A stretch of DNA of 63,740 nt, filler included, from Welwitschia mirabilis (Eukaryota): assembly GCA_051453625.1 (NCBI GenBank). It is 5 parts of one record of this genome, joined end to end, with 100 filler letters (N's around TTAATTAATTAA, not from the genome) between each part and the next. Parts side by side here need not be neighbours in the genome. Positions count along the whole stretch, not along the records: positions 27,995 to 53,920 come from JBOZIK010000001.1; 4 more parts are not named here. One strand, 5' to 3'. This document shows positions 1 to 63,740 of this stretch, piece by piece. The translations under genes and the position numbers were made by a program. The notes below the pieces were generated by a model. The model did no database searches. It saw only the letters and a program-made list of their open reading frames with translations, and was not told where the DNA came from. Numbering within the stretch: the stretch's first letter is position 1; each line of letters opens with the position of its first letter.

Positions 1-224
1 AATTATAAGGATATCCATTGATTCTCACTTAAAAAAAGGATTTTATTAAAATTAATATCAAAATGTATTACATAATTTAGAGACTCTCATAATTATGTAA
101 TTATGATTACTAATTAAAGATTACAAAATATGGGTTATAAAATACTCCTCCACTTAAAGAATTCACCCCTAGGAATTAAGTACATAATGATTTGAGAGTC
201 TAAGATTACATATTATGAGATTTA

Positions 225-3200
225 AAAGACTTGGATATTAATTTTTTATTGATTATTCTAGCTCCCAAGTAGCTTTATCAAGATTATTATTACTCAACTT
301 ATCTTTAATTGATGGATCTCCTTATTCAGTAAAGTAATAGTTTATTGGTCCAACACTACTTTCGGCTCCTCTATAGTTGAATAATCTGGTTTTACCTAAA
401 TATGAGACCAATTTAGTACATGAGAAGGATCTACAATATAGTTTCTTATCATATTCATATATTATGCATGTGCAATAATTAGAGAGGTAGAACATGTGTA
501 TATGCAATAGGTCCAACATGTACTAATATCTGAAATGGTCCAATAAATTTGGGGGCTAGTTGTGATCTTTTACCTCCTCGCATAAATAATTTCATTGGTG
601 ATACCTTGAGGAGGACATGATCACCTACTTGGAATTCAAAGTTTCTTTTTTGTTGATCTGCATACATATTTTTCCTATCTATTGCTTATTTTAATCTAGT
701 TTTAATGGCTCTCATCTTATTTTCCATTTCTTGTAACATTTCTAGTTATGTTGTTAAGATTTTTTCAAGTTCTATTCATGTAGTAGGTGCTTTGAATTTC
801 CTATCATATAAAGCTTTAAATGAATCCATTTGAATAGAATTTTGATAACTATTATCATATGCAAATTTCACTAATGGTATTCTTTCTAACTCTTATATTC
901 ATTAAGAACACATGCTCTAAGAAGATCCTCTAGGATTTGATTCACTCTTTTTTCTTATCATCTATTTAAGGATGAAATGTTGTGCTCATATTTAGCTTAG
1001 TTCCTAAATCCAATTGTAGTTCTTGTCAAAATTTAAAGGTAAATTTTGAATCCTTATGAGAAATAATCATTAAGGGCATACCATATAACTGAATAACATT
1101 CTAGGTGTAAACTTTATCTACATCATTAGCACTATAAGTAGACTTTACTAGAATAAAATATACTAACTTAATTTTCTATTAGTTATAATCATGATTAAGT
1201 TATCACCTCTTGGGGTTCTTAAAAGCCCTAATATAAAATCCATGCAAATCACATACTATTTATATTTGAGAACATTATGAGAATAGAGTACCTTTAATAG
1301 ATTTCTATGTTTTACTTTGACTTGTTAATAATTTAGATACGTTGATACAAATTTTGATATATCCTTTTTCATCCCTGACCATCAAAAATTTTGCTTCATG
1401 TTTTGACATATTTTGACTCCTTTAGGATGACCTGATATTGGTGGTTTATGAAATTAAAACATTATCTTTGTCTGATTCCATCTACATTAGGTACCAAGAA
1501 TCTTCCCTTAAATTTAATAATGTCTTTTCAATCAATACTAAAGTATCTTAAATTTCTTAATTTTTCTAACTGATCCTTTAATTTTGAACAGTTTTCATCT
1601 TGGTTTTGACCCTATATAATAATAGTATGTATTTGATTTTAAATTTTCATAATTATTTTAAGATAGTCACATCTACTAAGAGCATCTGCAACTTTATTTC
1701 CTTTGCCCTCATGGTATAAAATTTTAAGATCAAAATCACATAAAAATTCCATCTATCTTCTTTGCCTAAAGTTTAATTTTCGTTGGGTGAAAATATATTT
1801 TAAACTCTTATGATCAGTCCAAACTTAAAATTTAACACCATAGAGATAATGCTTCCATAACTTNNNNNNNNNNNNNNNNNNNNNNNNNNNNNNNNNNNNN
1901 NNNNNNNNNNNNNNNNNNNNNNNNNNNNNNNNNNNNNNNNNNNNNNNNNNNNNNNNNNNNNNNTTTCATCCATCTTCTTTACCTAAGGTTCAAGTTTAAT
2001 TAGATGAAAATGTATTTTAAACTCTTATGATTAGTCTAAACTTGAAATTTAACATCATAGAGATAATGCTTTTATAACTTCAAAGAAAATATTACTGTAG
2101 CTAATTTAAAATTATGAATAAGCTAATTTCTCTTATATGTCTTAAGTTACCTTAATCCATAGACTATTATTCTTTTATCTTATTCAAGAAAAACTATAAG
2201 ACCTTTTCTTGATGCATCAGTGTAAACTAAAAAGGTCTTAAAATCATTTTGCATTGCTAAAACTAGATCACTAGTTAAACACTCTTTAAGATGATTAAAA
2301 GATTGTTAACATTTTTTATCCACTGAAAGTCTTTATCCTTTCTTAAGAGACTTGTTAAATAAGAAGCTATCTTAGAGAACTAAAGATAAATTGCCAATAG
2401 CACTTAACAAGACCAAAAAAGCTTCTAACTTCAGTAATAGTTATGGATGTTGACCATTACATAATTACCTTAACTTTATTTGGATTAACTGAAATACCTT
2501 CTCTAAATACTACATGACTCAAGAAATAAATGGATTCCTTCCAAACAGAACATTTTTCTATGTTAATATATAGTCGATGATTTCTTAAAGTATCTAAAAC
2601 TATTTCCAAATGTTTCTCACATTCTTTATAAGATTTAGAATAAATGAGAATGTCATCAATGAACACAATTACAAAGAAGTTAAGATATGTCTGGAATATA
2701 TAATTCATAAGACTCATGAATATTACAAGGCCATTAGTTAATCCAAAAGGCATGAGAGTGAATCATAATACCCATAGTAATTTTAAAGGTTGTTTTCTAA
2801 ATAACTTCTTTCTTAATTTAAACCTGATGATATCCAAATTTTAAATCAACCTTGGAAAATTAGTCAAAGAAGTCATCTATTCTTGGTAATGAATACTTGT
2901 TCTTAATTGGAACTTTATTTAATAGTTTGTAATCAATGCATAACCTATGTGTTCCATCCTTTTTCTTTACAAACAACACTGGTGCATCCCATGATGATAC
3001 CCAAGGATGAATAAAACTTTTTTATAGAAGTTATTCAAGCTGAATTTTTAATTCTTTTATTTCTATAGAAGACATTCTATAAGATGCCTTACAAATAGGT
3101 TGAGTTCCTAAAATCAAATTAATAGCAAACTCAACTTCTTGAATAGATGACATTCCTAGTAGTTTCGTTGTAAATACATTAAGATAATATTGGATTATTG

Positions 3201-4760
3201 GTATATTCCCCACTAAAGATCCTCCTTCCTTTATGTTAGCTGATTTTAGACAAAGCATATAAACTAATAATCCCTTTTAATTTTCATAACTATATGCTTG
3301 GCTTTAATTAAGTTATTCCAAGCTGATTCGGATTAACTTTAAAAGGTTATTCTTTATCCATGATTTATTATCTCTACTTAACCCTTCTCATAATTTATAA
3401 CAGCCTTATTATGCATCAACTAATTCATGCCCAAAACAACATCATATTTTCTTAGATTAATAACAATTGATTGTATCTAAAAATATCCCTCACTTATAAA
3501 TAAAGTACAATTTTAAACCTGATGATTAACCTTGGTTATGAACTCATTTGTAAGCTCTATCCATCCCTTAAATAGAGTGCAATATAATTTTTCTCTTAGA
3601 ACAACTTTAGGGGATATAAAATAATGAGTTTTTCCATAATCAAATAAAATAATTATTTTTGTATTAGTAAGTAAAGCTTTACCTCCTATGACTGACCTCT
3701 AAAATTACACCCCTTAATTATCTATTACTACTCGAAGTCATCCAATTGGTTGTTGAACGTTATACGATCCTTGAGGATATTCTAAGTGATATCTAGGTTG
3801 GCTCTTAGTGAGTAATGAAAATTCTTTAACCCTATGGTTTTCTTTATAATTGAAGCATTAAAAGCCATTATTAAACTAATCTTGATGATGACTTTGGATA
3901 GGATTCTGCTTAAAATTAGATCTTTGTGATTAATTGCTTACATGACTCTAGCTAGGAATATTCCAATTCCTCTTGAATGATGCATGTTTGTTTCAGTTGA
4001 AATTCCTATTTTGTTGTTATTATTAGAATCATTACTCATATTAAAATTCCAATTCTTATTATGATGAGATACATATGATTGATTTCCCTTAAAGCTGAAG
4101 CCCTTAGGAGGAATTTATTTCTTATTCTCTTATTATCTTTATCAATTTTGCTTTACCATTTTTGCTTGCTCTATAGCCTCAACTAAAGTTTTAGGTTTGA
4201 ACATAGATACTTTAGCAGTAACTGAAGACAGAAGACTATCTTTGGCTTCTTCATCAAGATGCATATGCGATACATATTTTAATAATTACATAAATTTACA
4301 TTCAGGAGCAGATATAGTCACATTAAGTGCTTACCTAAGATTGTATAATTTGGTAACCTTTTAGTGAATGTAGAACTTAGTGATATACTTTTCTTTAAAT
4401 ATGTACTTAAACTCTTCCCATGAAAGTTCCACATCACTTAGCCATGCTTATACTTTTGATGGATCTAGACCTCCTATAAATTTTGGTGTATTTAACTTAA
4501 TAAATATTTAATTTAACTTCTTCATACCCACATCCTTATTAGATTGATTGATACCATTATTTATTTACGGGTTTTGATCTTGATTTACCATTTGTGATAG
4601 AAACTGCATGAATTCACTATTTAATGTCTTTGTATTAAGAGTAATAAGAGGCTTATTTTCATCATTATGTTGTTAATTAATCCTTGAATTATCTTGATGT
4701 TAACTAGTTAGTGCAATTAAATTAACCTCAAGACTTGATTGACGAGATGAGACATCTAGA
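225..4760 (-). pseudogene. Degenerate gag-pol polyprotein of the chromovirus (gag, PR, RT, RH, IN, chromodomain)
   Basis: ORF fragments 479-667, 2457-2753 and 3031-3258, plus motifs read through many stops and frameshifts. Confidence 0.88.
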
Positions 4761-6231
4761 AGGAGTGAAAATTATATCAGATTTTTTTTATAAGAGGATA
4801 AATATTAGATTAAAAGTTGAAGTTCATATTTTCTTAATAAAGATTTTGTTATAACCATTAGGTAATTAATTTAAAGTAAATGATCCAGTTAATTCCTCTT
4901 CCTCACTTACAAAGGAATTTATTCTATTATACTCATAAGTTACTTATAGGGAATATTATTTGAAAGCATGAGGGGAATTATATAACTAATCATGTAGTTA
5001 ATATAAACTAGATAAAGGTTTAAGCTAATTGATTAGGCTACACATCTTTAGAGTTATTAAGTAAACAACCTTAATGTTTATGGTTGAAAGGAAAGAAGAA
5101 GAGCCTAAATTTTAATAAATGGTATATAACAATGATATAAAAATAAGATTAACTTAACCAGAAATCATATAATATATTTAAAATAATTTGGCACTTGCAT
5201 TAGATAATTTTGTATAATTATTAAAATTAATAATAAATCTTCTTATCTTTTATAAGATATTAAAACTAAAGATCTATAGTTAATTGTTTCAAAATGTAAA
5301 AATAAATTAGACTTAATAGTATCAAACTAGACTCGTTATACTATCCCTAGAAAATAAATTTAATAAATTTTCATTAGTATAGATGTATTTTATATATTCA
5401 AACTTTAACCTATAAAAAATAACTTAAATTTTGGAATTGCTAAACTAATACCCTTCAATAATATGACCATAACATTTAATCTACTTAGAGTTTTTGAATG
5501 AGTAAATACTTGTTGAAAATCTTATTAAATTATGTACAATTTTAACTACTTCATTTGTACCAAAAACTTTTTGTAAATTATGAAAACTAAAACTTTGTTC
5601 TTGCTATATTCTGCTTATGATTTTTGAGTTATTTTCATAAAATAAATTTTAAAAATTATTTTATTGTCAAAACAAAAATTACTATTCTAGAACTTTTAAA
5701 TTTCTAATATGATTTTAGAACCATACAAAAAATTTCATAAAGTTTCACTTAATATTAAATGAGTTATAACTTTATTAAGTTAAGCTTCACTTTAAAAATA
5801 AGTAAACTTTAACTATACTAAGCAAGAGAACTCATACTAATTTATAAAAATAAAAATCAATTAAATTAACTATAAACTAATAATAATAATTTGTATTCTA
5901 AATACATAAAACATAATTAGGAGTAATATAAACTCAACTTAATATAATAAATAATGCATCAATACTATAAGCCTTAGGAATTATCTAAGAAGGAGTGCCT
6001 AGCCTAAATAGATTCTTGAGGATCAAACTTGTTTGCCCTAATAACACTCTAATGAAAATTTGATGTAAAATGAATTTAAACAATAACACAATGCAATGTA
6101 ACATGAATACCCAAAATCATAGTGAACCCCCTAGTTGCTTGACCAAAATATTCATTAAATAAATAGAAAATAAGCATGTTAAGAGGTCCCTCAACTCTTT
6201 CTCTCATCTTATTCTATGCTAATGGGAGGGG

Positions 6232-6256
6232 ATATATATATATATATATATATATA
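6232..6256. repeat. (AT)n microsatellite
   Basis: Perfect AT dinucleotide run. Confidence 0.95.
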
Positions 6257-6694
6257 GAACCATTGGTAGCCCCATTAAGTAAGAGTATAAAGAGATCCCT
6301 CAATTCTCTCCCTTATCTTAGTATCAACCAAGGGAAGGGGAAATATAAATCATATGCATAGGTGTAATGTAATAAATGAAGCTAAAATTCTCATGAAAGA
6401 AGAATATACTTGAAGGGAAGAAGATTGATGATCCTTGAAGATGATTGAAGAAGTACTAATCTCCAATATTCTATCTCTAAGCTTCTAAGCTCTGATCTCT
6501 AAGCTCAAACTCCACACTCAAGAAGAGGAAAGATTGAGAAGAAATTTTGGTAGTATAAACTTGCATGAAGAATACTTATTTGAGAAGAAGGAAGACGGCT
6601 CTATTTATAGATAAATGGTATAGCAAAGGTTCTTGATATAATTGGTTAAAAACCACCTACATCATTTTATCCATAAGATAAGGAAGTCTCTTTT

Positions 6695-8062
6695 ACTTGA
6701 TAAGATTAATCAATAACAAGTTGAATGGATCTTATGTAAAAGTGACATTGACATGTGAATGACAATGATTAGATTTATCAATGATAAATTATATAAACTT
6801 TGTGTAAAAGTGATATGGACATCTGAATGACAATGATAAGATTAAGCAAGAACAAGTTGGATGAGCTTGTGTAAAAGTAACATTGATAAGATTAATCAAT
6901 GAGAAGTTATAAGAGCTTATGTAAGAAGTGAAAGTGATGTATAAATGACAAAAGAAATCTTATTTATGACTCATGCACCTAATTTATGTAAGTAATCTTA
7001 TTTCTTTAATTAACAATATTAGTTACATGTATTATTTCCTTATGCTAGTTCCTTCTTAATCCTTTATAGGCTCATAATTAATCCAAAATATATTTAAAAT
7101 GCATTAGAAGAACAAATGCATTAATTTCAAAATTTCCATGTCATAAAATAAGAAAATAATATTTTATGCATAAAGTAATTCCACAAATATCAATAAGGAT
7201 AAAAGTCATGATAAAATAAATTCTACCCATTTATCTTTTTTGGTTTATAAATAAGAGTGCATGTCCTTATTCGCATGTTTACACTCTTTATGATCCATCA
7301 TATCAAAAACAATACAAATCATAAGAAGGGAATGTCATAATTGAATGTAAGAAAAATTTCATAATGAGATGTAAGAAAATGTTATAATTAAATGTAAGAA
7401 AATGTTATATTTGAATGCAAGAAAATGTCATAATTAAAAATAGTACTCTTACTTATTATTCTTTTACTTTTACTANNNNNNNNNNNNNNNNNNNNNNNNN
7501 NNNNNNNNNNNNNNNNNNNNNNNNNNNNNNNNNNNNNNNNNNNNNNNNNNNNNNNNNNNNNNNNNNNNNNNNNNNNNNNNNNNNNNNNNNNNNNNNNNNN
7601 NNNNNNNNNNNNNNNNNNNNNNNNNNNNNNNNNNNNNNNNNNNNNNNNNNNNNNNNNNNNNNNNNNNNNNNNNNNNNNNNNNNNNNNNNNNNNNNNNNNN
7701 NNNNNNNNNNNNNNNNNNNNNNNNNNNNNNNNNNNNNNNNNNNNNNNNNNNNNNNNNNNNNNNNTCATAAATATCAATAAGGATAAAAGTCATAATAGAA
7801 TAAATTCTACTCATTTATCCTTTTTAGTTTATGGATAAGAATGCATGTCCTTATTCACATGTTTACACCGTTCATGATCCATCACATCAATAACAAATAT
7901 CACAAGAAATGAGTGCCATAATTAATGTAAGAAAAATGTCATATAGAAATGTAAGAGATGTCATAATTTAATGTAAGAAAATGTCATAGTTAAATGTAAG
8001 CAATTGCCATGGTTGAACATAGTGCTCTTACTTTTGCTTACTTGTTATTCTTTCACTTTTAC
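6695..8062. repeat. Tandem subrepeats inside the LTR
   Basis: There are ~65-bp units (TGTAAAAGTGAC...GACAATGAT) at ~6695-6950 and ~25-bp units (AATGTCATAATTGAATGTAAGAAA) at ~7330-7440 and ~7910-8005. A ~290-bp block is duplicated (7186-7475 vs 7767-8062). Confidence 0.8.
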
Positions 8063-9082
8063 CAAGTAATTTTAGTTTCCTTTAATATTTAAATAAGGCA
8101 CATGAATAAATGATTAAAATAAATATGTCAAATGCCATTTTTGTAGACATTATTTTATGCCTGCATATATTTTTTTGATTTAACTATTTAACCATATAAA
8201 TGGCTTGTCCAATCATCAATAGGTTTATTTAGTAATAAATTTCTTATCGTTATAGTTTAAAATAATAAAATTACCCAAAACTAAATTAATTAATTATTAA
8301 ATTTTAAAATATATGTTTGGCATAATACATTATCAATTATAAGGATACTCATTGATTCTTACTAGAAAAAAATGGATTTTCATTAAAATTGATATCAAAA
8401 TGTATTACATAATTTAGAGACTCTCATAATCATGTCATTGTGATTACTAATTAAAGATTACAAAATATGGGTTATAACATTGGCATTAATCAAAATCATT
8501 CTAAAACATTAATTTTATGGAGGTTTCATGCATTAAAGAAGGAAAGGTTATCTTTCTTACTTTCTTATTTCTTTTGTATAGGCTTCGTATAGTATTATTG
8601 TGATTTTTAAAAGCCTATACATTGTTAAGAACTTCAAAGATTGCAAAACATGATTATGTATAATTGTTAACATTTGTCTTCATACATCTAGAATTAAATC
8701 TTAAAAATCTGGATTAGACACTATGAACATTCATAAAGATGTTATCATTTTGTTTAATGGATGCTAAAATATTACATGTATATAATCTTACTTATATCAT
8801 ATTTCTATAGAATATTTTAGAGCAACTTGAATCATTTCAAGCATATGTTTATACTACACAATATAAGGCATCAGTGAAACATTCTAAAGTCACATGACAT
8901 TATACAACTTCTAACACAATCTTAAGCTCACAATCATAGCTTAGATTTTAGTAGTTGCATGGTAGAGAATTTATTCCTAATGTAGATTACAAATACTTGT
9001 ATGTAACATTGGCATTTTTTTGTTGACCACTAATGATTTACTTATTTTAATTTAATTTAGTTTTAATTATGATTAATCACAG

Positions 9083-12000
9083 CTTGTAGCTGAAACTTTG
9101 ATGAACAAGACTATAAAGGAGGCTCACAAACAAAAAAAGGAAATGTAAGAAGAAAGGTATTAAATTGATATTGTCATTTAATATAATTTTAAAATTTTGA
9201 TTTTCTTTATGGCTTTTTAACAATGTAATCATTTTAAAGGGATGATTAGGATGGTTTATCCTTAGCAAGAAAAGTGTTTGATGCAACTATAAACAAAATA
9301 TATTCAGATAGCAACACAGATGATGTTGATAAGCTTGTTAAAACTATGAGCCATGCTGATATTGAAGTAAGCGGAAATGTTGTTGTACAGATGCTTCTTT
9401 ATTTTAGCAGAATAGAATACTTAATAATATCCCATTGCATTTATACCTTTTAGCCATGTCAGATGTATTTGGCCCACCTACATAATTTTCTAGGCTAACA
9501 TGATTAACATGCAAAGTATGCTATATGTCTTTGTTATTGGAGGGCATATCCTAGACTTTTATGATGATATGATAAATTCAAAAAATTAATGAGTAGGATA
9601 AAAATCTTTGGGCTTAATTCTATGTTGTCGATGTAGTTCCTCAACCCACATTAGTTAATCTTATCAAGGAAAAGATAGGCAAACAAAATATATCATGTTA
9701 GATCATGTTCATGTTGTTTAAAATGTTTGTGTTTACAACATTGTTAACTTCATGAATAGTATACAAAAAATGTAAAAATGCACCATTCGAAAGTAACTAA
9801 ATGTTTTTTATTTAAAGATATATATAGAGATTAGAAAAATTTAATAATAAAGATGATGCTATGTTTGCTACAATCCAAGTTGTATTTAAAGAAGTTGACT
9901 AATGTATTGTTAAGAAGTATAATATGGTGTAAAATGCAAGAGGATAAACATAAGCATCAGACATAAAGAGAGTATCAATAGGAAGGTGAATTTTTTGATG
10001 TCCCTTGTGATCATGTAAGTGAGAATCAAGAATTTGTAAATCTGTAATGATTTGCATTTTGAATCGGTTATTATTTTTTATATATGTAATCTATTTCACA
10101 AATAATATCAAGTCTTATTTATTTCCATGTTGATCTTCTTAGTGGCCTACTAAAATACTTGATCAATCATAAGCTTCCTTTCCAATGTATTAATGCGATA
10201 AGAATTAGACCAAGTCTTGAGATAATACATGTGATATCACTAGAAAATGTCCATCTTATTAACTATTTAATTTGTTAAAGTAGAAAGCTGCATGTTATAA
10301 AGTAAAAAAATTTAATCCTTCAAAAACAATTGTAGGAGTATTAGTATAGCATAGATCTATCTCTTTGTGGTCTCCAACTTTTACATGTATGTTTATTGTT
10401 TTATGCTTGAAGTCCTTCTTTCTCTTTTGAAGCTTTAAAAACTTTGTCATCTGTCGCTTAAATAGGTTCAACTCACTTAAAAAAAAGGCTTCTGAGCTTA
10501 GATTAACCTCAAAAAATATAAGTTGATCATAAAGGACAATCTGAGAAAATATTTGAAGTACTCTAAATTAAAGTGTTTTCTTTCTTAACCCCTTATACAT
10601 TATTAACTAGTTTCCTTCATAATTAAACACATGCATAGGAAAATTCAGAAAATGTAAGGTATTGCAAGGCAACTAAAGACTTGAGCTACAAGTCTTGAAA
10701 CTATTTTAGTTAACATAGAAATATTTCATTCATAACANNNNNNNNNNNNNNNNNNNNNNNNNNNNNNNNNNNNNNNNNNNNNNNNNNNNNNNNNNNNNNN
10801 NNNNNNNNNNNNNNNNNNNNNNNNNNNNNNNNNNNNNTAGAAATATTTCATTCATAACAATATATTTGTAGTTTGTGTGATAGAATGTGATGACTAACAT
10901 ACAAAGGTACAATCATAAACATGAGCATCATAATGTCATATTGGTCTTGAATTTTCTTCATACTTGGTTGGAGCATATATCCCTTGGATGGTTGATTATT
11001 TTACTTCATAACATGTGTGATACTCAAGATTTTATATTTTCTATAGAAAGTGTAGAAAAAAAAACATTAGAAGGTTTTAGAGACCTTATTTCATATGCTC
11101 ATTTTATCTCCTCACATATTTGGATAGAGGACTTTAGAAGGTCCTTAATATGAAGAAATATCCATATTTCTTTGACTAAGTGTAAAGAAGGCTTTAAAAT
11201 CTCTAAAAGATCTCATGTATTCTCTTCTCACACATTTTATTTTGGACTCTATAAGGTTCTAAGTTGGAAATCATATATAGGGAAGGAGGTATTAGAAAAT
11301 ATTTAATCAAGACTCATGATGGAGGTACCCCTTACATAGGTGATGCTAGTTAAGTAATCAAAAAGTTTTTGTGTGTTGTGCATAGAAAAGTATGATAAAT
11401 TAGCATGTGAAATTAATAGAGGAGTTTATGCCATTAGTTATTCCTATTCTTGGGTGTTAAAATCACTACATGAAGCATAATTGAGTTGAAGGATAATTTT
11501 GATGAAAGGTAAATCATCAAAAGTATTGGTGTAATTTATTGGATGTGAATTGAAATCTATGTTTAATCACATTCTTGCATTTTTAAATTAATCTTTATGT
11601 TCTATTTTGTTGTTAAGATTCAAAATAATGCAAAGCATGTTTTTCGATGTATTTATTTTAATGAGGTCAAATTAGAGTACATTGGAATTTTTTTGTTTTT
11701 AGGATTTCTCTTGTTCTCTCCATAGGAGGTAAATAGGGTTTTATCTCTCAAAAAGGCCATTCTTACCTTATGATTCTAATTTGTGTTGGTTGGAAAAAAA
11801 TACAAGCTTTATACTACTTTCTTATGGGTCTAGGTGAGAGAGATGCCAAATCATGCGAATTCTTGTGTGCTGCTTATTTGTGTTTTCTATTTTTATTTTT
11901 CTTCAATTTTCATTTGCTACTACATTGATAACATTAATAATTTACAAATAATATCAATATAGAGGTTGATATTACTATAGTAAACCTTCTTTTACCTTTA

Positions 12001-14043
12001 TCTTACTTTTTAACTAATTTTTCCAGTGTGTCTTTGAGCAGCTGAAGATAGTGCATTACTTTAATATTTACTTTTCATCATAGTATTACGTTAGCAATCT
12101 TAGGACCAAGGATGTTAATGTATGCTAACTACAAATATTATTTTGATAGTCTTATTTTATCCTATTGGTGTAAAAAGGTATGATTAGATCATCATTTTTT
12201 TCAATACTATGTGCCTTATTTAAGCTAATATTATTAAACATTCAATAACTATGAACTTATTTTTTAATTTATGAGATATGTTGATATCTATAATTCAAAT
12301 TTTAATATTTTTTTAGTTAAATTAAAGGAATTGCATTTTATATGACCTAGAATTTTATTTCACCTATGGGTCATAACCCCAACATTTCTATGTTCCTCCT
12401 CTTTGAATCCATTAAAATTGCTTTTTACTTAGTATATTGCAAGCTCTTAATTTGGAGTGCATTAAATTTATTTCCTATTAATTTAAGAAGATCTAGGAAT
12501 AATTCGAAATTGGATATCCAATATTAGTTACTGATGTAAGATTTAGTGAAATATCTTAAGGAAATGTGTAGTGGGTGCATGTAGAATATTGAAGTTGTTA
12601 GTTGTATGGCATGTTTTTGTCTTTTTCCTTTATTTGTGTTTTTAAAATTTAGATAAGCATAGTTTTTTAGTTGAAAAATGGACAAGCATACTTTTGTGTC
12701 AATACTAAATAGGACAAGCAAAATCTCATATGACATTTACATCTTGAAGTATACATTGTGTTGATCATTAAAGAGAGCAATGGCATTCCTTAAATAAGTT
12801 TGAAATGGTACTTAATCTTAACATTCAAACTCCCACATCATTTGTCATAATTAACACTAAAGTAGCTCACAATTTAACTTCATTAATGCATTTTTTACTT
12901 AATTTACTAAAATGACACATCTTCCCATACCATGATGATAATTCCTCTCTTGGATTCTTTAACTAAATAGCTTTGTAATTTGCCTTTTGCAGATAACATT
13001 ATTCCTATTTTAGGTGATGTTGTTTTTAATATCTATAAGGAGTATGTAATCAATACTCAAATATATCTATTTTAGTAATTGTTTTATAGCTATTAAAGGA
13101 TTATTTCTTAAATTTTTACATTTAATCAATTAATTTTTATTTCTTAACTTGCTTATACAGTGTGGGGAAAATACTTAGTAAGTATACCACAGGCAAACTT
13201 CCAAAAGCTTTAAAGGTTATGCCATCATCAACCCATTGGAAGAAGGTTCTTTACCTAAATAAGCCAACAAAATGGTCTCCAAATTTAATGTATTAACTTG
13301 AATTTTTATATCAAACATGAATGCAAAGATGGCTCAACAATTTTAGTACCTTGTGTTGTTTCCATGTGTCAGGGAGAATATTAGTAAGAACAAATGTCTT
13401 TATTTTGCTTTATACCAAGCATTGAAAAAGACTCTCTATAAATCATAAGCCTTTTTCAATGGTGTTCTTCTACCTCTGTCAAGTCTGCATTTATTTTTTA
13501 AATTAATGTTGTGTCACTAGTATGTAATATTTTTCATAAGATTTGGAAAAATTAAAGAGGTTATGCTTGATTCAGTACTAGTTAATCATTTTGTATCAGA
13601 TAGATGATATATCGAAGTGAATGGTTACTGAAATTTTGAGATTTTAACATCACTTTCTTTCAATGTTCTATTATCTAATATTGTTTAAGATATTCAATTT
13701 GATTCTGTAGTCAAGGACATGCAACCTACATGAAGATGTCATTATTGGAAGTGTCATTTAGAAAGTTTCAATACCCTTATTACATTCTAAGTGTATTTCT
13801 ACATTCTATAGAGACATCAACTTTAATAAAATAAATTTGTTTCTTTGGTGCATATGTAGGCTGAATTTGTAAATGAGGTTCATTTATTCACTCTTTCTTT
13901 GGTAATATATTTGAAGAGGCTTTAAATTAAACACTATATTTTTATCTTAACTTTTGATTAAGGTCTATTAAGCTATGTTAAACTTTCATGTAATAGTGCA
14001 TGCCTAATTAAAATAGTAAAATGGAATATTATGATACTAACAT
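9083..14043 (+). pseudogene. ENP1: Bystin (ENP1/BYSL) unprocessed pseudogene, seven decayed exons
   Basis: Exons with consistent phases: 9083-9156 (LVAETLMNKTIKEAHKQKKEM*EE), 9240-9366, 9582-9696 (INE*DKNL...PQPTLVNLIKEKI), 12993-13041 (IPILGDVVFNIYK), 13161-~13483 (VGKILSKYTTGKLPKA...WSPN...LYFALYQALKKTLYK), 13711-13790 (TCNLHEDVIIGSVI*KVSIPLLHS), 13997-14043 (ACLIKIV/MEYYDTN). It has multiple stops, frameshifts and mutated splice sites. Confidence 0.9.
11016..11932 (+). repeat. Probable decayed solo LTR inside a bystin pseudogene intron
   Basis: TG...ACA-like ends, a TATA-like TATATAG near 11275 and a T-rich U5-like end. Boundaries were not verified. Confidence 0.3.
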
Positions 14044-15561
14044 GCATCATCCTGATAAATCATGTATTACTTTACATTTTTTTAAGACAACATACTTTAA
14101 CATTTGAGTGAATCATTATCATGACATGTTTCCCATGATATTAGTTCATTTAATGTTGTCTTAATTTATGAAATTTAGACTAAGTTTTAATACTATGACC
14201 TCTGTCTACGATTTGAAAGATAGATGAAAAATCTTAGCTTTTAGTTGGAATAATTTTGATCCATAGATAAACAAATGATATACATGTTAGAATAAGAAAA
14301 TGAAATTATGACTTTTAAAATGGATGAATTTCTTTAGTTATTTGTTCTAAATTTTATGCAAACATAAAATAGGATGTTAGACACACAATGTACCCTTGCT
14401 TGAACACAGGAAATACACAACATAATTTAATGTCTAAAGTCTTGAAATTTATAATGAGTACCATACTTTTATACTTGGGTTCTAACTTGTCCCTATGTCA
14501 ACTCTTTGGAATAGCTATAAAGGCTAACTGGTAGAGTTATTTTTTTTAATGCATGATGATCTAAGGTTATTACTTCTCCTATTCTAACTATGAATGTATT
14601 TTTCTTTTTAAATGATAAATAGAATATGTAATGCTACCAATTCAAGCTTTATTTTTGAAATGAAGAAATCCCATATATTTCTCAAGTTTGATTTAAAATA
14701 CATATCTCATGTAACTTCGTTATATTTTTAGATACAGTTCCTAATTTCATCTTATTGTATGCCATTCTTCATGAGTGTTGATCTAAGGAAAATTATTTTA
14801 CAAAATTAGACTCTTTGATATAGTGTCATGTTTTCTTGTTCCTCACCACTATGTTCTAACATAATTTTGAGTGCAATGATTCTTTTAAACCACTTTTACA
14901 TGTTGCTTTATTATGGTCATTAGTATACACACTCTCTTTTTAGGATATTTGCTTTTATTCAAACTAATGGTTATGCTAAAGATCATTTCCCTTAAATTTT
15001 AATCTTTAATAATACTTAACAGCATGACATTGGTAGAAGTCTAGTGGAAGAACATGTACCCCTCAAAATTAATCTTGTTACAAGTTATAAACTTTCTAGT
15101 TTTCTCTTAGAAATATACCTTCTTTATTATTTCCATGTAAATGCAAGGGGACATTCCTGTATTGGGCCCCTTTCTTAATATCTAACAAATAATTCATCAG
15201 ATTTTGATTATTATTATCTAGTATCTAGATGGTGTTAATGTATTTTTCTTTGAATTTTAGAAGGTTAATTAGTTGAGGACAACTGAGGTATGAGTTTTTA
15301 TCTCTTCTTTGGTGTATGGGGCAGAAGACTATCAATTCTCTCACCCAGGAAGGAAGAAATCCTCCTAATCAAGACTTAACTTGAAATTGTTATTCATAAC
15401 TTAATAATGCATATTATCATTCTTCAATTTCTTATTATTAAAGTATTCATCAGTAAAACAAGTGAAAATCAAATATTGCCACTTGTGCAAGATACAACCA
15501 TTAAAGGAACTCCAAAGTTTTCTTCTTTAGATTGTTTGATCTTATAATTCCTAAAACAAGA

Positions 15562-16920
15562 TGAGGATTAATTTGAACTCAGAGGAGAGGGGTAAATGAG
15601 TTTTATCAAATAAAATTTAAACCAAACAATAAAATAAAAATGCATAATGAAATACCTTATCAAATAACATGGTTCCCTAACCTAGGTACATGCACACATG
15701 AAGGGTAGCTTCTACTCACACCTCTGGATATTCTTGATCTATAAGAAATAGTAGTTTGTTAGCACATCACCAACCTTATAATAAGTAAGAGTTCCCTCAC
15801 AATGTTGCACTCTCACTCCCTCAAGGGAATAGTGGTTTTCACAGGCACACCATGAACCTTTACAATAGTAAAAGTCTTCTCACATGGTAACACTCTCTTC
15901 CCATAAGGGAATAATGGTTTTTTGGGTAACCAATAACATTACATTTAACAAGTATCTAAAAGTACAATAACCAATGCACACCCCTACAAGGATTGCCTTA
16001 TAAAGTATTTGATATTTTAAAAAATGAACTCTATAATAGTATTCAATAATAAGGTAGTCCACAATAAAATAATCAAAATGCAATATAATAAGAAGTTTAA
16101 ATATGCTTTGATGAATACTTTAAGATTATTGAAGTTGTTTTTATCATCATGAGTATGATTGAGAAAGATGGTTGCAATAAAGATCCAAATCCAAGAGATG
16201 AAATAATTCTAACTTATTGCTACTAAAACTTTTGATTTCTTCATGAGATGTTCCCTTTACTCATGCTTTCAAGATCTGTATTTTTGATTGATTTAATGAA
16301 GTGTCAAAAGTTCTTATTTAATTTTTGACATTAATTCTTTATAATAATGAGAAATATCTAATTGTTTGAGCTTGGTAGATAGTCATTTGAATCTGTAACT
16401 CTTGTGCAATAGATAGCTAATGTCTATGCTTCAAGCATGTAACTTCACTTTCAATCAATGTGAACTTTAATTTAAGATGCCTTAAAATTGTAGACATCTA
16501 CTTTGAAGACATCTTTACATTTGTAGATGTTTTGAATCAACTTACCCATATTCTGATGAATTCTACACTATAATATCCTTGGACCTTTGTGATCATAAAT
16601 CCCTGATGTACAAGTTCATTGCTTATCTAAAACATAAGATATTAGTCAAAAATGAATTGACTCTATTACCTATTCTAGATCAATACATTCTATATGTATT
16701 TACTTTTCTAGACATCTTCACTTAAGATGTTTTCAATTTCTTAGATGTCTTCAAACACATGCTTTTGTAGTTTACCATCAGATGCTTTTCACAAGATGTT
16801 ATATTTGAAAATCCATTATGATCTAGTGCCTTTCAAGATCTGATGTACCTGTAATAACTTGTTTACATAAAGACACAAAATGTTTAATAAGTGGAATCAT
16901 CAAAACTAGATTTTCCAACA
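15562..16920 (-). repeat. 3' LTR of the Sirevirus-like element
   Basis: Aligns with 22102-22758 and 22859-24156, ends ...TTTTCCAACA and abuts the PPT. Confidence 0.9.
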
Positions 16921-17679
16921 GCCTCTCCTTTTTTATGATGTTCAAAACTTGGCAAATCTCATTAGTGTAATCTTAACTAATCAATTGAAATTATATATTT
17001 TGCTTTAGAGTAATGCACTTAATAACGTATTACAATAATCATAATGTGTGTAACTTAAAATTGGAAAAACTACATAAAGATATATTACTTGAGGAACCAA
17101 AATAAGACACATTTTATATTAACTTAAGCAACTTTGCAAAATATACAAAAGTGGATGATAAATCATTGTATTCTTTATTAAGATATGTATGCATAAATAA
17201 TAAAGCAGATAAACATTTGATAATCTTAAAATTATAATATACTTATAAAAATGTATCATTTTTAGAGCATGAAGTTCAAATATGTGCAATCACTATATCA
17301 TAACTAATGGAATTTGTGCTAGCAACACGTGAAAATATTTTGATCACCAACAAATTTAAATAGTATATATATGCAAGAGTGTGTTAATAAAAGCATAATA
17401 TAAGAATGCTACCTGTTTCAAATACAATGCATGAAGTAACAAGCATGATATCAAAAGAAAATATTAAAAAACATAAATGTGTGCCATAATATTAAGTAGG
17501 GATCATCAATACAATTAATGACACTTTTGGATCTAATCTAAGATCTCATAATCAAGAGCTCTAATCCCAACAAAGTGTCTTCATCCTAAAAGTTAAAGTA
17601 TCCAACTAATATAGCACTAATTTACCATATACTTCTCCCCCTTTTTAGACATCAATAGAAGGCTCTAATCACTAAGATC

Positions 17680-19400
17680 TGAATCACTCATGTAGTGCTC
17701 ACCTTAGCCTTCTTTGTCACTGTCATCTCTATCATGGATGGTGGAGGTGGGCTGTGTGTAAGATGACATTAAAGTAGATGGTGATGTATATGTCTTCCTA
17801 AAGGGATGTTGTGATGTCCCACTAGGGCCTTCAAAGACATGTCTTCTTATATGTAACATGTTTAAGGAGTGATAGAAGTCCTAAAGAAGCTAGCAGTGAT
17901 GATCTTTGTGAAGATGGATGGAATCTGAATGAATGAGATTGATTCAACCTAAATAATCTCTATATGCAAAGGTGAAGGTGATGGTGAACGAACTGGAGGT
18001 GAAGAACGTGCATGTGATGGTGAAGAGGAACTAGGTAATGACAGTGGCTATGAAGATCTGTGAAATGGAATCTTATGATGAGAATGATAAAAGATAAGTA
18101 GTGGAGCATTTGAGCTCTCAGACTCGATCTCCTATGGTGCTGGCCTTTGCTAACAAGGACTTGAAGCCTATGGCTCTCCATACGCATGTGTCCTTATGGG
18201 AGTCTTCTCTCGTCCTAAACCTATGCCTCATCTCTAGAAGACTCCTTTGAAGGCTCATTGTTTACTACTTTGTCTGAGTCATGTCCTATGCCAAATGGAG
18301 TTGATGGTTATGCTTCTTCCTCTACATTTAATTCCTCTTCTAAATTTGACCATGTGGGTGTCCTCATAGACTTTCATCTCTCCACTGGTTCCTCTCCTTT
18401 ACTTGCTATAGATTTGTGTTTTTTAAGCCTTAGAATATTTCTTTTAATCTTCCTAACCATTTTTGCAATATCCTTTAATTCATTTTTCTTGAGAAAGAGT
18501 TGTGTGTAGCAGTGGAAAATGATCTTTGCATTTGTGGTGTTCTTCTGCTCATGCCTTCACCTGATGTCATAGGTCTCTCCATTTCTCACTAAATTCTTCC
18601 AATGGTTTTGTCTAATAGACAAGGTTAACCTATGATATTAAAATGCCTACATTACTAATGATTAAGCTGATAATACATGGATGGCCCAAATTCTGCCCTT
18701 TATGGAATAATGAAATAATATTTATGCATAGCCCAAAACCCGAATCTATCTAAAAACTTGTAAGAAATATACAATGAAAGTCTGCATAGGCTTGTAATAG
18801 TTGTAACTACTTCCTCTAACTATAATTTTGTAAAAACTTACTATATCAAGAAAATAGGCATCAAATGTCATATCCTTACTCTCAATGTTCTTAACAAAAT
18901 TCATTCAATTATGTCCAAATAAAACATTACTTATTTGACACCTGAATACATTGATAATTCTAAAACTGAAAATCTCCCTAAATGAATTACTATAAAACTA
19001 AAGGACATTAGTATCATTTATACAAAGTAGAAAATTAATAAAACTTAGAACAATATGCAATTTTTTACCTCTGACCTATGTCTAAAATGCACCAGTGTTA
19101 TCATCAATTTTACGAATGTTTGCATAGAATTCTCTTACCACTAGATCTGTAATAGGCTAAATTAGTTGGACAATCATCTCTTAAGTAAGCCAAATAAAGT
19201 AGCTCATGATCCAATCTTTGTGTCTCTTCTAAAAACTGAGGGTTCTCTCTGCAATTATGGAGTTTCTTAATCATGCCCTAAATCTTCTTTCTATTACTTC
19301 ATGATAAAACTAAGGTTCATACGAGATTTGGTTCATTCTATAGCTTGTTTTTTTCCTCTAAAAATTCCTATTGCCTTTCTTCTTGTCATATTTATGAAAT
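17680..19400 (-). pseudogene. Decayed extra (env-like) ORF with a putative plant transposon protein (Transposase_32-like) domain
   Basis: Minus-strand translation near 19150-19030 reads LVVREFYANIRK...VRGKKLHI...FINFLL. It is followed by a low-complexity charged/Ser/Pro-rich region ending near the internal PPT. Confidence 0.7.
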
Positions 19401-20279
19401 AGAACCCGATACTAACCAAAGATCAATAGAAATACAAGCAACTATGAAAAATATATACCTATTCAAGAAAATCCTTTGTTCTTGCTCGCTATTAATATGT
19501 CTCAAAAGTTCAAGATGTCTAGCTAGAGAAATCTAAGAAAAATAGAGTTTAGAAAATCTTTAAGAGTAACATGTGTTAAGAGAAGACTTGACAATAAGAT
19601 ATGATGGTTCCTTTGGCTATTAAAAAAGGTCAAAACCCTATTTTTATGTGTTTTTTAAATTCTACAATAGTATAGTCAAGAAATCTACAAATTTCAAGAT
19701 GTCTTAAATGCAAATGTAGATATCCACAAATTTTAAGACATCTGTTGTTAATACATTTCTAGTACATTTTTTAGCTACCAAAACATCTACAAAAACTAAG
19801 ACGTCTAATTCAAAAAAATTAAAATGATGTACTTGCCCTTTCAAAATGTCTACTAAAGTTAAGACATTTGATTCCAAGACATTTACAAATTTCAAGACAT
19901 CTTCACCAGAAATGCTTACAAACTAAAGACATTTGTAACAAAATTCCCAGATTTTTAAAAAGAACCTACAAATATTATAACCATAACAATAATACTTCAA
20001 GTAGCTAAATATCACACACATAATTTAACTTTACAAACTATATCTAATCATAATCTCAACTCATAAGATAAGCATAATGGAGCTGAGATCTTAAGGATGT
20101 TACCTATTTACTTACCTGATTAAGCAAATCTCAATCTTCAAGTTCCTATGTGAATTGATGTATTCTTCAGTGCCTTGAAATTTTACAATTTTTTTGAAAA
20201 CCTGAATTTGTTACATTGGGTTGTTAAATAATTATTATACCTTAATTAACTACATAATTATTATGCCTTGATTAACTAC

Positions 20280-22050
20280 ATATGTGATAAGCATGCTTCT
20301 TCTCTATTCTGAGATCTAATTTAGCTTTAGATACCCAAACTTTCCTTGGTCTATTCTGCACAAAATGATGTACCAATATACTATGCCTCTTGGCATTGTT
20401 AGTATAGTACTATGTTTGAATTTTATTAGACATCTATATTGATAATGACTTTTACAATTATAATATTATTAAATGATGTTATTTGTATATGATAAGTGCT
20501 CATACATTGACTTACAATTCCACCCTTCAAATAAAGGAGTTGAAGTGGTATTTTTTACCTCATTATATCCTAATCCTCTTCTGTCTTTTGGACTCTTGCT
20601 TTGTTCAAGCATGATATTCAAAGTTTCTTTGCCTTGAGTAAATTTTTCAATAATTTTCTTTGAATCCAAAAGTTTCTATCATACATTCTTTAAAACACAT
20701 GTTAGTTTATGAATCTTATCTTTAAGGGCTAAGTTTTTAGAGGATAATTTACTTCAAGTATTCTTTTCTTATTTATATGCCTTTTCATGATTATTAAGCA
20801 ATCTTTTTGTCTTTTCACCTAAATTTAACAAATTAATAAACACTTGATAAACTAAGTCATATTTTTGAATAGTCATATCTATGTCATCCTTGGTATCTGA
20901 ATCATACTCATCTTCTAAATCATTGTTTTCATCTTTAGTGTGAGTTATAGTCATGTAGGAAGGATGTGTTTTCTTATTATCTGATGCTTCTTTTTCTGAA
21001 GTCTCATCATCTTCATCCCGTCCATAAAGAATGATTTCTTCTCTTTGGGCTACTCCTTTTGTTCATCTTCCTATAATTTATTAGTACTAGGGCATTCTGA
21101 GGTAATATGTCCTCTACCTACACATACCCAACATTCTATTTTGAAAGCATTTGACAAAAAGAAATTATTAGATGTTTGCCTTTACTCTTACCTTTTTCTT
21201 GAAATCTGAATGATCTTTTAAGCTCATCTCTTCTGTTGTACTTGTGTAAGCATAGTCTTTTTACTCTTTGCACGATGAAGACTAGTTTCTCATCTTCATC
21301 ATCAAAATCAACTTCTTCATGTTCTTCTTTTTCCTTTTCTTTTGATTTCCTATTTATGCTTTGGCTTTCCTTAAGTGAAATGGATTTCTTCATTAAGATT
21401 CCATCTTGTATCAGGTTTATTTCATATGCTGTAAGTATGCTTTATAGTCCTTTTATCTTCATGATGTTGAAATCTCTAAATTCTTCCATGGTTATGGTCT
21501 TACATCTATAATAAGGGGTTAGTGATCTAAAAACCTTTTATATTACCTTTTCTTCTAGAAGATATTTCATAAATGCCACGTATTACACTCACAATGTTTG
21601 CAACTCTATTAAAGTACTTGTAAACGCTCTCTACTTGTTTTATTTTCACATTTTTAAATTGGTTTATCCAAACCAGAAGCTTAGATTATTTCATAATGGA
21701 ACTACCTTCATATATTCTAGTTAGAATATTCCAAATTTCTTGTGTCGTTTTCAAACATGCTATTATATTAAACTCTTCTATAGATAAAGTAGAATAAAGA
21801 GCATTTTTAGCTTTAGAGTCATATGTGAATGCGCCTTTTTCTTCATCTGTCTAGTCTTTCCTTTTTTTAATTTGAGTATGGTATTACTTGCAGCATTTGT
21901 AATGATCTCTGTAGGGTTTGTGTAATCTTCTTCTATGCTCTATCATATTTGAAACTTAAAAGACTGTAAGTACACTCACATCCTCATCTTCTAATAGGTA
22001 TAGTTTGTCCCATCAAAGAGTAGAGGTCTAATGGATGGAACCCCTTCCAT
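20280..22050 (-). pseudogene. Decayed SIRE-type gag with zinc knuckle and a protease stub
   Basis: MEGVPSIRPLLFDGTNYTY*KMRM, AKNALYSTLS, EIWNIL...YEG, ECWVCVGRGHITSECP, LNIMLEQSKSPKDRRGLGY and WVSK. Confidence 0.88.
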
Positions 22051-22101
22051 GTTCACTCAAGAAAGTTACTCTTTTTTATGAGTACCCACTCTAATACCAC
22101 T

Positions 22102-24156
22102 TGAGAATTAATTTGAACTTAGAAGGGAGGGGTGAATTAGTTCCAACATCTAAAAAAATTAAACTTAATAAGAATAAAAATCACAATGAAAAGCCTCACC
22201 AAATAATGTGGTTTCCTAACCTAGGTATGTCCACACACAAAGGATAACATTTGCTCACACCTCTAAATATTCTTAAATTACAAGAAATAGTGATTTTCTG
22301 ATGCACCACCAACCTTACAAAAATAAGACTCTCTTAATAAGGCAACACTCTCTTTCCCTCAAAGGAATAGTGATTTCCATAGGTACGCCATAAATATTTA
22401 CAATAATGCGAGTCTCCTTGTAATCTTTCCCACAAAAGAATAATGGTTTTATGGCTAACCAATAACCTTACATTCAATAAGTGCCTAAAAACATATTAAC
22501 CAATGCATATCCCTATAAGGATGACCTCACAAAGTATTTGATATTATAATAATAAACTCTACAATAATATTTAACAATAAGATAGTTTAAAATATAAACC
22601 AAAGAATACAATGCACAACAAGCCTAGAGATTTTATTTGATGAAGACGTAAGCTCTTAGAAGTTGTTATTGTTATCATAAGTATGAATGGGGAATGAAGC
22701 AATGAAGATTGAAATCTAAGAGATGAAAATAATGCTAGCTCCTTGCTAATGAATATTTNNNNNNNNNNNNNNNNNNNNNNNNNNNNNNNNNNNNNNNNNN
22801 NNNNNNNNNNNNNNNNNNNNNNNNNNNNNNNNNNNNNNNNNNNNNNNNNNNNNNNNNNATCAAATAAAATTTAAACCAAACAATAAAATAAAAATGCACA
22901 ATGGAAGATCTTACCAAATAACGTGGTTTCCCAACCTGGGTATATTCATACATATAGGATAGCTTCTACTTACATCTCTAGATATTTTTGACCTGTAAGA
23001 GACAGTGATTTTTTGGTGCATCACCAACCTTATGAAAAGTGAGAGACTCCTTGCAATGTAGCACTCTTACCCCCTCAAGAGAATAGTGGTTTTTGCAAGT
23101 GCACCATGAACCTTTATAATAATAAGAGTCTCCACGTAAGGAAGCACTTTCTTCTCCATAAGAAAATAATGGTTTTTTTGCAAACCAATAGCCTTACATT
23201 CAACAAGTACCTAAAAGTACAATAACCAATGCATACCCCTACAAGGATTGCCTTATAATGTATTTGATATTTTAAAAAATGAACTCTATAATAATATTCA
23301 ACAATAAGATAGTCTATAATGGAATAACCAAAATGCAATATAACAATAAGCCCGAATATGCTTTGATGAAGACTTTAAGATCCTTGAAGTTGTTGTTGCT
23401 ATCACGAGTATGAATGAAGAAGATGATTGTAATGAAGATCCAAACTTAAGAGACGAAACAATACTAGCTCCTTACTATTGAAACTTTTGATTTCTTCATT
23501 AGAGGCTCCCTTTACTCATTCTTTTCAGATCTATATGTTTGATTAATTTAATGAAGTTCCAAAAGTTCATATGTAATTTTTGACATTGATGCTTTATAAT
23601 GATGAGAAAGATATAGTTGTTTGAGCTTGGAAGGTAGGTATTTAAATATATTGCTATTGTGCAATGGATAGCTAATGTCTATGATTTGGACATGTAACTT
23701 TAATTTTAATCAACATGAACTTTGGTCCAAGACATCTTGATTTTTTTAGATGTCTTATTTCAAGATGTCTTCACATTTATAGATGTCTTGAGTCAACTTG
23801 CCTAAATTCTAATGCATTTTACATTATAATATTCTTGGACATTTGTAATTATAAATCCATGATGTACAAGTTCATTACGTACCTAAAACATAAGATATTA
23901 GTCAAAAATAAATTAGCTCTGCTACCTGTTCTAACTCAGTACATTCTAGACATCTTCATTTAATATGTCTTCAATTTCTTAGATGTCTTCAAACGCATGC
24001 TTTTGTAGTTTACTATCAGATTCTTTTCATGAGATGTTGCTTTGAATATCCATCATGCTCTAGTACCTTTTAAGGTTTGATGTTCCTATAAAACATGTCT
24101 ACACCAACACATAAAATGTTTGACAAGTGGAATCATCAAAACTAGATTTTCCAACA
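22102..24156 (-). repeat. 5' LTR region: a partial LTR (22102-22758), a gap, then a near-complete second LTR (22859-24156)
   Basis: Both pieces align to 15562-16920; the piece after the gap restarts at the equivalent of ~15605. Confidence 0.85.
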
Positions 24157-24231
24157 CAAGCAAAAGTTGGAGATTGCTACTTGTGCAAGACATACTCATT
24201 AAAATAACTTCCAATCTTTCTTCTTATACAT

Positions 24232-24811
24232 TATTTAACCTCACACACAAGACTTATTAATTAGGTTTTCATGATGTGTGTTATGAGGTTGTTTTTAAAT
24301 AGCTTAAAACTTTAGCTATTATCTCCTTTTTCAAAATCTCACCAATAATCATAGAATTTCAAGTTTGATTTGTGTTCATCCCAATGCTAGACATGATCGT
24401 TTTATGGCATAGAAGAGGTTGTTAAAATCTTTAAACCTTGCAATTTTCATCATTGTTATAAAACTAGAGGTTCAAGTAAATGCCTTTTTTCTTGCACCAG
24501 AAATAGATGCTTCCTTCCAATGGGCTCAGAATTTTGAATCACCCAAGGACTTTGCCCAGTTGAATTGTTATCTAATAATTGAATAGTTGATGAAACATTG
24601 GAAATAATATTAGATCTTCTTAGAATGCTAAGAAGAAATATTTTGGGACAAGTTTTAACTTAAGCTTATTTCTTTTTACTTGATGAGAATGTAATTGTCA
24701 TGTCACCAAACATGTAATATCCCATCTTCATGTTCTTGTGAGGTTTTATCTCGTGTATAGTACATTGGTTAAGTATGAGTTATGAAAGTAAACTGTAGAA
24801 AGATATCTCTA
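24232..24811. repeat. ~580-bp dispersed repeat, copy 1 (decayed minus-strand ORF of an unidentified element)
   Basis: Aligns along its length with 33331-33911. Confidence 0.85.
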
Positions 24812-25429
24812 TAAATTAGGCACTTTTAAAAATTAGGTTTGAAAGCATAGATCCCTAATTAAAACAATTTTGTTACAACCTTTGTAGATTTCCCTAAGCA
24901 TAATAAGCTCTTATGTCATTTTCATATGTTTAAGGGAAATGTCCTCATTTGGCCCATTTCTTGATATTCCACTAATGGGTTAATATGTTTTCCTATCATC
25001 ATTGTCTAACCTATCATCATCTATTAGTTGTTTGGTAACTCTTGGAAATTGGTAAAATCTTGAATGATAAAGAAATAAAGATGAAAACAATTAGATATTT
25101 TGGAATTTCTGTAGAAAAACTAAAAGAATAGAACAAAAAATAAAACAACAGAGAAAACACCCACAAATTTAAATGTTAAAGAAATCTAATAGAGAGGGAA
25201 AGATTTGTAGGAAGCAAGTACAAAGCCTAGATTAGGATCTAAAACATGTAGTATAAGGCACTACAAACATGCATAGAGCACTTTCAAATGGGTATACCTC
25301 ATATTTGAACCCTAAAAAAAGGTTTTATTATTGTCCAAAAGCCCACAACTCTAAATACACAACTCCTTAAGGTGTTTCTAGCTTCTATAACCTAACCACT
25401 TATAACATGGGCACAACAAGAAGGTATAA

Positions 25430-26330
25430 ACAAAGATATGAGTGCAATTTCTTCAGCAAGCTTGTCCATCACTTGTATTCTCTTCATTTTGGCATATTTG
25501 GTTGTTAATAAAGTATCAACACAATCTTTTTACTTTAAAATATCCTTGATCATGATGCATTAGATATTATATTCTTATTTGAAAGGCGTGTTTGTTGTAG
25601 GCTTTGCGTGTAGTCTCTAGTATATATGACAAATTTCCTAAAAGTTAGATAAATATTCTGCATGAAGGTTGTATTGACTCGTTGCCTTCACCTTGCTTCT
25701 TTCATTCTTCAAGCTTGGTACCCTTTGCTACACTATGCTTTGCTTTGCACTAATAAACCCTAGACCCCATGCTTTGACACTATTTATTCTAAAAACATGG
25801 AAACAAAAACAATAAAATAAAAGAGAACAAAACAAGCAAGCAAGAAGTAAATACTAATAATACAAGATTTATGTGGTTTGGGATATTTATACCCCATCTT
25901 AATGGAATCCAAAGATCTTATATTATAAAAGAAAACAAAGACACAGGTTGTCCTTGATAGCTTACTTTTTTCAGTCTTTGAGCTTGGTATGCTGCTACAC
26001 TATGCTTTTCTTTGCACTAATAAACCCTACACCTCATGATGTGATATCATTTGTTGTAAAAACATAGCACCAATAAAAATAAAAGAGCAGAGACCAAAAC
26101 AAATTAGCAAATGGTAAAAACACCGGTTCCAATGGTTTGTGATCTTTTACTCTATGTCAATGGAACAATGCAAAGCTCTTATTTTATTCGAGAAAAGAAA
26201 GATACAAGTCACCTTTAATTGCTGTATCAGTTATACAATTACTCAGGTGGTGAATCTCATCTTTCTTTAAACATAAACATCCCATTTATGGGCTCACATT
26301 AGGGTTAAAATCAATGCTAGGTTTAAGACC
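25430..26330 (-). mobile_element. Copia 5' fragment: gag N-terminus plus a tandemly duplicated PBS/LTR junction
   Basis: Minus translation ...NI*CIMIKDILK*KDCVDTL. A ~270-bp unit is repeated (~25710-25955 and ~25980-26220), each copy with a PBS-like remnant (GCTTTGACACTA, GATGTGATATCA). Confidence 0.6.
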
Positions 26331-27492
26331 CTAAAACGATATTGACATCTTATATTGAATAACCCCATCAAGTAACTTAACAACATATAGGATAGCTTAC
26401 AGTCCACTTTCAAATATAAAAGTGAATAGAGGAATAAAATAAAGAAGGAAGATTTTAAAAGATGATTACGTATTATTATTTATGCTTTTTGTTCATATAT
26501 ATGGAATCAAACCTTGAAAATCTAGACTAGATACTCTGCACATGGCATTTCATTTGATAGATGCCATACTATGAGATGCCTATTACTCAATTGTTTATAG
26601 CATTTCCTTACTACATACTTCCATATGCCAACTCATACTATCATTTCACACACTTGTGACATAATAATACGTAAGCAAACAATACCATCCATTGCTTGTA
26701 AGTTGTACCAAGGTTAATTTCATGAGTAATATTTTGATCGTTGCCTTTGGTAAATCTGTTAATGGTCTGTAATCATTCCATGCTTTGGAAGGGTAGCAAG
26801 ATAAAAACATTAATCAAAACAAAAAACGTGATTTGGCATTTTCATGCATACTTTCATGAGAAAATAGAGGCATTCATTCTTTCTTTAAGAGTAGAATATC
26901 AATCATAGGACTCGAATGTCCTCAGGCAAGCACAAGATGTTCTACTAAATAATGAGTCTTTCATGCAAGAAAATGATTTAAAGATGCAAAATGTAAACAC
27001 TAGTTGCATGCATCACTTTTGAGTAGAAACATATCCTTAAGGGTTGGATGCAACTTGAACTAAGAGAAATAGACACTAGCACCTGAAATATCTGACCTCT
27101 AAGCAGAATGCTACATAACCACTTTTTTCCTTAACATATTCATCATGCATCCAATCCAATTGTCTATTCATGCCAAGATGCATCTTATGATTGATTCATG
27201 CATGCACTGACAGCTTGTCACATGCATGTTAATACTCATCCTTCAGAAGAGAGACCAAAATGTGTGAGTTTTGTTCTAATTCTTGAATGGCAACTTCACC
27301 TCTCCACATGTGATGTCAAAGTGTTACGTTACAAAATATCACATGGAAAGGATAAAAGAAGAAAAGAGGATTTGGCTTCACACTTCAACGGTAGGATTTA
27401 CGTTGTGCACTAATTGGTTTTAAAACTATTACATCAACTACTATTTAAGAGGCTTGTAATTTATAATTTGTAAAGCCTCTACTTTTTTCTTT

Positions 27493-27539
27493 TCTCTCTC
27501 TCTCTCTCTCTCCCATTTTTTCCCTTTTTTTTTTTTTTT
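27493..27539. repeat. (CT)n plus poly-T simple repeat
   Basis: Direct reading. Confidence 0.85.
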
Positions 27540-27894
27540 GGCCAGAATTTGTCTTTTGCAACCATTATACTACCTTTCTGAAAATGTTAAAATACACATA
27601 TTGACTTAAATTAATAGAGATTTATTGCCATAATAATTCTGCCTTATTTCAAACATAATTTGATTTGACAGTATAACTTACAGTATGTTTGTTTTATGTA
27701 AGTGGCTTTCAAAACAACTATTTTTCATAGACATCTCATCCATTTTTATTGACATTATATCTGATGTTGTATTTTCTTTTCTTTGCTCCGCTATTTTATG
27801 AAACTTCTTGATGCAGTAGTACCCTAACCAACCCAAAATGCCAAGGCACTTTAGTGGTAAGGCACTCCTGCTTTTATTTAACACTTGCTTTCTT

Positions 27895-27994
27895 NNNNNN
27901 NNNNNNNNNNNNNNNNNNNNNNNNNNNNNNNNNNNNNNTTAATTAATTAANNNNNNNNNNNNNNNNNNNNNNNNNNNNNNNNNNNNNNNNNNNN
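27895..27994. other. Artificial contig spacer (N-TTAATTAATTAA-N); also at 53921-54020, 57796-57895 and 61848-61947
   Basis: The identical 12-mer, with stops in all six frames, is centred in 100-bp N blocks four times. Confidence 0.97.
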
Positions 27995-28060
27995 ATTCAC
28001 CAATACTTTTGCCATCTCCTATGGCTTAATACTTTGTCGCCTCCTGCGACTGTGTGGGTG

Positions 28061-28205
28061 CTCCTGCATCACTCCTTCTTGATAAAAAGTATGCCCTACC
28101 ATATCCGATTATTGATGCTGTTGTTGAATACTTCAAGAGGTTTTTAAACGACACATTCATAATGCCTGTGATATGGCATCAGTCACTTCTCACACTTATC
28201 CAAAG
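28061..28205 (+). pseudogene. ENP1: Isolated bystin exon with a damaged acceptor
   Basis: [45 protein letters not shown] ends at a phase-2 donor (AAAG|GTATAG). The upstream YFIK motif and the AG acceptor are mutated. No downstream bystin exons were found on +. Confidence 0.9.
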
Positions 28206-28235
28206 GTATAGCTTAACTATAATTGTTTCTGGTTG

Positions 28236-28918
28236 TAGCTCTGTCATCACTGCTAAGCCTTGGGGTAAGGGAAAGAAATCCCTTGTGAACTGCCTCACAT
28301 TATTCCAGAATGGTACTATGAATTCGTAGTGAAGTAAAAGATGAGGTATCAGCTTTTTATCTTTTCCACATAACTAGCATTGATTGCTATCAATTATGTT
28401 GAGTTGATGTTATATTGTTTTGTTATTTAGTTGATTCTTATGTACATTATTATTAGTAACTGTGACTGAGGTGTCAATAATTAATTAGTCCAAATGGAAT
28501 GAATTCTATCCCTTTGATAATTATATGTAGTATTATCAACTTTGCCTTGTGAATATTGCTTACTCCTTAATGCATTTTTAAATGTTGCTAATTAATATGG
28601 TGATTGAACCATGCTCCTGCTTTTTCTATGCCTCTCCAAATTGGCAATGCTTGTATAATTCATGGGGCTACCTAAAGAAATCCATGTCATCATATAAGTA
28701 TTTCATCATCATAACTTTAATTCATGGGAACCTAAAGGAATAACTTTAATGCATGGGATCTTAAAAATATCCATGTCACCCTATGGGTATTTCTTCATCA
28801 TAGCCTTAACCCATGGTTTATGTGGTGTTCATAGGTTACCAGCTTAACTTTTTCATTAAAGCATACTTAAATCCAAGAAGATGTCTTAAACCCCATGCCC
28901 ATTCTTCCAGCTTTTAAT
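28236..28918. repeat. Inverted paralogous copy of sequence lying in the last intron of the minus-strand bystin gene
   Basis: Reverse-complement match to 53060-~52570 and ~51810-51470, including the LINE-derived part. Confidence 0.9.
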
Positions 28919-29879
28919 CAGTTGTTTGTAATTTTGGATTAATTTCTTTGCAAAAGCTTAAAGACAATACCTTATCATCTTATGTTGATACCTCAAATAA
29001 AAAATAAATTGTTTTTAGTTCATTGATTTACTACTTAACATAATTCTCTAATAGAGAGTTGGTAATTAATAAATGGTATTTACCAAATTAAGATTTTCTT
29101 CATTATCTAAAATAATTCTCTTAATGAATGTTCAACAAATTAATAAAACTCATATTTCTATAGATTTATAGAATTGGATGCTTACTTTAGCTTTTAGTTA
29201 GTTATCTTTCAGTCATTGATAAACCAGAAATGTTTTTGTACATAGCATTTCATTATTTTAATTTTGGTATTGTGTTTCATATAATTTTGATATTGTAATT
29301 TACAAAGCCATGGGATCACTGCTCCACCATCAGGATGTCTCTTCGGATTTCTCATGTTCAATTAATAATATGGTGCATCTATTTAATTTCTCTTTGATTA
29401 AGGAGAATTTAATTTTCTTACTAGGAATTTTATGGCAAATATTTATAGTGGGTTACAAAGGCCACTATAGTAACTCAAAATATAATTAAATGAAATTTAT
29501 TATGATGATTAAAAGCCTATCATTGTAAACGTTTTATTGTATAGCTTAGCATAATTATGATAGTTAGCAAACAATCATTTATTCTAGTCTTTTTATATAA
29601 TTAGCTTAGAATAATTTTGATAATTACCAAATAATAATGTTGTAATAGTTTCATTATATAATTATTTTAAAATAATTTTGATAATTACCAAATAATCATG
29701 TTGTTCTTAGTTCTTCTTAGTCTCACATTTGTATGCAATTATATGATTTTCGACAATTGATTAAGCTCCCACACAATATATGAATTTATTAGATTTATTT
29801 CATTGGAAAAATCAAAGCATAGTAAATATTTGAGTTAAGGACATTTATACTTTCCTTTTGGAGGATATTGATTGGACTA

Positions 29880-30620
29880 GGCTTTCAGCAAATTGGGGAT
29901 TAGGCAACATTGTTAATTGGCCAAAAATCTTTAAGAGGAATTAGAACTCTCCCAACTACCCTAAGGTTGAGATTTTCATATGATTACTTTCTCACCATAG
30001 TTTGCCTCTTGATGAACCTTTACAACACTTTTAAAATAGGAAGCTCAAATGTCCATTATGTGAACATGCTGAGTCTTTCTTTTGGACTCCAAGTTTAGCT
30101 ACATTATTTGCAAAGTGACTTCAAATACTTGGCTTAAGTTTTTAAGTGATCTACAATAGGGTTACTAGCAACAGAATCAGAAAAATATCAATTCGTTTTT
30201 GTACTTTTATTTTTATATAAGCTTGGAAAATGAAATGCTTCAAGCTACTTCAAGATGTCAATGCAAAAATTCATTTAGGATATATTATTCCCAAATCTTT
30301 CTTTATAGCTTAACTTTGTCTACAACTCAACTTTAACTGATGGCATAAAAACAGAAAATACTTTCAGAGGCTTAATATTTAAATCTTTTGATAGATACTT
30401 GGTGAAGGCTACATTTCAAAGTTGATTAATTTTGTTTTGTATTATTTTGTTTCTTGATTTCTTGTAGTTTCAATTGGCTATTTTTTTAGTCTTTTTATTG
30501 TATTCATTTTATGTGAAAGGAAAATGTTGCTAAGGTGAGGTCCTGAAAGATTTTTCCTTATCTCTCTATATAGCCTTTTGTATACATCTCTATTCCTCTA
30601 ATAAAATATCTATTTTTTCT
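29880..30620 (+). mobile_element. L1-type LINE 3' remnant (zf-RVT region)
   Basis: NWPKIF...PKVEIFI*LLSHHSLP...KCPLCEHAES and AWKM-type motifs, followed by a T-rich tail and AATAAA near 30600. Confidence 0.65.
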
Positions 30621-32528
30621 TGATATTACCAAATAATCATGAGCAATGTATGTTTCTTTACATTACCTTTTTAATAAATTTATAAATAATCATTATTAAA
30701 GTTACTTTTTTTTGTAATTATTTTGTAACATTTATTTAAAATAATTGAGGTTCTAGAGAATTATATGTATTGTTTTACTAATGCTTATATAGAAATTTCC
30801 ATAGAAAACTCTATAAGACATTTCATTTTTCTTTTTGTCTTGATTTATTCTTGTTGCTCTATACTACTCCACAATTACATTGAATTTTCAATAATGTAAG
30901 GTAATACTGACTTTCTTTCAATGTTGTGCTATATTGCTATAGAAACAATAAGGTGCTTATCTCATCCCATGAAGAGTGTACTAAAAAATGTCTATTACTA
31001 GCTCTTTTTCCTTTGATTTCAATTGTAGCTTTATTATATCATTTTGTTGGTTTTATATGAATATTATTTTTCTTGTTTTCACCTAGATAGATTTACAAAT
31101 ATTTTCATACATATATCATAGTTAGTTTAACCTTTTTTTTAAGTGATATATTTTAAGATCTTTGAGTCAAATCCATATATGTATAGGTTATTTTATGTTT
31201 TTATTCATGTATTCAAGATAAATCTCATGTGAGATTCAACATTTTTGGTACAAATCACAAGTGAGACTTGGACATATGGTGATTAGATCTCAAACTAGTA
31301 GAGGTTATTCATAGGTTTTAATCTAACAAAGCTAGCTAGGATCCTAATGAGTGTAATATGATTCCTCATGACTCATCTTCAAAAATAATATGGCATAAAT
31401 ATTATATTCATTATTTATTGCATAAAATTATAAAGTTCATCCCCTATAGGTAATAAAAAACCTGAAAAGGATAGCAATCATTGAAAACAAGAAGTGGTAA
31501 GATAGATATCGAAGTAACCAAAAAGTAAAATCCCCTAAAGAAGGCATGAGATAAAATGAATCTATTAGCTATGAGATAGAACTAGAAGATTAGTTGATTA
31601 GTTGTTCAAGTTAAGAAAAATAGAAAATATGCTAGGAGATCTTATCATGACATTATCAGGTCAACCTCCTTCATTATAAACATTTTTAGGACTTTGTTCT
31701 AAATACTTCACACTTTTTTAATGAATAATAGGGATAACTTATACTATTCTAGGTTAGTGTTATACTCTTAAGATTTTCTTGTGATTTATTACATATCTTG
31801 TAAGTAGCCATAGAATATTTTACCATTGGATTAAAATTTCATGATACTTTTGTCGAAATTAAAAAGAATCTTTATTGTATCCTTTAAATTTCTTTAACAA
31901 TTCATCTTCCTAGGTGCTTCCTTTTTCTTTATTTCTAACAAAGATAGTATTTTATTTTTTAAGCTACTAAGCATTCCATAAACATTGTGTTTTTTGAGGT
32001 ATGAAATATGAAAAAAAGGGAACAAATTTTACCTCTATCTGAATAGTGAAGACATTTTAGACTTGGACCTTCTACAGAAAGTCTATTTTAGAGTATTTTC
32101 CCTTCTATGTGAACTAACTTTTATTATAGGTTTCTAGATTAGTTTTAATATCCTTTTTCTTTTTCTTTTTTAACAATTTTATCTTTCATCCTTATTTTTT
32201 CTTCGTCTCTTATGAGAAAGATGAGATAAGGGAATAAAATTTAAGTTGCTCTCTATTTTCGAGTGGCTAGAAATTTCATGTAGATGTGAATAATGGATGA
32301 ATATTTTGATGAGTGAAACACTTTATTTAATTATTTATTTCTGATAATTTTAGTAATAATCAATTCATTAGTGAGCTAAATCCTATCACTCTTATGAACT
32401 CTTTAGATCAAGTCATTAATAAAATCAACTAAAGCCAAGCTAAAGTTTAGTTTATATTTTAATGAAAAAAGAAGAAACTTAAGGTTAATACCTATTATTC
32501 ATTAAAGAAAAGAATTTAGAGTGATGTA

Positions 32529-33302
32529 CTTAATGGTGTACCTTATAGCCATTTTTCATTCAAGAAGTAAATCCTTTATAAAAAGTTTATTCACTTTGTA
32601 ATCAAAGGAGGATAGTTGTCCAAACAAAGTAACTTATCTTTCCATTTTTTGTTCTTTTTTGTGTTTTTTTTTTCCTTTGTTGCATAAGGAAACCCTATAA
32701 ATATATAAATATTTTTGTTAAAAAATGTTGTAATTGTTAATTTTGGTTTTTTCCCCTAGTTCTAATGATCCAAAAATTATTAAGTAACTCTTGCTTTAAT
32801 GCTGTGTATGAATCACCAATTTGTCTCACTTAGCTCTCTAAAAAAGGCTATAAGAAATAGGAACCTTGACATTATCATAGTTAGGAGATTATTGTTTAAT
32901 AATTATAACTATCTCTCATTTCTTATAGGAAGAAGTAAGTTTTTACTCTCATCTCATGTAAGCAAGTAACAAGCTCCTAAGAGAAGGTAACTTTTAAAAA
33001 GCAAAATAAATTATATGAAAGGACAAGTACAATACTTGAAATAGAAAATAAGATTTAAAAAATAAACATTTGTAATGATGAATAAATGATAAATGATGAT
33101 ATTAAAAAAAAATAAATTATCTCTTCCCCACACACTTGAATTATTGAAAGGATTCATGTGTATGTGATATGTGAAGGGTTATATGAAGCTTTAATATAAT
33201 TATTTATGATTCTTAATAATTATAGTTAAGAATTAATAATTAGGAATTAAATTTTAACTAAATTCATTACATAAATAAATATATATAAAGTTTTATAACT
33301 TA
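32529..33302. repeat. ~780-bp direct repeat, copy 1
   Basis: Aligns with 35025-35820. Confidence 0.9.
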
Positions 33303-33330
33303 CTCCTAAATATACATAAATACATATTTA

Positions 33331-33911
33331 TGTTTGATCTCACACACAAGCCTCGTTGATTAGATTTTCATGACATGTGGTATGAGGTTGTTTTTAAAAA
33401 GCTTGAAACTTTAGATATTGTCTCCTCTTTCAAAATCTCACCAATGACCATAGAATTACAAGCTTAGTTTATGTTCATCCCAGTGCTAGAAATGATTTTT
33501 TTAATGGCATATAAAAGGTTGTTAAAATCTTTGAACCTTGTAAGTGGCATTATTATCCATGAAACTAGAGGTTTAAGGAAATGCCCTTGTTTTGGCACTA
33601 GAAATAAATGCTTCCTCCCCATTGGCTCAGAATGTTGAATCATCCAAGGACTTTATTCAGGTGAATTATTATCTAATAATTGAAGCATTGATGAAAAGTT
33701 GGAAACAATATTAGATCTTCTTAGAGTGCTAAGAAGGAATCTTCTAGGACAAGTTTTAACTTAAGGTTGTGTCTTCTTACTCAACGAGAATGTAATTGTC
33801 ATGTTACCCAACATGTAATATCCCCTCTTCATGTTCTTGCGAGGTTCCATCTAGTGTATAGTACATTGGTTGATTGTAAGTCATAAAATCTAACCCTAGA
33901 AAGATATCTCT
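33331..33911. repeat. ~580-bp dispersed repeat, copy 2
   Basis: Aligns with 24232-24811. Confidence 0.85.
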
Positions 33912-35024
33912 AAAAGGTACAAAATAAATGGAAAATAGTTGAATTTACATCAATCACCTAATGATTTTTATTATACTATGAATATGATTAAAGTAATTTA
34001 CTTAAATGATCCTCTTATCTAGAGGGGTATCTTTCCTTTATCATTGTCTAAATAGTTCAGTAGATGGATTCTTTGATTAAGTCATCTTATAGTTTGACCA
34101 TTTACTAACTTGATTTTGTGTTTAGATTTCATATAAGTTTTCATGAAAGTAATTTTTTCCTTTCGGTGTTTAGAATGATAAAAATTGGATTTTAGACAAT
34201 CTAAGATATTCCAATGTTTATAAATGTCAACGTTTATGATATTTTTCATTTTAGTATTATATATGTTAAATTAGATGCTAAGCCATAAATTTCTAATTAC
34301 TTAATTTATTATTTCAATGATCTATCAATGTTTTAAAAATGAAATCATAGCCATGTTATTTCAAGGAAAAATAAAAGGATGTCCTACCACAAACACATCT
34401 AAGTAAATTTTTTTGAAAGGAACCTTTAGCAGTATGATATTGTAGTTATGGGAACTTCACCAAAGTGTTAGTTGGCCATTATCTAGTTTTAACTTCTAGG
34501 TTCTTAATCTTTTGGCAGTGGTTGCACTCTTCTTATCATGATGAATAGAATCTTTAAACACCTTATTAACTTTATTCCCATGACTCTGGGGTCATAACTT
34601 CATGAGCATAATAGAACATATTAACCATTGGATGATATATTAACAAAGTTTCATTATTTCTTTAGTAGATGATTGTATTGATTTTAGTCTTGACATTACA
34701 CTAATAGTTATGGAAGAATCATTTGATATTACTAAAACCATTTTTCCTATCACATGAATATATTATGATTTTGCACTAAATCATGCATCTTTACTATCAA
34801 GGAGTTCTATGATAAATACCATTGAGTTTGATTAACTTAGTATTTAGGGTAAATTACTAAATCTTCTTGAAATACCTTTAAGTCTATTTGTATTTTTTAT
34901 CTTCCTAAGTGTTTTTATTTGGATGTATCAAATCTATTTTCACATTTTACTCTCATCTTAATAGGATGTATAGCTTTTTATCTTGTTACTATTTCTAGTT
35001 TTTTAGCCTTCTTATGACCATATT

Positions 35025-35820
35025 CTTAATGGTTTATCTTGTAGCCATTTTCCATTGAAGAAGTAAATCTTTTATAAAAATTTTATTCACTTTGTAATCA
35101 AAGTAGGATAGTTGTCCAAACAAAGTAAATATTTTCTATTTTATGTATTTTTCTGTCACATCTTTTTTCCCTTTTTTTTTCTTTTTGTGTTTTTTTTGTT
35201 TTTTTTGCATAGGTAACCCTATAAATATATAATTATTTTTTATTAATAAAAATATATTAGTTGTTAAATTTTTTTTCCTAGTTCTAATGATTCTAAAATT
35301 ATTAGGTAATTCTTGCTTTAATGCTCTATATGAATTCACCAATTTGTCCCACCTAGATCTCTAAAAAAGGCCTCAAGAAGTAAGAACCTTGACATTATCA
35401 TAGTTATGAGATTCCTATTTAATCATTATAACTATCTCTCATTTCTTATAGGGAGAAGTAAGTTTTTACCCTCATCTCATGTGAGTAAGTAACATGCTTC
35501 TAAGAGAAGGTAACTTTCAAAAAGCAAACTAAATTATATGAAAGGAGAAGTACAAGACTTGAAATAGAAAGTAAGATTTAAAAAATAAACATTTATAATG
35601 ATGAATAAATGGTAAATAATGATATTAAAAAATAAGAAATGATTTCTTCCCCATACACTTGAATTATTGAAAGGATTCATGTGTATGTGATATATGAAGG
35701 GTTATATTTAGTTTTAATAAAATTATTTAAGTTTCTTGATAATTATATTTAATAATTAATAATTAAATTTTAACTAAATTCATTACATAAATAAATATAT
35801 ATATAAAGTTTTGTAACTTA
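35025..35820. repeat. ~780-bp direct repeat, copy 2 (overlaps the probable LTR of the adjacent copia remnant)
   Basis: Aligns with 32529-33302. Confidence 0.9.
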
Positions 35821-35919
35821 TTGCCAAATATGACTAAGTTTTATTCTTTATAAATTGAGTTTGTTTCTAATAAAGTTTCATATATGTATAAGAGTGTAAC
35901 TGGCTATTCTATTTTCAAC

Positions 35920-37450
35920 ACATCCTATAAAATTTTTCAATCATTTAGAGATAAAAAATTAATGCATCTTCTAAACTTAGTAGTTCATAAGGATTTTATA
36001 AGAATGTCGATTGTTAATTCCATGTTGTCCTTGATGTGGACTCAATGAGACTTTTATATAAAATAAATGTAGGAAATAATAATTCTTGTTAATATTCTAG
36101 GTTATTTCATGAAATATGTGATTCTTGTTTACCATAATAGCATCTGAATTAAATTTTGTTATGACTGAGTGTATCCACATAAGTTCACAGGAAAGGGTAC
36201 TCTAAGTGATATTTTCTACTTTTACTAAAGATAGGTTCATTAAATTCCCCCCGCCCCCTCTTATAATAGCTTAGATAAAATATAATATTTCATTAATACA
36301 TGAGTATGTATTCTTTAGTTAATTCTGTTGTTCTTTTATATTCTACCCAATCTACATTACTATAACCTTGAAGTATTTTTTCCCTTTAAATCATTTAATG
36401 AAAATAATACTAAAGTTTACAGTTCCAAATATGTATTTTAAAACTCTAATAATATCTTCTTGATGTTTTGTTATTGAACTAGGATTAAATACGTAATCCT
36501 ATTTGCATTAAACATTATATCAGATCTAGTATTGGCTAAATACATGTGTCTTCCTATTGATTTTGATAATAGATTACATCAACAAGTTCCATATCATCTT
36601 CAAGGATTTTATTACTGGATTCCATTAAAATTCAGATTGTTTTATGAATTTAACTTTAAATTCATTAAGCATGTCTCTAACTATTTTTTGTTTTTGCGAA
36701 AACCATAGATTTCCTTAGAAATTTATTTTATTTGATGTTTTATAAAGTAATTACTCTAAACTATTGATAAAGAATGTCCTTTACCTTCTAAATTAATCTT
36801 TGTATTTATCCTATCATAACCATGTCATCAACATATAATAGTAGCACAACTACTTTTCAACTTGTTGAATTTATAGGATGTAAAGCATTTTGAGTGTTAA
36901 TTTCAAATATAAGGATCTTTTGGGTTTTTAATTTTTTTAAACTACTTTAGCTTCATAAATCCATAATATGGATTAGACATCAATTTTTTGAATTAATTAT
37001 CTATATGAAAAATGCTAATATAATGTTAAGATAAAACAATTTTCAATCATGTTATGTTACAAGAGATAGGATGATTCCAATGGTTCATATGTATGTAGTA
37101 GATGTAAGGTTTTATTGTAATGCATTCCTTTTACTTGACTATAAACTTTAGGTACATATCTTGCCTGGTGATTTTTGATATTGAAGTTAAGATTTAGGTT
37201 TCATTAGGATCACTCATTTCTAGTTGAATGGTTTAGCTTTGTTTGGTGGATTAACAAGTTTTCAAATATCCATCTTCTTACTTTTTTTTATTCCATCTTG
37301 TATTGTTTCCTTTAAATTTGGAGTTAGAAGAACACCTCTTTCACTTTTGGGTTCTAAAGAAAATGTTTCAATGAATAATCCTCTATTGACATGTTTTATT
37401 TGGCTTTCATCTTTTCATCTTCTTGTAATTTATCAGAGTTGATTTGTAAA
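35920..37450 (-). mobile_element. Highly decayed Ty1/copia RT-RNase H remnant
   Basis: Minus translation: QARYVPKVYSQ (cf. KARLVAKGYSQ), ELVDVIYYQ...MYLANTRSDIMF, KNHIFHE and IDILIKSL, followed by a TGTTGAAAA LTR-like start near 35920. Confidence 0.7.
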
Positions 37451-39479
37451 CTTGTTAGAAAGACTAATTTTTGATGATACTAAATTAATCGACAAAGGTA
37501 AAGTTAAGAGGTAATAGAAAAGTGGAAAAAGTAGAAAATACTATAGAAAACAGATAGAAATATTTATTCTAGAAGTGGAATAGTACAATGGTATTAACAA
37601 AAATAATCTGACAGCATTATAACATAAGAACAACTTGAAAAATTAGGTATGTACCCATGTTTATACATTTAGGAATAGGGTTTTCTCACTAAGGTTTTTC
37701 TTCTAGTTGTTTTATTATTAATCTCACATTTATAAGTGGTTAAGATTCTAAGTTTATTACTAATAATCTTACTAATTAAAGTTATAAGGTATCAAAATTT
37801 AGTCCACCACTTAAGTTTAAAAGATAATAATTAAAATAGATAAATAACATGACTAATACATTAACAATAGCAAGAATTAGAAAGGAAATATCTTTAAAGG
37901 AATAAAAGCAATTGTAGGAAAACCTTAGCTCTAAACTACCATGTAGCTTAAGAGACCTTAAATTCTAGATCCCCAATCTTCTAGCAGATTTCCTCTTACT
38001 AACTTAAAAGGATTTATGCTACTTACTTCCAGCTAATATTTGAACTATTGAAACCTAATTTTGCTAAGTGGTCTTATCAAATTATTCACTACCTCATATA
38101 TCCATGACATATACTACATGTTTATAACACTATTTTTAAACTAGTTCTTATGTCATGTAAACTCTAAAATCAATATGCTTCATTATATCATGAAAAACTA
38201 GATTTTTATTAATGTTAATTAAAAATTGATTAATCATATATATAGTTATAGATATTCTCTATGGATGATGTATAATTTCTAATAATTTCTTTTTCCAAAT
38301 TGCCTTATTATTTATTTCAAATGTCGCTACATACTACACTTCAACTAATAAATCTATTATACTTTTCTATTACTTAGAACTTGAAGAGATTGGTGAACAT
38401 TCCTAAAATATGATGTATCTTCTTGTATAATTTTAGTATTTTAGTCAGTAAAGTAAAAATATAAGAATTCTCTTAAGTTTGAACTTATGATCTATGTGAA
38501 AGATAGTTTTAAACTCTTTAATTCCCTCTAGGTACTTCAAAACCATTATTATTTTATACCAGTAACATTGTTTTTATGTATTGATATATCTTATTGATAT
38601 TAAACTTCCAACAAATTTGCTGTTATATTTCATTGACATCCAGTGTCTTTTCATTAACTATTAACTTTAGATTTTGTTCCATTAGCATAAATCCTATTTT
38701 TATGATTTCTCAGTCAAATTTTTTTGACATAACACCAATGTATTTTGATTAATTCATGATGATATAATTATTCTTCTAAATCACTTCTATACCAAGGTAG
38801 TATTTTATTAACTAATTGGGTAGGTTCTTATTAAAATATAAGAAATATGTGAAGTTAAAAAGTCCTTTATAAAGTATCAAATAAAAAAGTAACAACACTT
38901 ACTACATTTTATGTTAATTCTTCCATAGCACTATGTGACGAGGATCAACTCTTCTAAATAATAGAATGCTCCCAAATGATGTACTTCTACCAAGTGGCAT
39001 AATTCATTTAAGTAAAGAAACTTGAAAGGATACATGTTCATTAAGGTGTGTAGCAAGTTCTAGCAAAACTACACAGATGTATATTCAATAATGGCAAACA
39101 ATAACAAAAGAAAAGAAAACAAATTAATGATGTAAATAAGAAGAGAATAGAGCAACATCAAGGCTAATAAAGTATGAGGATCATGACAGACTTTGATAAA
39201 ATAGAAACCATTACTCACACTCTATTACAAAATGAAGATTCTAGAAAGTTCTTATGTATAGCAAGTAGATGATCATGAACAATATGAATGACATAATGTG
39301 CAAATATTAAACCTGAATAAGAAAATGAAGGCCTAAACCCTTGTCCACGTCAAGGGTAATGAATAGGAATTTTCATTAACTTTAAAATGAAAGTATTTCC
39401 ATATAATACTTTAAAATTAATATTTCATTAATTAGCCAATGTAATCACCAATTTACTCTTCATATCTCTTAACAAATTC

Positions 39480-40200
39480 CCAAATCAAGGATGATGATGA
39501 CTTAAAGTTGAATTATCTTAAGCTATAGCACTTACACATTTTTCTAAGATAACTTATGCGCTATTTAAATTTCATTTTACATATTATCAATCATAGAATC
39601 AAATATTTTATAATGGGTAAGATATATGGTTAAAAAAATAAAGTCACTAGAATATAGTAGTCAAATATTTGAAGAATTTAAATGGAATGAATATATTGGA
39701 CTTCTCTTCTAATGGAATTATAATTGTAAGTTGAGATCTTTATCAAATTTATACTTCAATAGTTCATGATACTAAAAGTTTACAACATGATAGTTAACAT
39801 TATTAGGATCTTCATTTATCTCTTAGATATCCAAATAGCAAAAGACAGCAATAAGTTCATTAACTAAAATAGAGTATGTTGCAATGCTTGAAACTAGTAT
39901 ACATGTTATTTATATAAAAATTTTGTGGAGATTATAAATATGTCATACAGAGGATTAATAAATCTATATGTGGATAATAAATATGTAATTCACATAACAA
40001 ATAATGCAAAGTTTATAACATAATAAAGCATATTATAACTGAAGTCCACGTGATACAGAAAATTATTGGGAATGGAGTGATAGATGCTTAATACAATTAA
40101 CAGATTGGATTGTAGACATTTCGAAAAGGCCATTTAACATATTAAAGTTTTAACAATCCATAGATCACTTGAGAGTAAGTAGCATTAAAAATAAAAAGTT
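39480..40200 (+). mobile_element. Decayed Ty1/copia RT end and RNase H remnant
   Basis: SLTKIEYVAM, NLYVDNKYVIHITNN, KHIITEVHVI and IVDISKRP motifs. Confidence 0.7.
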
Positions 40201-40524
40201 GACTAAATGATTGGATATTTAATATTGAAAACTAATTTAACAACATTAATTTAAGATTGAAATTCTTCTCTCAGAACTCCAATTTTCTTTAGATATTTTT
40301 TCTTTCTAATTATTATTGTCATTCTGTTGATTTTGTTTTCTATCTATTATTATCATGGCCTTCTAAAATCTAAGTCAGGGATTATATTAAATTTATAAAA
40401 ACTTTGCATAGTATTGCAATTGATACTATCATATACTAGTATAAGCTATACTTTAGTATATAATATATCATCAATCTCATTCAACATCAAGTAGAGGAGG
40501 GGAGTATGGGATTCCCCATGATAG

Positions 40525-43500
40525 TGTTAGAGAATCCTTGATTAAGTTATTTTCCACAAAATTTTATCTATATAATAAATTCAATACTTTATTAATATGG
40601 GAATCAATTTCCCATTATAAATAAAAGAAGTTAATATAATGTTAAAATTAGGGATTTAATATTAATGTAAACCTATAAAAAGGACATGTGTTATTGAATA
40701 ACATATGATAAGTTAATTTTACTTAGCTATTGAAGAACATAACATGTCCTTGGTTCTCATGATAATATATAGATCTTCATTGTTTAATGGACATAGAATG
40801 TAAAGATCTTGAATCACATAAATCTGTTTATTTTTTATATTTCTTTTTTAAATTATTCATTTACTTTCACTTTCACGTACTTTGTAATTTTTCTTGCTAG
40901 TAGTATTAAAGGTGGTTTTTGTCTGCTACATTTTTTTCCCTTCTGTTTTCCTTTTTTTTATTTTTTGTTAAAATAAGGATGAAATGACGGTGTAAGGTTA
41001 CAAATTTTACAAAAGATTACTTTCTAAAAGGGTAACAATATTGAACTTGTAAATAACTAATATTGCGAAGTCCAATGGAGTTAAATCCAACATTTGCAAA
41101 ATGAAGTGAAAGATATTTAATTGATAGAGATTAATCAAAAGCTTTTGGTGATAAACCTCATACAATACCTATGACGGAATTGAAAAAGCCAAATTATAAA
41201 GTGTTAAAAGAGCATTCACCAATGCTTGTCTTTGAACATCCTTTCTAAAAGAATAACTGTTGGTATTTAGATGAAGTTATGTAATTTGTAAATAATAAAA
41301 TATTTAAAAACTAAATTATTTTGATGCACCAATTCTTTGAATTTCTTAGATTATAAGGTAGTTATTTTATGACTTATTTAAATGTATTCAATAAGCTAAT
41401 CTTTCAATTAAAATTATTAGTTAATAAAACTTTAGACTAGGATCAATGTACAATGGTTATACGCATGCCTATTGAATCAAAAAATAACTCTATTACTTTA
41501 ATAAGATAAGATAGATTTATTTTTTTAGATAATAATTTCCTTTAGTGATATTATTAGAAGTGTTTTGAGTAAAAGGTTTAAATAAAGTTTATTGAATCTA
41601 CATCTAAATCCTTACGTATGAAATATAAACTGAGAACATCTTAAATTTTTAAATCAATTAAAGAAATGAAATGTCTAAAGACAGAAGATACAATTAAAAT
41701 AATTAAACTATAATAGAGAGGTTGCCTATTCGTATTATATTATGATGAAGTATTATTAATCTCTTAGAAGATGAACACAAAAAGTAGGAATACTTTGGTT
41801 GAGGAGTAAAATGATTTTTTTTAAAATAATCTTCATGCACAAGAAGAAAAAGGTTATCTACATATGATGTCCTTAGATTTAAATATTGTTTAAAGTTTAG
41901 ATCATGAAATCAAGTGTGTTATTTAATATGGCTCATCATAAGAAGTAGTTTATAAGTATCAATATTCCTCAGCAACTTTTGGTGTTAAAAATGTAAAACT
42001 TCAATTTCAAAATGAACCGAGTAGGAAATGTCATCACATTTGCCATGTGCCAAGTTTACCAAAAAAATTTGTTATTTGTTTGTATACTATTCTTGAACTT
42101 TCATCTCTCACTTCCAAATGAGATCTTATTATGAATGGCATAAAAGTTAAAGCTTTATATATTCTAGTTGGTAATACAATTGATTTTGTATTTATAGTCT
42201 TTGAAAGGATTAATTTAGCACAAAATACTAAGCCATACAAATATTTTGATATAAGAAGGAAACATTATAAGTTGTATTTTTACTTTTTTTTCATCTCTAT
42301 GAAATTGTCTCTTTGAAAAACAAAAGTGATTTTTATAAAAGAAGTTCTTAATGCTTGTATAGAGTAACTTATTTATTCCTATCAATTGATTTATTGTTGC
42401 AAATCTTAAATTTCATTTATTGAAAAATTCTCTAAAAATTCATAGCTAAATTGTTTAAGGTATAAGTTTGATGCATTTGAATAGTTTTAATACTTTATAA
42501 AACTTATTGAAATTAGATTGGAAAAAAGCTAATGTACTTACACACAAATAATAACAATGAATAAAGAAATAGTTCTGTTAAGCATGTAAAGAAATATTTA
42601 AATAGAAAACCATTTTTAGAACTCCTAAGAAAAATAGTATTGTTAAGCATGTAAAGAGAACATTCATGGATAAGGTTAGATAAATGTCTCTAGATGATTA
42701 CTTATTATTCAATCAATTGTTCCTTATCTTCTGGACTTGACAGTTGATAAGCATTGTTTGTTTAATAAAAGTATGCAAAATGCAATAAAACTGTGCATTG
42801 AGATATTGGAAATACAAAGCTGCTTTAATCATTAATACGAGAGTAAACAAAGGGTTACTAAATACTAACTAAGATGGTTAGATCTCCAACTAGCTTAGGT
42901 CAAACTGTATTACCAAGATCAGCTCTTAACAATGATCAAATTAAATAATTTAGGTTGAAAATTGATACTTTAACTATTATATACGTAATATAAATTATTT
43001 GGGAATAAAATAAAACATATAAAAGTTTAAGAAAATGCTGAAATAGTACTCAGTTCTAAACATTGCTAAGTATTCTAGCTCATGTTCAATTGCATAAATA
43101 GGAGTGGAAATAAGAGAGATTATTTCTTCAAGTAATGCAACAACTTGCAACACGTTTTAGTCTGCAAACAAATCAATATGGCATTCAAAAGATATCTTTT
43201 TAGATTTTCAATCATAACAATGCTAAATATTAAGCTTCTACGTATGCATATGGAAACATACTAATGAAAACAAGTGATTCCCCTTATAAGCAGCACTAAA
43301 TTTGGGGAGATGCCTATAACTAATTTCTAAGATGCACTGGAGCCTCCTCTTGTAGATCCTTTACTTAAATTCCTATTACTAGTCCTCTTTTGTAGTTTTA
43401 CCCTTGTACCCTTTCATCCTTCTTTTATAATCTTGATTCTTGGCTTCTTGTTGGGTGGTTCTTCTTCTTGCTTCTTAAGAATAGCTACATAGGAGAGGTT

Positions 43501-46156
43501 ATTTCTAAATCCTAGCTAACTTGTTCTTCTCCTTTTTCTTCATGCCAAGTGGCATTTGTACCTACAACAACTATTAAGAATACTATATAATATTAATTTG
43601 CAAACATACTAACTTAAATGACAAAATATTTACTAACTAACGAGAAAACATACATATAAGTAAGCATTAAACTATGTTAATTTTAGTAAGACTAATCATG
43701 GACATTGTTGGTCATTAATGGTAAAATACCTAAAGAGTCTAGTTTGATAAGCCTATTGACTTAGACATTTAAGATTTTATTTTTCTCCCTCTTTCTCCTA
43801 ATTATGATGTATGTGTGCATGTTCTCTTTAATCAAACATCAAAATAAGATTTCACATCTAAATAATGCATGCTTGATTAGGGGAAGGACATGTTCTCAAA
43901 GAATATAAACTTTAAAATCTTCGTAATGACATGGTTTTCTAAGAAACAAATAATTTTGCATAAGGTGATTCTAAAATAAGAGAACATAATAGAGAAATTA
44001 TTCCATTTGAATTCTAGTAAAAAGTAATCAAGCTTGCAATAAAAGAAAAATGGATCTTATTGAAAGATATAAATGAATGTTCCCTAATCCACAAATCTTG
44101 TCTAGAAAATCTAGTCAAGTTTCAAAGCCCTCTACAAGTTCTCTACTCTTTTAACTTTCTCTTGCTTTAGTTATTTTTCCACATATTAATGATGCTGATG
44201 ATCCTCCAAATGTTGAAAAAGACAAACAAAAAAGACCATAAAAAGTGAAAAGATGCAATGGATATTAAGATGAAATACATTTATAAAAACAATATATGGA
44301 TTTTTTAATGGAACATCCAAAAGGTTAAAAAGTAGTTGGTTGCAACAGATTTTCAAGGAAAAGAATAATTTTGCAAGAAATATTAAAGAATGCAAAAATC
44401 ATTTTGTAGCTAAAGATTCTCACAATTTAAAGGTGTAGATATTAATGAGGTTTCTCTTTTTTCGTCAAAGTAACTTTAGTTTGCTTTATACTAGCATTAG
44501 TGGTTGCATATGATTTTGAATTTGAGGATGTTAAGACTACATTTCTTAATGATTATCTTCAAGGAAAAATTTATATGCATCAGCCTGGTGGATATATGAC
44601 TCCTAAAAACAAGTATTTAGTTTGTCATCTACAGAAATTCTTATATGGTTTAAAGCAATACGCTAGAATGTGGTATAAAAGGTTTGACTATCATATGTCA
44701 TCTTTAAATTAGTTAAGTTGTAAAGCAAACCATTTTTTGTATTATAAGAGATTTCCGTCTTTCTTTGTTATATTACTATTGTATGTAAATGACATGATTG
44801 TTAGCAACAACAGGGAACTTATTAAGAAAGTCAAGAAATAACAAGAATTTCATATTGATGTGAGAGATCTAAGTTATGCTAATCATATCTAAGGTCTCAA
44901 AATTAACAAAATAAGGGATGCTAGAAAGTAATGGACAAGTCAAAAAGATATATCCTAAAGGTAGTAAAACTATTTGGAATGAAGATATGCTGATACTACA
45001 ACAAGTGTCAAGGATGCATCACTACATAACTCTGGCTAGCATAAGACCCACCACATGCCACAATAGCAAAGTCTAAGTGGGAACCTTAGATCCACATCAA
45101 CTCCATGACAACTTTGAATAATATCACCCTTAGAGAAATCTCATTAAAATTAATAAGACATGGGTCAAATAAAGAAAATACATATGCACAATTGGGGAGT
45201 CACTATATGTGATGGTAAGAATGCAACTTAATTTAGCTTATGCTTTTGTATCAGTAAGAAATCTCATAATCCTAGTCTTAAACATTGAATTGCTATAAGA
45301 AGAATTTTAAGATCTCTCTTATGAAATGTCTTTGTATTCATTTTGTTATCGAAATATTGGAAATGTAGCTTTGCATGGACCTGTTGGTGGCTTGACCTAT
45401 TTAAGCAAGAGATTCATAAATGTATAAATTAAGAACAAGATTTGTTTTTATTCAATGTGTAGCTATAATCAAATCACAAAGAAAGATAAATTAATTATTG
45501 TAACTTCTACAATAAAAGCTAAACATGTTGCTTTATCTAAACGTTTGGAGAAGTTATTTATTTATAAAAGTAGCTCTTGAAAATTGGATTAGAAATTAAA
45601 GATACTTGTATTGAAACTAAAGCATAATATGTCCCATGATAAATCATGCATTTCGTTGAAGGGAAAACATATCCAATACTACTACATTGAAAATGCTATC
45701 AAAAAATGCTTAATACAAATGTGAGAAAATTACTATTACAAAAAATATTGCAGACTTGTCTGAAAAGTTTGTAACTATGCAAAAGTTTGATTATTGTAGA
45801 CCATCCTTGAGCTATTAAAGCTTTGAACATTGATAATGCCTTGGAAAAATCCTAAAGTGCGTCACATGTATATAATAAAGAAGATAATATTAAATTTTAT
45901 TATTAACTTTGTTATACTATTGTAATCAATGGTACTCTATTCAAGGACATATAATGAATTGAATGTACTTGACTATTGAAGGATAAGATGTGTCATTGAT
46001 ATTCTTAATAATAAAGAGATCTACACGATTTCATGGACATAAGATGGAAAGATCCCAAACCATGTAAATTTTGTCTACTTCTATTATTATTGTTATTTCC
46101 CATTTTGTTACATATTCAATGCCTTTTACTTCTGGCTATTTTATAATTTTTCTAAC
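40525..46156 (+). mobile_element. Decayed Ty1/copia (Tork/Tnt1-like) element with short LTRs and nested insertions
   Basis: LTR-like segments at ~40525-40898 and ~45840-46156 share GATCT...ATGGACATA...GATC...CATGTAAAT. A PBS remnant lies at ~40900, a gag start (KGNNIEL) at ~41025 and the protease/pre-IN region (CHVPSLPKK...NGIKVKALYILVG) at ~42030-42180. RT spans 44500-44800 (DVKTTFL, IYMHQPGG, LYGLKQ, LLYVNDM), with RNase H to ~45800. Confidence 0.75.
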
Positions 46157-47739
46157 GTGCTTTGTCCTATAGTTAGTGAAGCCATATGTATAGCAATAAA
46201 TATAAAAGCTCAACTATTGTTCAAATTGAGCTTACTAATTAATGAGGTTAAGACCCTGACCGAAAAGCCCTTATAGATGTGGATTTATACTTTAATGAGA
46301 TAATTGCTATGGCTTTTCAATACATTGACCGTTTCAAGTTAACTCAATACATTGCTCTTTTGAATGAACCCAAGGATCATATAATGCATTACAGGTAGTA
46401 AAAATGAGTATCAAGTTGAGGGTTAGGTGAAACTCTTCATTCAATGTGAATTTTCAACTCAGTTAATTTTAGGATGCTGTAGAACTTCGAATATTCCATT
46501 GTTTGAACGAGTTCTAAAATTTTTAAGACACTAGAACATCTCATGATGTATTGTTTAGTATTTGAGAATTTTACTTTCACAAGTCACGATTTCAAGTATA
46601 CATTATATTTGTACAAATCTATTAAAAAACATGATTTAGTCCAAATGTTCCATCGTCCAAGTCATGTGATTTGTTTGCTGCTTTCAAGGGTAAGAACCAA
46701 AGGAAGTATTGACATTTTCCTTTATCTATTTAGCATCTCTAGCATTTACGTGATTTCAACCAAAAAATTTAACAACAATCACCCTGTCATTAGTTATCTT
46801 TCAAATTCCTTTATTTCTTTGCACGATACTATAGGTTAGTTAAATTCTTCTTCAAGCTTCTATTCAAGATCTCACAACTTTCAATAACTTCCCTAATTGG
46901 ATTTGTTGTGTTGTGTAGCCTCTATTTTCAACCTCTATCGATGATATGTAGTTTCCCCCCACTTGCGATTCCTAGTTGCAGAAGATCCAACTTGAGATTT
47001 TTCTTTCCTTTTGACATTTGAATTTTTTAGTTAAAAAATAATTAAAGGCTCCAAGATTTTGCATGTTTAGATACTTTGATGAATGTTTTAAACCTTTTCA
47101 TTTTTGTTTCAATTTTTATATATGTTTTAGGGAACCCTTATAACTAGCTAGGAGTTGGCAACCATTCATATTTCACACGTAATTGACAATTATGTAACCA
47201 CTATTTGGCATTATCCTCTTTTTTGGTCCTATCTAACAATATTGTTTACTTTATTTAATACCACACTGACATTTGTTAAGAAGTACCAACTAGGAACTTA
47301 GCATTGAATCTTTTTAACATATGAACTAATAGAATTTTTTGCAACAAAAATAAGAAGATTAAATATTCTTAATGTTTAATTCAAAACATGTGGTTAAGTA
47401 ATTTCATGTTTAAATAAGGTAGTTAATTAACAATGAAATAAAGAATAAAGATATTATGGGTTTTACATTGGTTAGATAGCTTAAGCCATAAACTTTATTT
47501 CATAAACATCAATCATGGTTCTTCTTATAGAACGTTACATATTCAAGATTAAGACGTGGAAGGGAAAGAGGTTTTAAACTTGAAAATTTTAGTGGTCATA
47601 CCTCCACCTTAAAGTACAGCCACTCTAATCACCTAAACAAATGATTTAATTATACCTCAAGTCTCCTAGTGCATTATGTGTGACATCCAAAAAGTTTTAA
47701 CCCCTTATATCTAACATTTTGGATGCAAGTTAACAACAG

Positions 47740-48800
47740 CTTGTATACTATAATAAGCTCTTAGGTAATGGTATAAGTTTAATGGTCTTATAAAGAGAAA
47801 ATACTCTTAGATATGATGTAAACCATAGGGCCTATCCCAATGGATAAGTAGGATAATAGACTCATTATATGCAAACGACATGCTTGACATTGATAAGATG
47901 TTAGTTGTCAGCAATGATATCTATGAGATTCATTTACTTAAAAGAGAGGTTAAAAAAAACATCTCTACACAAAACTCATATGTAACAATTTTTCGATGAT
48001 ATTAATTTCTAATTATAAGACGCATCCAAAGCTATGGTTTGATTAACGTGAATATGTTGCCAGTGTCCTTAAATGGTTTAATATCATTGATTGTACTCTT
48101 ATTAGCACTCCAATAACAATGCCTTTTGAAATCTCTAACCACAATTATCTCACACGGCAAAAGAAAACATCCCACAAACTATAGTTATAATGAAGTTTGA
48201 TATATACTATAATTTGTAACAAGCCTGTTAGCTTATTTAACAAGAATTGTAACAACTTTAACAGCCACAGGTCTTTGGTTTGTCGTCATTCCTCCCGGAC
48301 TACAATTGGTTTTATAGCAATTGAAAAAAGTCACACCTTTGGTTACGTCTCTCATATGTTCTCAACTAGCCATCTTGTTGCCTAGTTGTTGTACACTGGT
48401 TAACCATATGAGCAAACTATACAACCCTTACAAAGATAAGTAAATAACTGATTGGTTGACACATTATTACTCTACTATTCATTTGCCTGACCATGCAAAC
48501 ATATCCTTGTTGAACAAGGCACATTACTGATAAAGCACCACTTTGTTAGCCAAACATTGGAAACGAAACAACTAGATGCATGCATCATTGATACACACAA
48601 ATCTTATTGATTTTCCAAGTGTAAAACATTAATTACACAATGTTCACATACAATTCTAGACATGATGCTGGAAAGCATTACATCTTTTGGAATTGTTAGA
48701 CAAGTATCATGTAGGAGATTGCTGTTTGTAACATCACCATAGACATCACCTTCTTTGGAGGGTTTTATGTGATAGTCTTTGGCATAATCAAAGTATAGTT
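47740..48800 (+). mobile_element. Short decayed retroelement fragments (copia RT, then probable LINE 3' end)
   Basis: LYANDML at ~47865 (cf. LYVDDML). AKHWKRNN and a frameshifted GGVLCDS-like motif lie at ~48550-48790. Confidence 0.4.
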
Positions 48801-50064
48801 TTTATGTTTGTATTTATAGGTAGAAATAGAAATAGAGAAATCAAGTAAGTTGTTAGCTGATAACAGTAGCTAATCCAGATGCATAAGGATAATGATAAAA
48901 TTTCAGCCAAAGTATGTTGCATGAATGGTTTATTTTCCTATGGTTAATAAAGGAAAATAACACATGGNNNNNNNNNNNNNNNNNNNNNNNNNNNNNNNNN
49001 NNNNNNNNNNNNNNNNNNNNNNNNNNNNNNNNNNNNNNNNNNNNNNNNNNNNNNNNNNNNNNNNNNNNNNNNNNNNNNNNNNNNNNNNNNNNNNTTTTTC
49101 GTACTGTAATGCTTTGCTATTTCATTTGCTTTTGTAACAACTCTCAAAATCATTAAAACTGTTGTACTCCTCAAGGAACAAAATCACAGAGACATGCAAA
49201 CATTTACAAAAAACATGATAGTTTACATCAAAGTATACAGACTGCATCATCCAACTTGCACTATAAGTTGTTAAATGCATGCAGTGGTAATGATTCAGTT
49301 GTGGGTCATAGAAGCCAATACGATTAATTCACGCTGAATGGTTAACAGATTACATACATTTGACCAAAATAAATATAAAGCTGAATTCAGCTTGCTGATT
49401 CAAAAGAGACAAAAAGCATAAGCAAAGTCAACAAATTTTCTATGAGCCAAATTATTCAAAGTTATATCAAAAACAGATGAAAATCTCAAGGCAGCGGCCA
49501 CTAATAAGGCCTTATGGAGGCTAAGGCATTGAATCAAAGTAGTTTCTAAACTGTAATCACAAAAATTATGTCAGCACGACAGTGGTTTGGATCTGTGTGA
49601 AGAAACCTCTATGTAATATGTGAAGCTTCCAATATATTAAATGCAATACCCCGTACAATTTGATTTCTTTCATAATTCAGCCCTACATCTCAAAAGCCAG
49701 CTACCTCAGACAATAACGATAAATCAAGATAAATGGAAAAATCCTGCTTTAAGCTGAGAATTAAAAAATAGCCAATGCACAATCTCAGGTGCATGTACTA
49801 AAATAGAAATATTCACCAAATTTGTTCCACTTGCAATTTTTGACGTTATAAAAAAGAAACAGTACTCAATGAAAGGCATGCCTCCTGCAAAAAGAAGCCT
49901 GAACATTCTTCAGGCATTCAGACAAATATTTCAAGATTCCATTGAACAACTCCTCTTGAAAGTTTATAAAAAACATGGAAATACATCATTTCGCAGATCC
50001 TTTGAAACAATTGTACACCCAATACTGAATTAAGAATAATAGTCAGGTGGAAAGTAAGAAAGAC

Positions 50065-50138
50065 TCAATCTTCCATAGGCACTGCTGGAATGGCCCATCA
50101 GTCTTCTTCAATTGCCTTAAGAACAGAAACTGGGGATA
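50065..50138 (-). pseudogene. Tandem duplicate of the bystin terminal exon (AC acceptor, premature stop)
   Basis: 116-bp period. It reads (I)SPVSVLKAIEED*WAIPAVPMED*, with CGA>TGA at 50098-50100, and is preceded by ACTTTGAC TATTGAC|. Confidence 0.9.
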
Positions 50139-50180
50139 GTCAATAGTCAAAGTAATATTTGGATGGGCAGTAAGAAAGAC

Positions 50181-53100
50181 TCAATCTTCCATAGGCACTG
50201 CCGGAACATCCCATCGGTCTTCTTCTATAGGCTTAATAACAGAAACTGGGGACACTAAAAAGGTCAAAGAAAACTACACAGGAATATAGCCATTGCTATG
50301 ATACAGAAAATCTACTGAAAACTACAGTATAAATGAGCTTCAGTGTTTTATCGATCCAAATATTTACATTCACAATTTACGTTCACAAATTAACTTCTGA
50401 AACTATGATCAACAGGAAAGTGAAATCTACAGATCACATTTCTGCACAAAAAACTGAAAATATCAATGAGGGCAAAGAGAAAAATCCCTCTATAAAATTC
50501 TCTCCAAATTCTTGGCTAATAGGATTAAAACAATATTTCAAGCTTGGTTTATAAGGAACAAGCAGGGTTTATTAAAGGGAGGCAAATCGCAGATCAGGCA
50601 ATGTTGGTGTAAGAATTAATCCATTCAGCAATACATTGGAACAAAAAGCAAACAGCTTTGAAATTAGACATTAGTAAAACATATGATAGGATTAATTGGA
50701 ATTACATAAGTTTAGTACAAGAAGGAATGAAGTTTCCAAAAAATTGGNNNNNNNNNNNNNNNNNNNNNNNNNNNNNNNNNNNNNNNNNNNNNNNNNNNNN
50801 NNNNNNNNNNNNNNNNNNNNNNNNNNNNNNNNNNNNNNNNNNNNNNNNNNNNNNNNNNNNNNNNNNNNNNNNNNNNNNNNNNNNNNNNNNNNNNNNNNNN
50901 NNNNNNNNNNNNNNNNNNNNNNNNNNNNNNNNNNNNNNNNNNNNNNNNNNNNNNNNNNNNNNNNNNNNNNNNNNNNNNNNNNNNNNNNNNNNNNNNNNNN
51001 NNNNNNNNNNNNNNNNNNNNNNNNNNNNNNNNNNNNNNNNNNNNNNNNNNNNNNNNNNNNNNNNNNNNNNNNNNNNNNNNNNNNNNNNNNNNNNNNNNNN
51101 NNNNNNNNNNNNNNNNNNNNNNNNNNNNNNNNNNNNNNNNNNNNNNNNNNNNNNNNNNNNNNNNNNNNNNNNNNNNNNNNNNNNNNNNNNNNNNNNNNNN
51201 NNNNNNNNNNNNNNNNNNNNNNNNNNNNNNNNNNNNNNNNNNNNNNNNNNNNNNNNNNNNNNNNNNNNNNNNNNNNNNNNNNNNNNNNNNNNNNNNNNNN
51301 NNNNNNNNNNNNNNNNNNNNNNNNNNNNNNNNNNNNNNNNNNCTTCTATTTAATGCAATGTTATGTTTCACCTAATCACTAATAGTGAAAAAGTCCAAAC
51401 TAAGAGAGATTTCTATGGGCTGATAATGGTAGAAAGGGATTCATGCAACCAATTGGGATACAATATGTAAAAGCTGGAAGAATGGGGCATGGGGTTTCAA
51501 ACATCTTCTTGGGTTCAATTATGCTTTAATGGGCAAGTTAAGATGGTAACTTATGAACACCCCATAAACCATGGGTTCGAGCTATGGTGAAGAAATACTT
51601 ATATGGTGACGTGGATTTCTTTAGGGTCCCATGAATTAAAGTAATGATGATGCAATACTTATATGGTGACTTTTGGTGGCCCCATGAAGCATACAAGCAT
51701 CGCCAATTTGGACAGACAGAGAAAAAGTAAGAACATGGTTCAATCAACATATTAATTAGCACCATTTAAAAAACGCATTAAGGAGTGAGCAATATTCACA
51801 AGGCAAAGTNNNNNNNNNNNNNNNNNNNNNNNNNNNNNNNNNNNNNNNNNNNNNNNNNNNNNNNNNNNNNNNNNNNNNNNNNNNNNNNNNNNNNNNNNNN
51901 NNNNNNNNNAGTCTCACTCTCCATTTACTTATATGCCTCAATTTATATTTCAACTTTTGAGTTACAACTTTCATGTAAATGGACTAGTACTACCAAGGTC
52001 TAACTTCCCTTTACAACATTATAACATATCAATATTCAATAAGATAACATAAGAATTCTAATAGAACATTTGGTTTCACACCATAAGCATTGAGATGCAG
52101 CCTAGTGTAAGTGGGTATATGGGAATCAAAACTGTGATATTGAATCTCGGATAAATAAAGGATAGAGGGTTAAAAGAGATACAACTGCCCAAAGACCCAC
52201 AATATGGCAAAAGAAAGTAGTCTAGAAGGATGTGAGTCATGTGACATTATACTAAGACACACATTTAACACACTTATAATGTATATTAAATAAAAATGTC
52301 TTTTGGTTATTGACCTATGCCTTTAATTGGAAGAATAACTATAAGTCGTGATGATGGCACCTTAATAGATAGTTAAGCTTATGCTACAATGATGTGACTA
52401 GGGTCTATTTTGTTGGTGTGGTAACTGAATTGAATGCCACTGCCATGATGTAGCTAGTATGTTTAACTCATAGAGTAAGCAAATTAGCAAACCAAAGATG
52501 AACTAGACAGAAGCTGATATGGCAATAGGCTAAAGCAAATATGCGATACATGGAACACTTCCATGATTCCATGAATTAAAGTTATGACGATGAAATACTT
52601 ATACGGTGACATGGATTTCTTTAGGTGGCCCCATGAATTATACAAGCATCACCAATTTCGAGAGACACAGAAAAAGTAAGAGCATGGTTCAATCAACATA
52701 TTAATTAGCAACATTTAAAAAACGCATTAAGGAGTGAGCAATATTCACAAGGCAAAGTTTATAATACTAGATATAATTATCAAAGGGACAGAATTCATTC
52801 CATCTGGACTAATTGATTATTGACACCTCAGTTACAGTTGCTAACATTAAAGGTACATAAGCAGCAACTAAATGCCAAAACAAGATGATCTCAACTTAAC
52901 ATAATTGATAGCAGTCAGTGCCAGTTATGTGGAAAAGACAAGGAGAAGATACCTCATCTTTTACTTCACTGCGAATTCATAGTGCCATTCTGGAATAATG
53001 TGAGTCAGTTCAAGGGATTTCTTTCCCTTAACCCAAGGTTCAGCAGTGATGACAGAGCTAGAGCTAGTTATAAAGGGCGCAGAGAGAAAATACAGATAGC

Positions 53101-53773
53101 AAAGTTTTTTTGCATGTCTTGAAGCATGATTTGGCAAGGGAATCAAAAGATTGAAGGAAAAACAGTGCATGCTGAATCATGTTGGACAAGAGAGTCCAAA
53201 CGTGGTTTGAGCTATGAAGCCTGAGAGGGCTATTACGATTGTTAATTGTTGGAACGTTAGAATAGAATGAGTAAATGTTTGACTTGAAGTGACTCTGAAG
53301 CTGGATGGAGAATCTAACTGCCATCTGATTATTGTAGCATTTTTTATTTACTGTTGTAGTGGGACTGAATGAATCATACAGTTAGTATCGGTGGAATAAA
53401 AGGTCATTTTTTGGTTGGATTTTCCAGAAGTGTGTCCCGGCCACTATAGAACCAGGTTATTTGATTTTCAGATGGAAAAAAAAAATATGGCAAAACAAAC
53501 ACTGCATAAAATAAAAAAAGGACTCTTCAATAGTCAAGAAGGATATTATCAGTCATAACATCTTTCTCGCCTCTATTCCTGCTGCTATCCAATTCTCTCA
53601 GAATTTCAGGAGTAACCTGTATGAAAATATCATTTCATTCGTAAACAACTCTTTTAAATACTCAAATCATACTTTAATTAATCATAATGAAATTGTTTAC
53701 CAAGTAATGCTTCTGATATTTGACCAAGTTCTTCAAGCCATTCTTCTGATTCCTCAGCAACTCATTTTTGTAC
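50181..53773 (-). CDS. ENP1: Bystin (ENP1/BYSL), last three coding exons of an apparently intact gene: 53773-53701, 53616-53547, 50254-50181; upstream exons lie beyond the contig end
   Basis: Spliced translation (R)YKNELLRNQKNGLKNLVKYQKHYL|VTPEILRELDSSRNRGEKDVMTD|MSPVSVIKPIEEDRWDVPAVPMED* matches the plant bystin C-terminus. There are no internal stops and the phases are consistent (73, 70 and 74 nt). Confidence 0.92.
50255..53546 (-). other. U12-type (minor spliceosome) intron, AT-AG as read to the proximal exon copy
   Basis: The donor is |ATATCCTTCT at 53546. A branch-point-like TCTTTGAC lies 8 nt before TTTTAG| at 50255. I found no nearby GT donor that restores the frame. Confidence 0.85.
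50552..51630 (+). mobile_element. L1-type LINE ORF2 (RT) fragment, antisense within the bystin U12 intron
   Basis: EQAGFIKGRQIADQ...KLDISKTYDRINW before the gap; FLWAD...NWDTICK...GFKHLLGFNYALMGKLRW...PWVRAMVKKY after it. Confidence 0.88.
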
Positions 53774-55440
53774 CTGCATATTTCAAAATCAAAAACTTGC
53801 TATAAGATTTATTTCATGCATACATGCTATACTATATTCAGAATGAAGGAATCCTGCTCATATATAGTTTCGGTCAAAAGCAGTCCTTGTCTTCCAGGTA
53901 TTTTATTATAGGAAATGATANNNNNNNNNNNNNNNNNNNNNNNNNNNNNNNNNNNNNNNNNNNNTTAATTAATTAANNNNNNNNNNNNNNNNNNNNNNNN
54001 NNNNNNNNNNNNNNNNNNNNTAATCAAACCACAAAAGAAAACAAGAAGAATGGGCATAAGATAACATAAACAAAAGATAGTTCACCAATCTAATATTTTA
54101 ACTTAGTAGACCCTCATGAAAGTAATCATAAAATCTCTTGATGTAAAAAATGCATGACTTAATATACAAAAATTCCATTCGATAAGGTAGTGATTATGAC
54201 GATGCTAGAATAAAATTCTTTAAAGAATGAATGATCAAACCAAATAATTACTTAAAAATAAAATATNNNNNNNNNNNNNNNNNNNNNNNNNNNNNNNNNN
54301 NNNNNNNNNNNNNNNNNNNNNNNNNNNNNNNNNNNNNNNNNNNNNNNNNNNNNNNNNNNNNNNNNNNNNNNNNNNNNNNNNNNNNNNNNNNNNNNNNNNN
54401 NNNNNNNNNNNNNNNNNNNNNNNNNNNNNNNNNNNNNNNNNNNNNNNNNNNNNNNNNNNNNNNNNNNNNNNNNNNNNNNNNNNNNNNNNNNNNNNNNNNN
54501 NNNNNNNNNNNNNNNNNNNNNNNNNNNNNNNNNNNNNNNNNNNNNNNNNNNNNNNNNNNNNNNNNNNNNNNNNNNNNNNNNNNNNNNNNNNNNNNNNNNN
54601 NNNNNNNNNNNNNNNNNNNNNNNNNNNNNNNNNNNNNNNNNNNNNNNNNNNNNNNNNNNNNNNNNNNNNNNNNNNNNNNNNNNNNNNNNNNNNNNNNNNN
54701 NNNNNNNNNNNNNNNNNNNNNNNNNNNNNNNNNNNNNNNNNNNNNNNNNNNNNNNNNNNNNNNNNNNNNNNNNNNNNNNNNNNNNNNNNNNNNNNNNNNN
54801 NNNNNNNNNNNNNNNNNNNNNNNNNNNNNNNNNNNNNNNNNNNNNNNNNNNNNNNNNNNNNNNNNNNNNNNNAAGTAATTCCATATTAATCTTTTAAAGG
54901 GAAAAGATAAGAGAGAATTTAGAGAGCTTTGCTCATGAAATTTCAAATTTTTTCCATTTACTTCTTGCAATTCTCAAGAAGTCAAGTCAGAAATCTCAAT
55001 AGAGCCAAAACAAAAAAATGTATTTTTTCAAAATAACAAAAACATCAAAATTTTATTAACTATCGTCTTCTTGTTATCTAGATGACAGAGAGGATGACAA
55101 ATGGACAGAAACAAAAAATTATTAGAAGCAAAAATTTATGAGAAAACTGGAAAACATAATAAACCTGATTATCATCCACCTTATCGTGGGGNNNNNNNNN
55201 NNNNNNNNNNNNNNNNNNNNNNNNNNNNNNNNNNNNNNNNNNNNNNNNNNNNNNNNNNNNNNNNNNNNNNNNNNNNNNNNNNNNNNNNNNNNNNNNNNNN
55301 NNNNNNNNNNNNNNNNNNNNNNNNNNNNNNNNNNNNNNNNNNNNNNNNNNNNNNNNNNNNNNNNNNNNNNNNNNNNGCAGCAAAAGAAACATGGCTTCAA
55401 GATTTTTACAAAAATGAGGTCCAAACCAAATATTCACTAA

Positions 55441-57745
55441 CTAATAAAACATGAAATGTATGCAATCATTTTTTAGTAAAATCAATTGAAAGAAAAGAGA
55501 ATAAAAAGATAATGCCTTGATAGCACAATTTTCAGAATTCAAATAAGAAATAAAAGAATCATAAGTGTCATTGAAAAATGATCTCTTATGAAAATTTTTA
55601 GTATCTTGGGCATCATTGTGAAAGGCATATGAAAAAGGACTCAAAGAAAGTTTCTAATATGATTTTGAAGGATCTCTAAAATGTTTTTTACCATTTAATT
55701 NNNNNNNNNNNNNNNNNNNNNNNNNNNNNNNNNNNNNNNNNNNNNNNNNNNNNNNNNNNNNNNNNNNNNNNNNNNNNNNNNNNNNNNNNNNNNNNNNNNN
55801 NNNNNNNNNNNNNNNNNNNNNNNNNNNNNNNNNNNNNNNNNNNNNNNNNNNNNNNNNNNNNNNNNNNNNNNNNNNNNNNNNNNNNNNNNNNNNNNNNNNN
55901 NNNNNNNNNNNNNNNNNNNNNNNNNNNNNNNNNNNNNNNNNNNNNNNNNNNNNNNNNNNNNNNNNNNNNNNNNNNNNNNNNNNNNNNNNNNNNNNNNNNN
56001 NNNNNNNNNNNNNNNNNNNNNNNNNNNNNNNNNNNNNNNNNNNNNNNNNNNNNNNNNNNNNNNNNNNNNNNNNNNNNNNNNNNNNNNNNNNNNNNNNNNN
56101 NNNNNNNNNNNNNNNNNNNNNNNNNNNNNNNNNNNNNNNNNNNNNNNNNNNNNNNNNNNNNNNNNNNNNNNNNNNNNNNNNNNNNNNNNNNNNNNNNNNN
56201 NNNNNNNNNNNNNNNNNNNNNNNNNNNNNNNNNNNNNNNNNNNNNNNNNNNNNNNNNNNNNNNNNNNNNNNNNNNNNNNNNNNNNNNNNNNNNNNNNNNN
56301 NNNNNNNNNNNNNNNNNNNNNNNNNNNNNNNNNNNNNNNNNNNNNNNNNNNNNNNNNNNNNNNNNNTTTGATTTAGAACATGGATCCTTAAGGAGAAAAC
56401 AAGGCTTTTTCAATTTTGCATACTTACATGACAATCTGTTTCCATAAGCATTAATGTAAGAGATAAAAGTTCATATAACTCATAGAAAAAGAATCTCTTA
56501 TCAAACTTATGATGTGAAGGATTTGAAACATAAATTGTATTTAGAGCTTAATATTGAACATGAAAGGCTTCATTTAATATCCAAGGATTTATAAAAAACT
56601 TCTTAGGGNNNNNNNNNNNNNNNNNNNNNNNNNNNNNNNNNNNNNNNNNNNNNNNNNNNNNNNNNNNNNNNNNNNNNNNNNNNNNNNNNNNNNNNNNNNN
56701 NNNNNNNNTTTTGCATAAGCACATGACATTTTTTTTCCATAAGTATTAATGTAAGAGACAAAAAATTCATACAACTCATGGAAAAACAATCTCTTATCAA
56801 ACTTATGACGTGAAGGATTTGAAACATAAATTGTATTTAGAGCTTAATATTGAACATGAAAGGCTTTATTTAATATCCAAGTATTTGTAAGAAACTTCTT
56901 AGTGTAAGAGATTAAGATAGGTTTAACATACCTAAGAACCTTTTTAATATTTAATTTCAAACATGGATTGGGATAAAGAAGATATGATTTTCCCCAATTA
57001 AGAATTCCAAGATATTCCAAATTTTATTTTTGAAAAAAATGACTAATAGAAGCACATGATAAAGTTGACTTTGCAAATGAGGAAAAGATATTATTTTTTG
57101 CACATGAAGTTATAAAAGGAAGAGGTTGGGAGATTTTTGAACTCAAGTCCTTAAGATGATGTGGCTCATACTTTCAAGGACAAAAATGTGATTTAGAGAG
57201 GTACTTGTTTGAATACTTTCTTCATTGATTATATCTTCCTCTTCTTTATGATTAATAATTTGTTACTTTTTATTTTGTTGAGAATCATTATTCTTTTCTA
57301 AGTTGGTGGATTCCTCAAAAATATCATTAGAAATATTGTAGAAAGGAAAGGTCTCATTATTTGATGAAAGATATTCTAATGTTTCTTGGCTTGATTCCTC
57401 TTTCTCTCTANNNNNNNNNNNNNNNNNNNNNNNNNNNNNNNNNNNNNNNNNNNNNNNNNNNNNNNNNNNNNNNNNNNNNNNNNNNNNNNNNNNNNNNNNN
57501 NNNNNNNNNNCTTTCTCTCTAAATAACGTCATTAATTCTAAACTATAATCCTCAGTTAACTTGAGTTGATCATTTTCTATTGATTCTGTTTTAATGCTTA
57601 TCTCCATTAATTTCAAAAGTTGAATCTCATATATCGGTGGAACTTCTTCATCTTTATAAAACATGTGAAAGTTTAGGATATGATCTAAGATTTCAATTCC
57701 ATTTTCTTCTTCATCGTATTCACTATTCTCATCATTTTGTTGCAT
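55441..57745 (-). pseudogene. Unidentified decayed ORF with an acidic N-terminal part and repeated peptide units, probably retroelement-derived
   Basis: Acidic ORF 57263-57745, then frames repeating AFH...(K/N)F(D/H)KRxFFxxxYxxFxSYxN at ~56870-56740, ~56570-56450 and ~55630-55535. The contig is heavily gapped. Confidence 0.4.
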
Positions 57746-59136
57746 GTTATTGCTTTCATTAGAAGGGGAAATGTGATCATCATTTCTATCATAGANNNNN
57801 NNNNNNNNNNNNNNNNNNNNNNNNNNNNNNNNNNNNNNNTTAATTAATTAANNNNNNNNNNNNNNNNNNNNNNNNNNNNNNNNNNNNNNNNNNNNAAGTT
57901 TTTACATTTAAAGAGATCCTGTCATTTATAACTAAAATAGATAACTTACATAATACATCACATTAGTATAATGGAAGTAGACATGAATGTCATATTATCA
58001 TTAAAGTCTATGAATATGAGACTTAAGTTGCTTTGTAAAGGAATATAGGAACCAAAAATAAATAACAAACTCAAAGAAATAAAGTATAATGCATAATGCA
58101 AGATGAAACTATTCTAAATGCAAATGCAAAATGGAACTAAATCTACTTGCTTTTAGCCTTAACAAAGGCTACCTTTGATAATCTATATCATTTAATAAAT
58201 TATCATTAGATCAAGGGCAACATATACTATAAGGATCATCAAATAATCTATAATGAAAATATGAAAATAAAACAAATTTTATATTAAGAAAGAGTAACAA
58301 GCATCTTAATTACAAATAGCTGGGTATTAATGGAGAATACACAACCCTTCACCAAGTGCACATCTTTCTACAATGATCAAATAGATCTCCCACCCTTTTA
58401 TCTCCTGTCACAAGAATTTTTGGTGCAACAAAGATGAGAAGAAGAGTCAAATGGGGATTTATTTATAACAACTCCTAGAAAAAAAAGACAAATGATAAGT
58501 CTATTTAGGTGTATTCATTTATAACTTAGAAATAAATGAAATGATTAAGGATAGCTATTAGAGTCAGTTACAATACAGACAACAAGAGGGATGATAGAAC
58601 ATTATAGAATATAACTTAGATCAATGACTCATCAGTGATTCAATGGTCCACATCAGTAGTTATCATTCTACCTATCATGAAGATGACGAAGCGGATGTCT
58701 TCTTTTGTCATTTTCTTAAAGAGAACTTTAGAATTTTTGTCAATAATCCTTCTTCAAAGCTTTGTGTATCAAAAAGTGCCTTTAACACATCAAATTTGGA
58801 TAAGAATCACACTTTTCCAAGATTTCCTCTTGTATCTTCAAAATCCTCAGAATTGCACCTAAACNNNNNNNNNNNNNNNNNNNNNNNNNNNNNNNNNNNN
58901 NNNNNNNNNNNNNNNNNNNNNNNNNNNNNNNNNNNNNNNNNNNNNNNNNNNNNNNNNNNNNNNNCATCAAATTTGGATAAGAATCACACTTTTCCAAGAT
59001 TTCCTCTTGTATCTTCAAAATCCTCAGAATTGCACCTAAACTTATATAAAAGTCCTGTAAAACAACTTATAAAACCCCATCAAATAACCATAAATTGACA
59101 ATGAAATGGGAACTAATAAGGCTAAGTGGGGGGCTA

Positions 59137-60862
59137 TGTTATGATGCCAAATTATATGTATTTAATAGGGTATTTTTAATACTTCTATAGGACATTTAGA
59201 TAGGTCTAAGTGGAGTTTCAATAATTATAGAGAACCAATGAAATAATTACAAAAATATGCAATCCTTAACATATTTGAAGGCATTTTAGGTAAAATTATA
59301 ATACTTATCATTATGAGGAGGATCCTAGTAAACCAAAAGGCTAATTTTCCTTAATTGAAGAACTTAGGAGAATGTCATTTACATCATTGTCTGGACAACA
59401 GTTACTAGATGATAGTACATTTAGAGCTAATAGGGATGATGACATGGAATAGGACTTAAACCTGATAAGTCATCTTTTATTATGGAGTGTCAACTCCATA
59501 ATTATATAAATGATAATCAGGAACATGATTATTTTATACAACAAATGAATTATCTTTATAATGAAATCATGCATCTCATGTTAGTTGCTAGGGTTTCATT
59601 TTTAACTTTTAGGGTTTTATTCCAAAATATTTCATGTAAAACTATAAATACCTCCTTGTCCTTACTCCCAAAACCATCTTTACATTAAAAAGTCTTGTGA
59701 TAGGAGATTGAAAGGAAAGAGATCTATACTAGCTACATAGAAAAGTATTCCTTGGTTTTAGGCTATGCATTCTTCATTAAGGTGCTATTACTTTATAAGG
59801 AAATGTTTGATTTGAGATTAATAAANNNNNNNNNNNNNNNNNNNNNNNNNNNNNNNNNNNNNNNNNNNNNNNNNNNNNNNNNNNNNNNNNNNNNNNNNNN
59901 NNNNNNNNNNNNNNNNNNNNNNNNNTTAAGGTGCTATTACTTTATAAGGAAATGTTTGATTTGAGATTAATAAAAGATTGTTTTGCTTCTATTATATGAA
60001 TCTCCCTTATGGTTTATATTGGTTATGATTCCATGACAATTTCATAGTTCATCTAAATCATAAGGGAAACATTTGATATGTTAATATTGTTAGTTTAAGT
60101 ACTTGTATTTCATTTCATCTTATATTTTCATAGTTATAATAGTTGCATTTATTTATATTTTATTTAATGTGATTTATAGATTACATTAATTAAGGTTAAG
60201 TGATAGTTTTTTCTAATTAATCNNNNNNNNNNNNNNNNNNNNNNNNNNNNNNNNNNNNNNNNNNNNNNNNNNNNNNNNNNNNNNNNNNNNNNNNNNNNNN
60301 NNNNNNNNNNNNNNNNNNNNNNGTTGCATTTATTTATATTTTATTTAATGTGATTTAGAGATTACATTAATTAAGGTTAAGTGATAGTTTTTTCTAATTA
60401 ATCTAAGTTATACAGGCTGATGTTGGTAATAAAATGATTGATAATCAATAATAGATTCATTACTTAAAGTTATTTCATATTTATAAGAATTACATTAGAA
60501 TTTATTTTGTGTTAAATTTTTACATTGATTCTTATTTTTATTTACTTAATAAAAAAAGACCAAAAATACTTCANNNNNNNNNNNNNNNNNNNNNNNNNNN
60601 NNNNNNNNNNNNNNNNNNNNNNNNNNNNNNNNNNNNNNNNNNNNNNNNNNNNNNNNNNNNNNNNNNNNNNNNNTATTTACTTAATAAAAAAAGACCAAAA
60701 ATACTTCATTAAAATCAATTCTCTAACTTTTACCTAGTGCCTTAAATGGACTATAACATTTCGATTAACTCTCATCTATACTAGTGTATGCTTTGTACAA
60801 GCATTTGTGATTTATAGGATCTTCTTAATGACTTAAGAATCGCATAAATTCACATTACAACA
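59137..60862 (+). repeat. 3' LTR of a gypsy-type (Tat/Ogre-like) element
   Basis: The PPT AAGTGGGGGGCTA lies immediately before TGTTATGATG. The LTR ends CATTACAACA (imperfect terminal inverted repeat). A TATA (CTATAAATA) lies at 59642. Confidence 0.7.
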
Positions 60863-60869
60863 TTTACCA

Positions 60870-61847
60870 AAATGAAAAAGACTCACAACCTTGAGTTAGC
60901 TTATGAATAATAAAATAATACTTATTAAAGAAGAAAATTCTTAATCTTTACTATAAGATTGATAAATTAACTATTAGATTAGAGAAATTAAACCATGAAC
61001 TACAAGATTCCTAGTTTATCAATAAGCTATTTACCTAAGGTAAGAGTTTGTTGAATATTATGCTTGGTAAATATGGAACACCCAATTATAGAAGTGGCTT
61101 AGGAAAGAACAATGTCTCAATAGGTCAATCTTAATAGAATTCTTAGACTATTTTCATAAGTTGAAAGAGAAAAAAAAAACAAGTTATGAGCACTTATTTT
61201 ACTTATAGAATATTATTTTCTTTCATTGTAATGGAAAAGAACATTATGAAGTGTTTTTCCATTATTTTTTAATAAATAGCATTACATTAACCAAGGCTAA
61301 AATACATGGAGATGAATAACAAGTCTATATAGCTAAAAAAAGAAGAAGTGGATGTGTAAGCAAAATAATACTCTTCTTGCTTAAATAGCNNNNNNNNNNA
61401 CGTAGATAGGAGATGCTCCATACACATGACTAATGAAAAATCACTATTCAACAATTTGATTGAGTGGAATTATGAAATATCATCATTTGGGGATAACACC
61501 AAAGCACTAAGTAGAGGCATAGACACAATTAGAGTTGTTAACCTCCAAAGAGCAAATAATATTTTTTATATGGTTGGTTTACACATAATTTTGTAGTGTA
61601 ATTTAGTTATATGATTTAAATTTTAATGTAAAATTTTTAAATGATAGTTGCTTTGTTAAAGTTTTTGCTTCTAATAAAATTTTATTTATGGATTAAATAG
61701 AGAACAACATAAGTAGCACTTCGTTTGGTAATAGTACCATAAAAAATGTGAAGAATTTTATTAGCACTATAGGTAATGTGAAGAAATGTCATAAGAAGAT
61801 GATCATGTAAACATGGATTTGACACAAATCCTATCCATCAAAAAACT
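60870..61847 (+). mobile_element. Sirevirus-like copia gag C-terminus and protease remnant
   Basis: LNIMLGKYGTPNYRSGLG; VDRRCSIHMTNEKSLF...SFGDNTKA...GIDTI; GLHIIL. Confidence 0.8.
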
Positions 61848-62114
61848 NNNNNNNNNNNNNNNNNNNNNNNNNNNNNNNNNNNNNNNNNNNNTTAATTAAT
61901 TAANNNNNNNNNNNNNNNNNNNNNNNNNNNNNNNNNNNNNNNNNNNNATTTCCTTAAATCCCACATTGATTAGGCATTTTGTTGTAGAGGACATGTGTCC
62001 TATAAATAAGTGGGTATTGTAAATGCTTTGATATATCGAATAAAAGAGGTTTCTCCCAATATTTCTTCAGTTACTAATGTATTCTGACCATACAAATGAG
62101 AAGTGTTTTGTTGC

Positions 62115-62922
62115 AGTTTTTGCAATTCTCAAAGTGCAGTTCAAAAAAAGATTTGAATCACTATGGATTTGTGATTCCAATGGAACTGCATTTACAAAGG
62201 CCAATATTGTGATTTAAGGCGGAATGGTGATTCTCACGATTCCTATGATTCCACTTTGTTTGGGATTGTACAGTGATGTTGATAGAATGAAAGACAAAAA
62301 AAAAAAAGAAAAAAAGTTTAGTCCAATGCATTTCTAACACATTTTCAGAATTCTGGAGTTCAATTTAGAGATATAGAAAGCTTTCAAAGATCAATCTTTT
62401 GGATTTTAGATCAAATCTATCAATTGAAAGTGAATTTCTTTACCTATTTCTATGACATAAAAAGTACATCAGCATGTCCCTATTCTGTCCTTTGATCATT
62501 TCTCTTCTCAATTATTTTGTTCTTTTCTATTTCTTTTCTCTATTATTTTTTCCATCATTTGTTCCTTTTCATTTCTACCATGTTGTTTTGAGGGACACTA
62601 CTTTTTGCACATATGTAATTCCAATGAAGTATGGACACAAATATTTTGAAAACGATAAAATGTCAGTTTAGCAAATGCTGAAAAAAACATTCATATAATT
62701 CCAAGTACTTATGTGTTTAGTTTATATTGACCCTTTTAAGTTGTTTTTTGGCTTTATAATCTATTTGATTTAAATATATAATGAGAAAACTAAAACGCTA
62801 GTGATATTTTTATGTACTTTGAACTTCGTGATTCCATGGGGTTCCCTCTTGCAATTGCGGTGATTCTTGTGATTTGAATCTTGAAAATGAAAAGGCGATT
62901 CTGCATCTCGGTCTGCAAACTA
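62115..62922. mobile_element. Possible non-autonomous DNA transposon (hAT/MITE-like)
   Basis: Imperfect terminal inverted repeats (CAGTTTTTGCA...TGCAAACTA) with subterminal clusters of (C/T)GATTC motifs at both ends. No TSD was seen. Confidence 0.35.
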
Positions 62923-63740
62923 AAGTATGATTGAGACTAATGAAGCCAAAGTTTCTTATATGATTTGTCTTTGGAAATCCTCATCCCTAAGTTTATTTTT
63001 AAAAGTAACATAACATAAAGGCCAAAAAAGACCTTTTTCATGGTCTTGTTGCACTAGTAAATCTTCTTCCTAAATGGGAAGGTATGTGAAGCTTTTCCTC
63101 AACTTCAATATCTCTTAGGCATTTGAGGTTATTTTGAATAGGTTGAGTGTTTTCAATTTTGCCATGAAATTGCTCATGATCCTTGTCACCAATATGATTT
63201 GATCTTTAATAGACTTGTGTAGGATGCTAGGATATGTGCTTTGAATTTCCTCTTATGGCCTGTATTGTGTGTTATCTTTATGAATGTCTATGTCTAGTGA
63301 CGTAAATGTTGACAATTAATTTATATTGATGGCATTATGAAGTCGTGTCAGGCAGACATGTTGCCATCTTGGTGCAAAATGCTAGTGATTGTTTTTTATT
63401 TAAAAATTAAGGGAAATTCCTTGCTTACAACATATGAGTCTACAACAAACATACCATTAAGTGTCATTAAGTCCTATGCTGTCATTACAAAATAGGCGAA
63501 AAGACTAATAGCTAGGTGGCCTACTATGTAGCACATAGCACTCAACAAAACCACAAACAAAAACCAAGCAACATTAACATGCAACATTCCATCATCTTGT
63601 GCCACTACTGGATGGATTGCCCTTCCCTCTCATGGCCTTTAGCTTTTTCTTGTATGTTTGTGCCTCTCCATGTGCTTAAGGGGTCTCTTCCCAAGGAGCA
63701 ACAAATTGTTGTGCATCCTACTCTAGTGGTAAAAGCTTCT

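Follow-up and report, generated by a model that had tools for sequence, protein, structure and literature searches.

The minus strand of the window, that is, of the whole 63,740-nucleotide stretch of Welwitschia mirabilis DNA that was analysed, holds the 3'-terminal part of a bystin (ENP1/BYSL) gene of a plant, involved in ribosome assembly. Upstream of the last intron, the gene comprises the following features.

53701..53773, minus strand: third-from-last bystin exon, encoding (R)YKNELLRNQKNGLKNLVKYQKHYL (from sequence, Pfam Bystin, RNA depth and loose ends)
53617..53700, minus strand: ordinary GT-AG intron of 84 nt (RNA joint 53614>53699, cut +2, plus-strand ends CT..AC)
53547..53616, minus strand: penultimate exon, encoding VTPEILRELDSSRNRGEKDVMTD plus one base, phase 1 (from sequence and RNA; homologous exon in 21 plant bystin loci)

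Taken alone, the third-from-last exon matches positions 248-278 of the 292 of Pfam Bystin (PF05291, E = 0.0036), its 17.1 bits lying below the curated cut-off of 28.8 bits, with only about 30 domain positions inside the exon. The three window exons are orthologous to genes that pass the Bystin threshold, namely P0002, L019 and L013. P0002 (39.8 bits) is 62% identical to the exon reading frame and contains RYKNEL...VTPEILREL...SPVS.I.K.IEEDRWDVP; in L019 and L013 the same exons lie downstream of Bystin-domain exons (Pfam E = 1.1e-54 and 9e-25, respectively). RNA loose ends at 53775 read ..ILTFVQ followed, across the boundary of the third-from-last exon, by RYK; the upstream exon end taken from them was not found in the window at up to three mismatches, and a Pfam search of 111 minus-strand frames, taken from around the exons and from upstream of them, revealed no further bystin exon in the window. 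A 41-aa frame had no match in a search for homologous proteins and 0 matches in a PDB sequence search.

The last intron and its splice signals

The penultimate exon (53616-53547) closes with the letters ...ACT GAT A, and the intron opens with ATATCCTTCT at 53546.

53539..53546, minus strand: U12-type 5' splice site ATATCCTT (from sequence; the RNA joint starts exactly here)
50255..53546, minus strand: minor-type intron with AT-AG termini, 3292 nt as assembled, with two N gaps inside (RNA joints)
50263..50270, minus strand: proximal branch-site-like TCTTTGAC, branch A at 50264, 9 nt before the last intron base (from sequence)
50255..50256, minus strand: AG 3' terminus, the one spliced (exact joint between 50254 and 53547 in runs X20, X23 and X11; X2 contig 50172-50747 with 0 differences)

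Part of a review (PMC3584512) defines U12-type introns by their 5' splice site and branch site, not by their termini, and sets the optimum distance between branch and 3' splice site at 11-13 nt. Both signals are present here: a match to [AG]TATCCTT stands directly at the end of the penultimate exon, and the proximal TCTTTGAC, near the 3' splice site, has one mismatch to the box TCCTTRAC. The octamer ATATCCTT is by itself unremarkable: the window has 10 occurrences where 5.7 are expected, and 6 of 100 shuffles reach that count. What gives it weight is that it stands in phase 1 where an exon ends, that orthologues conserve it and that the RNA junction falls there. A pyrimidine-rich run, TTTTCTTTGACCTTTTTAG, precedes the proximal acceptor. 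As for the body of the intron, a gap of 595 N is filled with 594 letters by an X2 contig; a 949-bp repeat inside it looks doubtful, and an X11 contig is devoid of 949 nt (51734-52682).

The duplicated terminal exon

A block of 110 nt is found twice, at 50037-50146 and 50153-50262, with 83% identity and a spacing of 116. Within it lie a branch site, a 3' splice site and the last coding exon, together with the beginning of the 3' UTR.

50181..50254, minus strand: proximal terminal coding exon, (M)SPVSVIKPIEEDRWDVPAVPMED, stop at 50183-50181 (from sequence; tail aligns with orthologue tails)
50146..50153, minus strand: distal branch-site-like ACTTTGAC, 8 nt before the AC (from sequence)
50139..50140, minus strand: relic AC 3' terminus of the distal copy, no detectable use (homologous to the AC of 19/19 orthologues)
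50065..50138, minus strand: distal decayed copy of the terminal exon, 3' UTR in the transcript (from sequence, repeat search and RNA depth)
49950..50180, minus strand: 3' UTR of the mRNA (end approximate, from the fall in RNA depth)

With the A carried over from the penultimate exon, the proximal copy reads M-SPVSVIKPIEEDRWDVPAVPMED-stop, a tail matching the orthologue tails ..SP.SVI.K.IEED[RK][FW]D.P.VPMEED. The distal copy reads I-SPVSVLKAIEED and then meets a premature TGA at 50100-50098, where the proximal copy has CGA; its relic terminal TGA ends at 50065. The RNA depth of the stretch is highest over bins 49976-50251, summed depth in X20 being about 89, 54, 13 and 1.6 in bins 50114-50251, 49976-50113, 49838-49975 and 49700-49837, and an X11 contig (50061-50201) spans the distal copy.

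All that the preliminary description had read in the sequence holds on the minus strand. Its claim that the last exon occurs twice, 116 bp apart, is upheld by both the repeat search and blastn (82.5% over 120 nt, E = 4.5e-29); blastn found no third copy of the block elsewhere in the window. The 116-bp duplicate is absent from the output of Tandem Repeats Finder. The bases it had singled out for verification in reads, 50255-56 and 50139-40, are reproduced as AG and AC in X2 contigs.

With 25 N runs, the window is rich in gaps, and artificial scaffold joins are present. These features, along with the doubtful 949-bp repeat inside the intron, invite the suspicion that the duplication or the AG is an error of a poor draft assembly, which is scarcely credible in view of the following evidence. 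Contigs of X2, a run listed as 'DNA?' whose sample is possibly the one from which the window was assembled, cover 49700-50082, 50056-50198, 50172-50747 and 52973-53820 with 0 other letters; AG, AC, the tandem order of the copies and the 5' splice site thus stand in reads outside the window. Moreover, RNA reads and the X11 contig span the junction between the copies, 13 runs contain half or more of the words of a 531-bp stretch, and the copies are 17% apart, far too much for collapsed haplotypes.

Acceptor use in RNA

Splicing was read from raw-read runs carrying the same species label, from two studies, a joint being listed at 3 reads per run or one contig; none of the indexed sequencing runs that matched is on record as RNA. 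The joint of the 84-nt GT-AG intron is carried by 45 reads in X20 and 45 in X23. The exact joint 53547>50254, in the letters of the window, is found in 10 reads of X20, 3 reads of X23 and one X11 contig; the skipped segment has plus-strand ends CT..AT with a positional ambiguity of 0, and the mRNA junction removes a genomic AT...AG intron. Even on whichever side of the joint is shorter, the reads extend 67-71 nt, which leaves no doubt that the proximal copy is the one joined. That the full-length mRNA needs an AT-AG intron, as had been proposed from the sequence, is therefore borne out in two studies. An in-frame CAG acceptor at 50245 was rejected, no such joint being listed in the RNA runs; a GT donor inside the exon (GAT followed by GTTATG) was likewise rejected, with no joint listed and stops in both exon copies.

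The preliminary description had also considered that both acceptors are used, in which case bystin isoforms would differ in their 3' UTRs and in whether the last 11 residues are present. The distal copy does keep the canonical AT-AC pairing and the branch-site-like ACTTTGAC, and part of a review describes U12-type 3' splice site choice as error-prone (PMC3584512). Yet only the proximal joint was found: when all forms are counted, 51 reads of X20 and 40 of X23 lead to the proximal acceptor, whereas no joint 53547>50138 to the distal AC is listed in X20, X23 or X11, where fewer than 3 distal reads per run would stay below the threshold and use of a few percent is compatible with the data. In addition, the distal branch site differs from TCCTTGAC at two positions, and the AC follows it at just 8 nt. 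The use of both acceptors is very improbable.

Plant orthologues and the ancestral state

Plant loci from metagenomes were scanned with a pattern that required RTATCCTT, so that loci devoid of the U12 signal lay outside its reach. Among the 26 matches (L001-L026), 21 are bystin genes; ATATCCTT stands at the same position and phase in 21/21, all of them with A where the pattern allowed R. Nineteen of the 21 reach the last exon, and in this sample, biased towards U12 signals by the required RTATCCTT, 19/19 have a U12-type intron with AT-AC termini, an in-frame AC at the homologous base and a single copy of the last exon. They amount to 13 distinct sequences, with grass-like and dicot-like tails both included; none of the six grass-like loci has an in-frame AG candidate. 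Their branch sites are TCCTTRAC or TTCTTAAC (TCCTTGAC, TCCTTAAC or TTCTTAAC), 10-14 nt upstream of the acceptor.

The window intron is like these plant AT-AC introns in its position, its phase 1, its ATATCCTT and the start of the following exon (x-S/G/A-P...). Unlike them, it ends in AG, has TCTTTGAC at 9 nt, which is at the short edge and below the distance of all 19 orthologues, is followed by a duplicated exon and spans ~3.3 kb, whereas in the orthologues the intron ends in AC, TCCTTRAC is matched perfectly or nearly so 10-14 nt upstream, the last exon is single and the introns measure 107-723 nt. The AC of 19/19 orthologues marks this terminus as the ancestral one, which the distal copy has retained, and the AG as derived; the earlier view of the AC copy as a decayed older state fits with this.

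The pyrimidine-rich TTTTCTTTGACCTTTTTAG before the proximal acceptor would suit removal of the last intron by the major (U2-type) spliceosome, even though this intron begins with AT. This is very unlikely, for ATATCCTT is the U12 consensus, the TCCTTRAC-like box lies 9 nt from the acceptor and the orthologous intron carries full U12 signals in 19/19 loci; AT-starting U2-type introns have a different 5' consensus. The minor spliceosome is presumably the machinery at work.

A second expressed form

Most of the junction reads are not in the letters of the window. A second form, with TA for CA at 50253-50254, accounts for 41/51 junction reads in X20 and 37/40 in X23, hence four fifths or more, and for an X11 contig of depth 160.9; it is ~4% different (~96% identical). 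Inside the proximal exon it has three differences (50253, 50229, 50202), all with the letter of the distal copy, which means that the proximal copy of the window carries several derived changes. Among these may be the AG, which would then be peculiar to the form in the window: AT-AG is proven for that form only, the second form being known here from its exons and spliced joints, and the intron of the latter could still end in AC.

AT-AG might be confined to the allele or gene copy of the window, one that would be minor and poorly spliced, while the main bystin form would still be AT-AC at the proximal copy. This is a serious possibility, though not the likelier one. The letters of the window make up ~37% of X20 reads (32/87 at 50229), ~9% of X23 reads (5/54) and only 10/51 and 3/40 of the respective junction reads. 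Intron reads show 3 listed differences from the window in 50255-50747, against 13 of the second form in 50040-50253, and so look window-type; with an intron depth by the acceptor of 8.2 in X20 and 4.2 in X23, against 10 and 3 window-type spliced reads, respectively, roughly half of the window-type RNA would be unspliced here. Along the same line, part of a review holds that AT-AG intermediates are poorly spliced (PMC3584512). On the other hand, the second form is read from spliced RNA, with which either an AC or an AG terminus is compatible, and the duplication and the distal TGA are common to both forms, X11 contig 50061-50201 having 4 differences, none of them at 50098-50100. The intron reads may stem from both forms if their introns are alike, and the read numbers are small.

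Proposed origin of the AT-AG intron

As a whole, the following course of events is, in my view, highly probable. The ancestral state would be a conserved U12-type last bystin intron with AT-AC termini. In the lineage of the window, a block of ~110 nt with the branch site, the 3' splice site, the last exon and the start of the 3' UTR would have been duplicated in tandem, and later the last intron base of the upstream, proximal copy would have changed from C to G. The proximal acceptor is the only one detectably used, so that the mRNA arises by removal of an AT-AG minor intron and encodes the conserved acidic tail. The distal copy, with its ancestral AC, weaker branch-site match, shorter branch-to-acceptor distance and CGA>TGA change, would be carried along as a 3' UTR passenger. 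Both the order of events, duplication and then C to G, and the reason why the proximal site wins over the distal one are what I infer from these data; the suggestion in the preliminary description that the duplication let the terminus switch is a causal conjecture.

A bolder version, which I regard as tentative and somewhat unlikely, is that of a minor-intron terminus switch in progress: the duplication would have provided two AC acceptors, and the proximal AG would have arisen in one form only, where it is spliced at the right place but poorly, about half of the RNA being unspliced, whereas the ~4% different sister form would still be efficient.

Minor introns are very stable, and a change from the AT-AC to the GT-AG subtype or back is considered rare, since intermediates with mixed ends, AT-AG among them, are spliced poorly. 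Human has 11 U12-type introns with AT-AG termini, mouse has 8 and Arabidopsis has 1, according to Table 2 of Sheth et al. 2006 (PMC1557818); the same authors regard them as possible intermediates of subtype switching. De Wolf et al. 2021 (PMC8280824) place AT-AC, AT-AA, AT-AG and AT-AT together in an A-type class whose basal retention is higher. In plants, the usual non-canonical minor terminus is AT-AA, ~75% of cases according to part of one source (PMC10639083). AT-AG minor introns are thus a known rare class, of which the window intron is a new member with an unusual origin. Like the known ones, it has an AT-starting U12 5' splice site, a branch site near the acceptor and AG, not AC; what sets it apart is that the ancestral AC acceptor is still 116 bp downstream, the old and the new state being present in one transcript. 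In a search of papers, as distinct from the U12 databases U12DB and IAOD, no printed mention of this intron was found, and the supplement of PMC2426677 has no entry for bystin, BYSL or At1g31660.

Tandem exon duplication can give alternative or mutually exclusive exons. The locus resembles such systems in having a short tandem duplicate of an exon with its acceptor signals; it differs in that no alternative use is detected and the second copy, with its stop, acts as UTR.

Conclusions

Gene finders that allow GT-AG and AT-AC only will mis-model the C-terminus of bystin here. To sum up, an essential ribosome-biogenesis gene has a natural AT-AG intron with the ancestral AC next door, the ancestral state being fixed by many orthologues, and a near AG is preferred, presumably by the minor spliceosome, over an AC 116 nt further on. 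The locus also offers an easy basis for minigene experiments on how a 3' splice site is chosen. If a terminus switch is indeed in progress, the species would offer a natural, allele-resolved system in which one could measure both the cost of the disfavoured AT-AG and how the minor spliceosome decides between an AG close by and an AC farther off.

The 3' end of the bystin gene

Three bystin exons are visible on the minus strand of 49900-53800, joined by one short and one long intron and accompanied by a tandem copy of the terminal exon. The coordinates and letters on which the preliminary description had rested proved correct throughout against the minus-strand sequence, a repeat search and blastn.

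Features of the bystin 3' end
53773-53701, minus strand: exon, (R)YKNELLRNQKNGLKNLVKYQKHYL
Between exons 53773-53701 and 53616-53547, minus strand: GT-AG intron of 84 nt, 45 reads in RNA-seq run X20 and 45 in RNA-seq run X23
53616-53547, minus strand: penultimate exon, VTPEILRELDSSRNRGEKDVMTD plus one base
53546 to 50255, minus strand: long intron, starting ATATCCTTCT and ending TCTTTGACCTTTTTAG
50254-50181, minus strand: last coding exon, proximal copy, which with the carried-over A reads MSPVSVIKPIEEDRWDVPAVPMED, then stop
116 bp downstream of the proximal copy, minus strand: distal acceptor and exon, ACTTTGACTATTGAC, then TATCCCCAG...

The duplicates (50037-50146 and 50153-50262) are 83% identical over 110 nt at a spacing of 116 in the repeat search, and 82.5% identical over 120 nt by blastn (E = 4.5e-29), which found no third copy of the block within the window. 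Proximal and distal exons differ at about ten positions, and the distal copy translates as ISPVSVLKAIEED, ending in TGA at 50100-50098. The motif ATATCCTT occurs 10 times in the AT-rich window against 5.7 expected and is therefore not rare, so that the case depends on context rather than on the motif.

Regarding gene identity, the frame of 53773-53701 matches positions 248-278 of the 292 of the Pfam Bystin profile (E = 0.0036, under the cut-off). A HMMER search with the 41-aa frame against 1.84 billion proteins returned two matches, one of them an irrelevant repetitive protein; the other, P0002, is a public fragment of 107 aa (RYKNEL...QKHYLVTPEILREL...SPVSFINKTIEEDRWDVPKFPMDED) that clears the Bystin threshold over profile positions 247-291. 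RNA reads passing the exon edge at 53775 encode ..ILTFVQ ahead of RYK, in agreement with the ...WHQSLLTFVQR exon end of metagenome bystin loci. The P0002 gene model, which covers the 3' end of a plant bystin, also includes ...NRDEKEGKILIFTVSPVSF... and apparently continues into the intron region where the AT-AC intron should be spliced out; the minor intron has probably led to a mis-annotation.

Pfam searches of 111 frames revealed no upstream bystin exon in the window, and the 18-nt upstream exon end known from the RNA reads is absent from it. The window consists of separate scaffolds placed end to end: 53921-54020 reads N44-TTAATTAATTAA-N44, a six-frame stop spacer of the kind used for stringing scaffolds together, found again at 27895-27994 and, judged by gap pattern, at 57796-57895 and 61848-61947. 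The upstream exons are thus missing because the scaffold carrying the bystin 3' end runs out about 150 bp beyond the upstream edge of the exon, 53773. On a scaffold piece other than that of the bystin exons, 57266-57847 (minus strand) holds an acidic-rich open frame of 194 codons with two N runs within and no Pfam match.

Two further features lie inside the long intron. A 949-bp block (51734-52682), lying around a 100-N gap and flanked by 94%-identical direct repeats (51670-51809 and 52619-52758), is missing from a contig of X11, a contig run guessed to be RNA, in which 52683 is followed directly by 51733. The block is either redundant in the assembly or structurally polymorphic, and DNA contig depth 4-15 times higher in parts of it marks it as repetitive. 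The 595-N gap at 50748-51342 is spanned by 594 letters in a contig of X2, a contig run marked 'DNA?', which confirms the gap size and shows that public reads contain the sequence.

Splicing of the long intron

A search with 49800-50330 listed 24 sequencing runs, including 'DNA?' contig runs under two organism labels (0.94 of words) and raw RNA-seq under the same species label. Four were aligned to 49700-53820, namely X20 and X23, which come from different studies, X11 and X2. Over 49700-50082, 50056-50198, 50172-50747 and 52973-53820 the X2 contigs show 0 other letters, which upholds the AG, the AC, the copy order and the 5' site outside the window, X2 being possibly the window's own sample.

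Two joints are listed across the long intron, and they have donor and acceptor in common. The exact one, 50254|53547, is CT..AT on the plus strand and hence AT..AG in gene sense, with ambiguity 0 (10 reads in X20, 3 in X23, contig depth 4.6 in X11); the main proposal of the preliminary description, that the full-length mRNA needs an AT-AG intron, is thus borne out. The other, 50252|53547, in which TA replaces the window's CA (41 reads in X20, 37 in X23, contig depth 160.9 in X11), is the same junction from a form with TATCCCC in place of TGTCCCC at the exon start. The shorter side of the junction reads reaches 67-71 nt, so they belong to the proximal copy beyond doubt.

The alternative that both acceptors are used fared differently: at a threshold of 3 reads per run or one contig, below which distal use of less than about 5% would escape listing, X20, X23 and X11 list no joint from 53547 to the AC acceptor at 50138, nor any to the in-frame CAG at 50245. 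Depth in X20 peaks over 49976-50251 (54 and 89), then falls to 13 and, further down, to 1.6; the distal copy therefore lies within the mRNA, as 3' UTR sequence.

A second expressed form

Eighteen listed places, 13 of them in 50040-50253 and 5 in the two upstream exons (within 53560-53742), show a letter other than the window's in the majority of reads. This second form, about 4% different in coding sequence and 6% in UTR, accounts for most of the mRNA in X20 as in X23 (at 50229, 55 of 87 and 49 of 54 reads respectively), and none of its letters appears in the X2 contigs; it may be an allele, a homeologue or a paralogue. It too has the duplication (X11 contig 50061-50201, with 4 differences) and appears to have the distal TGA in common, no difference being listed there. 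All three of its proximal-exon differences are the distal copy's letters, hence the window's proximal copy holds several derived changes. Proof of the AT-AG intron is thus confined to the form in the window; the majority form agrees in junction position, and its intron may end in either AG or AC.

For X20 and X23 respectively, depth is 8.2 and 4.2 just within the intron (50252-50389), 26.5 and 24.7 in the penultimate-exon bin, and 1.6 and 0.75 past the 3' end. No more than three differences from the window are listed for the intron reads across 50255-50747, so these reads look window-type. If they are, about half of the window-type RNA may be unspliced at the long intron (in X20 a depth of 8.2 beside 10 spliced reads, in X23 4.2 beside 3), which would fit the poor AT-AG efficiency reported in PMC3584512; yet read numbers are small and the assignment is indirect, and this is offered as a rival reading rather than a result.

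Plant orthologues and a possible history

Metagenome contigs were scanned for the reverse complement of T-P-E-I-x-R-E-L with RTATCCTT within 25-55 nt, a requirement that places orthologues without a U12 5' site outside the scan, and no claim is made for all plants. Among the 26 loci returned, 21 are plant bystin genes and five (L003, L006, L008, L009, L012) chance matches. All 21 read cag|GTT ACN CCN..., i.e. VTPEI.REL..S.NRGEK.., with a phase 1 exon end followed by ATATCCTT; the first intron base is A in every one, the pattern permitting G or A. Upstream exons of L019 and L013 match Pfam Bystin (E = 1.1e-54 and 9e-25). Nineteen loci extend to the last exon, the exceptions being L011, which has no more than 175 nt downstream, and L021, in whose 848 nt no tail motif appeared. 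In the preliminary description, duplication may have let the intron switch its 3' terminus while the AT-AC copy decayed; AC as the older state fits the orthologues, all 19 (13 distinct sequences) having a single tail exon and an in-frame AC at the position of the window's exon start. Their introns measure 107-723 nt, their branch boxes read TCCTTGAC, TCCTTAAC or TTCTTAAC, and the branch A lies 10-14 nt before the last intron base in 19 of 19; six grass-like loci offer no in-frame AG candidate. In alignment, the orthologue ...TAC| pairs with distal TATTGAC| and proximal TTTTTAG|.

By parsimony, the ancestral intron would have been AT-AC and the duplication would have taken place while the acceptor was still AC, the distal copy retaining this state and the proximal AG being derived. 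Minor introns are defined by 5' site and branch box, not by termini (PMC3584512), and both elements are present here. U11/U12 would recognise ATATCCTT and TCTTTGAC, and splicing would then use whichever suitable acceptor comes first some 10 nt farther on, here the AG. The distal site is probably ignored on account of a box with two mismatches, only 8 nt from the AC, and of the proximal site being transcribed first.

Place among minor introns

AT-AG minor introns number 11 in human, 8 in mouse, 0 in fly and 1 in Arabidopsis, and have been proposed as intermediates of subtype switching (PMC1557818). AT-AG falls in the A-type (AT-AN) class, with higher basal retention (PMC8280824), and is termed disfavoured (PMC3584512); about 4% of conserved plant minor introns are non-canonical, some 75% of those AT-AA (PMC10639083), and TTL, the plant CENATAC homologue, and DROL1 work chiefly on AT-AC introns (bioRxiv 10.1101/2025.02.25.639993). 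No printed mention of the bystin intron was found in the literature, intron databases and two supplements lying outside the search. The bystin intron of the window is real, a newly found case of the known rare AT-AG class; its unusual feature is the probable survival of the ancestral acceptor in the 3' UTR, as a relic of the tandem duplication.
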